DNA of 60,690 bases, from assembly GCA_052038215.1 (NCBI GenBank), contig JBQGBZ010000063.1, positions 1 through 60,690 on the forward strand, in the 5' to 3' direction. Both the position numbers and the translations under genes were made by a program. Each line of letters starts with the position of its first letter. The first letter of the stretch is position 1. Source of the DNA: Nitrososphaera sp. (lineage in GTDB: Archaea; Thermoproteota; Nitrososphaeria; Nitrososphaerales; Nitrososphaeraceae). Shown here piece after piece: positions 1 through 60,690 of the stretch. A model generated the notes under the pieces. It did not search any database and was not told where the DNA came from. It saw only the letters and a list, made by a program, of their open reading frames with translations.

Positions 1-423
1 GAGCCATGTTCTATGTCACTCCCCTGTAAGTCTATATGTTGCCAATTCAGGGTATGTAAGCCTTTCGTCTCTAACCTGAGAGGAAAATACAAGTCTTCCA
101 CATGATAGCTTTAAAATAGTGTCCTGGATGGCAATTCTAATTCTCTTGAATTCATCTCGCGCTAGGAAACATTTGTTTCACCTCTTTTGCGTTCGATTCA
201 TTCGAGCAATTTCAAGAATCCATATTAATTATCATGCAATGCCAGTATGCAGGCTCTATTTTCGAGATGGCGCTAAATTAAGACAAGAAAGTAGTTTTGT
301 TATTGTTAGCAATAGGTTTATTGGCGTCACATTTTGCAACATATTCGAATGATTCCTAGTCGCCTTGCGATTTGAATAGTGTTACCTTTTTTATATTATT
401 ACTTTTCCTTGTCTCCTTGACAG

Positions 424-1167
424 TTGGATTTGCCTCGCTTTATTCACATAAGACGTCAGACTGTTTCAGCAATATCATCACTTAATGTCAAGCTAGTAGC
501 TGAGGAGATTGACAAGGTTTTTCCAAGCTACAAGATAGACTTCAGACCGCCCTTCCCCCATGAGAATAAGATGGCAGAGCAGGCAAGAATAATAGACCTC
601 AAACAGCCCTTCGAAAAACAACGAAACCAAGGACATGACAGCAGCGATAGCATCAATAAGTCAGAAATTCCGCTGTATGACGGATTTGTTATGCAGAGGA
701 TATTTGCAGAAATGATACCTATTTCAGAACTGAGCCTAGATCATATCCACATCATATTCACTGCGCTTTTGCCTTGCACCTTTAGCGAAGATGACTGGCG
801 CTATCATGGTCGTGCTGTCATATGCGGCACACCTTCAATCATTTCTACAACGGGCATAGTCGAGGCTATAGCAAAGCCACGAGAATATTATCTTTCTCAG
901 CTCGTGAGTAGGATAGAAGATGTTGCTAATTTGAAGAAAAAATTTGCAGGAAGGTTCATTGACTATGATGATGAGAAAAAAATTACTGCAGCATCCATAA
1001 ATTATGCCCTGCAGGCGATATTCTTCTTTATTGCTGAAGGGGAACCTTTTTGCGCTGACAAAGATTGTAGACTATTTAACGCACACTGGCAGGAGGATCT
1101 GATACATACGATTGAAAAACGAATGTTATGCCCCTATCACAGAAACATGGCAAATAAATTTTCTTAG
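424..1167 (+). CDS. Conserved archaeal protein, putative metallopeptidase-like (DUF6775-like)
   Basis: 247-aa ORF with RYHGRAVICG, GIVEAxAKPREYY and a Cys/His cluster (FC..KDCRLFNAHWQ..LC..H) resembling archaemetzincin-related proteins; no HEXXH motif. Confidence 0.6.
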   Translation: MDLPRFIHIRRQTVSAISSLNVKLVAEEIDKVFPSYKIDFRPPFPHENKMAEQARIIDLKQPFEKQRNQGHDSSDSINKSEIPLYDGFVMQRIFAEMIPISELSLDHIHIIFTALLPCTFSEDDWRYHGRAVICGTPSIISTTGIVEAIAKPREYYLSQLVSRIEDVANLKKKFAGRFIDYDDEKKITAASINYALQAIFFFIAEGEPFCADKDCRLFNAHWQEDLIHTIEKRMLCPYHRNMANKFS

Positions 1168-1309
1168 GTCAGTCAAGAGCGAACTAGAAGATTTTAGCTA
1201 TTCGAGTCCATTATATTTAGTTTCAGCTTATGATTTATTTCGCCTTTCATGTAAGGTTATTTTTCATTTTTTACCTGGGTTCCGAACGAATTATTAAGAG
1301 GTGTAGAAA

Positions 1310-2284
1310 TTGTCACTTTGTAATTTGTCCGACAGCCAATCAGGCAGTTTTAGGGATCGGAAGCACTTTGACGTAGTTATAATTGGCTCTGGACCCGCAG
1401 GCTATACTGCCGGCATTTATACCTCTCGTGCCAATCTGGGAACTCTCATCATATCAGGCACTCTGCCTGGCGGCCAGCTTATGACTACGAGTGAGGTAGA
1501 AAATTACCCTGGCTTTCCAAACGGGATATTTGGACCTGAGTTGATGATGAACATGCGCCAACAAGCAGAAAGATTTGGCGCAGTAATTGTCGATGACGAG
1601 GTACTCAAGGTTGACTTCAAGAAAAGACCTTTTACAATCACAACTCATGCTGAGACGTATACTGCAGAAGCAACCTTAGTCTGCACAGGCGCGTCTCCCC
1701 GAAAGCTTGGTATTCCTGCAGAGCAGCAATTTAGCGGCAGAGGTGTCTCATATTGTGCGACTTGCGATGGCCCATTCTTCAAAGGCGAAAACATTGTAGT
1801 CGTCGGTGGCGGCGATACTGCAATGGAAGAAGCAACGTTTCTTACAAAGTTTGGTAGGTCAGTAAGAATAGTTCACAGACGCGATTCATTGCGCGCTAGC
1901 AAGATCCTTCAGCAAAAGGCGCTTGAAAACCCTAAGATTGAGTTTATTTGGAATAACGTTGTAGCAGACATCAAGGGAAACAATAAGATTTCAACCGTAC
2001 TAGTCAAAGACATCAATACGGGTAAGGAAAGACTTATCGAAACAGGTGGCTTATTTGTGGCAATAGGCCATGAGCCGAATACTGCGATTTTCAATGGACA
2101 ACTCGAGCTTGACGATAAGGGCTATATCATCCTCAAGCAACACACAAGGACCAGCGTTGAAGGTGTGTTTGCAGCTGGAGATGTTCATGACCATAGATAC
2201 AGACAGGCCGTAACTGCGGCAGGTTTTGGTTGCATGGCAGCAATTGATGTAGAAAAGTGGCTTTCTGAAGTAAAACATAGTTGA
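1310..2284 (+). CDS. trxB: Thioredoxin-disulfide reductase
   Basis: GSGPAG FAD motif, redox-active CATCD, GGGDTA NADPH motif, GVFAAGD. Confidence 0.97.
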   Translation: MSLCNLSDSQSGSFRDRKHFDVVIIGSGPAGYTAGIYTSRANLGTLIISGTLPGGQLMTTSEVENYPGFPNGIFGPELMMNMRQQAERFGAVIVDDEVLKVDFKKRPFTITTHAETYTAEATLVCTGASPRKLGIPAEQQFSGRGVSYCATCDGPFFKGENIVVVGGGDTAMEEATFLTKFGRSVRIVHRRDSLRASKILQQKALENPKIEFIWNNVVADIKGNNKISTVLVKDINTGKERLIETGGLFVAIGHEPNTAIFNGQLELDDKGYIILKQHTRTSVEGVFAAGDVHDHRYRQAVTAAGFGCMAAIDVEKWLSEVKHS

Positions 2285-2452
2285 AAAGATCGCAGAATAT
2301 AACCATGCGTGGTGTTTTCTACAGAGAGCAGAAGTTGTGCCAGCTGGCTTATCAACTCATGCCCAGAGAATATGTCTTGTCATGAGATACATCATGTTCT
2401 TCACGTCTTGAAGGCAATCTATGGAGTAATACAGGTAAGATTAGCCTTCAAG

Positions 2453-3451
2453 TCATAAATAAGCCACATTTGGCAGATATTTTGCACTCTTAAGGGCCTT
2501 GTCATATTCCTGCTCGGTCAGGATTTTTTCCCGTAGGTAAAGGCTCCTGAATTTTCTGCCATCATCTGCGAAAATGCCAACAACAATACCATAGTCTAAG
2601 TCATGCGCCAGCTTCAACATTGAAGTCATAACAGATCCTGACGAAGGACCAACAAGCATAGTCTCCTTTTCCACAAGCTGCCTTACCGCTTCAAATGAAT
2701 CCTTGTTAGTTGCAGTCATCCACTCGTCTACTACACCTAGGCGCCGTTTGAAAAGCTCTGGGATCGCGGATTCTTCAAAGTTTCGCAATCCCTGCAGAAG
2801 ATGGTTCTTTTGTGCCTGTATAGCGATAACACGGATGTCTCTGTTCTTTTCTTTTAGAAATGTTCCAGTGCCAGTTATTGTCCCCCCCGTTCCACAGCCA
2901 GTAACAAAGTGAGTCACGGTTCCGTCTGTCTGCTCCCAGATCTCAGGGCCAGTGCTCTCATAATGAGACAAGAAATTAGCGTCGTTATCATACTGGTTTG
3001 GCATGTAGTAAATATCAGGCCTTGGCTTTGAGATAGCCTTTGCAAGCGCAATACTCTGATCCGTGCCGGCGCCTACTCGAGGGCATAAATCATCAGATGT
3101 TTCATGAATGGTTGCTCCCAGGTTGCGTAGAATATTTTTTGTTTCTTCGCTTACCTTTTCAGGGATAACAATTTCTACTTTGTAGCCAAGTGCAGAGGAT
3201 ATCCCTGCTAGCGCAATACCAGTGTTGCCGGATGAAGGCTCAATAATAATGCTCTTATCTTTCTTCAAAGTTCCCATCCTTTCTGCATGTTTTATCATCC
3301 AGTATGCAGCCCTATCCTTTACAGAGCCAAAGGGGTTATGCCACTCTAATTTAGCATACAGCTTGACATTCTCGGTAGAAAACGAGCCAAGCTCAACCAA
3401 TGGAGTCTGCCCAATTTGTTCTACAACATCAGGCCTTCCAACTAACGTCAT
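2453..3451 (-). CDS. PLP-dependent cysteine synthase family (CysK/CysM/O-phosphoserine sulfhydrylase)
   Basis: KLEWHNPFGSVKDR PLP lysine, SSGNTG, NQY, GCGTGGT. Confidence 0.92.
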   Translation of the reverse strand: MTLVGRPDVVEQIGQTPLVELGSFSTENVKLYAKLEWHNPFGSVKDRAAYWMIKHAERMGTLKKDKSIIIEPSSGNTGIALAGISSALGYKVEIVIPEKVSEETKNILRNLGATIHETSDDLCPRVGAGTDQSIALAKAISKPRPDIYYMPNQYDNDANFLSHYESTGPEIWEQTDGTVTHFVTGCGTGGTITGTGTFLKEKNRDIRVIAIQAQKNHLLQGLRNFEESAIPELFKRRLGVVDEWMTATNKDSFEAVRQLVEKETMLVGPSSGSVMTSMLKLAHDLDYGIVVGIFADDGRKFRSLYLREKILTEQEYDKALKSAKYLPNVAYL

Positions 3452-3458
3452 CTCCCTT

Positions 3459-3695
3459 CTATTTCGCCTTCTTTATCACGAATTCAAGATCTTTATCATT
3501 CTTATTTAACGATATCAGTTGGTGACCGTTGCGATTAACCCATCTAGAGATATCCTCCTCCGACTCGGGGTCATCTGCAACTATCTTGAGTGTATCGCCA
3601 ATCTTGAGGCGCTCGACTTCCATCTTGGTGCGGAAGACTGGCTCAGGACAGTAAAGCCCCCTTACGTCAATTGACTTGGTAGCAGAATCACTCAT
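3459..3695 (-). CDS. tusA: TusA/SirA-family sulfur carrier
   Basis: IDVRGLYCPEP motif; start placed at MSDSATK (3695) rather than 3728. Confidence 0.9.
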   Translation of the reverse strand: MSDSATKSIDVRGLYCPEPVFRTKMEVERLKIGDTLKIVADDPESEEDISRWVNRNGHQLISLNKNDKDLEFVIKKAK

Positions 3696-3748
3696 AGTAA
3701 CGAACCAGCTGAAATTATATAGTATCATAATATTAAGTGTTACAGTTT

Positions 3749-4501
3749 CTAACGGAAAAGATCTCGATCCTTTGCCCGAAGTAGAGATTTGATGGAGGCC
3801 TTTGATGTTTTTTCAAAGTTATAGCCTCGGATTATAGCCACGGGCGTACTTTCAGACTTACCCATTACAAGCTCTGACGCAGAAGCTATCTCATCTGCCA
3901 CTGCAATTTCAGTTACTCTCAATTTTCTGCCATACATGTCATATGTTCCAATGTAGCTCTTAATCGGGTTTATTCCTGCTATGCCTATTGCAACATTTGT
4001 TTGGCCATTTCTAAATGTTCGGCCGAAAGTATCGGTTATAATCACTGCCACCTCCTTACCGACTTTTTTCTTTACCGCATGCCGGACCCTGTCTGCAGAC
4101 TCGTCAGGGGCAAGAGGCAACAGCACTGCAGTATCACCTTTTACATTGCTTTGATCAACACCAGCGTTAGCACATACAAAGCCGTTTCTTGTTTCTGATA
4201 TAATTATGCCGTCTTTTGCACGTAAAATTTGTGAGGATTCCCTTAGTATCAACTCCATTATGCGTGGATCTTTATCATGTTCCTTTGCCATATTAATTGC
4301 CCTTGTGGAAGGCTCAATACTGTCAAGCTCTACAACACGTCCTTCTGCTTTTGATACAATTTTATGTGTGACAACGAGTATATCGCCATTCTGGATTTCT
4401 ATTTGACTACGATCTATTGCTTCAAGGATAATTACGCTAAGATCATTATGTATCAGAATCTCATTTGAAATTCGAATAGGGATTATCTGTATCAACTGCA
4501 C
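3749..4501 (-). CDS. cofE: Coenzyme F420-0:L-glutamate ligase
   Basis: KIVSKAEG, CANAGVDQSN, ITDTFGR, ADEIAS, GKSE..PVAIIRG, DLFR C-terminus. Confidence 0.95.
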   Translation of the reverse strand: MQLIQIIPIRISNEILIHNDLSVIILEAIDRSQIEIQNGDILVVTHKIVSKAEGRVVELDSIEPSTRAINMAKEHDKDPRIMELILRESSQILRAKDGIIISETRNGFVCANAGVDQSNVKGDTAVLLPLAPDESADRVRHAVKKKVGKEVAVIITDTFGRTFRNGQTNVAIGIAGINPIKSYIGTYDMYGRKLRVTEIAVADEIASASELVMGKSESTPVAIIRGYNFEKTSKASIKSLLRAKDRDLFR

Positions 4502-4537
4502 TGATTGAAAGATAGGAGTTAAAAAATGAGTTGGTTG

Positions 4538-5203
4538 CTAATGTCTCCTACTTGCTGCATTGATTAATACTGCCTCTCCAAAATTTTTCTTCAATAAGTT
4601 GAGGAGTAGGCTTAGGTCGCGCTTGTCAATGGAAACATCAGCTTTTTCCCTTACTATGTCCACAGGACAGAACCCTACAGTGTAGTCAGCCAGAGCAAAT
4701 AGCTTCAAGTCATTAGCACCATCTACTACCACTACTGTATCTTCCTTCCGGATGTCCCACTGCCTTATCGTGGATCTAATTGCAGCTGCCTTATCTGATG
4801 TAACATTAATTATTACATCCTCCAATTTGCCATCCTTAAACACTAATTCGTTAGAGAATATATTATCGATTCCAAGCTCGTCTTTTAGTCTGTCTGTGAT
4901 TATTGTAAAACCACCAGACACTGCAATCATTTTCCATTCTGCCTTCTTGAGCGCAGAACAAAGCTCTTTTGCGCCCGGCATTAGTGGTAGACTCTCTCCT
5001 ATATTCTTGGCATCTTCATAACTAATGCCCCTCAGCGCCCGCACTCGGCTCTTGAGTCCCTCTTCCCAGTCGATCTCTCCTCTGATGCCTGCGTTGGTGA
5101 TGTCCCAAATCTCCTTCTCTTTTCGAGGACCCATGACCTGAGCTAAAACTGGAAGGTACTCAGCGTTAAGCAGAACACCCTCCACATCAAAGATAATCAG
5201 CAT
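4538..5203 (-). CDS. serB: Phosphoserine phosphatase (HAD family)
   Basis: FDVEGVL motif I, VSGGF, DGANDL. Confidence 0.85.
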   Translation of the reverse strand: MLIIFDVEGVLLNAEYLPVLAQVMGPRKEKEIWDITNAGIRGEIDWEEGLKSRVRALRGISYEDAKNIGESLPLMPGAKELCSALKKAEWKMIAVSGGFTIITDRLKDELGIDNIFSNELVFKDGKLEDVIINVTSDKAAAIRSTIRQWDIRKEDTVVVVDGANDLKLFALADYTVGFCPVDIVREKADVSIDKRDLSLLLNLLKKNFGEAVLINAASRRH

Positions 5204-5266
5204 AGTATTTGCTTATGCAAAACAAATTCCTGTCAGTATATTAAGCTTCTCCACGTGTTTTTATTT

Positions 5267-6592
5267 TTAGTACTGCGCCCTTATCATCTTTTGCCTCTTG
5301 TTGTTGAGATAATCTGTTAACAGTACTTTGTCTATATCTGCAGGGTTGATGTAGTATGATCGCCCCTTGACATACTTTTCCATTTCATTGACATAACCAA
5401 GCAACGAGTCCTCTTCACTTATCATTATAGTATCAATTTCAATATTTTTTGAATGGACTTTTTTAGCCTCGACAATGGTACGGTCGCCAATATATTGGTC
5501 TACTTGCCTATAACGGTAGCAAAGGTAGACGAGCTCTCCTGATGCAATATCTAGATTCATGCTATGATCTTGCTTCACATCTTCAAGAGTCTGGCGGTCG
5601 GGTGTATAAAATTGAGAATAGGGCCGCTGTGATACAATTTTGTCTTGCTCGCTCTTGTCATCGATAAAACACGCGCTTGGATGACCATCAGTTACAAGCA
5701 CTAGGCGCTTATTGCTTGCGCCGTCCTTTTGCAATAGTTTGCTTGCAAGCCTGAATGCGGCCTGGTAGTTCGTGTAATGCAAAAAGTCAGAGCCGGGCTC
5801 AAAGGTTTTTAGATAAGGTATGTCATGCGGTGCCACCTTTGATGCAAGCGCTCCAAACCCCACAATATAGACAGAGTCGGAGGGAAAGAAATTACGGTTC
5901 AGCAAGTAGAGACTCCAAAGCGCACGCTTGGCGGCCTCAATTCTGCTCATGTCTCCATACATTGATGAATAGCGCATTGTAGAGCTAAGGTCTATACAAT
6001 ATACTACTGCGACACGAACATCCTGTATCGTCTCATATTCTTCAAAGTCATCGACATCAATTTGCAGAGGCAGCTTTAGATTACTACCATCCTTTGCCGT
6101 ACGCTGGATTGTGTTCAGTAAAGACTTTGGAACATTTAGCAACCTGATGTCGTCACCCAACTCATATTTTTTGGTAGTGTCCAACACAAGTGACCCCGAT
6201 CCAAGGTTTTGTGACTCGTGAGTGCCGTATTCACCAGCCTTGAGCGCCTTCATTACGTCACTAAGTATCTTGCTGCCTATTGCAGTAAAGCCCTTGGCAC
6301 TGAGCCATTTTGGAGAGTCCTTTAGATAGCCCTTTTGTATCAGGTATGCAACTAATGGCATACCAGAATCGTCTCGGCTATCTTCTCTTGAATCGTCCAG
6401 TGATCCCTTAGTCTGGTGCTGCTCGCTGTTTTCCTGTTGCTGATTTGAAAGTGAAGACATTACACCCTGAAGTGTCTGCTCAAGCTCCTGCAAACTAGGT
6501 GTCTTTTCCTTCAGCGCCTCCCTTCCTATTGCCTTGAACAGTCGGTCCATCAGATCTCTAGAGAGCTCCCGCTCATCTTGGCTATCTTGCAT
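5267..6592 (-). CDS. VWA domain protein, partner of the adjacent AAA+ ATPase
   Basis: MIDAS DLSSTM, TNYQAA, VTDGHPSA; start placed at MQDSQDE (6592) to avoid overlap with the upstream gene. Confidence 0.85.
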   Translation of the reverse strand: MQDSQDERELSRDLMDRLFKAIGREALKEKTPSLQELEQTLQGVMSSLSNQQQENSEQHQTKGSLDDSREDSRDDSGMPLVAYLIQKGYLKDSPKWLSAKGFTAIGSKILSDVMKALKAGEYGTHESQNLGSGSLVLDTTKKYELGDDIRLLNVPKSLLNTIQRTAKDGSNLKLPLQIDVDDFEEYETIQDVRVAVVYCIDLSSTMRYSSMYGDMSRIEAAKRALWSLYLLNRNFFPSDSVYIVGFGALASKVAPHDIPYLKTFEPGSDFLHYTNYQAAFRLASKLLQKDGASNKRLVLVTDGHPSACFIDDKSEQDKIVSQRPYSQFYTPDRQTLEDVKQDHSMNLDIASGELVYLCYRYRQVDQYIGDRTIVEAKKVHSKNIEIDTIMISEEDSLLGYVNEMEKYVKGRSYYINPADIDKVLLTDYLNNKRQKMIRAQY

Positions 6593-6653
6593 TTGATCCT
6601 GACCCTCTCTATTGAGGGGAAAATAAACGAATTTCTTACTGCCTAGGGCACGA

Positions 6654-8315
6654 TTATGCGAGATCATAGATGTAGTTATCCTTTTTGTCCAAGAGTGGAG
6701 GTTGGGTGTGCCGGAGACCTTCAAGTATTACCTCAGTCACAGATGCCGTAAATTCCCCGTCAAGGTCCTCACTCAGAGATATATTGTCTGTTTTTATTCC
6801 TAGTTGCAGTGCCTGCTCAGTAAGCTGTTTTTGCTCTTCTTTTACTCTAGCAATAGCTTCATTTACCACCTGTTCGAGTGCTGGAAAACTAGATAGCTGA
6901 GACTCATAGTCGGATTCAACACTCTTGTCACTGCGGCCATTCCCAACTATTGTTTGCGAAACCTGGAATGTCTTGTTCTTCGCAAAATCATTCTTGACTT
7001 TTGTCAACTGTTCTGGAGCTACCTTTTGGATGTATTCAACTGATAGTTCCTTTATCACGCTTTCAATGATAGAATCGAGCACATTCTTTCGGTTCTGGCG
7101 AGTGTCTTCCATCTCTGCAAGTTCAAATTTAGATGATTGGTGGATGCAGTGAATGTCACAAAAGCGAGGGATCGCCTTAATGCCATATACAATGGAGCGA
7201 GTACGTTCCGCTTCTCCTATCATCATCTCCATCGAATGTACTGACATTCTAACACTGACTCCCTTATCGTGATTCACATCATGGTGCATACGAGTCATCT
7301 GCGTTATCTTGGCTATTGTTTTTATCATAAATGCAGGCAGCACAACATTCTTAGCATCTGCGATCTTTGCTTCCTGAATAATGATTAACATCTCCTCTTC
7401 TACTGTCCTAGGATAGTGAGTGTCAATGTGGCTTCTCAGCCTGTCAAATAATGGCTCGATTACCTTACCAGAATGGGTATAGTCAACAGGGTTTGCAGTT
7501 GCAATTATTCTGACATCAGGTTTGAAAACGATCGGATATGCCCCTGTAGTAAACTTGCCCTCTTGAAGAACACTTAGTAGGGAGACTTGCTTTCGTGGAT
7601 CGAGCACAGGCAACTCGTCAATGCATAAAATGCCGTGCCTTGCCTGCAATAACTGACCTGCAGAATATGATTCGATATTGTAAAGCTCGATTCCCTTTTT
7701 GGCTATCTTTATTGCATCTATCTGCCCAACCAGATCCTTGACTGAAATGTCCGGCGTCGATAGTACATACTTGTATCTGTCGGTACCACTTACCCAGTCA
7801 ACCTTGGTCTCAAGCTTGTTCGCTCGAATAATATCCTCACATTCCGGTGACACCATGAATTCTGGCTTCATTCTCGAGATTTCAGTGTCGGTTAATAGTG
7901 CAATCAATTCATCTTCGGGAATCGATGTAGGAATATCGCTTGTTATTGTACCCCTTACTATCGGAATTCGAGAGAGGAGGTTCTGTGCTATTGCCTCTGC
8001 GATCTTGGTTTTGGCTTGCCCTATCTGTCCAACTAACAACATATCGTGACCCGAGAGGATTGCTCTATTGATGGCAGGAACTACATCATCATCGTAGCCG
8101 ATTATTCCAGGGAATGGGTGTTCCCCTTTTTTCAGTTTGGCAATCAGATTGGTTCGCATCTGCTCTTGAACAGTGACATGTTTGTAGCATATATTGAGAA
8201 GATCACCAAGTGTTTTAATTTGCTTATAATCCTCGGGCAGGCCTGACATTATTTCACTATACTTTGGTTTTGAAGAGTAAGAGCGATGAACTGTTTCCTG
8301 TATCCTGTCACTCAT
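6654..8315 (-). CDS. AAA+ ATPase, Mg-chelatase/MoxR-like
   Basis: Walker A variant GQIGQAKT, Walker B LCIDEL, ATANP sensor, LFDRL, GVSVR. Confidence 0.88.
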   Translation of the reverse strand: MSDRIQETVHRSYSSKPKYSEIMSGLPEDYKQIKTLGDLLNICYKHVTVQEQMRTNLIAKLKKGEHPFPGIIGYDDDVVPAINRAILSGHDMLLVGQIGQAKTKIAEAIAQNLLSRIPIVRGTITSDIPTSIPEDELIALLTDTEISRMKPEFMVSPECEDIIRANKLETKVDWVSGTDRYKYVLSTPDISVKDLVGQIDAIKIAKKGIELYNIESYSAGQLLQARHGILCIDELPVLDPRKQVSLLSVLQEGKFTTGAYPIVFKPDVRIIATANPVDYTHSGKVIEPLFDRLRSHIDTHYPRTVEEEMLIIIQEAKIADAKNVVLPAFMIKTIAKITQMTRMHHDVNHDKGVSVRMSVHSMEMMIGEAERTRSIVYGIKAIPRFCDIHCIHQSSKFELAEMEDTRQNRKNVLDSIIESVIKELSVEYIQKVAPEQLTKVKNDFAKNKTFQVSQTIVGNGRSDKSVESDYESQLSSFPALEQVVNEAIARVKEEQKQLTEQALQLGIKTDNISLSEDLDGEFTASVTEVILEGLRHTQPPLLDKKDNYIYDLA

Positions 8316-8655
8316 ATCGAAGATGGAGGTTTCTTAGTCAACACAGATTTAAAGATTGTTGAGAGCCAGTCAAAAATTTTATTGATAGTCATTTATGCGA
8401 GTTATGATATCCCGCCATAGTTGATCCTATGTAATTTAGAAAGCTTGACAGCCAGTAACTATTTTGCACCATATTACTACTCTTAACTCGTTCTTGCCCT
8501 CAATCAGAACTCTCATATTAAAAATTTTGATAGAAGTAATATGCAAATTCAATCTTTGAGCCCTGAGGATCTAAGGACAACACCATAAGTCCACGAACTC
8601 AATTTACCGTACCCAGCATGGTTTTTATTGCGGACTATTGTTTTGTGATTTCGCT

Positions 8656-9198
8656 TTGTCTGCATCAGAATATAAGCACATTCTCAGAATCGCTGGTAAA
8701 GACATTGAGGGCAGTAAGAAATTGATAGTTGCCCTTAGTGAAATTAAAGGTGTGGGCTATAATTTTGCTCAAATAATGACTCAGTCGCTCAACATCAATC
8801 CTAATTTGCGTGTTGGCTTTTTGACTGAAAATGATATCAGAGAGATCGAGCAGGCGATCTCCAACCCTACTAAGGCAGGAATCCCACAATGGTACCTTAA
8901 CAGAAGGAAGAACATGGATGATGGTTCTAACTATCACCTGATAACTTCAGATCTTGATTTTGCTGCTTCAAATGATATTGAGCGCGAAAAGCTGGTAATG
9001 AGTTGGCGTGGATATCGACATATGTTTGGGCTAAGAGTAAGAGGCCAATGCACTAGAACCACCGGCAGAAGAGGAGGAGCAGTAGGAGTCAAGAAAGTTA
9101 AAGCGATGCCTGGAGCTGCACCGACAGCAGTTACCGCTGGCGCGGGCCCAACTAGTCCAGCTCCAGCCCCACCATCAAAGGAACCGGATAAGAAATAG
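8656..9198 (+). CDS. rps13: 30S ribosomal protein uS13
   Basis: RIAGKDI, IKGVG, WYLNRRK, SWRGYRHMFGLRVRGQ.TRTTGR; TTG start at 8656 after a GTGA Shine-Dalgarno (ORF is open from 8638). Confidence 0.97.
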   Translation: MSASEYKHILRIAGKDIEGSKKLIVALSEIKGVGYNFAQIMTQSLNINPNLRVGFLTENDIREIEQAISNPTKAGIPQWYLNRRKNMDDGSNYHLITSDLDFAASNDIEREKLVMSWRGYRHMFGLRVRGQCTRTTGRRGGAVGVKKVKAMPGAAPTAVTAGAGPTSPAPAPPSKEPDKK

Positions 9199-9211
9199 AC
9201 AGTGGTGCTAA

Positions 9212-9721
9212 ATGGGAGATCCTCGTAAGGCAAAAAAAACTTTCCACAGGCCTAGAATGATCTGGACCACAGACCAGTTAAATGCAGAACTGTACATCAT
9301 GGGCTCTTACGGTCTTAGAAACAAACGCGAGCTCTGGAAGTCAGAGACTGAGGTAGCAAGGATCAGAAACCAGGCCCGTGCACTTTTGGCACTTTCAGCA
9401 GAACTGAGGGCAGAGAAGGAAAAGAGACTTTTGAATTTTTTGAACAGGCTGGGTCTTGCAAGAGAAGGCGCAACACTCGATGACATATTGAACCTGAAAG
9501 TTGAAGATTTGCTAGAACGACGTCTTCAGACAATAGTCATGAAAAAGACTGGTACCAGCTCACCCTATCAAGCAAGGCAGATAGTTAGTCATGGCCATGT
9601 TTCTATAGGCAACCGCAAGGTAAACATACCAGGCTACATAGTGAAGGCGGAAGAGGAACACCAGATATTAGTACATATTGAAATCCCGGGGGCTGCCGCA
9701 ACACAACCAGCATCAACATGA
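9212..9721 (+). CDS. rps4: 30S ribosomal protein uS4
   Basis: MGDPRK, YGLRNKRELWK, LERRLQTIV, QARQIVSHGH S4 domain. Confidence 0.97.
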   Translation: MGDPRKAKKTFHRPRMIWTTDQLNAELYIMGSYGLRNKRELWKSETEVARIRNQARALLALSAELRAEKEKRLLNFLNRLGLAREGATLDDILNLKVEDLLERRLQTIVMKKTGTSSPYQARQIVSHGHVSIGNRKVNIPGYIVKAEEEHQILVHIEIPGAAATQPAST

Positions 9722-10245
9722 TAGAATGAGGAAATAATAATACCATTTTTAGAATCATAAACTTGCATAATCTCGCATCTTTAGTGACTGGATTTCAATG
9801 CATATGAGACAAATGCAAGAGGCTATTTCTGAATACAAGTTGTTAATAGTGCCTGTATGAACCTTGTTAAAATTTGCTCGGATTTCGTGATCAAAATATT
9901 CAAAGTTCCGATATACCTTAAACAATGCAATAAATAGAATCTTACGAGTAGAGATATCAAATTCTTCTTTAGTTCATCAAAATACGAAACTGCAGGCATT
10001 CGTCGAAAAAAACACACAGTCGTCATCCTTGTATAGTTAAAGAGAGAGGCATTGAACTTTAACCAAGTTTGTAAGGATAAAGAGAAATAACATAAAACTC
10101 TCCAAAAGCCAAAGACAGCCCTGGTTTATTGCTACATATGAATCGAAGTAGGTAAAATGCGTCTTTGCAAGAAATGAAGATTCAAAAGAAGATTTCAGAC
10201 TGAATAGCTAAAGAAAAAAGAAGAAAAAAATTGATACAGGATATC

Positions 10246-10905
10246 TTACTGTGGATGCTCACCTGCTGAAGTGCGGATACTACTGCCTGAGTAGGATCCC
10301 ATTGGAACATCCGGAAAGCTATCAGTCATTCTTTGCTCTGCAACTGCGCCTGCCTCTGCTAATATCCTGTCTACTTCTTCACCGCTTGAGTCGAAGGCGA
10401 AAGAGGTGTGACCAAGGGATCCTGCACTCATCATAATATCGCCGAATACGCCATTGATTTCTCCAAGTTCTCTGTCTACTTCCGGCATTACGCCTCCAAG
10501 CCCAGTCCTCACTTTTGTTAGGGCGCCCATCGCAGGACCTATTGCCACCATAACGTCTCCAAGATCGATAGTGGACTCCAACCGGAGTTGTATCTGTTCC
10601 AGTGCAATCTTGAGCTGGGAGATCATCTTGGTTGACCTTCTCACTTGGGCGATCTCATTTGAGATCATCTTACCCTGTTGGGTATCATGTTTCTGAAGAG
10701 CATAAACAGTCTGGTTGAAGAGAGATCTTTCTTTACTTCGTAGTTTCTCAAGAATTGTCTCTAGTTTTTGGTTCTGTGCCTGAATCTTCTTCTTGGCAAG
10801 CTCGATTCTCGGTTTAAGTGGTTGTGATTGGCCAACATTCTGCTTTATTTTCTCAGACATTGTCGGTTTATTGTCCTTTATCCAGTTATTGCTGAAGCTT
10901 GTCAT
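10246..10905 (-). CDS. cdvB: ESCRT-III/Snf7-family cell division protein CdvB paralog
   Basis: PLKPRI, coiled coil, ALEQIQLRLESTIDLGDV, ILAEAGAVAE..FPDVP. Confidence 0.88.
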   Translation of the reverse strand: MTSFSNNWIKDNKPTMSEKIKQNVGQSQPLKPRIELAKKKIQAQNQKLETILEKLRSKERSLFNQTVYALQKHDTQQGKMISNEIAQVRRSTKMISQLKIALEQIQLRLESTIDLGDVMVAIGPAMGALTKVRTGLGGVMPEVDRELGEINGVFGDIMMSAGSLGHTSFAFDSSGEEVDRILAEAGAVAEQRMTDSFPDVPMGSYSGSSIRTSAGEHPQ

Positions 10906-11048
10906 AGCAACTAACCAGCGATTATAGCGTTAAATAGAAATGTCATAATTGAATAACCATCTAGTTATAATTTATAGACAAATTTGGCTGCTTGAGCAAC
11001 GAGGTTGGAAAAGCTATTAAATGCAAAGATACACGCTAGACTAGCATT

Positions 11049-11501
11049 ATGGGAAGGACAAAGGTGACAAAGAGCGAGGATAGCACTCAGGAAGAGGGAC
11101 TTCCCAAATGGGCGGAAGACGAGATAAAATCTGCTCAATTTGGACAGCCCGAGGTAATAACGAGGACAGGCTACTTTCTTGACATTTACGAACATGATTA
11201 CAAGGTCGATATCCAGGTCTACGAACAGATGCCTGATGGGAGAACAATTGTTGAGGATCTCGACATCCCCAAATCAATGAAGATATCAGATTTTATGAAG
11301 GGCTTCGTATATGAGTACAAGATCAAGGTGTTCATGGCTAACTTAAGCGCTAAAGTAGTTGAACTCCTTAAGACGAAGTTTGCTCTTGATATGAAGGCAA
11401 TATATCGTTTTGAGTTGCAGGAGCTGCAACTTATGGATGTAGAGTCCGATTTACCTCCTGCATCCTCACCTCCAGGGGAAACAGATAACGAGGATGAATA
11501 A
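11049..11501 (+). CDS. Conserved hypothetical protein
   Basis: 150-aa ORF divergent from cdvB, protein-like composition, acidic tail. Confidence 0.7.
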   Translation: MGRTKVTKSEDSTQEEGLPKWAEDEIKSAQFGQPEVITRTGYFLDIYEHDYKVDIQVYEQMPDGRTIVEDLDIPKSMKISDFMKGFVYEYKIKVFMANLSAKVVELLKTKFALDMKAIYRFELQELQLMDVESDLPPASSPPGETDNEDE

Positions 11502-11577
11502 CCTTGCAGGCGCTGACACTAGAGAATAAACCCATTTGCTTCTCTGAATATAGCAGCAATTACTAAGGATCACTTGC

Positions 11578-11610
11578 CCGCCAACTCTGAATGAGGCGGA
11601 CTATTTTTTT
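11578..11610 (+). terminator. Putative terminator (hairpin followed by a T-tract)
   Basis: CCGCC-N12-GGCGG followed by TTTTTTT downstream of the 11049-11501 ORF. Confidence 0.35.
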
Positions 11611-12253
11611 CAAAAACCGGATCAATTTTTGACTGAATAGAGTGTCAATAATCTCGCAGCCTAAACAAGAGGTTGCTCTAATTCACATATCACCACATCA
11701 ACGTATTCAAGGTTAAAATTTTCCTTAATCACAACATGGATAGTACTGTTGACATTCCAATGCTCATTTCTCAAGTAATTTAGAGTAAGGAGAAACACTA
11801 GGATAAGCCAACTATAATGAATTCAAAGTGAATGGAGCTTGCAATTTGGTCTGTTGTAGGCACTGAACTAACATCTGCTACGTGACTTACAAATTTAATT
11901 TTAAAGTGAGTATTAGAGAAATATTTTGTGCACATGAAACCATATCACGATTAGTTTGATATCCTGCTAATCAATTTTTTATTTGAGAATTTCTTGATGC
12001 TATTTAAGAAACTGCCCTTGCAAACATAAGCAATCGTATTGTAGGTTTGTGGAATCCCCAAATTTTGCACAATGAGAGTGATAATGAAAATAAAATTATA
12101 CGAAACCATTGATAGGAGAATGAATTAGTATGCAAATTTTGTTTTGTAAAATCTAATACAACTGTATAACGATATTTACGAAGCTTTTGTGATAACTGTT
12201 TTGCCCTTCAAGGAAGAAACCTTATTCATTGTATCTTTATGCCTAACCCCTCA

Positions 12254-13336
12254 TCATGTAGTGCTGTTATTATCGTTGTCCGGCTTTTTGTCTTCATGTC
12301 CTGTATTTGGGTGTTGGATTTTTGGAGCAGAAACCCTGTATACAGTAATCTTCATGAGAGCGATCCATGTAATGACAAGCGGCACGTGGTAAGTAGCTAT
12401 CCTCCATGCAATTATCACGTTCAATTGAGAGTCATTGGTGACGTCCTCAAGGTTTGGTATACCACTGAGATTTACAAGATAGGCCCAAATGCCGAGTTCG
12501 GCAAGCCCAGAGCCACCTATTGTAATAGGCAGGTTTGCCACCGCGGTTGATGCTGACGTTGCCATCAACGAGTCAAATAGGCCGATCCGTGGTTCAACTG
12601 CATTAGCAAGCACCATGAATGAGATACCATAAAATACGAACGCAATGACAGTTATTGCTATTCCAACTGCAAATGTATGGATCGATTTTTTGGAGTTGAA
12701 AATTTCTCGGCTCATATTACACAAATCTGCAATAGCTGTGTTCGCTGAATTTACAAGATTCTCTGACCTTTTTTTTGAGAGGAACTTTTCTACTAACTTC
12801 TGTGAGAAGGATGGAAGGCGAAGGGTACGCTTGGCAGAAAAAAGAATAAGCCCCAACCAAATGGCTAAAGTTGGAATGGTTATCAGAATTACAGTCAATC
12901 CAATCACGCTTCCGCCACGGTAAATCGCAAAGGCGCCAGCGATAAATGCCAGTACTGACCCTACAAATACATCTGCAAGTATTTCCATGGTCGTTATCCA
13001 TGCGGCCTTGCCTGGTGGAACTCCCTTTCTTGTAAGCCAGGCTATCCTTACTATTTCTCCACCTACATAGGATGGAGTAGTCTGGGTAACAAATTCGCCG
13101 GCTAGTCTAGCTGTTACAGTCTCGCCTGTAGACGCAACGTCATAACCAAGAAAATGCCTGATAAAATACTTGAATCTGAGCGCCTGCAACAGCATTTTGA
13201 TGATTGCTGCAGCCGCTGCAGCTAGAAATGGTATAATCCCTAAAGCAAAAATATCTTGAGGCGAGACGTTGGAAGTAAGGATCAGGATAATGAAAGGTAC
13301 CAGGCTTACAGGGATGGCAACAAGTCGCCAGTTCAA
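12254..13336 (-). CDS. UPF0104 / flippase-like membrane protein (lysylphosphatidylglycerol synthase TM family)
   Basis: Multiple TM segments, TPSYVGGE..R, P.TIGGSGLAE, WRIATY. Confidence 0.85.
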   Translation of the reverse strand: MNWRLVAIPVSLVPFIILILTSNVSPQDIFALGIIPFLAAAAAAIIKMLLQALRFKYFIRHFLGYDVASTGETVTARLAGEFVTQTTPSYVGGEIVRIAWLTRKGVPPGKAAWITTMEILADVFVGSVLAFIAGAFAIYRGGSVIGLTVILITIPTLAIWLGLILFSAKRTLRLPSFSQKLVEKFLSKKRSENLVNSANTAIADLCNMSREIFNSKKSIHTFAVGIAITVIAFVFYGISFMVLANAVEPRIGLFDSLMATSASTAVANLPITIGGSGLAELGIWAYLVNLSGIPNLEDVTNDSQLNVIIAWRIATYHVPLVITWIALMKITVYRVSAPKIQHPNTGHEDKKPDNDNNSTT

Positions 13337-13827
13337 CTACTATAACTCTTTCTTTGATACAAGGTACTACTATAAGAAGGAATGTATAATCTTGGGCTAT
13401 TCATGCATAATTTTATTATATCATACGATCATCAATCACTTTTTGTAACAATAGAACCAATTACTTCAGATACTATATGTGCATCTAACCGCATTTAATC
13501 AGGAGTTAAAAGAGATTATAGAATTGGGCGTTGAGAGGTAATGAGATGTTATTGTTCAATGGTCAGCATGCTATGACACCAAGGGGAAGAAAATAAAAGT
13601 AAAATGAAGGTTCGTGTTAGAGACGAAAAGAAGGTCTTTTGTGGCAGTAATTGTTGTGTAGCGTTAGTAGCGCTAGTAGGTATGGTCTCGTTATCGTTAA
13701 GGTTCAGAGGTTTACCGAAAGATCGTTGACTACTATCGTTACTATGTATCCTATCCGCTACCAGAGTCACCATTTATGTCCATTCTCATTGATAAAAGGT
13801 AGATATATCCAGCACAAGGTTTCCTTG

Positions 13828-14586
13828 ATGGCAATGAAGGCGATATTTATAGCAGGGACTGCAGGGTCTGGAAAATCGCTCCTTACCTCTAGATTACTTC
13901 AGTGGTATAAAGACAATAGTGCCTACCCTATAACTCTTAACCTTGACCCAGGTGCAATCAACTTGCCTTATGAACCAGACGTTGATGTACGCAATTACAT
14001 TGACATTGCCACGTTGATGGAGAGCTACGGACTTGGCCCCAATGGTTCGCTTATAATGGCAAGTGATATGATTGCAACAAAGTTGGATGAGATTCAGAAG
14101 GAGGTAGATGAGCTGAACCCAGACTACCTCATAGTGGACACTCCAGGCCAGGTAGAGCTCTTTGCGTTTCGAGCAAGCGGTCCATATTTTGCCATAAATT
14201 TTCATGCGGATGACAAGGCCACGATATTTACCTTTGATGGGATGTTAGTATCATCTCCGATTAACTTTGTATCTATTTCACTGCTTGCATTATCTGTCAG
14301 ACTGCGATTGAAAATGGCTCAGATAAATGTGCTTACAAAACGCGATATTGTGTTAGACAATCTAAAAAATATTATGGAGTGGGCGAGCTCAAGTATGGCC
14401 CTTGAACATACTCTCAACATCGAAAAAGATGCCGAGTATTCTCTCTTAACTAAAGATCTGGCGCGCAGCATAAGCAAAGGAGGTTTCGGTCAGAGTCTAA
14501 TAGCTGTTTCTAGCATCACGATGAGTGGCATGGTCAACTTAGCTGCTGCCCTTGCTCGAATCCTTAATCAGGGAGAGGACATTTAG
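13828..14586 (+). CDS. GPN-loop GTPase
   Basis: GTAGSGKS, NLDPG, YGLGPNG, DTPGQVELF; start placed at 13828 or 13834. Confidence 0.93.
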   Translation: MAMKAIFIAGTAGSGKSLLTSRLLQWYKDNSAYPITLNLDPGAINLPYEPDVDVRNYIDIATLMESYGLGPNGSLIMASDMIATKLDEIQKEVDELNPDYLIVDTPGQVELFAFRASGPYFAINFHADDKATIFTFDGMLVSSPINFVSISLLALSVRLRLKMAQINVLTKRDIVLDNLKNIMEWASSSMALEHTLNIEKDAEYSLLTKDLARSISKGGFGQSLIAVSSITMSGMVNLAAALARILNQGEDI

Positions 14587-15534
14587 GTGATTGGAGAATC
14601 ATGTATCGCAACCGCTCCATGCTCAACTGCAAACCTAGGACCAGGCTATGATGTATTTGGTCTTGCGCTTGATGCGCTTGAGGACAAAGTCAAGATAAGC
14701 AGGAGGATATCTCCAAGCGCGGGTGGAAAAATAAATATCAAGAACAGTGATCAATCGATTCCATCAAAGGCTGAATCAAATTCTGCCGGCTTGGTTGTAA
14801 AAAAGATGATGCAGGATTTTGAGATCAGTGATAGTACAGAGATCGAGATCATAAAAGGTGTGCCACCAGGCTATGGTATTGGCAGCAGTGCTGCTTCGGC
14901 AGCAGCTGCTGCGATAGCATATAACTCACTTTATGATTTAGAGATTGACAAAAATAAGCTCGTAGAATATGCCGCAGAAGGCGAGCTCGCTAGCGCTGGC
15001 ATAAAACACTATGATAACGTCTCTGCTTCTTTGCTGGGTGGCTTTGTGATAAGCAGCATTACAAGAGAAAGTCTGCAATTTATTAGGTTAGAGCCCCCCA
15101 AGGACCTCGTCCTTGTTATTGCAGTTCCATCGCTAGAGGTGCCAAAGAAAAAGACAGAGGTAGCAAGGAGCGTCCTTCCAAATTTGGTACCGCTCAAAGA
15201 CGTGGTTCACAATATTTCGGGAGCATCTACAATAGTTGCAGGGTTTGCGACAAAGGATATAGAAACTATAACAAGAGGAATAGACGATGTCATTATCGAG
15301 TCAGCAAGAAAGCATTTGATACCAAGCTATGATAATGTCAAGCAGAATGCTATTTCTGCAGGTGCCCTTGCAGTCACAATAAGTGGTGCGGGGCCTTCTA
15401 TGATAGCTTTTCTGAAAACCCATAGAAACGCAGAGGCAGTAGCTGCCGCCATGGCTAATGGGTTCGAAAAGACAGGTGTAAAGAGTAAGACATTTGTTTG
15501 CAGGGCCAGCGAGGGTGCCCGACTTTTGACATAG
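14587..15534 (+). CDS. thrB: Homoserine kinase
   Basis: STANLGPGYD, PPGYGIGSSAASA GHMP motif, HYDN, ISGAGPS. Confidence 0.95.
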   Translation: MIGESCIATAPCSTANLGPGYDVFGLALDALEDKVKISRRISPSAGGKINIKNSDQSIPSKAESNSAGLVVKKMMQDFEISDSTEIEIIKGVPPGYGIGSSAASAAAAAIAYNSLYDLEIDKNKLVEYAAEGELASAGIKHYDNVSASLLGGFVISSITRESLQFIRLEPPKDLVLVIAVPSLEVPKKKTEVARSVLPNLVPLKDVVHNISGASTIVAGFATKDIETITRGIDDVIIESARKHLIPSYDNVKQNAISAGALAVTISGAGPSMIAFLKTHRNAEAVAAAMANGFEKTGVKSKTFVCRASEGARLLT

Positions 15535-15539
15535 CAGTA

Positions 15540-16400
15540 CTACTTTTTGCTCTTGTTGAGGAAAGCGGACATCATTTTCTGTCTGTCTTCGTGAGCAAAG
15601 CAGAGCGCCCAACCATAGATCTCAAGCCTAAGTCCTGTCTCTAGATCCGAGTCCATTCCTCTGTTTATCAGATTCTTGCTAACCTTGACTGCCGTGAAAC
15701 TGTTCTTTGCTATTTCCTTTGCAAGCGCAAGAGATTCGTCCATCAACTTCCTATTTAGGATCTTGGCGATTTCACTAGCCCTTTCCTTTTCCTTCGCTGC
15801 GTCACCTTTGGGTGCTTCAGGGGGAATTTTATCGTCAGATCCTAGGTTGATTACCTTATTAACGAGCCCTATTTGATAGGCTTCATCTGCCGTTATCATT
15901 TTGCCAGTGAATATTAGCTCCTTCGCCTTTGCCGGACCTACAATCCGCATCAGACGCTGTGTTCCACCCCATCCAGGGGGTATGCCTATTGTCACTTCGG
16001 GTTGCCCGATTTTGGCATTGCTTGAGGCGATACGGATATCACAAGCCATTGCTAACTCGCAACCGCCACCAAGGGCAAAGCCGTTTACTGCAGCAATCAC
16101 TGGCTTTTCCAGACGATCTATTTTGTTTATTACGTCTTGAGCAGAAGTAGCATACTTTTCTGCCTGCATTGGATCTATATTGACCATATAAGAAATATCT
16201 GCGCCGGCACAGAAAGAGCGCTCGCCCGCACCAGTAATAACTAATGTTTTAATGCTCCCATCAGCTGCAATAATATCAATCATTTTTGAAAGCTCTGATA
16301 TGACATCCAGATTCATGGCGTTAAGTGCTTCAGGTCTATTTATCCTCAGAATTGCAATGTCACCTTGCGGTTCAAGCTGAATGTACTTCATGGTAGACAT
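15540..16400 (-). CDS. Enoyl-CoA hydratase, probable 3-hydroxypropionyl-CoA dehydratase/crotonyl-CoA hydratase of the 3HP/4HB cycle
   Basis: INRPEALNA, FCAGADI, NGFALGGGCEL, GQPEVTIGIPPGWGGTQRL; pathway role inferred from taxon. Confidence 0.88.
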   Translation of the reverse strand: MSTMKYIQLEPQGDIAILRINRPEALNAMNLDVISELSKMIDIIAADGSIKTLVITGAGERSFCAGADISYMVNIDPMQAEKYATSAQDVINKIDRLEKPVIAAVNGFALGGGCELAMACDIRIASSNAKIGQPEVTIGIPPGWGGTQRLMRIVGPAKAKELIFTGKMITADEAYQIGLVNKVINLGSDDKIPPEAPKGDAAKEKERASEIAKILNRKLMDESLALAKEIAKNSFTAVKVSKNLINRGMDSDLETGLRLEIYGWALCFAHEDRQKMMSAFLNKSKK

Positions 16401-16483
16401 ATTGTGACAGTAGGCAGCATTCCTTTTCAATAAAATCTTATTGGTTCCGCCTATCAGGCGATGATTAAAAAACCAGGTTAAAG

Positions 16484-17353
16484 ATGATCGCTATAATGGT
16501 TAAGCTTCATCGCTCAAACGCTGACACCATGAAAGATGTAGATATTGTTGTGATAGGCGTCCCAGATGAATCCAATTCGCACGCTAAGCGTAAGGGAACA
16601 AGCAGAGCACCTGATGCATTGAGAGTAGCATCAAACGACTCAGAATTTTTTGAACGTGGCGGAATGCTTATCCCTACTTGTCCAATGAGCGGACCCCTTG
16701 ATGGAAAGTGTATATTTGATGCAGGCAATATACCAGACAAGCATAAGCTGCGCGAATTGGTGACTGACATTACTTTACACGGCAAGCTGCCAATTATGAT
16801 TGGAGGAGATCATTCTCTAAGTACTGAAGCTATACAGGCGGTCTCTAATGCGATCGGGAAAAAACTATCACTTTTGTACTTTGACGCCCATCCCGACTTT
16901 GTTTCTTCAACTACGAATTATTATGGTTCAGTGCTTACTGACTCGACACAATCGCTCAACTTTAGAAAAAGTATGTTGATAGGTACGAGGGCGGCTGAGC
17001 CAGAAGAACTTGAAAATGCAAAAAAGGTGGGTCTGAGGATCATAAATCCATTAGAAATTGTTGAGCTAGGAGTAAAAAGAGTGGCGCAAATGATAAGAGC
17101 GCGAACAAGAGGGTCTAAGGTGTATATCTCAGTGGACCTCGACTGCCTAGATCCAGCTTTTGCTCCAGGCGTATCGGTACCTTCGCCTGGAGGTCTGTCA
17201 TCCATAGATCTCATCTATCTACTCAGCAAGACAATTAGTACCTCAAATGTTGTAGCTATTGACATAGTCGAACTTGCTCCAGATTATGACATCAGTGATA
17301 CTACTGCAATGCTTGCTGCTAGGATAATGTCAGAATGTATTGCATCATTCTAG
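16484..17353 (+). CDS. Ureohydrolase (agmatinase/arginase family)
   Basis: GGDHS, DAHPD, SVDLDCLDPAFAPG, DIVELAP. Confidence 0.9.
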   Translation: MIAIMVKLHRSNADTMKDVDIVVIGVPDESNSHAKRKGTSRAPDALRVASNDSEFFERGGMLIPTCPMSGPLDGKCIFDAGNIPDKHKLRELVTDITLHGKLPIMIGGDHSLSTEAIQAVSNAIGKKLSLLYFDAHPDFVSSTTNYYGSVLTDSTQSLNFRKSMLIGTRAAEPEELENAKKVGLRIINPLEIVELGVKRVAQMIRARTRGSKVYISVDLDCLDPAFAPGVSVPSPGGLSSIDLIYLLSKTISTSNVVAIDIVELAPDYDISDTTAMLAARIMSECIASF

Positions 17354-17691
17354 GCATTTATCAGATGTTCATTTCAATCACTATACTTAATAGATTGACT
17401 TGGCTTACCTCAGCTTGGTGCAGATTCAGAGTGTTTCCCTTCTAGATCGGTCACTGACATTATAGCTGCATCATCATCTCAGTAGATATTTTTCTGGTAG
17501 GTGTTCAAAGAGAAGGATACCAGCTAGCATTTTTACATTACCACCTACGATGCGGAGATAATTTTTCTTTGAGGAGGACGAGGCAGGATTTGACTGTCAG
17601 CACAATTTTTGCACTTTATAAGAACTACGATACTGAATAGATTCAGTTCCTATGGAAGGTAAACTCAGAGAAAGAGAAGAGAAATTTACAA

Positions 17692-18297
17692 TTACTTACG
17701 CAGTTTGATCGTAATCTCTTCCCCCAATCCTATTGGCACGGTGATTGACTGGGTATTGGGTTTGCTATGCACATGGAGCGCATACTTTCTCATAGCGGGT
17801 CTAAAATGGTCAGGATAAAGCATATTATCTGCCGCAATTATCCCTCCAATTCTTACCAAAGGTAGTACAAGATCAAAATATCTTATGATATTCTCTTTAT
17901 CGGCGTCAAGGAAGACAAAATCAAACTTGCCTTTTAGATCATGTAACAGATCAAGCGCAAGGCCTTGTTTTATCTCTATCATCTTATCAAAACCCGCTTC
18001 TTTGAAATTTTTCAATGCCCACTCTACTTTTTGCGGGTTCATTTCTATCGTTATTATCTTCGTGTTGCGGTTCTTGCCTATTGCATCGGCGAACCACAGT
18101 GTAGAAAACCCAGCAGAGGTGCCTACTTCTAAGATACGTCTTGCCCTGATTGCCTTGAGGAGTACTGAAAAGAATATACCAGTATCAGCTGTTATGGCAA
18201 GCATCTCTTGGTCAGGTTCAACTTTTACTCTGCCATTTCTTTCTCGATTTGCTTGTTTATTAAGCCGGGATATTACCTTTAGAACCTCGGTGTCCAC
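17692..18297 (-). CDS. Class I SAM-dependent O-methyltransferase
   Basis: ILEVGTSAGFS, FDFVFLDADK, GGIIAADN. Confidence 0.92.
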   Translation of the reverse strand: MDTEVLKVISRLNKQANRERNGRVKVEPDQEMLAITADTGIFFSVLLKAIRARRILEVGTSAGFSTLWFADAIGKNRNTKIITIEMNPQKVEWALKNFKEAGFDKMIEIKQGLALDLLHDLKGKFDFVFLDADKENIIRYFDLVLPLVRIGGIIAADNMLYPDHFRPAMRKYALHVHSKPNTQSITVPIGLGEEITIKLRK

Positions 18298-18330
18298 GTC
18301 TGCAACAATGCATACATATGATATTTTATT

Positions 18331-18474
18331 TTAAATGTTCTTCTGCTTCAATAGTGATAAAATATTCACTTTTTCTGCCTTGTAATTTATCCTCGTTACT
18401 GATTCTCGCTGTCTAAGCAGTTGGTCTTTGCGAGCCTTCCATCCTTCAATCGCAACCTCATAAGCGTGTGACAT
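18331..18474 (-). CDS. Small hypothetical protein (47 aa, not in ORF track)
   Basis: MSHAYEVAIEGWKARKDQLLRQRESVTRINYKAEKVNILSLLKQKNI*; G-rich Shine-Dalgarno-like stretch upstream; ends 33 nt before the O-methyltransferase start. Confidence 0.55.
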   Translation of the reverse strand: MSHAYEVAIEGWKARKDQLLRQRESVTRINYKAEKVNILSLLKQKNI

Positions 18475-18560
18475 TCAAGCCCCCCCTGACAAGATGAAGC
18501 AAGAAGGCTATACCCGGCTTTTAATTGTTGCAGGGATCAAACTATTAACTTTTTTATTGT

Positions 18561-19298
18561 GTGCTGCCAAGAGAAAGTTCGATGGAATTTGTAAACGTTG
18601 AGGAGCCCGATGTAAACAAGCCAATAATGATTGCTGCTATGCAAGACATGGGAAATGTTGGTAGTATTGCCATCGATTTTATTAATAGGAACCTCGACAC
18701 CAGGTTGTTTAGGTATGTCTTAGCACCTTATCCAAATTATGTTGTTGATAAAGGGGGTTATATTGACTATCATCAGGAAAAGTGGGAATATCGCAATATC
18801 AACAGCATCATCGTTTTTGGAGGTGGCATTGGTCAGCCTCAGACCAATCATGAGCTGTACAAATTGTGCCAAGATGTCATTAATATTGCCAAGATGTACT
18901 CCGTGCAATTAATTTATGCTCTAGGTGCATTCCACACAGACCGAAACTATGGCAAGGACCCAAGGACACTTGTCACAACAACTTCGCAGGAGTTAACAGA
19001 GCAAATAGTGAAAATAGGTCACAACACTACTCCAGGATCGTCTCTAATAACAGGTTTCAATGGTCTTATTCTAGGATATGCTAAGAGGAATAACATTCAG
19101 GGCATAGGATTGTTTGCAGAGATCAATGACCCCCAAATATTGCAATACCGGTCAGCAAAGAGCCTGTTAGTTTCGCTCGAAAAGCTGACGTATCAGAGAT
19201 TCAAAGGTCTAGAAGAATTGGACCAAATGGCAGACGCAGTTGAACGAGAGATGGACAGAATAAGAAGGATGGGCGGTGATTCGTTATATCGTCCATAA
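18561..19298 (+). CDS. PAC2-family proteasome assembly chaperone
   Basis: IAAMQDMGNVG, YALGAF, ITGFNGLILG..GIGLFAE; start may be ATG 18582. Confidence 0.88.
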   Translation: MLPRESSMEFVNVEEPDVNKPIMIAAMQDMGNVGSIAIDFINRNLDTRLFRYVLAPYPNYVVDKGGYIDYHQEKWEYRNINSIIVFGGGIGQPQTNHELYKLCQDVINIAKMYSVQLIYALGAFHTDRNYGKDPRTLVTTTSQELTEQIVKIGHNTTPGSSLITGFNGLILGYAKRNNIQGIGLFAEINDPQILQYRSAKSLLVSLEKLTYQRFKGLEELDQMADAVEREMDRIRRMGGDSLYRP

Positions 19299-19400
19299 TA
19301 GTAATAATTATAGTTTAGTACAACTTATCGAGCTTGTACATCTTTCCAGACAACATTATCTTCCTAATACAATATCTGACTTCCATGAGCACACAGGTCG

Positions 19401-21203
19401 TTAAACTTCTTCATGGTGATTCTCCTGCTGCTCCTTTATGTCTGAGTTGCCAATAACCTTCAACTGTCTCCTGTACGCAGTCACTATTTCGTCAGTGGTC
19501 GTGGCATCTTCTGGTTTTTTGTCATCCCTTATCTTTCCTGTGAATTTCGGAAACCGTAGAGCAAGACCGTACCCTGCTCTTATTGTATTCTTGGCAGCAG
19601 TATGACAGGGGCTCAGAGTGATTTCCGATGCAATAACTTCAATGACGATTTTGGGCTCAAACCAGATATCCATTTCCATGCCAGTATCGACTCTTGCGTG
19701 CTGTTGACTTACTATATGTTTCTCGAGCTCTTTGTAAAATTGCTCAATATGCAAGTCAGTAAAGCCTGTCCCTACTTTAGTCACGCTTCGAAACATGTCA
19801 GCATTATGATCATAAGCGGCTAATAGCAGCGCCCCATATTTTCCTGCGCGCCTTCCGCGACCATGCAGTGCACCAACAATGACAAGGTCTAGCGTATCTG
19901 CAAAATCGCTAGTGTATTCACGTTTGAGCTTGACCCACGCGTATTCTCTTGCACCAGCACGGTATGTGCTTGAAAGATGCTTTATCATAACTCCCTCACA
20001 GCCATTCTCAATTGCAGTCATCATAAACCGATCAATCTCATATTGCTCTGCTGCAATAGTCTGCTTGATCAAGCGTAACTTGTTATTTTGGATCTTAATC
20101 TTATCAATTATTTTCTTTAGGAGCTTTCTCCTTTCTAGATACGGCATATCTGTCCTGCTCTTCCCGTCGAAGTAGAGTACATCAAAAAAGTTCATGACAA
20201 CAGGATAGCTCTCCATTGCCTCCTCTACGCCATATTTTAGTGGCGTGTGCATCAGTTCCTGAAAGGGAAGATACTCCTCTGTCTCTACGTTTATGGCCAC
20301 TACTTCACCCTCCAATATCACTTCTGACTTTATAGACTTTAATGCATTGACAACATCGGGATAATGGCTCGTAATCTTTTCGAGCCTCCTCGAAAAAAGT
20401 TCTACTCTGTCCTTGCCCTTGTGCACCTGCACCCGCTCGCCATCCAATTTATATTCTACTGCTGCCCTGCTTCCCATCCGCTCGAGTGCTTCTTCTGCAG
20501 TCCGGATACGCTCTGCAAGCATTGGCCGGATAGGTTTGAACAGCGTTATCTTAATCGAACTTACTGCTTCCAGCCCCTTCGTTGCAAGCAGCATTGCCAC
20601 TGTGCCAAGGTCGCTTGAGACGTTATACGCATCTTCAAGCGCCTTCCTGTTTGCCTTGTTCCCAGTGAATGCGATCGCAAGAGCATCGAGCACGGTATAA
20701 TCAGCAATGCCAAGCCGCAGCTGTCCCATGACGAACTTGATTATATAGCACCCCTCGGTAGCCATCGCATCATTTAGCAAGCTGCTTATCAGACGCAACT
20801 TGACCTCCTGTGAACCAGTGCCAGTTGTACGCGCAACTTTGTCAAAAGTAGAATATACACGCTCGACTGTCATGGGCTCTGAAAACAGAGTTGATTGGCT
20901 CTTTGACTTCATGACTTCCAATGTTGCCTCTCCAAGGTCACCTGTCTTTTGATATATTCTCACTATCTCCGATACGTCTTTACCAGACGAGCTTGCAATT
21001 GCCCTCAGAACCATTTTTTCTGCGACTCCCATCTCCACTCCCTCATAGTCTGGGTAAAGTTTACCCTGAATTAGATAAGTCACCATGTCAATAATATCAG
21101 ATGGAGTCTTTTTGAGGAGGGTAACTAGGTGACCAGTAAGGGCAATTCTACTGGAGGTCTGCTCCATCTGCTCAAATGTCTCCACTAAAGAATTGAAATC
21201 CAA
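19401..21203 (-). CDS. lig: ATP-dependent DNA ligase
   Basis: EYKLDGER motif I, EGEVV, FDVLY, EGVMIK, WVKLK, LRFPKF. Confidence 0.97.
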   Translation of the reverse strand: MDFNSLVETFEQMEQTSSRIALTGHLVTLLKKTPSDIIDMVTYLIQGKLYPDYEGVEMGVAEKMVLRAIASSSGKDVSEIVRIYQKTGDLGEATLEVMKSKSQSTLFSEPMTVERVYSTFDKVARTTGTGSQEVKLRLISSLLNDAMATEGCYIIKFVMGQLRLGIADYTVLDALAIAFTGNKANRKALEDAYNVSSDLGTVAMLLATKGLEAVSSIKITLFKPIRPMLAERIRTAEEALERMGSRAAVEYKLDGERVQVHKGKDRVELFSRRLEKITSHYPDVVNALKSIKSEVILEGEVVAINVETEEYLPFQELMHTPLKYGVEEAMESYPVVMNFFDVLYFDGKSRTDMPYLERRKLLKKIIDKIKIQNNKLRLIKQTIAAEQYEIDRFMMTAIENGCEGVMIKHLSSTYRAGAREYAWVKLKREYTSDFADTLDLVIVGALHGRGRRAGKYGALLLAAYDHNADMFRSVTKVGTGFTDLHIEQFYKELEKHIVSQQHARVDTGMEMDIWFEPKIVIEVIASEITLSPCHTAAKNTIRAGYGLALRFPKFTGKIRDDKKPEDATTTDEIVTAYRRQLKVIGNSDIKEQQENHHEEV

Positions 21204-21568
21204 AGCAATTCGACTCTATACAGCTTGAATGAATATTAATCTATGATATGCTTTAAGTGATAAGTAGGGAGAAAGATGAGAACGCCAATAAGCATCAAGA
21301 CTCTGCAAGAGCAATTCAAATATGCAAGGTCGTGGGATAATAACTCAGTCACATGAAGCAGATGTATATAATACAGCGACAAATGTAGACGAGTTTGTGA
21401 AAGAAGAATTAAAGAAGAATTTGTCAAATAATAGTCGATTCTAATATTATAACAAATATAGAGCAATTGACGAAGGAGCTAATACTTGTTGAGGAATATG
21501 CAGCAAATTAAGAAGCTCGATGTATTACTACTAACATTATTAAAGGGCAGCAAGCCCGTAATAAAATA

Positions 21569-21895
21569 ATGGGAGGCAATAAGAGGAAGCCAGCTGGCAG
21601 TTCGGACAAGAATACCCAAACAGCGCCAGGACAAACCGAGATCAAGTCCACTGTAGAAAAGAAAACAAGCTCTAAGCCTCAACAGAAGCAAAAGCTTGCT
21701 GTGACAATTGAGGAACCTCAAGGCATGAAGGCAATTCAAGGCATGAAGGCGATAACAACGCAAAGTGTAGCAAGAAACATCGGCGTTAAGGTTTCTGTCG
21801 CCAACGCTTTCATCAAGTCACTAGAAGCCAGGGGCATAGTTAATGCCGAAGGCGGATACAGCGGCCATAGAGTCTACCATCTCATCAGACGCTAG
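21569..21895 (+). CDS. rps25e: 30S ribosomal protein eS25
   Basis: MGGNKRKP basic N-terminus; winged-helix core ITTQSVARNIGVKVSVAN..LE.RGIV. Confidence 0.85.
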   Translation: MGGNKRKPAGSSDKNTQTAPGQTEIKSTVEKKTSSKPQQKQKLAVTIEEPQGMKAIQGMKAITTQSVARNIGVKVSVANAFIKSLEARGIVNAEGGYSGHRVYHLIRR

Positions 21896-22280
21896 CTTTT
21901 TTAACTATCATCACATCTCCAGGTCGACTTGACTCAATAACCCTAAGATTAGAAGTGACCGTACCCAGCATATTCATGGGCTGGACTTTCGCATCCTGCA
22001 CAAAGACACAAAATGAGCTGTTTGAAGTAAGGTAAGCGATATCACCTCGACGAAATTCTGTTTTATGTTTTTCGGGGCCTATTATAAGGCCAGTTTCAAT
22101 ATATGTGAATTTGTCTGCATACCTGTGCAGCCTGTCCTGTACAGGAAGGCTTTTTAGCAAGGCTCCAATAGTCAGAGGGGCAAGATGGCGCACAAGTTCA
22201 GCTGGTGCAGAGCCTTTATCTTGTATCTCGATTGCAATTTTTAATCTAGATACCGACCCAGTGCTTCCGGGCTGCATCAT
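21885..22280 (-). CDS. Cyclophilin-like fold protein (DUF369/TM1367-like)
   Basis: RHLAPLT...LP, GDIAY, MN.LG motifs; start placed at MMQPG. Confidence 0.75.
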   Translation of the reverse strand: MMQPGSTGSVSRLKIAIEIQDKGSAPAELVRHLAPLTIGALLKSLPVQDRLHRYADKFTYIETGLIIGPEKHKTEFRRGDIAYLTSNSSFCVFVQDAKVQPMNMLGTVTSNLRVIESSRPGDVMIVKKASV

Positions 22281-22580
22281 TGCAACAAATGATGTCCGAT
22301 GTAATGAAAATGTTTCGTATACCATCAAAATAGAGACACTTTACTGTTAGATCAAGACAAAAGAGCTGGATTATAAAGAGAACAAGTAACTGACCAAGCA
22401 AGATAAAAAAGTGAACCAGATTAAATTGCAGATATAGTCAATAATCCGTATCAAAATCCGCAGCGAAAATATAAATATAAGATACCCCCTTTATTAATAT
22501 AGATAATATAGCTCCAGTGTTAGTTTTGAACAATTACGGCAAAACATTTAATTAGATATCCATTATCCTTTGGATTATTC

Positions 22581-23036
22581 TTGGTAGTCAAACATTCCTC
22601 CAAAAGACATGCTGCACCTAAAAAGTCTGGGACCACAAAAACGACCAAGAAGGGTAGTACTTCGCGCACAAAAGTTAGCATAAATGAAAAGCGTGAAGTA
22701 GAGCAAGACGCTACGACCAAGAAAACGTCTCGCAGGGCAGACGAGGTAGTTACATATGCAGAATATGAATATGAACTGAAAGAAATTGATAGTCAGGACA
22801 ATAAGGTGCTGATTGGTCCTGCTTGGCTTACAAGGTTTGAGAAAGCAAGGATAACAGGTGCAAGGTCACTTCAGCTATCACTTGGTGCACCCCCACTTGT
22901 CAAGGTACCTGAACATGCCACTAGCTCAATTTCTGTTGCAGTTGAGGAAATAGAGCGCAAAGCGCTTCCAATCTCAATAAGACGCATACTGCCAAGCGGT
23001 ACATATCAGGATATTTCCATAGAGTGGTTAAAGTAG
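22581..23036 (+). CDS. rpoK: DNA-directed RNA polymerase subunit K (Rpo6)
   Basis: LTRFEKARITGARSLQLSLGAP...LPISIRR. Confidence 0.95.
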   Translation: MVVKHSSKRHAAPKKSGTTKTTKKGSTSRTKVSINEKREVEQDATTKKTSRRADEVVTYAEYEYELKEIDSQDNKVLIGPAWLTRFEKARITGARSLQLSLGAPPLVKVPEHATSSISVAVEEIERKALPISIRRILPSGTYQDISIEWLK

Positions 23037-23047
23037 GCGGATCAGAA

Positions 23048-23875
23048 TTAGATTTCTTTTAGCCTGCTTTCGTCAAAGATATCAGAGCCATACCAGCGAT
23101 AGCGAAAGTAGTCAAGGCACCACTCGTGGAATATGGGATCGGGGCTGAAGAACATCATGTTCATGTCAGTCTCCCCCTTTTGAGTTGGGAAAAGTACTGA
23201 TGCCTGTTTTTCATTTAGTATGACGGCGACCTGCACGCTTTCTACCATTCTTCTCTCTATTGCCCCTTTGCTCAAGAGTTCATTGTGACCAAGCTTTTTC
23301 AGCAATTCCTTTCTGCCTTTTGGGATGATGACATTCTTTGGAAATACATAACTATATTTTACAGCTTTTTCCTTTACCCTAGACACCGCTGGCTCAATTA
23401 GGTCTATTGGCACCTGCGGTACAATTTCATAGATGTATTGGTCAGCCTGCCGATAAAAATCCTTCCAACGCTCAAGTATTGCGACAATGCCCTTAACGAA
23501 CTCACATTTATCAAGAGCTCCCAATCTCATAATAAATTTAATTGGGAGCTCGCCCAACACATGCTCGGAAAAATATTCTTTGTATTTTGAGAGATAATTG
23601 AATGTCGGGATCTGCTTGATTATAGTATTCCCAAAAGTGGTAAGAGAAAATACCCCCTCAGGGTCTTTCTCAATCAGGCCAGCATCCTGCAGGCGACTGA
23701 CATTGCGGTGAACCTCCTGCATGGTAATATCGAGATCCTTGGCAAGTTGCGATATCTTGGCGTTTTTATTGTTGAGATGAAATACTATTGCTAATCTCTG
23801 CTCACTTGCAAGCTCGAAGAAAGTCTTCTCAGTATTGGCAAAGGTAGTTAGGACATCGTCGTGGTCGTTAGGCAT
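23048..23875 (-). CDS. ArsR-like winged-HTH transcriptional regulator with C-terminal sensor domain
   Basis: N-terminal HTH (ELASEQRL..ISQLAKDL..QEVHRN..RL..AGLI); C-terminal FHEWCLDYF..W. Confidence 0.82.
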   Translation of the reverse strand: MPNDHDDVLTTFANTEKTFFELASEQRLAIVFHLNNKNAKISQLAKDLDITMQEVHRNVSRLQDAGLIEKDPEGVFSLTTFGNTIIKQIPTFNYLSKYKEYFSEHVLGELPIKFIMRLGALDKCEFVKGIVAILERWKDFYRQADQYIYEIVPQVPIDLIEPAVSRVKEKAVKYSYVFPKNVIIPKGRKELLKKLGHNELLSKGAIERRMVESVQVAVILNEKQASVLFPTQKGETDMNMMFFSPDPIFHEWCLDYFRYRWYGSDIFDESRLKEI

Positions 23876-23921
23876 GGTATTGCATGAAACTGATCAACGT
23901 TTTAAACATTACATGTACACG

Positions 23922-24158
23922 CTAGTAGCTATGAGTATGTCCCTCTTCTGAATGGATACGGTTTGTCCTGCGCATGGTTATTACACCAAGCACAATGAAG
24001 CCTATGCCAATTGCTAAGATAAGGTAGGCAGCCAAAACTACGCTAGCCCATACAGCGTTCATGGTCGCTAACCAGATGAACAAAAGCCCCAAAAATGCTA
24101 GCGCAATGCCTGCGATGGTTTCGCCGTTGATCCACTGTTTTCCTCCGCCTCCTGTCAT
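23922..24158 (-). CDS. Small two-TM membrane protein
   Basis: Two hydrophobic helices and a His-rich C-terminus. Confidence 0.7.
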   Translation of the reverse strand: MTGGGGKQWINGETIAGIALAFLGLLFIWLATMNAVWASVVLAAYLILAIGIGFIVLGVITMRRTNRIHSEEGHTHSY

Positions 24159-24231
24159 ATATCTAATATACCACCCCGGTACTAATTATTAAATTCTTCA
24201 ATGACTCATTTAGGTGGAAAAATTGCCAATG

Positions 24232-24636
24232 CTAATGTTCACGAACCAGAGTACCTCTGCATTGCTCACAGACCTGCTCATCAATGTTTGGTTCAATGCT
24301 GTGGTGAGCGTCACATATAATGAGTGTATATCGCATATAGTTGCAGAGACCCACGAACTTGGCAAGCGTGCTTGGAGTATATGCTTTGTTTGTAGAGAGA
24401 TCCTTGGCAATGTCGTCTACCATACGCATGACTTCTCTAACTGATTCAAGCTTCGAAATAAGCTCTGTATCACCTCTTGTTCCCCTCACATAGTTGCTAA
24501 CTGCGGCCTGTGTGATACCAAGATCCTTGGCAACATCTTCTTCCTTTAGAGAATATTCCCTGATGAGCTTCTTTGCAAGAATAGCTCTAACTGCAGGAAT
24601 GAGGGATTTTGCTTCGATCTCTGAAGGGAGCAGCAT
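24232..24636 (-). CDS. HTH transcriptional regulator (COG2522-like, XRE type)
   Basis: MLLPSEIE..LIPAVR, LGITQAAVSNY..G.RG, C-terminal Cys/His cluster. Confidence 0.85.
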   Translation of the reverse strand: MLLPSEIEAKSLIPAVRAILAKKLIREYSLKEEDVAKDLGITQAAVSNYVRGTRGDTELISKLESVREVMRMVDDIAKDLSTNKAYTPSTLAKFVGLCNYMRYTLIICDAHHSIEPNIDEQVCEQCRGTLVREH

Positions 24637-24797
24637 TTAAAGATGCAAATGAGATTTATTTTTTATTATTTAAAGGTTCTTAATACATGTGAAAATTAGA
24701 GGACTATTGCTATGCCACCTGATGACTTATTACAATATTACAAAAGTGGAAATCCGACGAAATGCAATAGTACTTTAATACATTCTAGTCTTTATAT

Positions 24798-25859
24798 TTG
24801 GCGACAATTGAGGATAGGAAGATGAAGGCAGTCTTTGTGAATAGACACAACAACACAGTTTATGTAGATGATGTCAAAGTACCAGACCGAACTGGAGCAG
24901 GGGATGTTCTTGTTAAAATGCGTGCCTGTGGACTGTGCGGGTCAGATCTAGAAAAGGTATATGGTGAATATAGTATGTCCTCTGGCAGGCTTGGTCATGA
25001 ACCTGCAGGTGAGGTGGTAGGATTAAGCGAATCTGTTAAGAACTTTGCAAATGGAGACCGCGTTTTTATCCATCATCACGTTGCGTGTTATTCCTGTCAT
25101 TACTGTCTTCATGGGGACTATACCATGTGTCCTGCCTACCAGACCAGCAACATTAGGCCCTGCGGTCTGGCAGAGCATTTCTTAGTGCCAGAATGGAATG
25201 TGTCACGAGGGGGCATGATAAAACTGCCTGACAATGTATCCTTTGAGGAAGCATCACTTGTTGAACCCCTTGCATGCTGCCTCAGGGCATGGAATAAGTG
25301 TAACTTCCAAAAGGGAGACGATGTCGTGATACTTGGAGCAGGTCCAACTGGAGTAATGCATATGCTCTTGGCTCTGGTATTTGGGTCAGGCAAAATATTT
25401 GTCATTGATGTCAATGATTTTCGTTTGAACTTTGTCAAGAAGTATAGTGTGCATGTACTCAACTCTATTTCCAATCAGAACTTTGCAAATAATATCAAGG
25501 CGGAAACAGGCGGAAGAGGTGCCGATATTTGCATCATTGCCACAGGGAATATGCATGCACTCCTCCAGTCGTTTGACGTGACTCGAAAGGGTGGTAAGAT
25601 AGTGCTTTTTGGTGTCCCCCCTAAAGGGTCGCAAATGTCCTATGATATGAGTAAGATCTACTCAAGCGAGCACTCGCTCATCCCAAGCTATGCAGCGTCT
25701 GAAATTGAAACAAACCAGGCACTGAAGCTGATAGCAGAAAATCGCATAGATGTAGGTTCAATTATTACGCACAGGTTTCACATTAGCAAAGCGGCAGAGG
25801 CAATAAAATGCGCTCATGAGGCTAATAATGCGATGAAGGTAATTATAACCACAGACTAA
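24798..25859 (+). CDS. Zinc-dependent medium-chain dehydrogenase (sorbitol/threonine dehydrogenase-like)
   Basis: CGLCGSD, GHEPAG, C..C..C.......C structural Zn site, GAGPTG. Confidence 0.92.
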   Translation: MATIEDRKMKAVFVNRHNNTVYVDDVKVPDRTGAGDVLVKMRACGLCGSDLEKVYGEYSMSSGRLGHEPAGEVVGLSESVKNFANGDRVFIHHHVACYSCHYCLHGDYTMCPAYQTSNIRPCGLAEHFLVPEWNVSRGGMIKLPDNVSFEEASLVEPLACCLRAWNKCNFQKGDDVVILGAGPTGVMHMLLALVFGSGKIFVIDVNDFRLNFVKKYSVHVLNSISNQNFANNIKAETGGRGADICIIATGNMHALLQSFDVTRKGGKIVLFGVPPKGSQMSYDMSKIYSSEHSLIPSYAASEIETNQALKLIAENRIDVGSIITHRFHISKAAEAIKCAHEANNAMKVIITTD

Positions 25860-25902
25860 TGAAACTATAAATAATAAAATCACCTGTCTGAGCTGATCAA
25901 CC

Positions 25903-26760
25903 ATGGACTGGGGAATGCAAAACAGATTAGCTAAGATAATTCATCCCAAAGACGGCCGTTGCCTCATGCTTGCAGTTGACCACGGTTACTTTCTTGGGCC
26001 GACCGAGCGTCTTGAAGTTCCAAGGAGGGCTATAAACCCACTTCTGCCCTACGCCGACTCACTTATGCTCACAAGGGGCATCCTGAGGACATCAGTTGAC
26101 CCCAAATATGACATTCCAATAGTGCTCCGTGTTTCTGGCGCAATCAGCATCATCGGCGAAGATCTTTCAAAAGAAACAATTACGACATCAATGGAAGAAG
26201 CGATTAGGCTTAATGCGTCATGTCTTGCATTATCAATATTTGTAGGCAGCAAGTATGAGCACCAGACACTTGCCAATTTAGCAAGGTTAGTAGATGAGGG
26301 CGAGAAGTACGGGGTACCGGTCCTTGCAGTGACTGCAGTCGGCAAAGAAATGGCGCGTGATGCACGTTACCTTGGACTTGCATGCAGAATCGCCGCAGAG
26401 CTTGGTGCCCATGTAGTCAAGACGTACTATTGTGACAACTTTGAACAGGTTGTTGAAGGGTGCCCAGTTCCACTTATAATTGCAGGAGGAAAGAAACTCT
26501 CAGAACCAGACGCGCTCAAGCTTGCTCATGATGCAATGACGCACGGTGCTGCTGGCGTTGACATGGGAAGAAACATCTGGCAGTCAGACTGGCCCGTGGC
26601 AATGATAAAGTCAGTGCAGGCAATAGTCCACAAGAATGCCGACGCCAAAGAAGCATACGGCATTTTCTTAGAGGAGAAGGGCAAAGATAATAATTCTAGC
26701 GAGATGGAAGGGCAAAAGGTCATTAAGAAGACAGTCAACCACTCAATGCCTTTTGACTAA
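25903..26760 (+). CDS. lsrF: LsrF-like thiolase / DhnA-type class I aldolase
   Basis: MDWGMQNRL..II, MLAVDHGYF.GP, AELGAHVVKTYY, IAGGKK, GVDMGRNIWQ. Confidence 0.88.
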   Translation: MDWGMQNRLAKIIHPKDGRCLMLAVDHGYFLGPTERLEVPRRAINPLLPYADSLMLTRGILRTSVDPKYDIPIVLRVSGAISIIGEDLSKETITTSMEEAIRLNASCLALSIFVGSKYEHQTLANLARLVDEGEKYGVPVLAVTAVGKEMARDARYLGLACRIAAELGAHVVKTYYCDNFEQVVEGCPVPLIIAGGKKLSEPDALKLAHDAMTHGAAGVDMGRNIWQSDWPVAMIKSVQAIVHKNADAKEAYGIFLEEKGKDNNSSEMEGQKVIKKTVNHSMPFD

Positions 26761-27167
26761 CCAGTACGCTTAGATAAATGCTGATGAACCATCTTCCACT
26801 GATCGTTTATGTCTTTTTTCAAGACGATCGTTACCCTTGACTTGTAGTTAACTGACGTACCTCTAAAGCTGTAGTCATCGACTATCATACCGGTAACTTC
26901 AAGCAGAAAAGTAGCAACCGCAACATCGCGCATCATTTCAGTATTAAAGTTTTCAATCTTAAAATCATAGTCAGAGAGGCTGGCAAAGTGTAATTGTTCA
27001 AGCATGAGGGCTCTTCCAAAATCTCGTCTATCATAGGGCGGGGAATCGCCAAATTTAGTGAAGTGTGGATCAAGGAATTCTTCTATTTTTTCTATTTCTT
27101 TGCTCTGGGCAAGCTGAAAATATTTGTGAATAAATTGTCTTACCTTAAGGGATTCTGCAGAGGACAA
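26757..27167 (-). CDS. NTF2/SnoaL-like protein
   Basis: 136 aa; RVTIVL..WKMVHQHLS C-terminus typical of the NTF2-like fold. Confidence 0.8.
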   Translation of the reverse strand: MSSAESLKVRQFIHKYFQLAQSKEIEKIEEFLDPHFTKFGDSPPYDRRDFGRALMLEQLHFASLSDYDFKIENFNTEMMRDVAVATFLLEVTGMIVDDYSFRGTSVNYKSRVTIVLKKDINDQWKMVHQHLSKRTG

Positions 27168-27542
27168 GTGTACACCTATTAAATAGCAATAAATAGAAAT
27201 CTTTATAGCTTTACTATTTTTTAGTTTAGTGAAGCCTATTACAATTATTCACGTAATCAAATATTTCGCTCTCTATTTCAAAGAAACTGAATATAGGCTC
27301 AAGTAACAACATCTGTTCTGAAAAAAGACTGTCAATACAAATAAGCACACATATTGGCAGGCTTGATTGGACCTGAGAGGCAGATGCAGAACTGGCAATA
27401 TTGGTTATGAAAAAGAATTATTAAAAACGAAGATCTATTCAAGTCAAAGTTCCTTATTATGTGCACTCATTGAAACCTCTCTCGCAGGCTCTAATTCTTA
27501 AATGCAATATCGGAGTGTGGCTAACTTAGAATCTTCTTTATT

Positions 27543-27761
27543 TTATTTCTGTATACCTGCATGTGCATTTCTGATATGATCTTGTAATTCCTCTTTGTTG
27601 CGTGCTGTCAATCCACATATATCACACGTTTGCTGTCGGGGTGTCAGATCCTCAGGCTCTTTTCCACTTGTTAGGCTCAAATATTGCTCGTCAGACCTTG
27701 CAGCCTCTATTTTGGTATATTTGTTTTCATTTTCGTGACTTGTATTTTCTGTTTGCACCAT
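27543..27761 (-). CDS. Small C2H2 zinc-finger protein
   Basis: CDICG...ELQDHIRNAH. Confidence 0.8.
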   Translation of the reverse strand: MVQTENTSHENENKYTKIEAARSDEQYLSLTSGKEPEDLTPRQQTCDICGLTARNKEELQDHIRNAHAGIQK

Positions 27762-27945
27762 ATATGCTATTAATTATAAATTGTTTGTACAATATAAGGT
27801 AATTTCCAGTTAAGATATAATGAAGTACAGTTTGACACCTGAAATCAGGACAGGCATAATGACTTCTTAGAATAAGAGCATGCTTAGGATCCTTACTTTT
27901 TATTATCATACATCATTTCGTCCAATTAACAGATATTGAGATTAA

Positions 27946-28223
27946 ATAGTTTTTGACGATAACGATCTAATTCAAGCAAATGCAACAATAATCTCAGGGG
28001 TACTTATCCTTCTTTCTCTTACCTCCATATCTGGAACTTCTTCTTTGTCAGTATTAGACAGAACAATGATTGCATCTGTAATAATTCCTTTTATTGCATC
28101 GACTGTGTTATTACTCACTCTGCGACTAGGCGAGGCCAAAAAACTGATTATGCTATAAAATTGACAATATGGGGATTGATATATCTCGCAGTTACCGTGC
28201 TGCTCTTGTTAGGACTTGTATGA
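27946..28223 (+). pseudogene. Frameshifted small three-TM membrane protein
   Basis: Reads IVFDDNDLIQANATIISGVLILLSL...IIPFIASTVLLL, then continues in another frame as ...DYAIKLTIWGLIYLAVTVLLLLGLV*; no ATG start. Confidence 0.55.
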
Positions 28224-28644
28224 AAATCGAACAATAGTATCGCTTCTAACTTTTCTTTTTTGAAAGATGATGCATTGCAGCGTGTAGTAAATATGGTGAT
28301 ACATTATAATTTTGAGGAGTAGGTCTTTTTGCTGCCGTTGTTGTCCTAATTCCAATAATAATGATTAATATCATGCATTACCTTTTCGAGTAGCTTTACC
28401 GAATGACAATCTCTTTGGATTTGCAAACTGTAGTCTTAACCTCACCCTACAACTGTACGTGCATATTTAAACATCCTCAAAATAAGTAACACTGTAATGT
28501 GTGCAACTAGATAGCTAATCGTCCACCATTGATTATGCACCCTCCGTTAATGAGAAAAAACGTGCCAAACCCAATGAAATTGCCTTTTTGTTGTTGAGCT
28601 TTAATACCGTTCTCAATAGATTTTGAACCACTCATCCCATAAAC

Positions 28645-28654
28645 TTTATAAATA
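28645..28654 (+). promoter_or_regulatory. TATA box of the ilv leader/ilvB operon
   Basis: TTTATAAATA preceded by an A-rich BRE-like stretch, ending 22 nt before the uORF ATG at 28677. Confidence 0.6.
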
Positions 28655-28676
28655 ATTTCCATCCACATAAATAAAA

Positions 28677-28748
28677 ATGCCTCGGGCTGACAGCGGATAT
28701 TGTTATGGACACAACGTTCATGTTCTGGTTCTACTGAGGGTTGCTTAG
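28677..28748 (+). CDS. Putative Val/Leu-rich leader peptide (uORF) of the ilvB operon
   Basis: MPRADSGYCYGHNVHVLVLLRVA*; 7 of the last 10 codons are Val or Leu; hairpins follow. Confidence 0.6.
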   Translation: MPRADSGYCYGHNVHVLVLLRVA

Positions 28749-28809
28749 GGGCAAACTCTGTGCTTTCAACAAGCACGGCTTATGCAAATCAATTTGGTGA
28801 GAGATAAAA

Positions 28810-30498
28810 TTGGTTGAAATGACAGGAGCAAAAGCGTTGATTCAAGCCCTGGAGAAAGAGGGCGTAGACATAGTCTTCGGCCTTCCAGGAGGAGCGAACC
28901 TGCCAATATACGATGCCTTAGTAGATGCAAACTTTAGGCACATTCTAGTAAGGCACGAACAATCGGCCGCTCATATGGCAGATGGCTATGCCAGAATAAA
29001 GAGAAAGGCAGGGGTATGTTTTGCAACTTCAGGTCCAGGTGCCACAAATATCATTACAGGTATTGCTACTGCATATGCTGATTCTTCTCCAGTTGTAGCC
29101 GTAACTGGTCAGGTGCCGCTCGCCATGATAGGCAAGGATGCCTTCCAAGAAACAGACATCATAGCTGTGGCAAACCCTTGCACAAAATACTCATTCCAGC
29201 CAAGAGCCGCTTCCGAAATTCCAGAAGTTGTTAAGAAGGCAGTATACATTGCAGAGAGCGGCAGGCCTGGCCCAGTACTTGTTGATATTCCTAAGGATGT
29301 ACAACAAGCAACAGCTGATATGAAGTTTCCAGATCTTATCAAAGTTAGAGGCTATAATCCGAATGTAGAAGCGGACCTCTCAGAGATGGCCAGGGCAGTA
29401 GAGCTCTTGTTCAACGCTGAGCGGCCGATAATAATGGCAGGGGGCGGTGTAATTCTTTCAGGAGCTTTTTCAGAACTGCAGACGCTTGCAGAGCTTGTGA
29501 AGATACCGGTTGTGACTACCTTCAAAGGCAAGGGTGCATTCCCTGAGAACCACCCGCTTGCCATGGGACCGATTGGGATGCATGGCCACGCAGAAGCTAA
29601 CAAGATAATTCTTGAGGCAGACTGCATCGTGGCAATAGGTGCAAGATTTTCGGATAGATCTGTTGGCAAATTTGATGAGTTTGGTAAGGGTATGAGCATA
29701 ATCCATATGGATATCGACCCGGCGGAGATAGGAAAGAACAAGTCAGTAGATGTTGCGTTGGTAGGTGACGTAAAATCCTCACTTCGCACGCTTGTTAAGA
29801 TGTTCTCAAAGAAGATGATAAAAAGAGACTCAGATAGTCCATGGCTAAAGCGCAGGAAAGAGCTTATACAGTACTATGCTGAAACTCTCAAGGACTATCC
29901 AAGAGAGATAACAGCAAAAAAATCGCTCAAGAAATTGCGCGAATTGTTGCCAGCTAATGCGATAGTCACTACAGAAGTAGGCCAATGCCAGATGTGGGCA
30001 TCTCTGCACTTTGATGTGATAGCACCAGGTACATTCTTCAGCTCTACAGGTCTTGGCACGATGGGCTTTGGATTCCCGGCATCAATAGGAGCCAAAGCTG
30101 CCAGACCGGACGTTCCTGTGGTCGATATCGCTGGCGACGGATCGTTTAACATGACCGAAAACTCACTTGCAGTTTCGGTTCTTGATAAGCTGCCTGTAAT
30201 AGTATTCCTCATGAACAACTATATGCTTGGAATGGTAGCCCAATGGCAGCGCACATTTTACAATAGACGCTACAGTGGAGTACATCAATACCGCTGCCCC
30301 GATTATGTCAAGATAGCTGACGCATATGGCGCTCAAGGCATAAGAGCCGAATCGATGCATGAGCTTGAAAAAGCTATCAAAGGAGCACTCAAATCTGATG
30401 TAGCTACAGTAATAGACATCCCAATTGATCCTGAAGAAGACGTCTATCCATTTGTAGCACCTGGGACCGGTCTCAAGGATATGATTGTAGGAGCGTAA
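28810..30498 (+). CDS. ilvB: Acetolactate synthase large subunit
   Basis: FGLPGGA, RHEQ, TSGPGATN, AFQE, GDGSF..N TPP motif, GMVAQWQ. Confidence 0.97.
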   Translation: MVEMTGAKALIQALEKEGVDIVFGLPGGANLPIYDALVDANFRHILVRHEQSAAHMADGYARIKRKAGVCFATSGPGATNIITGIATAYADSSPVVAVTGQVPLAMIGKDAFQETDIIAVANPCTKYSFQPRAASEIPEVVKKAVYIAESGRPGPVLVDIPKDVQQATADMKFPDLIKVRGYNPNVEADLSEMARAVELLFNAERPIIMAGGGVILSGAFSELQTLAELVKIPVVTTFKGKGAFPENHPLAMGPIGMHGHAEANKIILEADCIVAIGARFSDRSVGKFDEFGKGMSIIHMDIDPAEIGKNKSVDVALVGDVKSSLRTLVKMFSKKMIKRDSDSPWLKRRKELIQYYAETLKDYPREITAKKSLKKLRELLPANAIVTTEVGQCQMWASLHFDVIAPGTFFSSTGLGTMGFGFPASIGAKAARPDVPVVDIAGDGSFNMTENSLAVSVLDKLPVIVFLMNNYMLGMVAQWQRTFYNRRYSGVHQYRCPDYVKIADAYGAQGIRAESMHELEKAIKGALKSDVATVIDIPIDPEEDVYPFVAPGTGLKDMIVGA

Positions 30499-30505
30499 TA
30501 GAAAA

Positions 30506-31021
30506 TTGTTTACAACTACGATTCAGAACGAATCATGGCATATTGTGTCTGCCCTCGTTGAGAACAAACCTGGTGTGCTATTCAGGGTCACTAACCTCTT
30601 CAGGGCACGTAGCTTTAACATAGAAAGCATTACAGTGGGATCAACTGAACAACAGGACCTATCTAGAATGACCATAACCACTAACAGTGATGAAAAGACA
30701 CTTGATCAGTTGGTAAAGCAGTTGCGCAAACTCATAGACGTTATAGAAGTAAAGGTACTTGACATGGACAAGACAGTATATCGCGAGCTTGCGCTTATCA
30801 AGATTAAGGCCGTTGATCCAACAACACGAAGTGAGATAGTTAACTATTCTACCATATTTCGAGGTAACATCTTAGATATCGACAAAGAGACAATAACAGT
30901 TGAGATAACCGGCACGCCAGATAAGATAGATGCATTTAAAAATCTAGTCGAGCATTATGGAATTGCGCAGTTGTCAAGAACTGGAGTTTCAGCTCTTCCA
31001 AGAGGTGGTGTAGAGAGTTGA
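30506..31021 (+). CDS. ilvN: Acetolactate synthase small (ACT) subunit
   Basis: VENKPGVL.RV..LFR.R.FNIESI, RELALIK, RTGVSAL. Confidence 0.95.
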   Translation: MFTTTIQNESWHIVSALVENKPGVLFRVTNLFRARSFNIESITVGSTEQQDLSRMTITTNSDEKTLDQLVKQLRKLIDVIEVKVLDMDKTVYRELALIKIKAVDPTTRSEIVNYSTIFRGNILDIDKETITVEITGTPDKIDAFKNLVEHYGIAQLSRTGVSALPRGGVES

Positions 31022-32550
31022 AGATGTCTAAAGAGTTGTCCAAAGATGCCGAAAGTGTTAAGATCTTCGATACTACTCTCAGAGATGGCGAGCAGACGCC
31101 TGGCGTGACAATAACTCCAGATCAGAAGATCCAGATTGCGACCCGGCTGGATGAACTTGGAGTCGATGCAATAGAGGCAGGGTTTCCAATAGTATCCCAT
31201 GGCGAGGTGCAGGCAATTAAGTCGATAGTAAAACAGGGATTGAAGGCCGAAATTTTTGGCCTTGCTCGTGCAAATCAGATCGACATTGATAGTGCTATCA
31301 AATGTGACTTAAAGTATATCCACACATTCATAGCAACTTCAGACATACATATGCAGTATAAGTTAAAGATGACGCGTCAGCAGGTCTTAGAGAAGGCAAT
31401 CATTGCAGTAGAATATGCTAAAAGGCATGGCTTACAGGTAGAATTTTCAGCAGAGGATGCTACGAGATCTGACAGGCAGTTCCTACTAAAGATATTCAAG
31501 GAGGTAGCACATGCTGGTGCAGATAGGCTAGACATACCTGATACTGTAGGCTATGCAACTCCACAATATATTGCAGACCTTGTGAAAGAGGTCAAGGAGG
31601 CTACAATGCTTCCAATAAGCGTCCACTGTCATGATGATTTCGGCTTTGCAGTTGCTAATTCGATAGCAGGTATAAACGCTGGCGCTGCATGTGCGCACGT
31701 CACCATAAACGGTCTCGGTGAGCGTGCTGGCAATGCGTCTCTTGAAGAATTTGTAATGGCGCTCCAATGCTTGTATGACAAAAAGCATAACATCAAGACA
31801 CAGTTGCTTTATGAAACTTCCAAGTTCGTTTCAAACACAATGGGCATAATCGTTCAGCCAAACAAGGCAATAATTGGTGAAAACGCCTTTGGACATGAGT
31901 CAGGGATACACACCCATGGTATCATCAGTAATCCACTTACCTACGAGCCCATAAGCCCTGAGCTTGTGGGTAGGAAAAGATGGCTCCAAGCTGGCAAGCA
32001 TGCTGGCGCACATGGCATCAAGGCGATGCTTGAAGAATTCGGTATCAAGCCTACTGACGAGCAGCTTCACATTATAGTGGAGAAGCAAAAGAACATTGCC
32101 GACAATGGCAAGCCTATTACTACATCGGAATTGTTATCAATAGCAGGTGGGGTGATGGATAACAACAAATTTGAAGAAAAATTCAAGCTCTATGACTTTC
32201 ATATCGTCACTGGGATGAATATTATACCGACCGCCGTGGTAAGGCTTAATGCCAACGGCAAGGATTTTATTGCATCAGACATCGGTGTTGGTCCAGTCGA
32301 TGCAGCGCTAAAAGCAATACAAAAGATATCTGGCGAGATGTCAAATGTCAAGATAAGAGAATATAGGCTTGACTCAATAACAGGAGGCTCGGATGCGCTT
32401 GCAGAAGTTACGGTGAAGGTTGAGGACAAGGAGGGGAACGTCGTATCTGCACGCAAGTCAGGCGAAGATATCGTGGTTGCATCTGTGCAAGCAATGATGG
32501 ATGCAATCAACAAAGTGCTGCTGAAGAAGGTTCTTTACTCTAAAAGTTAG
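31018..32550 (+). CDS. leuA: 2-isopropylmalate synthase / citramalate synthase family
   Basis: DTTLRDGEQ, HCHDD, GERAGN, HESGIH, C-terminal regulatory domain GPVDA; LeuA versus CimA not resolved. Confidence 0.88.
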   Translation: MKMSKELSKDAESVKIFDTTLRDGEQTPGVTITPDQKIQIATRLDELGVDAIEAGFPIVSHGEVQAIKSIVKQGLKAEIFGLARANQIDIDSAIKCDLKYIHTFIATSDIHMQYKLKMTRQQVLEKAIIAVEYAKRHGLQVEFSAEDATRSDRQFLLKIFKEVAHAGADRLDIPDTVGYATPQYIADLVKEVKEATMLPISVHCHDDFGFAVANSIAGINAGAACAHVTINGLGERAGNASLEEFVMALQCLYDKKHNIKTQLLYETSKFVSNTMGIIVQPNKAIIGENAFGHESGIHTHGIISNPLTYEPISPELVGRKRWLQAGKHAGAHGIKAMLEEFGIKPTDEQLHIIVEKQKNIADNGKPITTSELLSIAGGVMDNNKFEEKFKLYDFHIVTGMNIIPTAVVRLNANGKDFIASDIGVGPVDAALKAIQKISGEMSNVKIREYRLDSITGGSDALAEVTVKVEDKEGNVVSARKSGEDIVVASVQAMMDAINKVLLKKVLYSKS

Positions 32551-32577
32551 ATAGTATAACATCAAGATGATATTCAA

Positions 32578-33606
32578 TTGGCAAGGTATAGAATTTCCCT
32601 CATCAAAGGAGATGGCATTGGACCAGAGCAAGCGGCAGCAGCAAAAAAGATCCTTGAAACAATAAATGACAACTCCCATACAAAATTTGACATTCAAGAA
32701 GTCGAAGCTGGCGATAGTGCACTTGCCAAGTTTGGAAAAGCATTGCCAGAATCAGCACTAGATATTATGACGAAGTCGCAGGTCTGCCTGAAGGGGCCAG
32801 TTGGTGAGACTGCAGCCGATGTTATAATTGTTCTTCGCAGGATGTTTGACCTTTATGCAAACATCAGGCCAGCCAAGTCATATCCGAACATTCCAAGCCT
32901 CTCAAGCAACGTCGACCTTGTAACAGTGAGAGAAAATACAGAAGATGTATACCTTGGATGGGAGTTCAACACAGACGAAAAGACAGTTGTAGCGCTGAGA
33001 GTTACATCAGAGCGCGCCAGTAGAAGGATTGCGGAACATGCCTTTAAGATAGCGATGAGACGCAACAACAAGCATAGAGTAGTCGCAGTACACAAGGCCA
33101 ATGTCCTACGCAAAGGGGATGGGTTATTTTCTGCTGTGTGTAGGTCAGTTGCCAATAACTATCCAAAGATACAGTATAGCGAATTGTATGTTGATGCAGC
33201 GTCAATGAACTTAATCCGCAATCCGGAGGAATTTGATGTTATTGTTACCACAAACTTGTTTGGGGACATATTGTCTGATGAAGCCGCTCAGGTGGTAGGG
33301 GGGCTTGGCATGGGACCGGCTGCAAACATTGGAGACAAGTTTGCGCTCTTTGAACCAGTGCATGGAGCTGCATTTGACATTGCAGGAAAGAATGTTGCCA
33401 ACCCATCATCTATCCTTCTTTCTGCCAAGATGATGCTCGAATGGCTCTCAGATAAATATGACGACAAGAATGTAATGGCAGAAGCTAGACGGATAGAAGA
33501 TTCCATTGTCAGTATGCTCAAGCAGGATCAAAAGACAAAGGATATAGGCGGCAACCTTTCTACTACTGAATTTGCAGCGCTTGTTGCAGAGGGGATGTAT
33601 AACTAA
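32578..33606 (+). CDS. leuB: 3-isopropylmalate dehydrogenase family
   Basis: GDGIGPE, RENTE, HKANV, NLFGDILSD, EPVHGAAFDIAG. Confidence 0.88.
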   Translation: MARYRISLIKGDGIGPEQAAAAKKILETINDNSHTKFDIQEVEAGDSALAKFGKALPESALDIMTKSQVCLKGPVGETAADVIIVLRRMFDLYANIRPAKSYPNIPSLSSNVDLVTVRENTEDVYLGWEFNTDEKTVVALRVTSERASRRIAEHAFKIAMRRNNKHRVVAVHKANVLRKGDGLFSAVCRSVANNYPKIQYSELYVDAASMNLIRNPEEFDVIVTTNLFGDILSDEAAQVVGGLGMGPAANIGDKFALFEPVHGAAFDIAGKNVANPSSILLSAKMMLEWLSDKYDDKNVMAEARRIEDSIVSMLKQDQKTKDIGGNLSTTEFAALVAEGMYN

Positions 33607-33943
33607 TCTCTCGATTCAAACCTTCTAGCCGCTACAACCCTGACGCCAGCAGATAGACTAGTAATTGGGAGTTACAATATTGTCAATATTCATCCAATGC
33701 TTATGTAATAACAACTTCAGTACGGCTAACTCTGCAATATAGATATCACAATGAGGACTTCAGAGTTCAGAAATCAAGCAAGTAATTTAATCGATTCAAG
33801 AAGATGTTGCTCAGAGATGATACATTAGTATAATGCTGACGTAACTAGCACAGCCTATTGCTATCAGCAGTTTTATCTCCCTGACGACTAAAATATCAAA
33901 TATTTGGGTTTTTTAGAGAAATATCCCCGGAGGCTTCTTCCCA

Positions 33944-34333
33944 TTAAGAGCCTCTAGGCGCCCTTTTTTGCCACGCCATAAACATGAATATGAAAGGAAT
34001 AGTCATGACAGCAGTCGCTATCAAGACAGGCTGGAATGCACTTGGATTGACATCTATACCAGCGAGCTGCATGAAAGGCAGAGGGAATACAGTGAATAGC
34101 CAGAAAGCCACAATGATTCCTATTAGGTAGTAGTTCCTCTTCAAAAGAGTAGCGAATCCAAGCTTAACTATTTTTTTCCTGTCGCAGCTGATGCATTTAG
34201 TAGTATAGCCTGTTATGTCTGTTGGAACAGTGCATGATGTACATATTCTGCTTTGACAAAAGTAGCATTTTCTCTCAGCAAACCGCGAGCCACAAATGAC
34301 ACAGCGCTGTTGTTGTTGTTGTTGGTCTGCCAT
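33944..34333 (-). CDS. Cys-rich zinc-finger protein with two C-terminal TM helices
   Basis: CVIC..CYFC..ICTSC..CISC followed by two hydrophobic segments; start placed at MADQQQQ. Confidence 0.75.
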   Translation of the reverse strand: MADQQQQQQRCVICGSRFAERKCYFCQSRICTSCTVPTDITGYTTKCISCDRKKIVKLGFATLLKRNYYLIGIIVAFWLFTVFPLPFMQLAGIDVNPSAFQPVLIATAVMTIPFIFMFMAWQKRAPRGS

Positions 34334-34418
34334 TGTGCAACGATACATTACCATGATATTTCCAACAATATTACTGTATCCTGTGTAAAGCAAAATTTAA
34401 ATTTGCTAATCTTGACAG

Positions 34419-35699
34419 TTGGTAAGGGTTCAAAAAATTCCTACACTTAAACAGACATACACAGGATATGCTGCGAAGCTAATGCTAGAAGATGACACTG
34501 TTTTTGATGGGATCGGCTTTGGTTATCCATCGGCAATAGCCGGTGAAGTGGTGTTCAATACGGGTATGGTCGGTTATACTGAAACTCTGACGGATCCTTC
34601 TTACAGGGGCCAGATATTGTGTCTTACATATCCGCTTGTGGGTAATTATGGCGTCCCAAGTTATGACATAAAGGACGAACATGGTCTGCCCAAATTCTTT
34701 GAATCAGACAGAATCCAGGTCAAAGGCCTGCTTATTCACGATCTTTCTGACATTGCAAGTCACTGGAGCTGCATAAAGACACTCGATCAATGGCTTTATG
34801 AAGAAAAGGTGCCAGGGATCTATAATATCGACACAAGGGAGCTGACTAAAAAGCTAAGAGAGCACGGCGTTATGATGGGCGCAATTGTTGTGTCTGAAAA
34901 TACTATTAATCAATCTCGCCTGAGAAAGATGCTTGCAAATGCTAAGTATGAGGGATTAAACTTTATGTCAGAGGTTTCGACAAAGCGGGTTCAAGAATAT
35001 GGTGACAAGAGTAAGGACTGCGTCGTGGTGCTTGACACAGGCGTGAAATATAGTATCATACGCAATATCATGCGGACGGGATATAGGGTTATCCAGCTGC
35101 CCTGGCATGCAACGTATGAGCAAATAATGTCATATAACCCAAGAGGGGTAGTGATAAGCAATGGTCCAGGCGACCCCAAGGTCTGCACTAGCACAATTAA
35201 GACTGTTTCTAAGCTCATCAACACATCTACTCCGACTCTAGGCATCTGTTTGGGCAACCAGATCCTTGCGCTTGCGGGTGGCGCAAACACTTACAAGTTG
35301 AGGTTCGGTCACAGAGGTCAGAATAAGCCATGCTTGAATAAGCATAACAACCAAGTATACGTAACTAGCCAGAACCATGGCTACGGAATTGACCCAAAGA
35401 GCCTCTCCAATACAGGCTTTAAAGTTTGGTTCTCAAATGCTGACGACAATACTGTTGAAGGGCTTGAGCACAAGAACAAACCGATAATTGCGGTCCAGTT
35501 TCATCCTGAAGCATCACCGGGTCCCTATGATTGTATGTTTGTGTTTGACAGGTTTAGGGAAATTATTGCCACAGACATGAGAGATAGAACAGACGCAATA
35601 GAAGCTGCGGAGCAGCAGCCTGTGAAAAGTACAACAACATCATTGAAAAAATTTGTAGCGAATAAAAAAATAGGGGGGGGAAAGATCGGCAAGAAATGA
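34419..35699 (+). CDS. carA: Carbamoyl-phosphate synthase small subunit
   Basis: GEVVFNTGMVGY, TDPSY.GQ, SNGPGDP, GICLG.Q, QFHPEA. Confidence 0.97.
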   Translation: MVRVQKIPTLKQTYTGYAAKLMLEDDTVFDGIGFGYPSAIAGEVVFNTGMVGYTETLTDPSYRGQILCLTYPLVGNYGVPSYDIKDEHGLPKFFESDRIQVKGLLIHDLSDIASHWSCIKTLDQWLYEEKVPGIYNIDTRELTKKLREHGVMMGAIVVSENTINQSRLRKMLANAKYEGLNFMSEVSTKRVQEYGDKSKDCVVVLDTGVKYSIIRNIMRTGYRVIQLPWHATYEQIMSYNPRGVVISNGPGDPKVCTSTIKTVSKLINTSTPTLGICLGNQILALAGGANTYKLRFGHRGQNKPCLNKHNNQVYVTSQNHGYGIDPKSLSNTGFKVWFSNADDNTVEGLEHKNKPIIAVQFHPEASPGPYDCMFVFDRFREIIATDMRDRTDAIEAAEQQPVKSTTTSLKKFVANKKIGGGKIGKK

Positions 35700-38600
35700 A
35701 ACAATAAAGAAAGTTCTCGTTCTCGGAAGCGGGGCAATCAAGATTGGAGAGGCGGGCGAAAGCCAGCAATAATAACTGGCCGCAAATTCGACTACTCCGG
35801 TTCCCAATGCCTCAAGGCACTCGCTGAGGAAGAAATAAAGAGTATTCTAATAAATCCTAACATTGCGACGATTCAGACCGACACTCGTTTTGCAGATAAA
35901 GTATACCCTATTCCAATTAACACAAGCTACGTTGAAAGAGTTATCGAGGCAGAGCGGCCTGATTCAATAATGTTGGGGTTTGGAGGTCAGACTGCCCTAA
36001 ACTGTGGTGTCTCACTTTATGAGCAAGGCATCTTACAAAAATATAACATAAGGGTTCTTGGCACCCCTATCAAGGGTATCAACATCACTGAAGACAGACA
36101 ACGGTTCAAGGAAGCTATGATAAAGAGCGACGTGCCAGTGCTACAGAGTTTTGCGGTCAATTCACTGCAAGAAGCTTTCAGGGCAGCCAAAGACATTGGC
36201 TACCCAGTCATCATTAGGGTAGCGTACACGTTGGGAGGTAGGGGTGGAGGTGTTGCACACAATGAATATGAACTACAGGAAATTGTGCAGAGGGGTCTTA
36301 ACCTCAGCATGGTACATCAAGTTTTGATAGAGCGCTATGTCGGGCACTGGAAGCAAATTGAATACGAAGTTATGCGTGATTACATTGGGAACAGTGTGAT
36401 TGTATGCAATATGGAAAATGTACTTGCAATGCGTGTTCACACTGGCGATAACATAGTCATTGCGCCATCTCAGACCCTCAATAACTATGAGTATCACATG
36501 CTGCGCTCAGCTGCCATCAGGGGAACCAGCTACTGCGACATTGTTGGAGAGTGCAACATCCAGTTTTGCCTTGACCCTACATCAGAACAGTTCGCTGCTA
36601 TCGAAATAAATGCAAGGCTATCTCGATCATCGGCCCTTGCAAGTAAGGCAACCGGTTACCCTCTTGCGTACATGGCGGCCAAGATTGCCCTAGGGTATTC
36701 ATTGCCAGAACTCATTAACAAGATCACCAAAGTTACGACGGCATGCTTTGAGCCATCACTTGATTATGTTGTACTCAAAATGCCACGATGGGATTTTTCG
36801 AAGTTTGAACTTGTTAAGCGTAAGCTTGGTACCACAATGAAGTCGGTTGGCGAAGTAATGGCTATTGGCAGAACCTTTGAAGAAGTGGTGCAAAAGGCGA
36901 TTAGGATGTGTGACATAGGCAAAGACGGCCTTGTCACAAATTCAAATTCAAATCTGGCACATCAGTCCAAAGCAGAAGATGTTGAGAGGATCGAGCAGGC
37001 GCTTATACATCCAACAGACGAGATCATATTTGCACTAGTCGAGTCCATAAAGGCAGGATTGACTATCGCACGCATCAATCAGTTGTCAGGAATCGATCCA
37101 TGGTTTTTGCTCAAAATAAAAAATATAGTCGATATGGAAGATGAGATCGGACGTAAATCCAATAGCTTTGATGAGCAGCTCATAAAGAAGGCAAAAAAAA
37201 TGGGATTTTCAGACAAACAGCTTGCCCGCTGTCTCAATCTTGAAGAAATGCAAGTTCGTAATCTGCGACAGAAATTTAACATCAGGCCAGTCGTAAAGCA
37301 GATAGACACTTTGGCTGCTGAATGGCCAGCCAAGACTAACTACCTCTATTTGTCCTACGGAGGTGAGACTGACGATATCAGAGTAAAGGACAGCAACAGG
37401 AGTAGGATGATAGTGCTTGGCGCTGGCCCATACAGGATCGGAAGTAGCGTCGAATTTGACTGGGGAACTGTCAACACAGTTTGGGCCCTCAAAGAAAATG
37501 GTGTCAAGGAAATTTCAGTTATCAATTGCAACCCGGAAACTGTCTCAACTGACTATGATATTTGCGACAGGCTTTACTTCGAAGAGTTGACACTAGAACG
37601 TGTGCTAGACATCTGTGAGAAAGAAAGGCCAACAGGAGTAGTCACATGTGTTGGAGGTCAGACTGCAAACAACCTAACACCCAAGTTGGCAAAATGCGGT
37701 ATCAATATTGTCGGCACGAGTAGCGAAAATGTTGATAAAGCCGAAGACAGGTCCAAGTTTGGACAGCTGCTTGATTCACTCAAGATAAAGCAGCCAGCAT
37801 GGAGAAAATTCACATCACTTGCTGAAGCTAAGGAATTTGCGGACACTGTGGGTTATCCAGTGCTTGTCAGACCATCCTATGTACTTTCAGGCGCAGCAAT
37901 GAAGGTAGTATGGGGCGAGCAGCAGCTTGAGGGATTTTTAACTGACGCAACAAACATCAGCCCTGATCATCCAGTCGTTATCAGTAAGTTTCTCCAGGAT
38001 GCTGCAGAAGTCGAAGTAGATGCAGTGTCAGACAGCAACGAAGTTATCATTGGCTCTATTATCGAGCACATTGACAATGCCGGTGTCCATTCAGGCGACG
38101 CAATGATGAGTATACCCCCTTGGAGGCTTGACAGGAAGACAATTGACACAATCACAGACTACAGCGTCAAGATAGGAAAGGCCCTTAAAGTCAAAGGTCC
38201 TTTTAATATTCAGTACCTCATTAAGGATGAAGAAGTGCTTGTAATAGAGGCAAATGTTAGGGCATCTCGCTCGATGCCTTTTGTATCCAAGTTTGTGGGC
38301 TATAACATCATCAACCTTGCTGCAAAAGCAATGATTGGTAAACAGCTTCCGCCCACTGCCAGAGACCGTTGGCTCAAGGCTACAGGTTTTGGAATCAAAG
38401 TGCCTCAGTTCTCATTCATGCAGCTTGAAGGTTCAGATGTTGTGCTTGGAGTAGAGATGCAGTCAACTGGCGAAGTTGCATGCTTTGGCAATAGTTTCTA
38501 TGATGCATTATCTAAAGCGTACATGGCAGCCGGCTATTCTCTGCCACTTTCAGGATCGGCACTAATAACCGTGGGGGGACAAAAGAACAAGGAGAAATTA

Positions 38601-38981
38601 CTGCCTATAATATCGCTCATTACCTCGATGAACTATCGGATTATGGCTACCGAGCATACAGCAGAATTCATAGAAAATAATAATTTTAAGGACACACAAC
38701 TCGTCTATAAGATAAGTGAACCGGATCGCACGCCCAATATTGCGGATCTACTGTACGAACGTAAGATCAACTTTATCATAAACATTCCAGCCACATCTAC
38801 GATCGAAAAGTATGTAGGCATGTTATATGATGAGTACCAAATAAGAAGAAAAGCAGTTGAAATGGGCATACCCGTTTTAACAACATTTGAAGCAGCAAGT
38901 TCGTTTATCAAGACACTCCAATGGCTCCGTGATAATACCCCTACGGTGGTGCCGCTTAAAAACTACGCCAATTTGGAATAA
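35686..38981 (+). CDS. carB: Carbamoyl-phosphate synthase large subunit; join(35686..35760,35787..38981), about 1089 aa
   Basis: The N-terminus xARNETIKKVLVLGSGAIKIGEAGE lies in a different frame from FDYSGSQCLKAL...; the ORF-track 1003-aa ORF is N-terminally truncated; the expected start position reads TCG. Confidence 0.92.
35761..35786 (+). other. Candidate bulge-helix-bulge mRNA intron (26 nt) in carB
   Basis: AGCCAGCAATAATAACTGGCCGCAAA sits between GAA and TTC codons; GCCAG/CTGGC stem; in-frame TAA TAA; removal restores the frame and the GEFDYSG motif. Confidence 0.75.
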
Positions 38982-39240
38982 CTAGAAGTACCAGAAAACT
39001 TAGATCATAACCTCATGGCATAAGCTATATTATTTTATTAATCTTCTGTCTTATCTCACAATTAGGTTCAATCTTGTCTAACATAATGTCAGACAATCGT
39101 GGCCCTTTATAATCAACCGCTTTTTATATGGGAAGGATGACGGACATGCTGTAGTCGCAGCAGCGATTACAAATTTGCAATCAGCTAGCTCGTCACCACC
39201 ATTATCATCACCGCTATCTGTAACAAAATCAAAAGCAAAA

Positions 39241-39432
39241 TCAACAAAAGCAACAGTAAAAGCAGTAAATCAAAATCAGTCGGATATGCCTCAATTTATG
39301 CAACTTACTTGCATTAACTATTATGCCGGGGCAGCATGTCAAGTGGTTCTCGATTGTTCTAGCGAACTTTAGCTTTTTGCCGCATATGCCACAGCAGTGT
39401 TTTATATAATATCCACTATGATAGTCCTGCAA
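39241..39432 (-). CDS. Possible small zinc-finger protein
   Basis: CGICGKKLKFARTIENHLTC resembles a C2HC/C2H2 finger; a competing ORF lies on the opposite strand. Confidence 0.3.
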   Translation of the reverse strand: MQDYHSGYYIKHCCGICGKKLKFARTIENHLTCCPGIIVNASKLHKLRHIRLILIYCFYCCFC

Positions 39433-39445
39433 AAAACAAACGACT

Positions 39446-40093
39446 CTAATCTAAGTTCACTACTTCTTCTGCGGACCTTATATCAGTTACACATACAGCT
39501 TCCAGTCCATCATCTCCAAAGACTGAGTCTAATTTGAACGAAATAACATCAGATACAGCTTCTCCCAGAGTGAATGAAAGAGATTCGCCAGTCATACTGC
39601 TGTGTTGTCCTTCAATTTCGCCGGTTGGTACATCGCTGATCCTTACAATGTTATCATCGATTCCTACCTCTCCGGGAGACTGCCATGTGATGTCTACAAT
39701 CCCTTGATCTTCCCCACATTGCTCTACATCACCAAACTTCACAAAATGGTTATGCCAATTTGGATCCTCAATGAATCTTTGAGCTTCGCTGTCCAGTAAT
39801 CCGGCGTGCGTGTGCGCAACTAAGATAGTTTCATCTCCATCGTCTGTAATCATTCCATAACCGAATGCTCCGTGGGTTCCATTAGTTGGTATTTGCACCC
39901 CTTCGACGTCCAATTCAGCTGTGAGTTCACTATCACCGTCGTCACCATCATCATCTGTCGTTACAATAGAAGACCTCTCTATAGTAAGAAAGCTTTCTGC
40001 AGCAAATCCAAAAACTGAATTGATGTCAAACACTATTCCAAGAAATCCTGCAGCAGCTACTACGACTAAACCCAGCGCGGGTCTCTCGTTCAC
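39446..40093 (-). CDS. Secreted or surface acidic hypothetical protein
   Basis: N-terminal signal-like segment; HTHAG..DSE and WHNH motifs. Confidence 0.75.
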   Translation of the reverse strand: MNERPALGLVVVAAAGFLGIVFDINSVFGFAAESFLTIERSSIVTTDDDGDDGDSELTAELDVEGVQIPTNGTHGAFGYGMITDDGDETILVAHTHAGLLDSEAQRFIEDPNWHNHFVKFGDVEQCGEDQGIVDITWQSPGEVGIDDNIVRISDVPTGEIEGQHSSMTGESLSFTLGEAVSDVISFKLDSVFGDDGLEAVCVTDIRSAEEVVNLD

Positions 40094-40250
40094 TTCATTA
40101 TTTTATAGTGCTCGATAGTTATAGAGTTTAGGATATTTTGCTCTATAAGCAATCTCCATTTAGAGAAAGGTAGGTATTTCTTGCTCCAATCAAGAGTCAA
40201 AATAGTTCAAGCTTTAAGCAGATCCAATCCAGTATTGGAATAATATTCAT

Positions 40251-41003
40251 TCATAAAATGTGCGAAAGAACTGCTGCATCTCCTACAATTGAGCCGTCAA
40301 GCGTTATAACAATGCACTTTATCACGCCACGTTGCATCGCTCTTGCGATTATAGGTGAAATGGACTTACGATATGATTTTTCGCCAGTAGCATAAAGATA
40401 GGGGTTAAAAGTCGGCACCACTACAATGTCAACTATACCCTTCTCGGCAAAAATATGTTCCTTTCTTACCTGAAAATATAGCCATACGCGCTCGCCGTTT
40501 ATCACACTCCCTTTCTTTAAGAATACTGGATGTATATGCCCCATCACTATTCGCTTGACGTGTCCTCGAATATCAGAAGGCATACTATGGCCATGCACCA
40601 AAAGTGTATCGTCTAGCATCATCCCCTTGCTGGCTATCATGTTTACATTCATTGGAACTAGATGTCTAATATTGCCATCATGATTGCCAGGCACAAGGTA
40701 TACATCTGCCTTGGTCGAGAGCTGCTTTAAGAAAATGGGCACAGTATCCCACTCTTGCTTGCTTATTGCACCTACCGAGTGTTTGATGTCACCGAGCAGT
40801 ATGATGCTGTCTGCGTGCTCTGACTGGACAAGATCTGACAGTTCAGCAATCATGTCAGAGACAGGGGTCGAACTGATTGTTATCCCCTTTGCAGACAGTT
40901 CTGCTTCAAGCCCGATATGCAAGTCAGATACTGTAATGTATTTTCTGCCTTCATCTTCTTCTAGCAAAATTGCAGCGTGTGGGTGAATTGGTCTTATCTT
41001 CAT
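40251..41003 (-). CDS. Metallophosphoesterase (ICC-like, COG1407 type)
   Basis: SDLHIG, LGDIKH, PGNHD, HGH, MGHIHP. Confidence 0.92.
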   Translation of the reverse strand: MKIRPIHPHAAILLEEDEGRKYITVSDLHIGLEAELSAKGITISSTPVSDMIAELSDLVQSEHADSIILLGDIKHSVGAISKQEWDTVPIFLKQLSTKADVYLVPGNHDGNIRHLVPMNVNMIASKGMMLDDTLLVHGHSMPSDIRGHVKRIVMGHIHPVFLKKGSVINGERVWLYFQVRKEHIFAEKGIVDIVVVPTFNPYLYATGEKSYRKSISPIIARAMQRGVIKCIVITLDGSIVGDAAVLSHIL

Positions 41004-41363
41004 ACTTCTTCACACTTTTTATACGCTGATCGGGCAAATAAGTTAGCCGTGCAGTCTAAAGTGGAATTCATAGTAAGCTCAGGTAGTGTCAAGCAGATGT
41101 TGTTTCTGCCAAGTGGTAAAAAGTTATGGATTGTTATAGGGAGAGACAATGAATACTGGACAGATCCAGAACTTCGCTTTTGCTCATGCAATGACTTCTA
41201 TTTTAATACATTATCACGAGGGCAAGATTGCTATCATCTAAAGAGCGTCATAAAAGCTATAGAACAAAGAGCATTCACAATCATAGAGTTCGATGACAGT
41301 GAATATATGGGCTTATTAAAGGCAATCATAGATGATAACATAATCGTCCTAAGCCGTACTTGA
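40977..41363 (+). CDS. SWIM zinc-finger protein
   Basis: FCSCNDF......CYHL SWIM motif; start uncertain. Confidence 0.82.
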   Translation: MWVNWSYLHTSSHFLYADRANKLAVQSKVEFIVSSGSVKQMLFLPSGKKLWIVIGRDNEYWTDPELRFCSCNDFYFNTLSRGQDCYHLKSVIKAIEQRAFTIIEFDDSEYMGLLKAIIDDNIIVLSRT

Positions 41364-41864
41364 TACTTGGGTACTAGTAGCAGTTGGCTGCGTGGTATCA
41401 GACGGTTCTTGCTGATTCGGATGCACTTCGGGCTTTTCTAAGGTGGTCTTTGCTTCGCCACCCTTTCTTCCAATGGTACTGTAGTACTCTGCTCCGCGCT
41501 CCTGTTTGACAGTCTCGCCACCCCGCTTGCCTATCTCACTGTAAAATTCTGCACCATAACGCTCCTTGACTGCCCCACCACCCTTTTCTCCTATTTCTCG
41601 GTAAAATTCTGCACCATAACGCTCCTTAACGACCTCGCCCCCTCGTCTTCCAGCCTCGCTTAAGCCTTCTCTATCATTTGCTCGCGCTTCTCCACCTGCC
41701 TTGGCGACCCTTAGTCTGGTTTCCGAATTTGCCGCAGCAAGGCCCCTTTTTTGGTGTGGTGCGATGCCTCCTTTACGTGCTACTCTTTGTCTCGTCTCTT
41801 CGTTGGCAGACGCAAGTCCTCTTCGAGCGCGCCCTCTATCAGATGCAGCCTGGTCTGGGCCCAT
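41349..41864 (-). CDS. KGG-repeat general stress protein (GsiB/Em/LEA_5-like)
   Basis: Repeats of RGLA.A..ETR.RVA.KGG and G.EFY.EIG.KGG; start placed at MGPDQ (41864). Confidence 0.88.
   Translation of the reverse strand: MGPDQAASDRGRARRGLASANEETRQRVARKGGIAPHQKRGLAAANSETRLRVAKAGGEARANDREGLSEAGRRGGEVVKERYGAEFYREIGEKGGGAVKERYGAEFYSEIGKRGGETVKQERGAEYYSTIGRKGGEAKTTLEKPEVHPNQQEPSDTTQPTATSTQVSSTA
41460..41650 (-). repeat. About three imperfect 60-nt coding tandem repeats
   Basis: gtaaaattctgcaccataacgctcctt recurs at 60-nt spacing and encodes the 20-aa KGG units. Confidence 0.85.
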
Positions 41865-41960
41865 GCACAGTAGACACGCATATCGCTTAAAAGGGGAAAC
41901 GAAAAAAGTAAGAGAATCATAATCAAACAGTTTATTAGCCGAATATCTTTTGGCATCGTT

Positions 41961-43250
41961 GTGACCTCCTCTGATAATGTTCTCATGGTTGGTTTTGGTG
42001 GTAGAGAGCACGCTATCGGTTGGAAGATTTCACAGAGCAAGCATGTGGGAAAGATCTTTTTTGCTCCAGGCAATGGAGGTACATCTGAAAACATAGATAT
42101 CAAGCATAATGATATCGATAAATTGTTATCATTTGCAAAGCGTCAGAGTAACCTGTTGACGATTGTCGGTCCTGAAGAGCCGCTGTCACTCGGAATCGTT
42201 GATGCCTTTGAAAAAGAAGGTCTGCGTATTTTCGGGCCCAGGAGAGAGCCAGCTAGGCTCGAAACAAGCAAGGCTTTTGCGAAAGAGTTCATGCGCGATA
42301 TAGGCATCAGAACTCCTAAATTTGAAATATTCACTGACCCGGAAAAGGCCAAAGATTATGTCGTTAAGCAGAGCGGACACTTAGTAATCAAGGCAAATGG
42401 TCTTGCAGCAGGCAAAGGTGTAGTTGTGTGTGATAGTACCGATCAAGCTATTGCAGCTATTGAGAACATGCTCATCAAAAATGAGTTTGGAGCTGCCGGC
42501 ACTAAAGTAGTCATTGAAGAGCGCCTTTCTGGTGAAGAGGTATCAATTATTGCGCTTTGCGATGGCAAAACTGTAACGCCTCTGGTGCCAAGCCAAGATC
42601 ACAAGCGTATATTTGATGACGATAGAGGTCCCAACACTGGCGGCATGGGAGCGTATTCTCCAGCGCCAGTAATTGATAGCGACCTTCATGAAGAAATAGT
42701 AAAAGACGTAATGGAACCAGTAGCGGTTGCAATAAAGAATCGTGGCACTCTGTTCAAGGGCTTCCTCTATGCTGGCATAATGCTTGATGAAACAACGAGA
42801 AAGCCCTATGTGCTTGAATTCAACGCAAGAATGGGCGATCCAGAGTGCCAGCCAATAATGATGAGGATGAAATCTGACCTTTATGAATACATTGATGCTG
42901 CAGTGGATGAGAGACTCGAGTTAATGCCCCAGATAGAATGGAGAGATCAGACCGCTGTGTGTGTGGTAATGGCTGCAAGAGGATACCCGGGTAGTTATGA
43001 AAAAGGCAAAGTCATAGAGGGTCTTAACTCTGACTTTGGGCCGCAAGTCATGGTTTTCCATGCAGGTACAGCTAGGGATTCGCAGGGCAGGATTGTGACT
43101 AATGGCGGGCGAGTATTAGGTGTAACTGCACTTGGAGAAGATGCAACCACTGCAATAGACAACGCATACTCTGCTGTTGGAAAAATACGATGGGGAAAAG
43201 ATGAGCAATATTATAGAAGAGATATTGCAAGAAGGGCAATACGTCACTAA
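41961..43250 (+). CDS. purD: Phosphoribosylamine--glycine ligase
   Basis: GGREHA, APGNGG, GLAAGKGV, QDHKR, GPNTGGMG, EFNARMGDPE. Confidence 0.97.
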   Translation: MTSSDNVLMVGFGGREHAIGWKISQSKHVGKIFFAPGNGGTSENIDIKHNDIDKLLSFAKRQSNLLTIVGPEEPLSLGIVDAFEKEGLRIFGPRREPARLETSKAFAKEFMRDIGIRTPKFEIFTDPEKAKDYVVKQSGHLVIKANGLAAGKGVVVCDSTDQAIAAIENMLIKNEFGAAGTKVVIEERLSGEEVSIIALCDGKTVTPLVPSQDHKRIFDDDRGPNTGGMGAYSPAPVIDSDLHEEIVKDVMEPVAVAIKNRGTLFKGFLYAGIMLDETTRKPYVLEFNARMGDPECQPIMMRMKSDLYEYIDAAVDERLELMPQIEWRDQTAVCVVMAARGYPGSYEKGKVIEGLNSDFGPQVMVFHAGTARDSQGRIVTNGGRVLGVTALGEDATTAIDNAYSAVGKIRWGKDEQYYRRDIARRAIRH

Positions 43251-43798
43251 ACATGATGAATGCCATCCTCACTAGCAATTGCATCTAGTCTTTTGTCATA
43301 CAGGTCATATGGCAGATTCTCAACTAATTGAAATGAATATGCAAGCCCAATAGAAAATTTTGTTCGTTTGTTAGCTAGCAACCTGTCATAAAATCCCTTG
43401 CCATATCCAACACGGTTGCCCTTCTTGTCAAAAGCAATACCAGGAACGACCAGCATATTGATCTTATTTATAGGCTCATATGGTGGAGGTTCCATGATAC
43501 CGAACTTACCCTTGACTAAGGTATTTGCCAACTGCAGTTCATAAAATGCGATCTTGTCTCCTTCGACTCGTGGCAGTGCGATCTTTTTGCCCAACATTTT
43601 TGCACACCCAATTATCAACTCTGTCATTACCTCAGAACCAATGGCAAAATATGCTCCGACGACCTCGGCCCGCTGAAACTCCTCAGTGTTAATTACAAAC
43701 TCTTGTATGGTTTTGCTCCTTTTTGTAACATCTTGGGAATTTAGCTTGTTGCGCATCTTAAGCATCTCTTGTCGGATTTCTTCTTTTCCTCGCAGCAG
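43247..43798 (-). CDS. 5-formyltetrahydrofolate cyclo-ligase
   Basis: GSEV, LPRV, VPGIAFD..G.RVGYGKGFYDR; the frame extends upstream to CTG 43798 (xLRGKEEIRQEMLKMR). Confidence 0.92.
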   Translation of the reverse strand: MLRGKEEIRQEMLKMRNKLNSQDVTKRSKTIQEFVINTEEFQRAEVVGAYFAIGSEVMTELIIGCAKMLGKKIALPRVEGDKIAFYELQLANTLVKGKFGIMEPPPYEPINKINMLVVPGIAFDKKGNRVGYGKGFYDRLLANKRTKFSIGLAYSFQLVENLPYDLYDKRLDAIASEDGIHHV

Positions 43799-43806
43799 TT
43801 ACACAC

Positions 43807-44667
43807 TCATCTCTCTCGTATTATAATAGAAGCAGCAGTCACGGTATTTTTCAAAAGCATCGCTCGGGTCATAAGACCTACTCCACCAGGTACCGGCGTT
43901 ATCCAGGATGCTTTTTGCTTTACAGAGTCAAAATCAAGGTCCCCAGTCAACCTACCATTAAGCCGAGCTATCCCAACATCAATAATGACCACATCTTCCT
44001 TTACCATGTTTGCAGTAAGGGTAAAACGCTGACGATTACCCACTGCAGTAACAACCAGATCTGCATTGCGTAGCTTTTCGTTCAGGTCTTTTGTCTTTGA
44101 ATGGCAGATTGTCACTGTGGCATCTCGTTCCAACATCAAGGTTAAAAGCGGTTTCCCCACCAAGTTACTGCGATTTACAATTACTACATCCATCCCAGAT
44201 GCATCTATTTTATAATAATCTAGAAGCTCCATTATACCAGAAGGTGTACAGGGCTTAAGCGCTGCAATACCACTCTGCAGCATGCCAATGTTGTACGGTG
44301 TCAAGCCGTCCACATCCTTTAGTGGATTTAGTGAAGTGAGGATATCGAATTCATGGATATGAGACGGCAGGGGTAGTTGTACCAAAATACCATGGACTGC
44401 AGGATCATTATTTAGGAGTTGTACTAACTCGCGCAGCTCATTCTGCTTAAAGGTAGCTGCAAGTCTATGATCCCTTGTAATGATGCCTACCTCTTTTGCA
44501 TCCTTATGCTTACTTTCAACGTAGGTTGCAGATGCAGGATCATCTCCGACCAGCACAGTCGCAAGGCACGGCTGAACGCCAACCGCCTTTAATTCTCGAA
44601 CCGCTCCCATAACTCTAGATTTTACGTCTGCCGACACGACCTTGCCATCGATTATACGTGCTACCAA
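43807..44667 (-). CDS. folD: Methylenetetrahydrofolate dehydrogenase/cyclohydrolase
   Basis: IIDGK, YVESK, GILVQLPLP, KDVDG, PCTP, TPVPGGVG. Confidence 0.96.
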   Translation of the reverse strand: MVARIIDGKVVSADVKSRVMGAVRELKAVGVQPCLATVLVGDDPASATYVESKHKDAKEVGIITRDHRLAATFKQNELRELVQLLNNDPAVHGILVQLPLPSHIHEFDILTSLNPLKDVDGLTPYNIGMLQSGIAALKPCTPSGIMELLDYYKIDASGMDVVIVNRSNLVGKPLLTLMLERDATVTICHSKTKDLNEKLRNADLVVTAVGNRQRFTLTANMVKEDVVIIDVGIARLNGRLTGDLDFDSVKQKASWITPVPGGVGLMTRAMLLKNTVTAASIIIRER

Positions 44668-44847
44668 TTGAATAAGCGTGAATTTTCCATACTATTTGTT
44701 TTTCTATATATGATAAGGCATAAACTCACATCATACAGTTTAGAGATTTATTAAAATCGACAAATAAGATATAAGAAGAAGAATAATGAAGAAATGCTGC
44801 AACGCTACGTTTTTCAAGCCTTATTAAAGGATTTAAATATAAACCCA

Positions 44848-45465
44848 TTAGTCCTTGTCTATCTCAACCTGTTCAAGGCGTCTTAGTGCTTGAACTATCT
44901 CCTTATGTAACTGCTCAATACTTTGTTCGTCAGTTTTAAACATTTTTGGCCCCATAGGAGTAGCAGATTCCACCTTTGAGCTTTCTGCAAATATCTTGTT
45001 CACCTTTGAGTCAATATCATCTTGGGAAGGAGAAGGAGAAGAAGTAGGGTGGTATTTAGAAAGATCTAACAATTTTTTGTCAAGGGCAGAAATCCGGTTC
45101 TCAACAAACGAAACAAGGCTATTGCGTAGTTCCTTAAGATCCGAAAAGTCTGCCAAAGGTTGAAGATATGCAATCTTTTCGTTGAGTGAATCAAGCTGTT
45201 GTTTATATTTTAGCAACAGTTTGTCACGCTCTAATCTATCGATGCGCCCCTCTTGAGCTGCTTCATATACATGAGTAATCGTTTCAGATGTGAGGTTCTT
45301 TTCGAATAGAAAAGATACAAGTTCGGCCCGTATGGAGGCACGAGATGATGGCGACCGGCTATGCTTTTTACTGTTAAATCTGATCCTAAAGAGCTTATCT
45401 AAAAATACAGCTGATATTACGCCTGCGAAGGATGAGCCGGCTATGAGGATAATTTCTGAGGACAT
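44848..45465 (-). CDS. Membrane-anchored coiled-coil hypothetical protein
   Basis: N-terminal TM segment, coiled coil, C-terminal AL.RLEQ.E. Confidence 0.72.
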   Translation of the reverse strand: MSSEIILIAGSSFAGVISAVFLDKLFRIRFNSKKHSRSPSSRASIRAELVSFLFEKNLTSETITHVYEAAQEGRIDRLERDKLLLKYKQQLDSLNEKIAYLQPLADFSDLKELRNSLVSFVENRISALDKKLLDLSKYHPTSSPSPSQDDIDSKVNKIFAESSKVESATPMGPKMFKTDEQSIEQLHKEIVQALRRLEQVEIDKD

Positions 45466-45516
45466 TCTATGAGGTTTGCCAAGACTTTCTAAAAGAAAAG
45501 CTTTTTCTTACATATA

Positions 45517-45687
45517 TCATATGACCTGTCGCTTAATCCATTCGTATTGGCGAATTCTTGGGTCTGGATAGCCACACTTTGCGCACCTCTTACCTCGCTT
45601 ATGGTATGAATTGTGGCCACACCGTCTGCATCGTATATGGGTTTTTTTACGGGTGAACTTGCCCATCGATGTAGTGCCTTTTGTCAT
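45517..45687 (-). CDS. rpl37e: 50S ribosomal protein eL37 (not in ORF track)
   Basis: [41 protein letters not shown]..., 56 aa, directly downstream of the Sm gene. Confidence 0.96.
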
Positions 45688-45710
45688 TTTCCAGTCAGCC
45701 TCTCCTTAGA

Positions 45711-45941
45711 CTATTTTGGAGGTGGTGAGATAATGACTACATTGTCTCCTCTGACAACGATAGTGCCCAGCTCATTAGACTTGCCTTCTTCCAGAATTTC
45801 TACTGAATCTTCAAGCAACAGGTTCATATGCTGATCGAAACCGTGAAGGTTTCCCCTGATGACTTTGCCGCCCTTAAGCTTGATAAGAACAACTTTTCCA
45901 AGACTCTCATCGAGAACTTTCACTGCCATATCTACGGACAA
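45711..45941 (-). CDS. Sm/Lsm-like archaeal protein (SmAP)
   Basis: [19 protein letters not shown]; conserved synteny with rpl37e. Confidence 0.95.
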
Positions 45942-46452
45942 TTAATATTCTACCGAGGGTAGAGCATGATATAGGCATATATTAAAATTTGTTTGGTTCA
46001 CCTTCAGTAAACTTTAGCCTTAAGTATGTCCATGCGATTAGATAGCCATCAATGAGTGATTATTTGGAGAAAACACACATAGTAGAATTGTGTAACTTAT
46101 GACCGACTTCTGGACTCAGGCTAAGATATTTCAATTTCAGCTATATAATACTGTCACTAGAAGATAATCTTTGGTAATTTAATGCCGTGAAAATCGACTT
46201 GTGAAATTGCTACCTCATATCCTTCCCTTATCAATAAAAATAACCACAAGAAATTAGCAGATAGGGCGACACCGGAACAATAATAATCACACTTTAACGA
46301 TTCAGTCAATAAATCTTCTAAACTTTACACGCAAGCGTGGAATAGCGACGCATCTTTAAATTAGTAGTTAATTTTCATAGTGCATATTAGGTTAATTTTA
46401 CCAGAGAGGGAAATCCTAAGGGTTAATAAGTTGGTATACAGGGACTGCTCTA

Positions 46453-48003
46453 TTGGGAATAATGTATCTACCAAAAAGTATTGCATTCTCTCTTACATTA
46501 TTGATCTCGGGCCTGTTATTGATATCCCCTCCAGCCCTTACTATTTTTATTGACCAACCAACACTTCTGAGAGGTGCCGCAGCACAGGAACTAAGCGAAC
46601 ATATTTTACATAATCGACCTCCTCCGTCACCTGAGGTAAATGACCCTAATCTCAGAATTGAAACAGTCTATGAAGGTCTAGAACTTCCTACATCGATGGC
46701 CTTTTTAGGCGTTAATGACATCTTGGTCACTGAAAAAGATTCCGGCCAAGTGCAGAGGGTTGTTGACGGCGAATTGGAGGAGGAGCCTGTAATTGATGTT
46801 GAAGTGGCAAATAATGACGAAAGAGGTTTGTTAGGAATTGACGTTTCTAATACGAATAGCACAGGTACTAACAATCAACGATATGTCTTTCTATTCTTCA
46901 CGGAATCTGGGGGAGGTGAAGATGGAGACGATTGGAGCGATGGCATCGAACCCTCAGGCACTCGTCTTTACAGATACAGCATAACTCAGGGGACTGAAGG
47001 GTTACAATTAACGAATGAGACATTGCTACTAGACCTTCCAGCTACACCTGGTCCTCGCTATCACGGAGGGCCAGTTGCCATCGGTCCAGACAACAATGTC
47101 TATGTGGTCATCGGTACTGTAGATCACCACGAAACACAGGCTCAAAACTTTGAGGATGGTCCACCGCCGGATGGCACTAGCGGAGTAATCAGAATACCAC
47201 AGGATGGCCAAGTAGCAAACATCCAGGGCATCATTAGTGACGAAATTCCTCTAAACCTATATTATGGATATGGCATGAGGCAAAGTTTCGGCTTGGAATT
47301 TGACCCTATAACTGGCAACCTATGGGATACAGAGAATGGTCCGAGTAATTATGATGAGCTCAACCTTGTTGAGCCAGGTTTTAACAGCGGCTGGAGAGAC
47401 TTGTCAGGATTGGCTGAACGTGCAGGCGATGTAGATATAGAAGAAGACTTGGTATATTTTGATGATAGGGGCAAGTATAGCGATCCAGAATTCACATGGC
47501 AACAAACTGTTGCTCCAACGGGGCTAGACTTCCTTAATTCAAGTGCACTGGGTGCTGCATATCAAAATGATTTGTTTGTAGGCGATTATAATAACGGCAA
47601 TTTATATCATTTTGAATTAAATGAAAATAGAACACAGCTTATACTAGGAGGAGGCTTGGCAGATAGAGCGCTAGATCCAGGAGACGAAGTCAATGACATA
47701 TTATTTGGAACAGGATTTGGAGGAATTGCGGATGTTAAAGTTGGACCTGATGGATATCTCTACATACTAACATTTCAAGATGATGGTGGCTCAATATTCA
47801 GAATAGTTCCTGAAAGTCTATCAAATAATGCTGACGAAGAAGATGAAGAAGAAGATGAAACAACAGTCGCTACTACTGATAATGGTGATACGAACGGTGC
47901 TGATGATGCTGACGAAGGAGAAGATGAAGCAACGGTCGAAGACACGGGTACCCCCAGCTTGGGGCAAATATTAGCAGAAAGAATAACTGTGACCCCGCCC
48001 TAA
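46453..48003 (+). CDS. PQQ-dependent glucose/sorbosone dehydrogenase family, secreted, with acidic tail
   Basis: Signal/TM segment, PTSMAF, ERGLLGI, HGG..GPD, YGMR.SFG, ENGP..YDELN, GPDGYLY. Confidence 0.9.
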   Translation: MGIMYLPKSIAFSLTLLISGLLLISPPALTIFIDQPTLLRGAAAQELSEHILHNRPPPSPEVNDPNLRIETVYEGLELPTSMAFLGVNDILVTEKDSGQVQRVVDGELEEEPVIDVEVANNDERGLLGIDVSNTNSTGTNNQRYVFLFFTESGGGEDGDDWSDGIEPSGTRLYRYSITQGTEGLQLTNETLLLDLPATPGPRYHGGPVAIGPDNNVYVVIGTVDHHETQAQNFEDGPPPDGTSGVIRIPQDGQVANIQGIISDEIPLNLYYGYGMRQSFGLEFDPITGNLWDTENGPSNYDELNLVEPGFNSGWRDLSGLAERAGDVDIEEDLVYFDDRGKYSDPEFTWQQTVAPTGLDFLNSSALGAAYQNDLFVGDYNNGNLYHFELNENRTQLILGGGLADRALDPGDEVNDILFGTGFGGIADVKVGPDGYLYILTFQDDGGSIFRIVPESLSNNADEEDEEEDETTVATTDNGDTNGADDADEGEDEATVEDTGTPSLGQILAERITVTPP

Positions 48004-48527
48004 ATTAATAAAGTTATTAGACAGAGAAGAGGAACCGAGAGGTAAAAAAGACTACAGACTATAATTTTTTCCATACAAGGGATTCTACAACACACGAGAG
48101 AATATAGGTCGGCTCAAGAAAATGATGCGCAAACAAAGGCAGAGATTCAATTCATTAATGCTTCATGAGAAGAGCAATACAGGCAAAAGCTTTTGATATT
48201 ATTGCACATCAGAAGGCTGAACAACAGGATTTAAACATTTTTTCCCAATTTCCTTTTGCTCTCAAAGAATGTTGTCTGCTCAAATCAATAACTAAATCAG
48301 TCAACTTTCAAGCAGGCAAAGTCTTAAGAAGTATTAGAAAGTAGCATGTAATATTAATTCACGCCTACAAATGGCAGGCATGTGGATAACACTTCGAATT
48401 TTCACTAAAATAATACGGTTGTAATATAATATAACTATTTTACGTGATTAATAAATAAATGGACAATTAAGTAGATTTCACCATATGATCTAATAAGGTA
48501 GTGCTAACTTAAAAACAATAACACGAT

Positions 48528-48713
48528 ATGGCAAGAGCAAAATCAAAGAGTCCAGCAAAAACAAGGTCCAAAAAAGCAGCAGCTGGGAGAAAAGGAGGCA
48601 AAAAAGGGGGTCGCGCATCAGCGGCAACTAAAAGAAGGCGAGTAAGCAAGAAAGCAACAACATCCACCAGTGCTACGGGATCTGATGCTGTGACCACAGG
48701 GGCTACAACATAA
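48528..48713 (+). CDS. Small, very basic K/R/A/S-rich protein
   Basis: MARAKSKSPAKTRSKKAAAGRKGGKKGG..., 61 aa, isolated in an intergenic space with an AT-rich upstream region. Confidence 0.7.
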   Translation: MARAKSKSPAKTRSKKAAAGRKGGKKGGRASAATKRRRVSKKATTSTSATGSDAVTTGATT

Positions 48714-49063
48714 AAAATAATCAGACCAAGAAAATAGCGGAAAGCATAGATTCATTTTAACTACCTAAATTTTTTAGAGAAACATGTTGACGGTATAGTA
48801 TCTTAATTGTAGCGCAGTCGTGATCGTCTTTGAATGATCTAAATGTAGACAGTCAGAGTTCATGTGTATACACTAATAGATTTCTCTCTTTTTGTTCGCA
48901 AACACTCAGAGAAAAGCTGGGATGATAATCGAAAATAGGTTAGCTAATTCTGTAGAGCATTAAAGCTAAGGTGTTACTTACTATAACAATTAACTACAAC
49001 AATTAGAACTGGCCATGTCTCCTAAAATATCCTTAAAATAGCGTCGATCCCAGCATATCGCTG

Positions 49064-49600
49064 TTGAATAATGGTCTTTTCATTGGCAGATTCCAGCCGT
49101 TCCATAAAGGGCACCTTGCCACTGTTAAATTTGCGTTGGAGAAGGTCGAACATCTCGTGATAGTAGTTGGAAGTGCACAGAAGAGTCATGAACCTAGAAA
49201 TCCGTTCACAGCGGGTGAGAGAATTAGGATGATAAAAGAATCCCTCGATATCGATAGCGAAACAGATGTCCGGCGGATACTGATAATCCCAATTCCAGAT
49301 ACTGATGTGCACTCACTTTGGACCCACCAAGTGGATATGCTTGTACCAAAATACGATGTTGTCTTTGCAAATGATCTATTTACACTCATGCTGTTTCGAG
49401 AGCAAGGCGTCAAGGCAATTGAAGCGCCTCTTTATAGACGCGATGAGATGAGGGCTACCGAAATTAGAAGAAGAATGGCTGCGGAAGAAATTTGGGAAGA
49501 TCTTGTTCCAATGCCTGTCTCAAAAGTAATAAAGGAAATAAATGGTGTTGAAAGGGTCAAGGCGCTTTCGCGAAGAGATCCGCCAAGTCATATCACATAA
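49064..49600 (+). CDS. nadM: Nicotinamide-nucleotide adenylyltransferase
   Basis: GRFQPFHKGH, GSAQ.SH..NPFTAGER, ATEIR. Confidence 0.95.
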   Translation: MNNGLFIGRFQPFHKGHLATVKFALEKVEHLVIVVGSAQKSHEPRNPFTAGERIRMIKESLDIDSETDVRRILIIPIPDTDVHSLWTHQVDMLVPKYDVVFANDLFTLMLFREQGVKAIEAPLYRRDEMRATEIRRRMAAEEIWEDLVPMPVSKVIKEINGVERVKALSRRDPPSHIT

Positions 49601-49646
49601 GTAGAAAATAATATATTTCTAGCTGACTGACCATAAAATGTAATCA

Positions 49647-50045
49647 ATGTTGTTTGGCAATAAGAATGGTGGCAAGGATGGAGGACGGCCAGCTTCAAGC
49701 TTTGTTAATGAATCGTGGTATATTGACCTGCAAAAGTTAACGAATGAAGAGCTAATGCGCATGTATACCATGATATCTGACGGTCATTACAGGTTTGCCA
49801 AAAATGCCTGGTATATTCCAATTGAGAAAGACCATCGCTGTCCTATCATGGTTGCCAAAGGCTACAGGTCGCCAGATACGTTGGATAGGATGGCAGAATT
49901 TCAGGATACAGCAAAGATGCTGGAAAGTGACTTTCTGAATTTTATCGACGCATGGGATTTTGGATACATTACTGAGCAAGACATCGAAAAGGCGATTCTA
50001 AAGATACTAGAATCAAGAAACATCGCGATAACTGAACATAGTTAA
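49647..50045 (+). CDS. Hypothetical protein
   Basis: 132-aa ORF with CP.MVA and FIDAWD; co-oriented with neighbours. Confidence 0.65.
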   Translation: MLFGNKNGGKDGGRPASSFVNESWYIDLQKLTNEELMRMYTMISDGHYRFAKNAWYIPIEKDHRCPIMVAKGYRSPDTLDRMAEFQDTAKMLESDFLNFIDAWDFGYITEQDIEKAILKILESRNIAITEHS

Positions 50046-50073
50046 TACCTAATATGTCTAAGTCAATACCAAA

Positions 50074-50682
50074 GTGGACCACTTCTCTTCTACTTTTCTT
50101 ACAGATCTAATCAGATCAACAATTGCACTCTTTGTAGTCATCGATCCAGTAGGAAATGTGCCCGTATTTATTGCACTTACACAAAAGATGGAAAAGACAG
50201 AAAGGGCATCTGTCACCAAGACTGCGATCGTAACTGCAGCGGGTTTGCTCTTTGTATTTGCGGTGGCTGGCACGCAGATATTATCCATTTTTAGCATCAC
50301 TATCTCCAGCTTTATGGTTGCTGGCGGCATCCTGCTTTTTATTGTATCAATTGAGCTTCTTACGCATGGGGAGTGGAGATTTGCAGGTGCAGGGACGCAG
50401 GGTGAATCAGGTGTTGTCCCCTTGGCGTTTCCCCTGCTTGCAGGGCCTGGCGCTATAACATCAGTCATAATCTCATTTCAGACTGCAGGTCTAATCGTAA
50501 CTGCTTTATCGATCATGATAGTGATAGGTGTAACATATATTGTATTGAGGTACACCGATAGGATTTACAGATTAATTGGAAGGAGAGGCTCGATCATCGT
50601 TACTAGGGTTTTTGCGGTGCTAATTGCAGCTATAGCTGTCCAATTCATAGTAGATGGAGCCAGGACACTCTTTCTTAGCTAG
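50074..50682 (+). CDS. MarC family membrane protein
   Basis: DPVGNVPVF, AGGILLF, VPLAFPLLAGPGAIT. Confidence 0.93.
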   Translation: MDHFSSTFLTDLIRSTIALFVVIDPVGNVPVFIALTQKMEKTERASVTKTAIVTAAGLLFVFAVAGTQILSIFSITISSFMVAGGILLFIVSIELLTHGEWRFAGAGTQGESGVVPLAFPLLAGPGAITSVIISFQTAGLIVTALSIMIVIGVTYIVLRYTDRIYRLIGRRGSIIVTRVFAVLIAAIAVQFIVDGARTLFLS

Positions 50683-50725
50683 AAAAAAGATTTGTTAATA
50701 TATTTAGCAATTAACTTCGTTAGCA

Positions 50726-52081
50726 TTGACAAAGCACGACGATAGTGGGGGATATATGGAAGAAACGCGTCCCAAGCTTCTATCAAAGTACAACATTTCG
50801 GTTGGCGATAGCATCAAGATTACTACCGATGATGGCGCAATAACTGGCCTATTGATGCCGCGCTATGAATCTGTTAGCGATGAGTATATTGTCATCAAAT
50901 TAAGAAGCGGATATAATACTGGAGTACATGCCGAAAAAATAAAATCCATAACAAAATTGTCAGACAAAGACAAAGGAGAAGCTGCCGCCTCTGTCATAAC
51001 CTCGGGAGCTTCTACTAACCAAAATTTGCCAAAGATTGCCTTGATAAGCACTGGTGGGACAATAGCAAGCAAGATAGATTATCGCACTGGCGGCGTGCAT
51101 GCAGCCCTTTCTGCTAATGAATTGTATGCATCGGTACCAGAGCTTGCGAATCATGCATCAATTGACCCTGAAGTGTTGATGAGCGAGTACAGCGAGAACC
51201 TTAGACCTGAACACTGGACAGTAATAGCAGAAAAAGTCGCAGAAAAAATCAAGACAGACAAGTACAGGGGCATCGTGATAACCCATGGAACTGATACTAT
51301 GCATTATACTGCAGCTGCTCTAAGCTTTGCGCTCCAGAACTTGCCGGTTCCAGTGGTGCTTGTCGGTGCACAGCGCTCATCTGATAGGCCGTCATCTGAC
51401 GCTGCCTTGAATTTGCTTGGTGCGACTATATTTGCAGCAGAGTCAAAATATGCCGGTGTATTTGTTGCAATGCATGCTGGCACTTCAGACGACATCATTG
51501 CATGCCATGTGGGGACAAGAGTAAGGAAGAATCACACAAGCAGAAGAGATGCTTTTGAATCAGTTGATATGAGCCCTGTAGCGCTTGTCAAGAGCAACAA
51601 AATAGAAATGCAGGAGAAAGACCAAAAGGGGCTGTTAGAAATATTCAGCGATAAGCCTTTTGAAGTAAAGACAAGATTTGAGGACAGGGTCATATTGCTG
51701 AAATACTATCCCGGCTTCGATCCTATACTCATTGAGCATGCGATTAATGTAAGGTACAGGGCTATAGTTTTTGAAGGAACAGGACTGGGGCATGTAGGCA
51801 AGCAGTGCTTTCCCGCTCTTAAAAAGGCTGTTGACGCAGGTCTCATTGTATGCATGACATCACAATGTGTTTGGGGACGTGTGAGGATGACGGTCTATGA
51901 TACTGGCAGAGACTTACTCGATATCGGCGTGATACCTCTATCTGATATGATTTCTGAGACTGCTACGGTCAAAGCAATGTGGGCGTTGGCAAATAGTGAA
52001 GATGCAGAAGCTGCCAAAAAAATAATGCAAGAAAACCTTGCAAAGGAAATTTCAGATATCATCCCGATACAGAATAAGTAA
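50726..52081 (+). CDS. gatD: Glu-tRNA(Gln) amidotransferase subunit D
   Basis: KLRSGYN, STGGTIAS..DYRTG, HGTDT, GAQRSSDRPSSD. Confidence 0.96.
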   Translation: MTKHDDSGGYMEETRPKLLSKYNISVGDSIKITTDDGAITGLLMPRYESVSDEYIVIKLRSGYNTGVHAEKIKSITKLSDKDKGEAAASVITSGASTNQNLPKIALISTGGTIASKIDYRTGGVHAALSANELYASVPELANHASIDPEVLMSEYSENLRPEHWTVIAEKVAEKIKTDKYRGIVITHGTDTMHYTAAALSFALQNLPVPVVLVGAQRSSDRPSSDAALNLLGATIFAAESKYAGVFVAMHAGTSDDIIACHVGTRVRKNHTSRRDAFESVDMSPVALVKSNKIEMQEKDQKGLLEIFSDKPFEVKTRFEDRVILLKYYPGFDPILIEHAINVRYRAIVFEGTGLGHVGKQCFPALKKAVDAGLIVCMTSQCVWGRVRMTVYDTGRDLLDIGVIPLSDMISETATVKAMWALANSEDAEAAKKIMQENLAKEISDIIPIQNK

Positions 52082-52205
52082 GATAGAGTTATCAACAAAG
52101 CAATCATTCCATCCTGAATGGAATACAAACCAGAGTGTTTTCATAAGGTGATGATAGAACATGACTTGCAAGGCTTAATACGTGTGTTAAGGAAACTTCT
52201 ATCCT

Positions 52206-54251
52206 GTGGCCTCTCCTCTACATCATGAACATTTGGACTTGAAGGTCGGATTTGAGATACATCAGCAGCTAGCCACAAAAAGAAAGCTGTTCTGCAGCTG
52301 CAGTTGCAAAGAAACAAAAGAATATGATAGTTCATTTGTGTTCGTACGCAAGCTACGGCCAACACAGAGTGAGCTTGGGGCATATGACCCTGCAGCTGTA
52401 TTTGAGTTTTCCAAAATGCATACCGTTGAATATCATGCACCCCCGGGTTCTAGCTGCCTTGTAGAGGCGGACGAGGAACCTCCACACGAGGTTGGGCCAG
52501 AAGCACTTGAAACTGCGCTGATATTTTCAAGTAAACTTCGTTCTAAGATCATGGATGAGATCCATGTCATGCGCAAAATAGTAATAGACGGGTCAAATAC
52601 CACTGGTTTTCAGCGCACAATGCTTGTCGCAACTGGAGGCTATCTGGATATTGCAGACAAGCGAGTCGGAGTTCAAAGCATCTGTCTTGAAGAAGATGCA
52701 GCTAAATTAATAGGGGATGAAAAGGGAGTGCGCAGGTTTGGCCTTGACAGGTTGGGCGTGCCACTTGTGGAAATTGCATTGGAGCCAGTAACAGGCAGAC
52801 CTAGCGAAATTATGGAGGTTGCTCTTACGCTAGGCAGACTCCTTCGTGCAAGCAAACGGGTTGCACGAGGACTTGGCAGCATCAGGCAGGACATTAACAT
52901 CTCAATACGTAATGGTGCTGTAGTGGAGGTCAAGGGTGTTCAGCAGCTCGACCAGTTGGTAAAGGTAATCGAGTATGAGATGCAAAGACAATACGGCTTA
53001 ATAGTAATCGCACAAAAATTGAAAGAAAAGAACATCGATTTCCAAAAAGTAGGTTACAGAATTGAAGATATCTCTAACATTCTTGGCAGAAACAGGGCGC
53101 CTTCAAGAATTATTAAAAAGATTATTGAAGACGGAGGACGGATCATAGCTATAAAGGTGCCAGGGTTTGCAGGCATGATCGGCTTTGAACCCTATGCTGA
53201 TATCAGACTTGGTAGAGAGCTAGGCAAGCTAGTTAAGTTTTATGACATCGATGGCGTCTTCCATTCAGATGAACTCCCAAATTATGGAATAACAGAGCAG
53301 GATGTGGCAGCAGTCAAGCAAACGCTGCAAATGAATGACAATGATGCTTTCGTTATATTAGGAGGTCCAAATGACAAAATCAAGTTCGCTTCTGAAGCTA
53401 TAATTCAACGGCTAAAAGCTGCAATTAATGGCGTTCCTGCTGAAACCCGCGCAGCAACCCCTGACGGCAAGACAGTGTTCTTAAGGCCAAGGCCGGGTTT
53501 AGCAAGGATGTACCCTGAGACAGACATACTCCCCATTGCGATCACTAAGTCAATACTTGAGCCGCTTGCAGACAAAGTGCCACTACATTGGGATGAAATT
53601 GTGGGTTCACTTGCTAAGAAATATAATCTCAATATAAAGATGGCAACTCAGATATTTGACTCCGACTACTTCAACCTGTTTGAGGAGATTGCAAGTGAGA
53701 CCAAGATAGAGCCGACATTTATCGCATCCAAGTTGACAGAAGATCTCACCAGCTTGCAAAGGCAAGGATTGGATATTTCTGTCTTGACAAATAATGATAT
53801 AAAAGATGTCTTTAAAGAGGTTGACAAGGGTTCTACACAAAAAGAAGCAGTAATCATGCTATTTGAAGCACTGATAAAGGCAGATAATCTACCAAAATGC
53901 GACAACTGCAAAATTGGGAAAATGCGGCCTGAGCTCGCAAATGCTACAGGTCAAGTTCGACCATACAAATGCGACAACTGCGGCAGGCGGAACATCGTGG
54001 CCAATGTCAATGAACGAGTAAATATAAATGAAGTCATTCGGGCGGTAGGCGTATCTTCAATAAGCGACGAGGAACTGAGCAAAGGACTTGACAGAGTAAT
54101 AAGCAACAACATGGCAATAATCAAAGAAAAAGGTATGAACGCGTTGAGTACACTCATGGGAAGGGCAATGGCAGAATACAGAGGCAAGGCCAACGGTCAA
54201 AAGGTAAATGCGATGCTGAAAGATAAGATGAGCAAGATGGTCAACAAGTAA
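52206..54251 (+). CDS. gatE: Glu-tRNA(Gln) amidotransferase subunit E
   Basis: GFEIHQQL, RKIVIDGSNTTGFQRT, LDRLGVPL.EI, IRQD.N.S, RPRPG.ARMYPETD. Confidence 0.96.
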   Translation: MASPLHHEHLDLKVGFEIHQQLATKRKLFCSCSCKETKEYDSSFVFVRKLRPTQSELGAYDPAAVFEFSKMHTVEYHAPPGSSCLVEADEEPPHEVGPEALETALIFSSKLRSKIMDEIHVMRKIVIDGSNTTGFQRTMLVATGGYLDIADKRVGVQSICLEEDAAKLIGDEKGVRRFGLDRLGVPLVEIALEPVTGRPSEIMEVALTLGRLLRASKRVARGLGSIRQDINISIRNGAVVEVKGVQQLDQLVKVIEYEMQRQYGLIVIAQKLKEKNIDFQKVGYRIEDISNILGRNRAPSRIIKKIIEDGGRIIAIKVPGFAGMIGFEPYADIRLGRELGKLVKFYDIDGVFHSDELPNYGITEQDVAAVKQTLQMNDNDAFVILGGPNDKIKFASEAIIQRLKAAINGVPAETRAATPDGKTVFLRPRPGLARMYPETDILPIAITKSILEPLADKVPLHWDEIVGSLAKKYNLNIKMATQIFDSDYFNLFEEIASETKIEPTFIASKLTEDLTSLQRQGLDISVLTNNDIKDVFKEVDKGSTQKEAVIMLFEALIKADNLPKCDNCKIGKMRPELANATGQVRPYKCDNCGRRNIVANVNERVNINEVIRAVGVSSISDEELSKGLDRVISNNMAIIKEKGMNALSTLMGRAMAEYRGKANGQKVNAMLKDKMSKMVNK

Positions 54252-54259
54252 GTAATAAA

Positions 54260-54583
54260 ATGTACAAACCCAAGTCTACTAGGGAAATTTATATTGAATC
54301 CCTTTCTATCAATTCTGCAAGCATAGAAAAGCAGCTTGCGGACGACTCAGTCTCAAGGGAAGAGATTAGGAGCATACTAGATTTTGTTTCAGACACATAT
54401 CTGAGAGATGTTGAGAGGATTGTCACAGAGTGTGACAAGGACATGACTGCTCTTGAGCATGTGCCAAGCCCTCTTAAGCTATTCGTTGACGGTCTTGCTC
54501 ATGCACGGAAATCTCTTAGCTTGTCATCACCAGCATGCAGACTAATCCAACGCTATACATCAGCATGGGAAGATTGGATGTAG
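54260..54583 (+). CDS. Hypothetical protein
   Basis: 107 aa, starts 8 nt after gatE, ends WEDWM. Confidence 0.7.
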   Translation: MYKPKSTREIYIESLSINSASIEKQLADDSVSREEIRSILDFVSDTYLRDVERIVTECDKDMTALEHVPSPLKLFVDGLAHARKSLSLSSPACRLIQRYTSAWEDWM

Positions 54584-54620
54584 CAGCTAGTCAGCAGAAA
54601 CTTCTTTTAATGTAAAAATC

Positions 54621-55256
54621 ATGTTATGCCCGTTGACAGGGAGATTTGTTGAAGAAAAGGCTGACTTTCATCCGAGGTCATGGCTGTCCAAGTATAGACG
54701 CACTTCAGTGGGCTACCTCACAAAGATGTTGTTATTTTACCATGGGATAGGCATTCTTTTACTTCTTGCAATTACTCCTTTGATTGAGCAGGTTCTTCCT
54801 GACTATGAGCAGCCGAGTATCCCAAGATCATTATTGTTAGTACTCGCCGCAGGACCATTAGAAGAAACAATATTTTTTGGCATCCCGTTCTACATTTTGG
54901 GAAACGCGTACTTTGTCCTGGCGACAGGACTTATCTGGGTTGGGATACATCTTTTTAATACAGATACGCTTTCCGTGAACAGCCTTGCGTTTGGCAACTT
55001 GGTCTTTGTACTCCCATCCCTATTTTTTAGCTTAAGGACATGGATTAGTGGCAAGGGGTGGTTCTCAGTGATTACACATTCTGCTTGGAATGGCATCTTC
55101 TTTTCTGCTGGCTGCTCTGCCGGTGAGTTTTCTTGCACAGTGATTGAGAGTGACATCAGCGCTACAGTGTCAACTATTGCATTATCAGGAGGATTACTTG
55201 GAGTAACGTATTTACTCTATAGAAGAAGAGAGAACAAAGAGTTCAAGCCAGAGTAA
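54621..55256 (+). CDS. CPBP/CAAX-family intramembrane metalloprotease
   Basis: GPLEETIFFG, W...H, HSAWN. Confidence 0.85.
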   Translation: MLCPLTGRFVEEKADFHPRSWLSKYRRTSVGYLTKMLLFYHGIGILLLLAITPLIEQVLPDYEQPSIPRSLLLVLAAGPLEETIFFGIPFYILGNAYFVLATGLIWVGIHLFNTDTLSVNSLAFGNLVFVLPSLFFSLRTWISGKGWFSVITHSAWNGIFFSAGCSAGEFSCTVIESDISATVSTIALSGGLLGVTYLLYRRRENKEFKPE

Positions 55257-55307
55257 TCTAACGAATTCAATATATAGCCCGCTATTTGTTTTACAAGCGA
55301 AAAGCTA

Positions 55308-55823
55308 ATGAGCCAAGCTGAGAATGATGTTAATGTTATTGTAACGATCGGCGATGTAAGAGTTGAGTTCAGCGGCTCTGCAGAGACCGTCACGACTTCT
55401 GTAATGAACTTTCTCCATAAACAGGTGCCTTCAATGGATCTTGCAAGAAAGATTCTACTAAACTACTCAGCGCAGGAGCTCATCGAAACATATTCCCCTG
55501 TCATCAAGATTACACCAGAGGGTCCTCGTGTAATTTTAAATGCGGATGTAAGGTTGTCTGATAAAGACATAGTAGCTCTCCAACTTGTAGCCGCTAGAAT
55601 TGCAAAAGACCTTGGCAAGATACAAGACAACTCTATGCAGGTGTCAGACATTCATGCTGCTACGGCACTCAATCCAAAGTCCATAAGCTCCAGAATATCA
55701 GAATTGGTCAAGGCCGGCCATGTTGCACGTGATGAAAAAGAGCCAAGCAAATACAGGATAACTACAGCAGGCATTAACTGGCTCAATTCTACGATAGCCA
55801 AGAAGATCAGGCCTGTGCAGTAG
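55308..55823 (+). CDS. Hypothetical protein with C-terminal winged HTH
   Basis: KSISSRISELVKAGHV....YRIT..G. Confidence 0.75.
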   Translation: MSQAENDVNVIVTIGDVRVEFSGSAETVTTSVMNFLHKQVPSMDLARKILLNYSAQELIETYSPVIKITPEGPRVILNADVRLSDKDIVALQLVAARIAKDLGKIQDNSMQVSDIHAATALNPKSISSRISELVKAGHVARDEKEPSKYRITTAGINWLNSTIAKKIRPVQ

Positions 55824-56313
55824 TGTCATTTGGTGGCCTTTTCTGAATATAGCGGTAATTCCTCATTGTCCCAATTCTTGTCAAGATGTTTTCTCGCACC
55901 ATATCTGTAAGTGAATGCGAAACTGCAGTCCTATCATAATTGTAGCCCCTCCTTGATAGCTCTTCATGTACTTCACCAAGAGACTTTTCACTAATAAAAT
56001 GCCCCTCGAGCCAGAGATTTTCCAATAGACCCCTACATGTTATACCACTCTTGGTTATCATCTTTTGCTGTTGCTGTTGCTGCTGACCCTCTAGTCCAAG
56101 TTCAGCGATGGGTCTGGCCTTTAAAGAATCTATTTCTCGCCTCAATGCATCGATCTGGTTCTGAACTTCTGGCTCTATCATCTTAACTGTATCAAGGCTC
56201 GAGAGTACGCTTTCAACTACTTGCTTAACCCTACTCTCAATGCACACGACCTCCACTTCCCATTCACCGTGCTTTAGCCTTATCTTGACTTCCTCAGCAC
56301 TGTGGCTGCTCAT
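55807..56313 (-). CDS. Hypothetical protein with C-terminal winged HTH
   Basis: EGHF..EKSL.EVHEELSRRGYNY..TAVSHSL..MVRE..L.R.G..R.YRY; start placed at MSSHSAEE. Confidence 0.78.
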   Translation of the reverse strand: MSSHSAEEVKIRLKHGEWEVEVVCIESRVKQVVESVLSSLDTVKMIEPEVQNQIDALRREIDSLKARPIAELGLEGQQQQQQQKMITKSGITCRGLLENLWLEGHFISEKSLGEVHEELSRRGYNYDRTAVSHSLTDMVRENILTRIGTMRNYRYIQKRPPNDTTAQA

Positions 56314-56396
56314 ATCTTTGCTTAAATATCCTTTCAGCCTGCTATTGATAAAGCTGTTGCTGACCATATTGATCATGTTGAGCAATATTAATATAC

Positions 56397-57446
56397 TTGT
56401 GCCCGCAGATATTGTTGATCAACATGATCAATCAAAAAGCCCTGTTTTCAGACAACATATTGAGTCTAAGGGATCTCGATATAGGGAAATCGGTGAGTAA
56501 GTGTCTTGCTCCCAAGCTTGATGTGCTGAAGGGAAAGAAAATTGTGTTTTGTTATGATGACAAGAAAATGATGCCAGTGGATGGATGGGGCATGAGGTCT
56601 AATCCCTATAGTGAGACAACGATAACTACCATTGGTCCGATCAAAGAGAATGCACTTGTTGCGGCTATTGACTCTAGCAGCATCAAGCTAGCTGAGACAG
56701 AAGATGGAAGCCTTTACGGTATTAAGTGTGGATTAGCTACAGCCTACGCTGGCCACACACTCATGCATTTCAAAATAGGCCCAGGGTTGTTCTATCTAAG
56801 CGAAAAGACAGTTCACGAATCGGAGCTGGAAGAGCGGCTCTCAAGGCTGGTGTTATTAGATGATGACCTCGCGAAGCGTCTAATAAGAGTACGTGTCGAG
56901 AGAGCTGTACAGAAAGAGATTGCTACTAACTTTACAAATTCAATAATATTAGTAGACGGCTCACTCAAAGCGTCGATCTTTGAAGAGAGAGACTGCCGTA
57001 TAAGTAAGATTTCAGAGAGCAGCGTTCTGCGCAAGAACATGCTTGTAGGGATTAGCAAGAGCACTAAGCTCAAGGCCTTAGACAGAGCGGCCGCTCCACT
57101 AACAAAGGTGCCAGGACCTGCCTACATTGAAGTTGAGGATATTATCAAAAGCTTGATCAGAAACACTATTGGGAGCAACCTAATGGTTAAGCTGGAAAAG
57201 GGCACAAGCAGTCCTATTTTGCGAGCAGACATTGTAGGCGATGTAAGGCAATCACTTGGCATGCTACTTGGAAATGATGTAGTAGCAGGTGGCTATCCCG
57301 AAACTCTCAGACTAGCACATCACATTTCAACATTCACAAGTACAGAGGTGACATGTCTCAGAAGTCACATACTGAACAACTATGATGTGACTGAGTTAGC
57401 TGCAGAGGACATACGCAGAACTCTATTGGGGTCGATATCAGTATGA
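56397..57446 (+). CDS. nurA: NurA-family nuclease
   Basis: AAIDSSS, ILVDGSL, VGISKS, GYPETLRLAH; start may be 56424. Confidence 0.85.
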   Translation: MCPQILLINMINQKALFSDNILSLRDLDIGKSVSKCLAPKLDVLKGKKIVFCYDDKKMMPVDGWGMRSNPYSETTITTIGPIKENALVAAIDSSSIKLAETEDGSLYGIKCGLATAYAGHTLMHFKIGPGLFYLSEKTVHESELEERLSRLVLLDDDLAKRLIRVRVERAVQKEIATNFTNSIILVDGSLKASIFEERDCRISKISESSVLRKNMLVGISKSTKLKALDRAAAPLTKVPGPAYIEVEDIIKSLIRNTIGSNLMVKLEKGTSSPILRADIVGDVRQSLGMLLGNDVVAGGYPETLRLAHHISTFTSTEVTCLRSHILNNYDVTELAAEDIRRTLLGSISV

Positions 57447-58882
57447 AGATATTGTCAAAGAATGGCAACGAACTGCTTTTGCTTGCCATGAAGGAAGATT
57501 CGGCTGCAAAGGGAGACTACTTGCTGATAGAAGACAGAAGCAAGAGCATGGTTGTACAAGTCTATGATGAAGAATATCTTTCATCTCAGGCCTTAATTGA
57601 AGATATTGTCAAAGAAGAGGTGGTCAACGCATCAAGCATGGAGAACCTACATGATCCACTTAACATTGGGAGCCTATCCCGATTGGTAAGAGATGCCAGA
57701 GTTTTTCGGACAAAGATAAGGGCATCAGTCAATGACGGTAAGCTATCTAGCGACGTAACTTGGCTTCCATCAAGAGTTGAGTCCAGAATAAGGAGGATTG
57801 CGATGAAGGAACTTTCGTCTTTGCTTGGAAGATATGGTGTCTTTGCGATCCCAATTGGCAGAGCAGGTCGTGAAGAAGAATTTGAAATTTATGCAGAAGA
57901 TCTGGATGGCAAGCTGAGTGTCATCACAGGCAAGAAAGAGTCGGGCAAGTCACACCTATCTAAGATGCTTATCAAGACACTGGTGCAATACGGCGCGTTT
58001 GTGATCGTATTTGATCTGAACAATGAGTACGGAGGCCTTGGATGGAGCTGCGACGGTGTCCCATCTTCAATTCATCAGCAAGTCAAGATACTCGAGCCGG
58101 GCAAAACACTTAGGTTTACTCTTAACTACTGCGGCAAAACAGCAATATCAGGAATGCTTAAAAACGCTCTCGACATGCCTGCTGCGTCTTTGCGGGAATT
58201 CTTGCGGATCTGGGATTGGTGCGAAAGCAAACAGTCGCTTTCAATAGATTCGATAGGTAATGCTGTCAACACCTGGAACATAAATGAGCTCGTAAGAGAT
58301 GCATTGGTATCCCGCTACCACGTCATCCAATCCTCACGACTATTCACCAACGGTGAAGGAAGCCTGCAATTTGAAGATTTAATTTCAGGCAAAAGCGGGG
58401 CGGCCATGATAATCAACATGGGCGAAATATCACCTACGGTACGCAGGATGGTCGTTGAGTTAGTATTGAGTAAAATTGTTGATCTGCTAGAGCACAAGAA
58501 AATCCCACCTATTTTCCTCTTTGCAGAAGAGGCCCACATCTACGTCCGCGATACATATTGGGAGGATATCATTACTCGAATGAGGCACTTTGGTATTTAT
58601 ACTACCTTTATCACGAACCAGCCAGATGCACTAAGTGATGGGATTTATCGACAAGTGGACAACATTTTTTTGTTTAACTTTACAAATGATAACGATTTAG
58701 ACAAAATATCCAAAGTATCATTGGCAGACAATGATACAATACGATCGATAGTAAGGACGCTCCCACAACGCCACTGTCTGGCCATAGGCAAGGCAGTGTG
58801 TGACCTACCTGTTGTGATCAAAGTTGCAGCAGCTGAGATATTGACACTTGGAGAAACCAAAAAATTTTTTACTAAAAAATAG
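57443..58882 (+). CDS. herA: HerA-family ATPase/helicase
   Basis: N-terminal HAS barrel, GKKESGKS, FDLNNEY, FAEEAH, R.RHFG, TNQP; ATGA overlap with nurA. Confidence 0.88.
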   Translation: MKILSKNGNELLLLAMKEDSAAKGDYLLIEDRSKSMVVQVYDEEYLSSQALIEDIVKEEVVNASSMENLHDPLNIGSLSRLVRDARVFRTKIRASVNDGKLSSDVTWLPSRVESRIRRIAMKELSSLLGRYGVFAIPIGRAGREEEFEIYAEDLDGKLSVITGKKESGKSHLSKMLIKTLVQYGAFVIVFDLNNEYGGLGWSCDGVPSSIHQQVKILEPGKTLRFTLNYCGKTAISGMLKNALDMPAASLREFLRIWDWCESKQSLSIDSIGNAVNTWNINELVRDALVSRYHVIQSSRLFTNGEGSLQFEDLISGKSGAAMIINMGEISPTVRRMVVELVLSKIVDLLEHKKIPPIFLFAEEAHIYVRDTYWEDIITRMRHFGIYTTFITNQPDALSDGIYRQVDNIFLFNFTNDNDLDKISKVSLADNDTIRSIVRTLPQRHCLAIGKAVCDLPVVIKVAAAEILTLGETKKFFTKK

Positions 58883-58883
58883 G

Positions 58884-59231
58884 TTATCCTATAGCAGTCT
58901 GACCACGCTTTCTTGTCCCGATATCAATTGCTTCATTGACATTAGAGACAAATATCTTACCATCGCCTGCGGAACCAGTGCTTGTAGTGTCGAGAATGGC
59001 TGTGATCACCTTCTCGACGTCAGGATCATCAACTACAGCCACAACATTAGCCCTAACTGAAAATTCAGCAGAGAGTCCTCTTGTCCCCCTAGCAGTATGC
59101 ACCTGGGGCTTTTCACCTTTCCCTCTCCCTTTAGCGTCAAGGATGGTCGCACCGCCTACACCAGCGTTCCTCAGAGCTTCATTCACAGCGCTGACCTTCT
59201 CTGCAGAAATGATGGCCTCTACACGTTTCAT
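58884..59231 (-). CDS. glnB: Nitrogen regulatory protein P-II
   Basis: MKRVEAII, GRG, TGSAGDGKIFV. Confidence 0.93.
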   Translation of the reverse strand: MKRVEAIISAEKVSAVNEALRNAGVGGATILDAKGRGKGEKPQVHTARGTRGLSAEFSVRANVVAVVDDPDVEKVITAILDTTSTGSAGDGKIFVSNVNEAIDIGTRKRGQTAIG

Positions 59232-59356
59232 GGCACGATGTAAATAGGGTTACGATATAAGGTTTTCAAATAATCAGGTTATCATAATTTAATATATCCA
59301 CAAATAGTGAGTGTAATGTAATTAACATAAAATTTACATAATCAATATGAAGCTGT

Positions 59357-59734
59357 ATGGCCAATACAGAATACTTTACCGCATGGTTCATAAAGATCTA
59401 CCTAAAATACAGGTTACTTGCATTGCAGGAAAAAGATAGGATCAAGAACCGAAGCAAACTTGACATAATATATGACATATTAGTATCTGCAACAGGTGGC
59501 GTCAAAAAGACGCATATTATGTCGCATGCAAACTTAAGCTCTGAACAGATGAATTATTACTTCAACACATTATTGTCACATAGCCTATTGAATGCGGAAA
59601 AAGACTCAGATGACAATTTAGTTTACAAAACAACACACAAGGGTGTTAGATTCCTTCACTGCTGTGCGCAAATCAAATCACTTATCGCACCAGTAGCGAA
59701 GGTAAGAATGCGAAGCGATTTACTCTTCCTTTAG
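59357..59734 (+). CDS. Winged-HTH transcriptional regulator (HTH_45-like)
   Basis: RSKLDIIYDIL...KTHIM..ANLS...Y.TT.KG..FL; start uncertain. Confidence 0.85.
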   Translation: MANTEYFTAWFIKIYLKYRLLALQEKDRIKNRSKLDIIYDILVSATGGVKKTHIMSHANLSSEQMNYYFNTLLSHSLLNAEKDSDDNLVYKTTHKGVRFLHCCAQIKSLIAPVAKVRMRSDLLFL

Positions 59735-59791
59735 AAGCAATAGAATTATCTTCGTATACCGTTAAACGAAATACTAGCCTACCTTTGAGCG

Positions 59792-60127
59792 ATGTCCTCC
59801 TATTATCCTACGCAGGAAGATGAGCTTCGAACAAAGGAAGCACAGGCAGAAACTATCAAACAAACACAAGAGGCCAAGTTTCTTTCCACGTTTCAGACAA
59901 TTCCAGTAAAAAATGTTAGAGGGTTATCGGAGATGGCAGAAGCAATAGTGAGAAATTTTAATCGGATAATGGAAGAGGCTCGTCAAGAGCCATACCAGCG
60001 GCAGGAAGACATTATGGCAGGCATGAAAAAGTTGTTGGAAGAGCAAATCAACGTAATTGAGGCGCGACGCGCCTATACGATAAAGATAAACCCATCAACT
60101 GCGTTAAACGAAGAAAAAAAGACTTAG
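59792..60127 (+). CDS. Hypothetical helical protein
   Basis: 111-aa ORF with coiled-coil composition. Confidence 0.65.
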   Translation: MSSYYPTQEDELRTKEAQAETIKQTQEAKFLSTFQTIPVKNVRGLSEMAEAIVRNFNRIMEEARQEPYQRQEDIMAGMKKLLEEQINVIEARRAYTIKINPSTALNEEKKT

Positions 60128-60690
60128 CAGCCGTTGTCTCTTACCCAAGGCTCATTAGCGAATTCGCTTGTTGCGCATTGCTCTGTTTCAAGTTTGGCAT
60201 ACTCATTATCCAATAGCTCGTCGTTGAGGTTGCTGGAGGAGCAATATACTACGGCGACGACACCAGAGTTGGATGTAAGCAGCATGTCGTCTTGATCTAC
60301 CAGTACAGTGCTCCCAAGACAGAGATCTCGAGTAAACTCAGTCGACTCAAGGAACATTTCTTCAGTCCTCGAAGGTGCTCCAGTAAGGGCAAGGTCAACC
60401 TTGTATATGGTGCCGTTTACATCCACATAAAGTGTATCTCCGTCTACAATTCTGGTTGCCACACCTTCAAAGCAGCCTGCCGATCCAAGGCATTCTACAT
60501 CTGACCCAGAATACACATTATCGAGTATCCTACTGAGGGTGTCAGGATCATTAAGATCGCCTTGAGTATTTTCTGCACTATCGATTGTTGTACTGGAGGT
60601 GTCAGGATCATTAAGATCGCCTTGAGTATTTTCTACAAATTGCCATTCGTTATTACCATCAGGGATCCTCTGCCAAGTACGGTCATCATC
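60124..60690 (-). CDS. Surface protein with C-terminal thermonuclease-like domain (5' end beyond the window)
   Basis: The frame is open to the window edge (DDDRTWQRIPDG..., resembling the end of a lamin-tail domain); IVDGDTL SNase motif. Confidence 0.8.
   Translation of the reverse strand, partial: DDDRTWQRIPDGNNEWQFVENTQGDLNDPDTSSTTIDSAENTQGDLNDPDTLSRILDNVYSGSDVECLGSAGCFEGVATRIVDGDTLYVDVNGTIYKVDLALTGAPSRTEEMFLESTEFTRDLCLGSTVLVDQDDMLLTSNSGVVAVVYCSSSNLNDELLDNEYAKLETEQCATSEFANEPWVRDNGC
60538..60634. repeat. 37-nt direct repeat at 60-nt spacing (coding linker)
   Basis: ggtgtcaggatcattaagatcgccttgagtattttct at 60538 and 60598; encodes ENTQGDLNDPDT twice. Confidence 0.9.

Follow-up and report, generated by a model that had tools for sequence, protein, structure and literature searches.

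The window, by which we mean the whole 60,690-nucleotide stretch of Nitrososphaera DNA analyzed here, carries on its plus strand ilvB, encoding the large subunit of acetolactate synthase (28810..30498; start codon TTG; TIGR00118, 713.5 bits against a cut-off of 538), then ilvN for the small subunit (30506..31021; TIGR00119, above cut-off), a leuA-type isopropylmalate/citramalate synthase gene (31018..32550; NF002085 and TIGR02090, above cut-off) and a leuB-type dehydrogenase gene (32578..33606; TIGR02088, 393.7 bits, slightly below the cut-off of 409.8). An earlier sequence-only reading of this DNA had named an ilvB-ilvN-leuA-leuB operon; the NCBIfam cut-offs uphold the first three assignments and leave the fourth slightly short of its own. 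Elsewhere in the assembly, which is 88% complete, ilvC is truncated by a contig end and ilvD was not found.

The TATA box of the operon promoter, TTTATAAATA (28645..28654, plus strand), has a TTTATAA core that is unchanged in 18 of 18 aligned leaders. It lies 32 nt from an ATG at 28677, which is the distance expected of a leaderless transcript, and transcription is predicted to start at about 28675-77. This ATG opens a 23-codon, likely leaderless frame (28677..28748, plus strand) that encodes MPRADSGYCYGHNVHVLVLLRVA* and ends at a TAG stop codon (28746-48). Going back to the letters, we verified both the box-to-ATG spacing and the feature that had drawn attention to the frame, namely four Val and three Leu codons among its last 10 and none before. 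The control-codon run reads V-H-V-L-V-L-L-R-V (28716..28742, plus strand) and is followed by A and the stop. As the 1.6 kb upstream holds no same-strand ORF of at least 80 codons, the leader stands at the head of the transcription unit. This ORF-poor interval does contain a 72-codon minus-strand ORF (27543-27761) with a C-terminal CDIC...HIRNAH, which we take to be a C2H2-like pattern.

Three stems had been proposed at and beyond the stop codon, all on the plus strand. The imperfect stem spanning the stop codon was located at 28736..28758 in the predicted fold, and the hairpin behind it (here, the post-stop hairpin) at 28758..28778, with an 8-bp core that includes one U-G pair and a predicted extension covering 28751-28785. 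The third, a small CAAA/TTTG stem touching the Shine-Dalgarno-like GGTGA of ilvB, was rejected: its letters are present (28785-96), but the stem appears in none of four MFE folds and is not conserved in the genus alignment. The GGTGA itself (28796..28800, plus strand) is present in 14 of 14 genus leaders tested.

Conservation and codon content of the leader

We detected ilvB in 156 of the 201 genomes of the order and sampled upstream DNA at 110 loci, 30 of them top-scoring and 80 picked for family spread before their DNA was seen. One locus, L063, did not anchor, leaving 109 to be counted; L223, from the same genome, carries MQKPVPILILVVLR. The scoring rule took frames that open with ATG, span 8-45 codons and stop 10-130 nt ahead of ilvB, and counted Val, Leu and Ile in their last 10 codons. 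A count of at least 6 was reached at 69 of 109 loci, compared with 3.1 expected from shuffles and 7 on the reverse strand, and a count of at least 5 at 81 of 109 (10.3 expected, 14 on the reverse strand); the independence of these counts is overstated because the genomes are kin. All 15 genomes of the window's genus have the leader, and at least one locus reaches 5 or more in 18 of the 19 sampled families, and 6 or more in 16. The leader is missing or scarce in genera g4 (0/6), g6 (1/7), g8 (0/1) and g3 (0/1) and in families f14 (0/2), f15 (2/5) and f9 (3/7). Under the same rule, counts of at least 6 were found in 0 of 29 ilvD and 1 of 19 leuC upstream regions from 30 genomes examined. Outside the order, a single ilvB locus of 30 scores, apparently inside an upstream gene, and many of these ilvB genes are operon-internal. 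The sequence-only reading had suggested searching relatives for a conserved upstream frame with Val/Leu/Ile runs, and these comparisons of sequence support the frame as a conserved leader of the ilvB operon, specific to ilvB.

Could such a frame arise by chance in A+T-rich spacer? In the window's genome, 24 of 1,033 first-gene upstream regions (~2%) reach a count of at least 6, and only 7 of 1,033 reach at least 7; the window's leader ranks first among the 42 TATA-linked short frames of that genome. Against chance stand the enrichment over shuffles at ilvB, the counts at ilvD and leuC, and the position of the best Val/Leu/Ile window, which is in frame with the TATA-proximal ATG at 56 of 64 loci (32 of 37 genera). 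This in-frame conservation refutes a chance origin, which we regard as wildly improbable.

Database comparisons gave no match above noise for six leaders in Pfam and NCBIfam, and only two sub-threshold, unrelated matches for the leader region in Rfam. Four of four leader peptides tested by exact look-up were absent from a 15-billion-protein collection.

Several loci depart from the common form. Loci of genera g6 (L023-L027, L029 and L031) and g4 (L018, L020-L022, L028 and L030) are without the leader, and in g6 a TATATA element is conserved some 30 nt ahead of ilvB, which suggests that the leader was lost there and ilvB turned leaderless. In family f9, L044 and L045 have leaders with runs of Met codons (MMMMV, MMRMMMV) replacing a clean Val/Leu tail. 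A different short leader type precedes ilvB at six loci from other orders of the phylum (L238, L241, L243, L242, L244 and L251), which show ATG/GTG-AGG-GAT...CTC with Leu at codon 6, or a GGAGG...CCTC pair, and L247 and L252, also upstream of ilvB in other orders, have M-x-G-x-T-L-Q-V frames. At L239 (genome G269, another order), an in-frame L-V-I-V-V-I-L-K-stop is directly followed by a perfect 10-bp hairpin; this frame is without ATG and has ATT near the expected start site.

We also assembled a leader set that was blind to composition, taking the first ATG 20-45 nt downstream of a TATA-like box (n = 72, with 19 loci dropped for having no box and 18 for having no frame of at least 8 codons). 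Box-to-ATG spacing was 30-38 nt in most of the 72. Leu, Val and Ile made up 37%, 21% and 7% of the last 10 codons (65% in total), compared with 8%, 8% and 6% of the heads, and one leader per genus (n = 41) gave an equal picture. Counting back from the stop, their combined share was highest at codons -2 and -3 (0.85 and 0.81). Every one of the six Leu and four Val codons occurs in the tails; Phe and Met together account for 27 of 490 middle-U tail codons, against about 21% in the proteome, and Trp for 0 of 715 ilvB tail codons. Leader lengths vary from 13 to 37 codons with the frame retained, length changes inside the genus are multiples of three, and 30 of 46 tail variants in three groups are synonymous or Val/Leu/Ile exchanges. 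This codon pattern and the retention of frame are as predicted for selection on translated cognate codons, which would imply that the frame is translated.

An alternative is that the peptide product itself matters, through membrane action, an effect on acetolactate synthase or nascent-chain arrest. Consistent with this, a hydrophobic C-terminal run is retained in all leaders, and one close relative (L010) has an Ala/Phe-rich tail. However, the run is just 7-10 residues long and often interrupted by Asp, Glu, Lys or Arg, and the heads are without similarity between families. A membrane peptide is further disfavored because the tails avoid Phe, Met and Ala: Ala plus Gly amount to 6% and Phe to 3%, against 23% and 7% in membrane-like segments of the window's genome. 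We therefore consider a role for the product quite improbable.

It is also conceivable that the frame is kept, or translated, for RNA structure or protein binding, with the Val/Leu codons playing no part in sensing. Consensus folds pair the head of the frame with its tail, and a predicted alternative helix of 5 bp, formed by the last codon and the 3' arm of the post-stop hairpin, is 97% paired within the genus, with one compensatory change (21 of 500 shuffles in its test). As a candidate for a conserved antiterminator this helix is the only one within the genus, and alternative folds differ between leaders; we regard it as a lead only. There is also a precedent in Streptomyces coelicolor, where codon swaps in the ilvB leader were without effect, as cited in the accessible part of PMC1262725. 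Yet the amino-acid class is kept though no nucleotide motif is common to the families, Phe and Met codons, which are equally U-rich, are avoided, and the tail variants are mostly synonymous or Val/Leu/Ile exchanges. A reading without codon sensing is, in our judgment, unlikely.

For the sensing of cognate codons there is a second case in the same genomes. Among 20 targets viewed upstream of other amino-acid genes in the window's genome, a leader of a gene with a GATase domain (PF00117) alone stood out; we presume from its motifs that this gene is trpG. Its leader is of MQRGDSFWQL type with one Trp codon (G000:C57:4273-4305, minus strand; locus L098), with its own TATA box and a GGAG site. An ATG frame with R-G-(G/D)-x-F-W precedes the gene in 15 of 15 genus genomes (L098, L099, L106, L109, L110 and L198-L207), with Trp at codon 8 in 14 of them. 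Beside the ilvB leader, it supports cognate sensing, moderately so because synonymous changes are few in the motif, which may double as a hairpin. A variant occurs in genus g3 (L100), and most other genera of the family showed no such leader.

The post-stop hairpin and the operon transcript

In the window alone, the predicted folds are ordinary (z -1.0 to -1.75; hairpin z -1.1). Across 78 leaders (3 of 81 were left out, being too short or lacking pairing), the stop is followed in 56 by a hairpin with an energy of -7 kcal/mol or lower, and z is -1.65 or lower in 40 of the 78. Its sequence varies among families and its position is retained, the offset from the stop being set in part by a folding window that begins 9 nt before the end of the stop codon. 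Covarying stems had been anticipated; some changes do occur on both sides of the post-stop hairpin, to a modest extent (3 of 11 pairs in f4, 2 of 9 in f12). Free leaders often fold as a self-paired ORF followed by this hairpin, and several families have the stop codon within the hairpin base, where it pairs with a U-rich arm. Among free leaders of the genus, the hairpin often fails to dominate (mean probability 0.40; 0.23 in the window). The stem across the stop codon is predicted to compete only with the outer extension of the hairpin, and a 5-bp stem resembling it is found in only part of the genus.

The sequence-only reading had remarked that no U-tract follows the hairpin, and this holds broadly: the window contains no terminator-like site (hairpin plus U-run), and only 16 of 78 leaders have a U-run of at least 4 at the base of the hairpin. 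We accordingly rejected an intrinsic terminator with a U-tract.

To relate the hairpin to ribosome position, we modelled 49 leaders with a 28-nt footprint, matched to Haloferax data in the accessible part of PMC7261190. The median hairpin probability was 0.70 in the free leader, 0.76 with the A site at -8, 0.64 at -5, 0.51 at -3, 0.15 at -2 and 0 at the stop, the low values at -2 and the stop following by construction from footprint coverage.

Translational control had been offered earlier as one way around the missing U-tract. In this scheme, which keeps the same sensor and is of the mycobacterial polycysteine type, the tail or hairpin would block ilvB initiation and a stalled ribosome would free it. 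In family f12 the tail does pair with the Shine-Dalgarno site in a consensus fold of six sequences, a possible exception, and similar pairing occurs in single folds from f19, f5, f6 and f10; the f12 pairs, however, scarcely covary. Nor do 63 native tails close the site better than their synonymous shuffles (their rank averages 0.50, and 28 of the 63 exceed the shuffle mean), so masking by the tail was rejected as a general mechanism. In the genus, opening the Shine-Dalgarno site costs about 1.9 kcal/mol in every ribosome state, leaving it nearly open, and a steric block of the -20..+13 initiation window was rejected as well, since its opening is flat across ribosome positions (medians 6.7-7.4). 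The transcript described below, most of which reads through in one run, would suit a translational output, which we nevertheless judge to have a rather low probability.

A relative, G152, has three raw RNA-seq runs, of which X22 and X24 have zero reads on the leader and only X23 covers it; assembled RNA contigs cannot reveal transcript ends. In X23, which is stranded, no reads lie upstream of position 1371, the leader ATG is at 1373, and 25 molecules have 5' ends at 1379, six bases inside the leader frame, consistent with a leaderless start. Coverage is unbroken from the leader into ilvB, placing the leader on the operon transcript in G152. Thus, in this relative and this one run, the RNA begins at about the leader ATG and not downstream of the frame, which agrees with the start site foreseen for the window.

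Just beyond the hairpin, depth in X23 drops from 296 to 220, and adapter-bearing reads end at the hairpin base (21 at 1479 and 8 at 1485, 29 in total, probably two duplicated fragments). A comparable pile of 17 3'-end reads lies inside ilvB, and depth in the ilvB body rises to 1270, about four times that of the leader, in a type of library in which short RNAs are depleted. The 3'-end signal at the hairpin base is thus weak.

Bacterial precedent and the codon evidence together make ribosome sensing in some form probable. For its output we lean toward a model in which the transcript is terminated or cleaved at the post-stop hairpin unless a ribosome occupies the final control codons, a proposal to which we give somewhat less than an even chance. 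It is favored because the control codons are packed against the hairpin, the translational tests failed, actinobacterial ilvB leaders share this geometry, RNA 3' ends give a weak signal at the hairpin base, and each of the 5 genomes tested has aCPSF1. The leader frame would be translated from the mRNA 5' end and would sense charged tRNA-Val/Leu, both of which are likely. When Val or Leu is short, stalling on the last Val/Leu codons would place the ribosome over the hairpin's 5' arm, and transcription would enter ilvB. When they are plentiful, the ribosome would complete the frame and depart, the leader would pair with itself, the post-stop hairpin would form behind, and transcription would stop at the hairpin base. 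Help from aCPSF1/FttA is probable at this last step and is proposed because there is no conserved U-tract. Translation, stalling, the role of the hairpin, termination and the termination factor are all steps that we infer.

The direction of control in this model hinges on kinetics, because the hairpin is also prevented by a ribosome that has reached the stop, and for the most part survives when the stall is at -8 or -5. The logic of Rho-dependent leaders in bacteria, mgtL among them, suggests a reversed arrangement with the same sensor, in which a stall on early codons would let the hairpin hide its U-containing 3' arm from aCPSF1 cleavage, and a ribosome at the stop would open the hairpin and expose the RNA to aCPSF1. 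In the model the hairpin is indeed most probable when the A site is at -8, its probability falling to zero at the stop, several families pair the stop codon with a U-rich arm in the hairpin base, and aCPSF1 is present. But the arms are not U-rich in f7, f19, f6 and f10, and the control codons are best conserved at -2 and -3, positions from which the ribosome already disrupts the hairpin, which leaves a protective hairpin an unlikely arrangement in our view.

aCPSF1 acts in U-tract-linked termination, according to the available portions of PMC13675443 and PMC8116511. The window's genome has two aCPSF1-family genes above cut-off (G000:C19:3433-5268 and G000:C96:296-2293), as do two other genus members, and one of the two has an in-frame insertion of about 40 codons near model residue 170.

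Comparison with known systems

We found no archaeal leader-peptide attenuator in the full-text literature covered, from which subscription papers were largely absent. Term searches gave none in the main texts of PMC12612679, PMC10117724, PMC11456600 and PMC6991167, and no mention of attenuation in the available text of an archaeal coupling review (PMC8116511). If correct, our proposal would describe the first natural case of transcription-translation coupling regulating an archaeal operon. Whether archaea regulate transcription by ribosome position is an open question in the field, for which the leader offers a defined substrate of about 130 nt, conserved in 16-18 of the 19 families sampled and found in a relative whose RNA-seq data are public. 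In vitro assays of it could use archaeal RNA polymerase and FttA, and in vivo ones a genetically tractable archaeon. Unannotated leader frames of this kind point to a hidden layer of amino-acid control in the lineage.

The enterobacterial ivbL, ilvL and leuL leaders are classical attenuators, with a cognate codon run ahead of branched-chain genes. The archaeal leader resembles them in its short frame with a cognate codon run, in the two successive stems of its free form, in its in-frame conservation and tie to the cognate operon, and in its place on the operon transcript (G152, one run). It differs from them in that its control codons adjoin the stop and hairpin and do not lie upstream of an antiterminator segment, and in its leaderless start, its want of a U-tract terminator and of any Rfam, Pfam or NCBIfam match. 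Within the archaea, a Met-Trp upstream dipeptide frame has reportedly been proposed to sense the amino acid and control translation of the repressor gene trpY in Methanothermobacter. Both would be archaeal upstream mini-frames with a cognate codon, but the leader described here has 13-37 codons and a hairpin and lies ahead of a biosynthetic operon.

Closer in form are the ilvB leaders of actinobacteria (Corynebacterium, Mycobacterium and Streptomyces ilvBNC), which likewise have a short ORF with a terminal Ile/Val/Leu run and an adjoining or overlapping hairpin. In these, the runs overlap the terminator hairpin, according to the accessible part of PMC1262725, and in C. glutamicum the leader terminator was verified by mutation, according to that of PMC11857589. 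Unlike the archaeal hairpins, which mostly lack them, the actinobacterial ones carry poly-U runs; the archaeal leader stands behind an archaeal TATA promoter and is served by archaeal transcription machinery, and we saw no sequence homology between the two. With mycobacterial polycysteine sORF attenuators, as described in the available part of bioRxiv 10.1101/834739, it shares a short leaderless ORF whose 3' end holds the cognate codons and, on the archaeal side as a proposal, persistent ribosome occupancy as the ON state. The mycobacterial type pairs its codon run with the downstream Shine-Dalgarno site, a pairing that is not general in the archaeal leaders and is absent in the genus.

The ilvB leader can thus be described as resembling a ribosome-mediated attenuator, by a mechanism we put a little below even odds, that fails both the classical terminator test and the mycobacterial Shine-Dalgarno test. 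In the widest form of the proposal, to which we give nearly the same odds, this order of archaea would run its own ribosome-mediated attenuation, in which leaderless mini-frames with cognate codons (Val/Leu ahead of ilvB throughout the order, Trp ahead of trpG in the genus) act by way of a post-stop hairpin and aCPSF1/FttA to decide what becomes of the transcript.

What the first reader, a model, noticed from the sequence alone, without database searches (positions are those of the whole stretch)
35744..35800. Candidate BHB-type mRNA intron in carB (carbamoyl-phosphate synthase large subunit)
Seen in sequence: the conserved CarB N-terminal motif GSG.IKIGEAGE-FDYSG.Q is split by 26 nt (35761-35786) containing in-frame TAA TAA and shifting the frame. 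The region folds into an intron helix GCCAG(35762-66)/CTGGC(35776-80), a 3-nt bulge AAA(35759-61), a central helix GGCG(35755-58)/CGCA(35781-84; 3 G-C pairs plus one G.A mismatch), a second bulge AAT(35785-87) and distal exon pairing GGAG(35746-49)/CTCC(35795-98). Established: archaeal splicing endonuclease cuts after the second nucleotide of each bulge, heteromeric enzymes accept relaxed BHB motifs, and the classic protein-coding example is cbf5. Cutting at these canonical positions removes exactly these 26 nt and gives GGC GAA TTC GAC TAC (GEFDY) and a full-length CarB of about 1089 aa. Inference: an essential arginine/pyrimidine enzyme depends on tRNA-type splicing of its mRNA, possibly as a control point. 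I know of no described carB intron, but I could not search the literature. Ribosomal bypassing is a weaker alternative because the matching CAA landing codon gives the wrong frame. A competing GGC-GAAA-GCC tetraloop hairpin overlaps the 5' splice site and could act as a switch.
Basis: partly seen in the sequence, partly recalled or inferred. Interest (0 to 1): 0.93.

Follow-up and report, generated by a model that had tools for sequence, protein, structure and literature searches.

The report
tRNA-type intron splits archaeal carB
The only gene for the large subunit of carbamoyl-phosphate synthase in this Nitrososphaera-like archaeon is broken by a 26-base hairpin that most of its relatives carry at the same spot; the hairpin is very likely cut out of the messenger RNA by the tRNA-splicing enzyme, which would add a core metabolic gene to the very few spliced protein genes known in archaea, and in this genus it always goes with an unusual predicted start codon (TCG or GCG).

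Summary
Confirmed. The genome's only carB has a 26-nt insert (35761-35786) between GE and FDY. An insert at this codon boundary occurs in 256 of the 368 order genomes where the site was found. It is 17-38 nt long, in all three frames, with covarying stems. Flanking synonymous sites are constrained only in insert-bearing genes, and all 49 distinct frame-preserving inserts carry an in-frame stop. Metatranscriptome contig graphs branch exactly at the predicted cuts, although the spliced arm itself was not listed. An operon-sized metagenome record lacks exactly the intron of a 98%-identical genome. Best reading: a relaxed bulge-helix-bulge intron spliced by heterotetrameric EndA and RtcB, like cbf5. 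It was probably spread by a homing endonuclease and repeatedly lost. The tetraloop switch is not supported (P≤0.01), and regulation is unproven. The Met1 position is TCG/GCG in 22 of 22 intron-bearing genus members and canonical in 7 of 7 intronless ones. Ten paper searches found no carB intron. This scan noted the same intron earlier in 13 other genomes; the start-codon link was not among its notes.

The parts
34437..35699 (+). carA (small subunit). Predicted start is ATT 34437-39 after a GAGGGT/AAGGGT ribosome-binding motif; the ORF finder starts it at TTG 34419. Its stop TGA (35697-99) overlaps carB exon 1.
   Evidence: TIGR01368 over cut-off. ATT or ATA stands at this homologous place in 74 of 76 loci, with or without the intron.
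35673..35680 (+). G-run at the place where close relatives have a GGAGG-type Shine-Dalgarno motif, 5 nt before the predicted carB start
   Evidence: Sequence; relatives. Function inferred.
35686..35688 (+). TCG at the position of Met1: predicted non-canonical start codon of carB
   Evidence: Exon 2 begins at E. coli CarB residue 26, so codon -25 is Met1. No ATG/GTG/TTG lies in the open frame after TAG 35671. TCG/GCG in 22 of 22 intron-bearing genus members, ATG/GTG/TTG in 7 of 7 intronless ones.
35686..35760 (+). carB exon 1 (25 codons, ending ...KIGEAGE)
   Evidence: Translation; weak PF25596 hit at positions 2-20, below cut-off; alignment with relatives.
35731..35736 (+). 5' strand of distal exon-exon helix GGGGCA, pairing with TGCCTC 35808-35813
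   Evidence: 94.6% of cells paired in 56 sequences, no two-sided changes. Synonymous sites constrained only in intron-bearing genes. Pair probability 0.3-0.9 depending on context.
35743..35749 (+). 5' strand of outer exon-exon helix ATTGGAG, pairing with CTCCGGT 35795-35801
   Evidence: 99.3% paired; probability 0.67-0.95; GGA, TAC and TCC codons nearly fixed in intron-bearing genes.
35755..35758 (+). Central helix, exon strand GGCG, pairing with intron CGCA 35781-35784 (3 pairs plus G·A)
   Evidence: Pairs 2-4 form in 101 of 101 distinct sites, pair 1 in 81%. Outside the order the helix is GCGG/CCGC.
35759..35761 (+). 5' bulge AA|A; predicted cut after 35760
   Evidence: RNA contigs of runs X1 and X3 end exactly at 35760.
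35761..35786 (+). 26-nt intron: inner helix GCCAG 35762-66 / CTGGC 35776-80, 9-nt loop with in-frame TAA TAA 35770-75
35785..35787 (+). 3' splice site AA|T, in a relaxed bulge/internal loop; predicted cut after 35786
   Evidence: Downstream RNA contigs of X1 and X3 start exactly at 35785, the first base shared by both forms.
35787..38981 (+). carB exon 2 (1064 codons plus stop, FDYSG... to the MGS domain)
   Evidence: TIGR01369 1389 bits against cut-off 1027; Pfam; only CarB in the assembly.

Best explanation
The 26 bases at 35761-35786 break the only carB and fold with the flanking exons into a relaxed bulge-helix-bulge; they are very likely an intron that the heterotetrameric tRNA splicing endonuclease would cut after 35760 and 35786 and RtcB would ligate, restoring GE|FDY and a predicted 1089-residue CarB that likely starts at TCG 35686. 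Unspliced mRNA yields only a 28-residue stub ending at the intron's stop, and selection keeps a stop in every frame-preserving intron, so an unspliced message cannot give a CarB with an insert in its conserved motif. The intron probably entered as a passenger of a free-standing LAGLIDADG homing endonuclease (inferred), persisted after the nuclease was lost, and has been precisely lost several times. I read it as a tolerated, obligatory processing step rather than a shown switch. The weak start codons (carA AUU, carB UCG with predicted re-initiation after the overlapping carA stop) likely keep ribosome traffic low enough for the hairpin, which begins 45 nt after the start, to fold and be cut.
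For: SHOWN.
- Same-site insert in 256 of 401 order genomes searched, 256 of 368 with the site found; lengths 17-38 nt in all three frames.
- Inner helix pairs 1-4 formed in 398 of 404 cells, shuffled mean 322 and maximum 338. On 56 gapless 21-nt sites, 97.8% of cells paired with 40 two-sided changes, 0 of 500 shuffles as high, slid controls 24-46%.
- Synonymous sites constrained in 65 intron-bearing versus 45 intronless genes: Gly-2 GGC 63 vs 8, Tyr+3 TAC 65 vs 18, Gly-5 GGA 61 vs 12, Ser+4 TCC 57 vs 7.
- In-frame stop in 49 of 49 distinct 3n inserts versus 50 of 69 others; loop shuffles give 19.0±2.3, maximum 26 of 5000.
- The central helix covaries with the exon: GCGG/CCGC in G548 and G554.
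- RNA contigs: in X1 an upstream contig ends at 35760 (depth 7.1), an intron arm spans 35731-35814 (2.8) and a downstream contig starts at 35785 (7.3). X3 shows the same borders 35760, 35731 and 35785. X2 has zero depth over 35750-35776. Of 2275 simulated deletions, only the three equivalent 26-nt registers give that arm.
- Record L265 equals G385's locus at 17 mismatches in 1044 nt, with a single 27-nt gap that is exactly the intron in an unambiguous register. Its ends fall 4 nt before the carA start and 184 nt after the carB stop, if colinear.
- Two EndA subunits in 5 of 5 relatives; RtcB in G000.
- A second intron 23 nt upstream in G412, G413 and G415 restores GSGALKIGEAGE only at the canonical cuts.
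- LAGLIDADG ORF directly upstream of carB in 3 of 4 distant intron-bearing genomes.
ESTABLISHED: cbf5 pre-mRNA is spliced by EndA (PMC2738675, passages). (αβ)2 and ε2 EndAs cut relaxed motifs (PMC6379350, passages).
INFERRED: enzyme identity, origin by homing, start at TCG, and the traffic argument.
Against: - No read or contig spanning the spliced junction of this locus was displayed. The joint tables were empty and 7 records were not shown.
- X1-X3 are one study, and RNA libraries can hold DNA.
- Whether L265 is RNA or DNA is not on record, so it may be a very recent genomic loss.
- The catalytic EndA subunit is not in this assembly.
- No homing-endonuclease-like sequence lies near carB in 110 order loci or in G000 (tblastn with three queries, low sensitivity), so the origin is inferred from distant genomes.
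- The start-codon link is not obligate: 45 of 118 named intron-bearing loci have ATG or TTG at that place, and 10 of 50 intronless loci are non-canonical. On 8 independent pairs it goes the same way in 5.1 and the other way in 0.4, median sign-test p 0.125.
- carA keeps AUU/AUA after intron loss, so that weak start is not explained by the intron.
- Kin are not independent in any of the counts.
Confidence: 0.88

Rival explanations
1. The intron is spliced and also serves as a regulated checkpoint. Splicing efficiency, together with the weak UCG/GCG/CUG start, would set CarB output according to arginine, pyrimidine or ammonia status, or to tRNA-splicing load.
For: Both forms appear to coexist in RNA (intron arm 2.8 of about 7.2 in X1). 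A stop is enforced in all 3n introns. Non-canonical carB starts track the intron in the own genus (22 of 22 vs 0 of 7), in family f13 (22 of 25 vs 1 of 16 at codon -25) and in f14. Both carA and carB have weak starts. A negative-regulator role was proposed for the cbf5 intron (PMC2738675, passage).
Against: No alternative fold competes at equilibrium. There is no conserved loop sequence and no Rfam match in 33500-36500. The intron is absent in 112 of 368 genomes. The unspliced arm may be DNA or ordinary precursor. No condition-dependent data were available. This rival adds to the best explanation rather than replacing it.
Confidence: 0.25
2. Translational recoding (ribosome bypass, frameshift or read-through) makes CarB from unspliced mRNA, possibly as a CarA-CarB fusion.
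For: The carA stop overlaps exon 1, exon 1 lacks a standard start, and a stop followed by a hairpin resembles recoding signals (recalled).
Against: Insert lengths fall in all three frames (64, 40 and 41 of 145) with no conserved take-off/landing pair. The carA stop lies in different frames relative to carB among close relatives (56, 64 or 78 nt from the site). In G053 an in-frame stop directly precedes TCG. RNA contigs branch at the splice sites.
Confidence: 0.03
3. TCG is not read as a start but is edited C-to-U to UUG (GCG to GUG, ACG to AUG, CCG to CUG), so that editing licenses translation.
For: The odd codons in the own genus and in family f10 are all N-C-G, one base from N-U-G, at normal spacing from the Shine-Dalgarno motif.
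Against: The majority RNA contigs of X1, X2 and X3 cover 35687 with no C>T; all 4, 8 and 4 of their differences are accounted for elsewhere. The gapless record L266 keeps TCG. Other lineages use CTG, ATA, ATT or TTT, which editing does not explain. Contigs drop minority variants, so a small edited fraction is not excluded. This rival concerns the start codon only.
Confidence: 0.07
4. Assembly artefact or pseudogene.
For: The assembly is fragmented (433 contigs, 88% complete) and the single-sequence fold z-score is only -1.62.
Against: Same-site insert in 256 genomes, including named complete ones (L073). An independent RNA contig matches 35731-35814 with no difference, and run X15 carries an insert variant in a 2073-nt contig. 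Exon 2 is intact and is the only carB.
Confidence: 0.01

Closest known systems
cbf5 pre-mRNA intron of Desulfurococcales and Sulfolobales (PMC2738675, passages read; Watanabe 2002 and Yoshinari 2006 seen only as references)
   Same: A short BHB-like intron (cbf5 16-44 nt; here 17-38 nt) in a conserved motif of a protein-coding gene, linked to hetero-oligomeric EndA, inherited through a clade with secondary losses, and mis-annotated as a frameshift.
   Different: Here the host is a metabolic enzyme gene in Nitrososphaerales. The intron lies between codons, whereas the cbf5 intron splits the catalytic codon, and a stop is enforced in all 3n cases. It recurs in distant archaea, beside a free-standing LAGLIDADG gene in three genomes and with a second intron in three. 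It goes with non-canonical start codons. cbf5 splicing is experimentally proven; carB splicing is not.
Relaxed BHB (HBh'/bulge-helix-loop) introns of archaeal pre-tRNAs cut by (αβ)2 and ε2 EndA (PMC6379350, PMC12397907, passages)
   Same: 4-bp central helix, a strict 3-nt bulge on one side, a loop on the other, and cuts after the second unpaired base.
   Different: There is no tRNA body. Exon-exon helices held by synonymous codon choice supply the scaffold, and the substrate is a translated polycistronic mRNA.
BHB intron in the 5' UTR of HVO_1309, Haloferax volcanii (PMC7714728, passages)
   Same: An mRNA substrate of the splicing endonuclease whose removal appears to matter for expression.
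   Different: That intron is outside the reading frame. Here the frame is broken and splicing is obligatory.
Archaeal rRNA introns that encode homing endonucleases, and their short deletion derivatives (PMC2738675, PMC3082918, passages)
   Same: An EndA-spliced element associated with a LAGLIDADG nuclease and patchy among relatives.
   Different: The intron is too short to encode the nuclease. Where present, the nuclease is a separate gene directly upstream of carB, and none was found near carB in the order's loci. The parallel with phage collaborative homing is recalled, not read.

Membership tests
Archaeal BHB-type (EndA-spliced) intron | 4-bp central helix between the two splice sites | tested here: met
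   Pairs 2-4 in 101 of 101 distinct sites, pair 1 in 81% (G·A in the window); GCGG/CCGC variant outside the order.
Archaeal BHB-type (EndA-spliced) intron | 3-nt bulge at the 5' site, closed by an intron helix | tested here: met
   Inner pairs 1-3 formed in 100% and pair 4 in 94% of 101 sites; two-sided changes in 3 of 4 inner pairs.
Strict (canonical) BHB motif | 3-nt bulge at the 3' site, closed by a directly stacked exon helix | tested here: not met
   Adjacent outer pairs formed in 74%, 0% and 0% of sites. Closure is by helices further out.
Relaxed BHB (HBh'/bulge-helix-loop) intron | One strict bulge, central helix, and an internal loop at the other site | tested here: met
   definition from PMC6379350 (passage).
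Archaeal BHB-type (EndA-spliced) intron | Cuts after the second bulge base restore the conserved sequence | tested here: met
   GE|FDY restored. The register is unambiguous in L239/L265. The second site gives GSGALKI only at the canonical cuts.
Archaeal BHB-type (EndA-spliced) intron | Spliced RNA exists in vivo | tested here: inconclusive
   Contig borders in X1 and X3 match the prediction exactly, and L265 lacks exactly the intron. But no junction-spanning record of this locus was displayed, and L265's molecule type is not on record.
Archaeal BHB-type (EndA-spliced) intron | Host encodes a broad-specificity heteromeric EndA and RtcB ligase | tested here: inconclusive
   G000 has the structural subunit (catalytic His position replaced) and two RtcB genes; the catalytic subunit is not in the assembly. 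Both subunits are present in 5 of 5 relatives.
Archaeal BHB-type (EndA-spliced) intron | Cleavage by EndA and ligation by RtcB; circular excised intron | not testable with these tools
   Needs in vitro assay, depletion or circular-RNA sequencing.
Homing-endonuclease-mobilised intron | Linked LAGLIDADG gene | tested here: not met
   Not met for this locus: carA lies upstream, and no tblastn hit was found in G000 or 110 order loci. Met in G413, G414 and G415 (PF14528 over cut-off).
Homing-endonuclease-mobilised intron | Nuclease cuts the intronless allele but not the intron-bearing one | not testable with these tools
   Needs a cleavage assay.
Programmed ribosomal bypass or frameshift | Conserved frame change with matched take-off/landing codons or a slippery site | tested here: not met
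   Lengths fall in all three frames; the carA/carB frame relation varies.
Group I/II intron or curated RNA family | Match to an Rfam model | tested here: not met
   0 matches at E≤1 in 33500-36500; the insert is far too short.

The most novel reading that the evidence does not exclude
Ammonia-oxidising archaea throttle carbamoyl-phosphate synthesis at the RNA level with a two-part device: an obligatory tRNA-type splicing step, paired with near-silent start codons (carA AUU; carB UCG, GCG or CUG, re-initiated from carA). This would tie arginine and pyrimidine supply to the tRNA-splicing machinery. It would be a domesticated homing-endonuclease passenger turned regulator, the first regulated metabolic mRNA intron in archaea, and a natural case of UCG/GCG initiation.
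Probability: 0.25. Interest if true: 0.92.

Novelty: new member of a known kind. Interest (0 to 1): 0.78.

Why it matters
A 2020 paper still names cbf5 as the only other BHB intron in an archaeal mRNA besides a 5' UTR case (PMC7714728, passage). A second coding-sequence intron, in a core enzyme and in about 70% of genomes of an order that contains the ammonia oxidisers, would show that mRNA splicing is routine in abundant archaea. It also implies that CarB is likely annotated without its first 25 residues in many genomes.

It makes an old question testable in cultured organisms: are archaeal mRNA introns regulators or passengers? Natural intron-plus and intron-minus sister lineages exist as controls. 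It also offers two rules new to this system: every frame-preserving intron carries a stop, and the start codon weakens when the intron is present.

Tried and rejected
- Tetraloop switch: pair probability ≤0.01 in three contexts at two temperatures. Co-transcriptional folding was not modelled.
- Shine-Dalgarno-sequestering hairpin: it appears in the window's fold, but similar energies occur in intronless genus members; dropped.
- C-to-U editing of the start codon: not seen in the majority RNA contigs.
- CarA-CarB frameshift fusion: the frame relation is not conserved.
- Direct display of the spliced junction: both read-laying runs gave empty joint tables. The predicted 58-nt arm has only 30 letters on each side. 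The X4 loose end before 35785 looks like a joined form but comes from another organism (4 differences in 35 nt) and could be an intronless allele, so it was not used.
- Other mRNA introns in G000: tblastn of 7734 stop-to-stop frames from the whole of G032 and 349 kb of G312 gave 11 split regions. carB was recovered. The other 10 looked like antisense frames or gene borders on inspection. The 77 gap-with-stop regions were not inspected one by one, and introns shared with the query genomes would be missed.
- Genome-wide start-codon control: none of 65 odd cases among 693 was N-C-G. The set is dominated by shadow frames and did not recover carB, so it is weak.
- A careful tree did not finish; FastTree was used. 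It is unrooted, 9 short rows were left out, and it cannot formally tell gain from loss.
- Mapping the ends of record L265 failed because the record is not held; its extent is computed from the contig range only.
- Promoter/terminator scan uses a bacterial consensus and was uninformative.
- Literature: ten searches returned no carB intron. The library lacks most subscription papers, no supplements were read, and the book chapter that PMC2738675 cites for predicted introns (a Sulfolobus chapter) was not seen.
Full report
OBSERVATION. The sequence is as described. carB exon 1 ends ...GGC GAA at 35760. The 26 nt of 35761-35786 contain TAA TAA in frame, and FDYSG resumes at 35787 in another frame. 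Exon 2 is 1064 open codons and is the only CarB hit in the 1.99-Mb assembly. It passes TIGR01369 from profile position 25 and aligns to E. coli CarB from residue 26. On its own the 76-nt fold is unremarkable (z -1.62). A locus sharing both flanking 30-mers with the window, L111, is titled Nitrososphaera sp..

DISTRIBUTION. Of 30 loci from 41 relatives, 25 have an insert at the same codon boundary and 5 do not. A pattern scan of species genomes, which demanded an insert and stopped at 120 rows, returned Nitrosopumilus, Nitrosarchaeum, Nitrosotenuis, Nitrosopelagicus, Cenarchaeum, Nitrosotalea, Nitrosocosmicus and Nitrososphaera records. For a denominator I searched the same 401 order genomes twice. 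352 match with a gap of 0-30 nt and 256 with 12-42 nt. Comparing the tables, the site was found in 368 genomes: 256 with the insert and 112 without. In the other 33 it was not found. By family, with insert over site found: own family 125 of 132 (the 7 without are all in the own genus), f13 90 of 138, f10 28 of 41, f4 8 of 8; none in f6, f7, f9, f12, f15, f16, f18 or f19. G024 and G407 in these counts are unpublished. Outside the order, 2 of 336 phylum genomes matched; the pattern may not fit all carB genes there. On FastTree CarB trees the label changes 14-15 times, at least 8-9 of them forced by well-supported branches, with intronless genes nested among intron-bearing ones. I read this as repeated precise loss, but the trees are unrooted.

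STRUCTURE. Lengths run from 17 to 38 nt, with 64, 40 and 41 of 145 in the three frames. Among 101 distinct sites, central pairs 2-4 and inner pairs 1-3 always form. 398 of 404 inner cells pair, against a shuffled mean of 322. On 56 gapless 21-nt sites the named structure has 97.8% of cells paired and 40 two-sided changes; 0 of 500 shuffles reach this, and slid controls give 24-46%. RNAalifold finds essentially the same fold unaided. The two-sided changes lie almost wholly in the inner helix; the exon helices vary on one side only. In G548 and G554 the exon reads GCG GAA and the central helix is GCGG/CCGC, a compensated change across the exon-intron pair. The 3' site is not a strict bulge: the adjacent outer pairs form in 74%, 0% and 0% of sites. 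The motif is therefore the relaxed form that (αβ)2 EndA accepts (PMC6379350, passages). In the window the central and inner helices have pair probabilities of 0.82-1.0 and the proposed tetraloop hairpin ≤0.01.

SELECTION ON THE RNA. In a hand-picked set of 65 intron-bearing and 45 intronless genes, synonymous sites that make the helices are nearly fixed only in the former. The counts are Gly-10 GGG 58 vs 14, Ala-9 GCA 56 vs 12, Gly-5 GGA 61 vs 12, Gly-2 GGC 63 vs 8, Tyr+3 TAC 65 vs 18, Ser+4 TCC 57 vs 7 and Cys+8 TGC 58 vs 16. All 49 distinct inserts whose length is a multiple of three have an in-frame stop, against 50 of 69 others. Shuffling the loops gives 19.0±2.3. Two 21-nt types that lack the loop stop have one in the last codon instead. 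Unspliced message is thus kept untranslatable. Kin are not independent in these counts.

RNA EVIDENCE. Soil metatranscriptome runs X1-X3 (one study) hold 59-67% of the stretch's words. Only assembled contigs were available. In X1 a contig identical to the window ends at 35760 (depth 7.1), an arm spans 35731-35814 (2.8), and the next contig starts at 35785 (7.3). X3 has the borders 35760, 35731 and 35785. X2 has no depth over 35750-35776. X15, whose kind is not on record, runs through with an insert in one 2073-nt contig. A k=31 simulation predicts exactly these borders for a mix of spliced and unspliced molecules, and only 3 of 2275 deletions, the equivalent 26-nt registers, give that arm. All four held loci that share the upstream 30-mer continue with AG, so a strain variant of the intron would branch later. 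The spliced arm itself was not listed and the joint tables were empty, so this evidence is indirect. Separately, a metagenome scan with the gapless constrained consensus found 2 records. L265 matches G385's locus at 17 mismatches in 1044 nt with one 27-nt gap, exactly the intron, in a register that cannot slide. If colinear, the record runs from 4 nt before the carA start to 184 nt after the carB stop, as an operon transcript would. Its molecule type is not on record.

MACHINERY. G000 has one EndA-family gene in which the catalytic His position is replaced, so it is the structural subunit. The catalytic subunit is not in the assembly, but both subunits are in 5 of 5 relatives. G000 has two RtcB genes, and 11 of the 24 tRNA genes called carry flagged introns.

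ORIGIN. Four small genomes outside the phylum sample (G412-G415; record titles Methanosarcinales twice, Woesearchaeota, and 'archaeon') have a 17-18 nt intron at the same site. Three of them have a second BHB intron of 29-31 nt, 23 nt upstream, whose canonical cuts restore GSGALKIGEAGE. Prompted by earlier scan notes, I tested the upstream ORFs. G413, G414 and G415 have a LAGLIDADG ORF directly before carB (PF14528 over cut-off); G412 has carA. No similar sequence lies in 110 order loci or in G000. Spread by a linked homing endonuclease, later lost in Nitrososphaerales, is the inference. PMC2738675 (passages) suggested a comparable history for cbf5.

START CODONS. Exon 1 has no in-frame ATG, GTG or TTG. 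The codon homologous to Met1 is TCG (35686), 5 nt after a G-run and 11 nt before the carA stop. In the own genus it is TCG or GCG in 22 of 22 intron-bearing genes (G022 and G024 among them) and ATG, GTG or TTG in 7 of 7 intronless ones. In f13 it is CTG in 19, ATG in 3 and other in 3 of 25 intron-bearing genes, against ATG or TTG in 15 of 16 intronless ones. Overall 56 of 69 versus 10 of 50 are non-canonical. Against an obligate link, 45 of 118 named intron-bearing loci have ATG or TTG, f10 keeps N-C-G codons after intron loss, and 8 independent pairs give a median p of 0.125. carA starts at ATT or ATA behind a conserved GAGGGT-type motif in 74 of 76 loci regardless of the intron. So the operon is weakly initiated throughout, and only carB's start tracks the intron. 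A fusion by frameshift is unlikely because the carA stop frame varies. Editing is not seen in majority RNA contigs. Re-initiation after the overlapping carA stop is the likeliest route; termination-reinitiation in archaea is described in PMC6728339 (search listing and start of abstract only). No such note was found in the scan's records or in paper searches.

MECHANISM AND STATUS. Shown: the insert, its conservation, covariation, exon constraint, stop rule, contig borders and codon usage at the start. Inferred: cutting by EndA and joining by RtcB, start at TCG, origin by homing, and the idea that weak initiation protects the hairpin from ribosomes. I put about 0.9 on real splicing and 0.25 on regulation. 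A screen for further mRNA introns in G000 found only carB, with the limits given under Tried and rejected.

COMPARISON AND NOVELTY. It works like the cbf5 intron and meets the structural tests for a relaxed BHB intron. It fails the strict-BHB test, and enzyme cleavage is untested. Passages of PMC2738675 and PMC7714728 name cbf5 as the only confirmed coding-sequence case. Passages of PMC12397907, PMC3082918 and PMC7531240 add none. Ten searches found no carB intron; subscription papers and supplements were not seen. This scan's unchecked notes report the same intron in 13 other genomes and 24 findings on BHB mRNA introns in at least 22 genomes, the listed ones in other genes. They are not counted as evidence. 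Verdict: a new member of a known but nearly empty class, interest 0.78. The throttle reading is the bolder case, at probability 0.25.

Noticed in passing
window 34426-34439; loci L001-L022, L190-L264: carA has no standard start at its homologous N-terminus. ATT or ATA follows a conserved GAGGGT-type motif in 74 of 76 loci across four families, with or without the carB intron.
   Followed up: partly
L151, L152, L153 (also L085, L115, L130), 23 nt upstream of the main site: A second BHB intron (29, 31 and 29 nt) in carB inside GSGA-L-KI, leaving a 23-nt mini-exon between two introns.
   Followed up: partly
L152:65-1378(+), L153:1-1437(+), L154:2902-4260(-): Free-standing LAGLIDADG ORFs directly upstream of intron-bearing carB. 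Two of them are about 57% identical, and one has a C-terminal winged helix.
   Followed up: partly
G414:C31:19886-22791 (L154, L155): This carB has further in-frame stops beyond the intron (open for only 32 codons after the site). These may be more introns or decay.
   Followed up: no
L085 and L115 (G412, G413): The records are titled Methanosarcinales, but the genomes are 1.1-1.5 Mb and G413's EndA is 70% identical to that of the Woesearchaeota-titled G414. The titles may be wrong.
   Followed up: partly
G000:C67:11342-12652 and G000:C293:1071-2384: Two full-length RtcB ligase genes in this assembly (contamination estimate 3%).
   Followed up: no
G000:C335:4939-5649 (L162): Only the structural EndA subunit is assembled; the catalytic subunit is missing, while 5 of 5 relatives have both.
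   Followed up: yes
L194-L196 versus L226 (genus g66): The intronless CarBs of three g66 genomes group inside an intronless g36 clade, apart from the intron-bearing g66 gene. This may be replacement by transfer; not tested.
   Followed up: no
family f10 loci L172-L176, L207-L214: TCG, ACG or CCG stands 6 nt after GAGGTGA, the spacing at which other families have GTG or ATG, in both intron-bearing and intronless genes.
   Followed up: partly
L266: A second gapless record with fully constrained flanks and TCG at the start position; the nearest held locus is only 75% identical.
   Followed up: partly
window 35580-35699: CarA has a variable low-complexity C-terminal tail of about 40 residues beyond the family profile, and its stop frame differs among close relatives.
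   Followed up: no
window 41349-42011 (-): A 220-aa ORF with repeated KGG/RGG motifs, resembling stress-induced repeat proteins (recalled, not tested).
   Followed up: no
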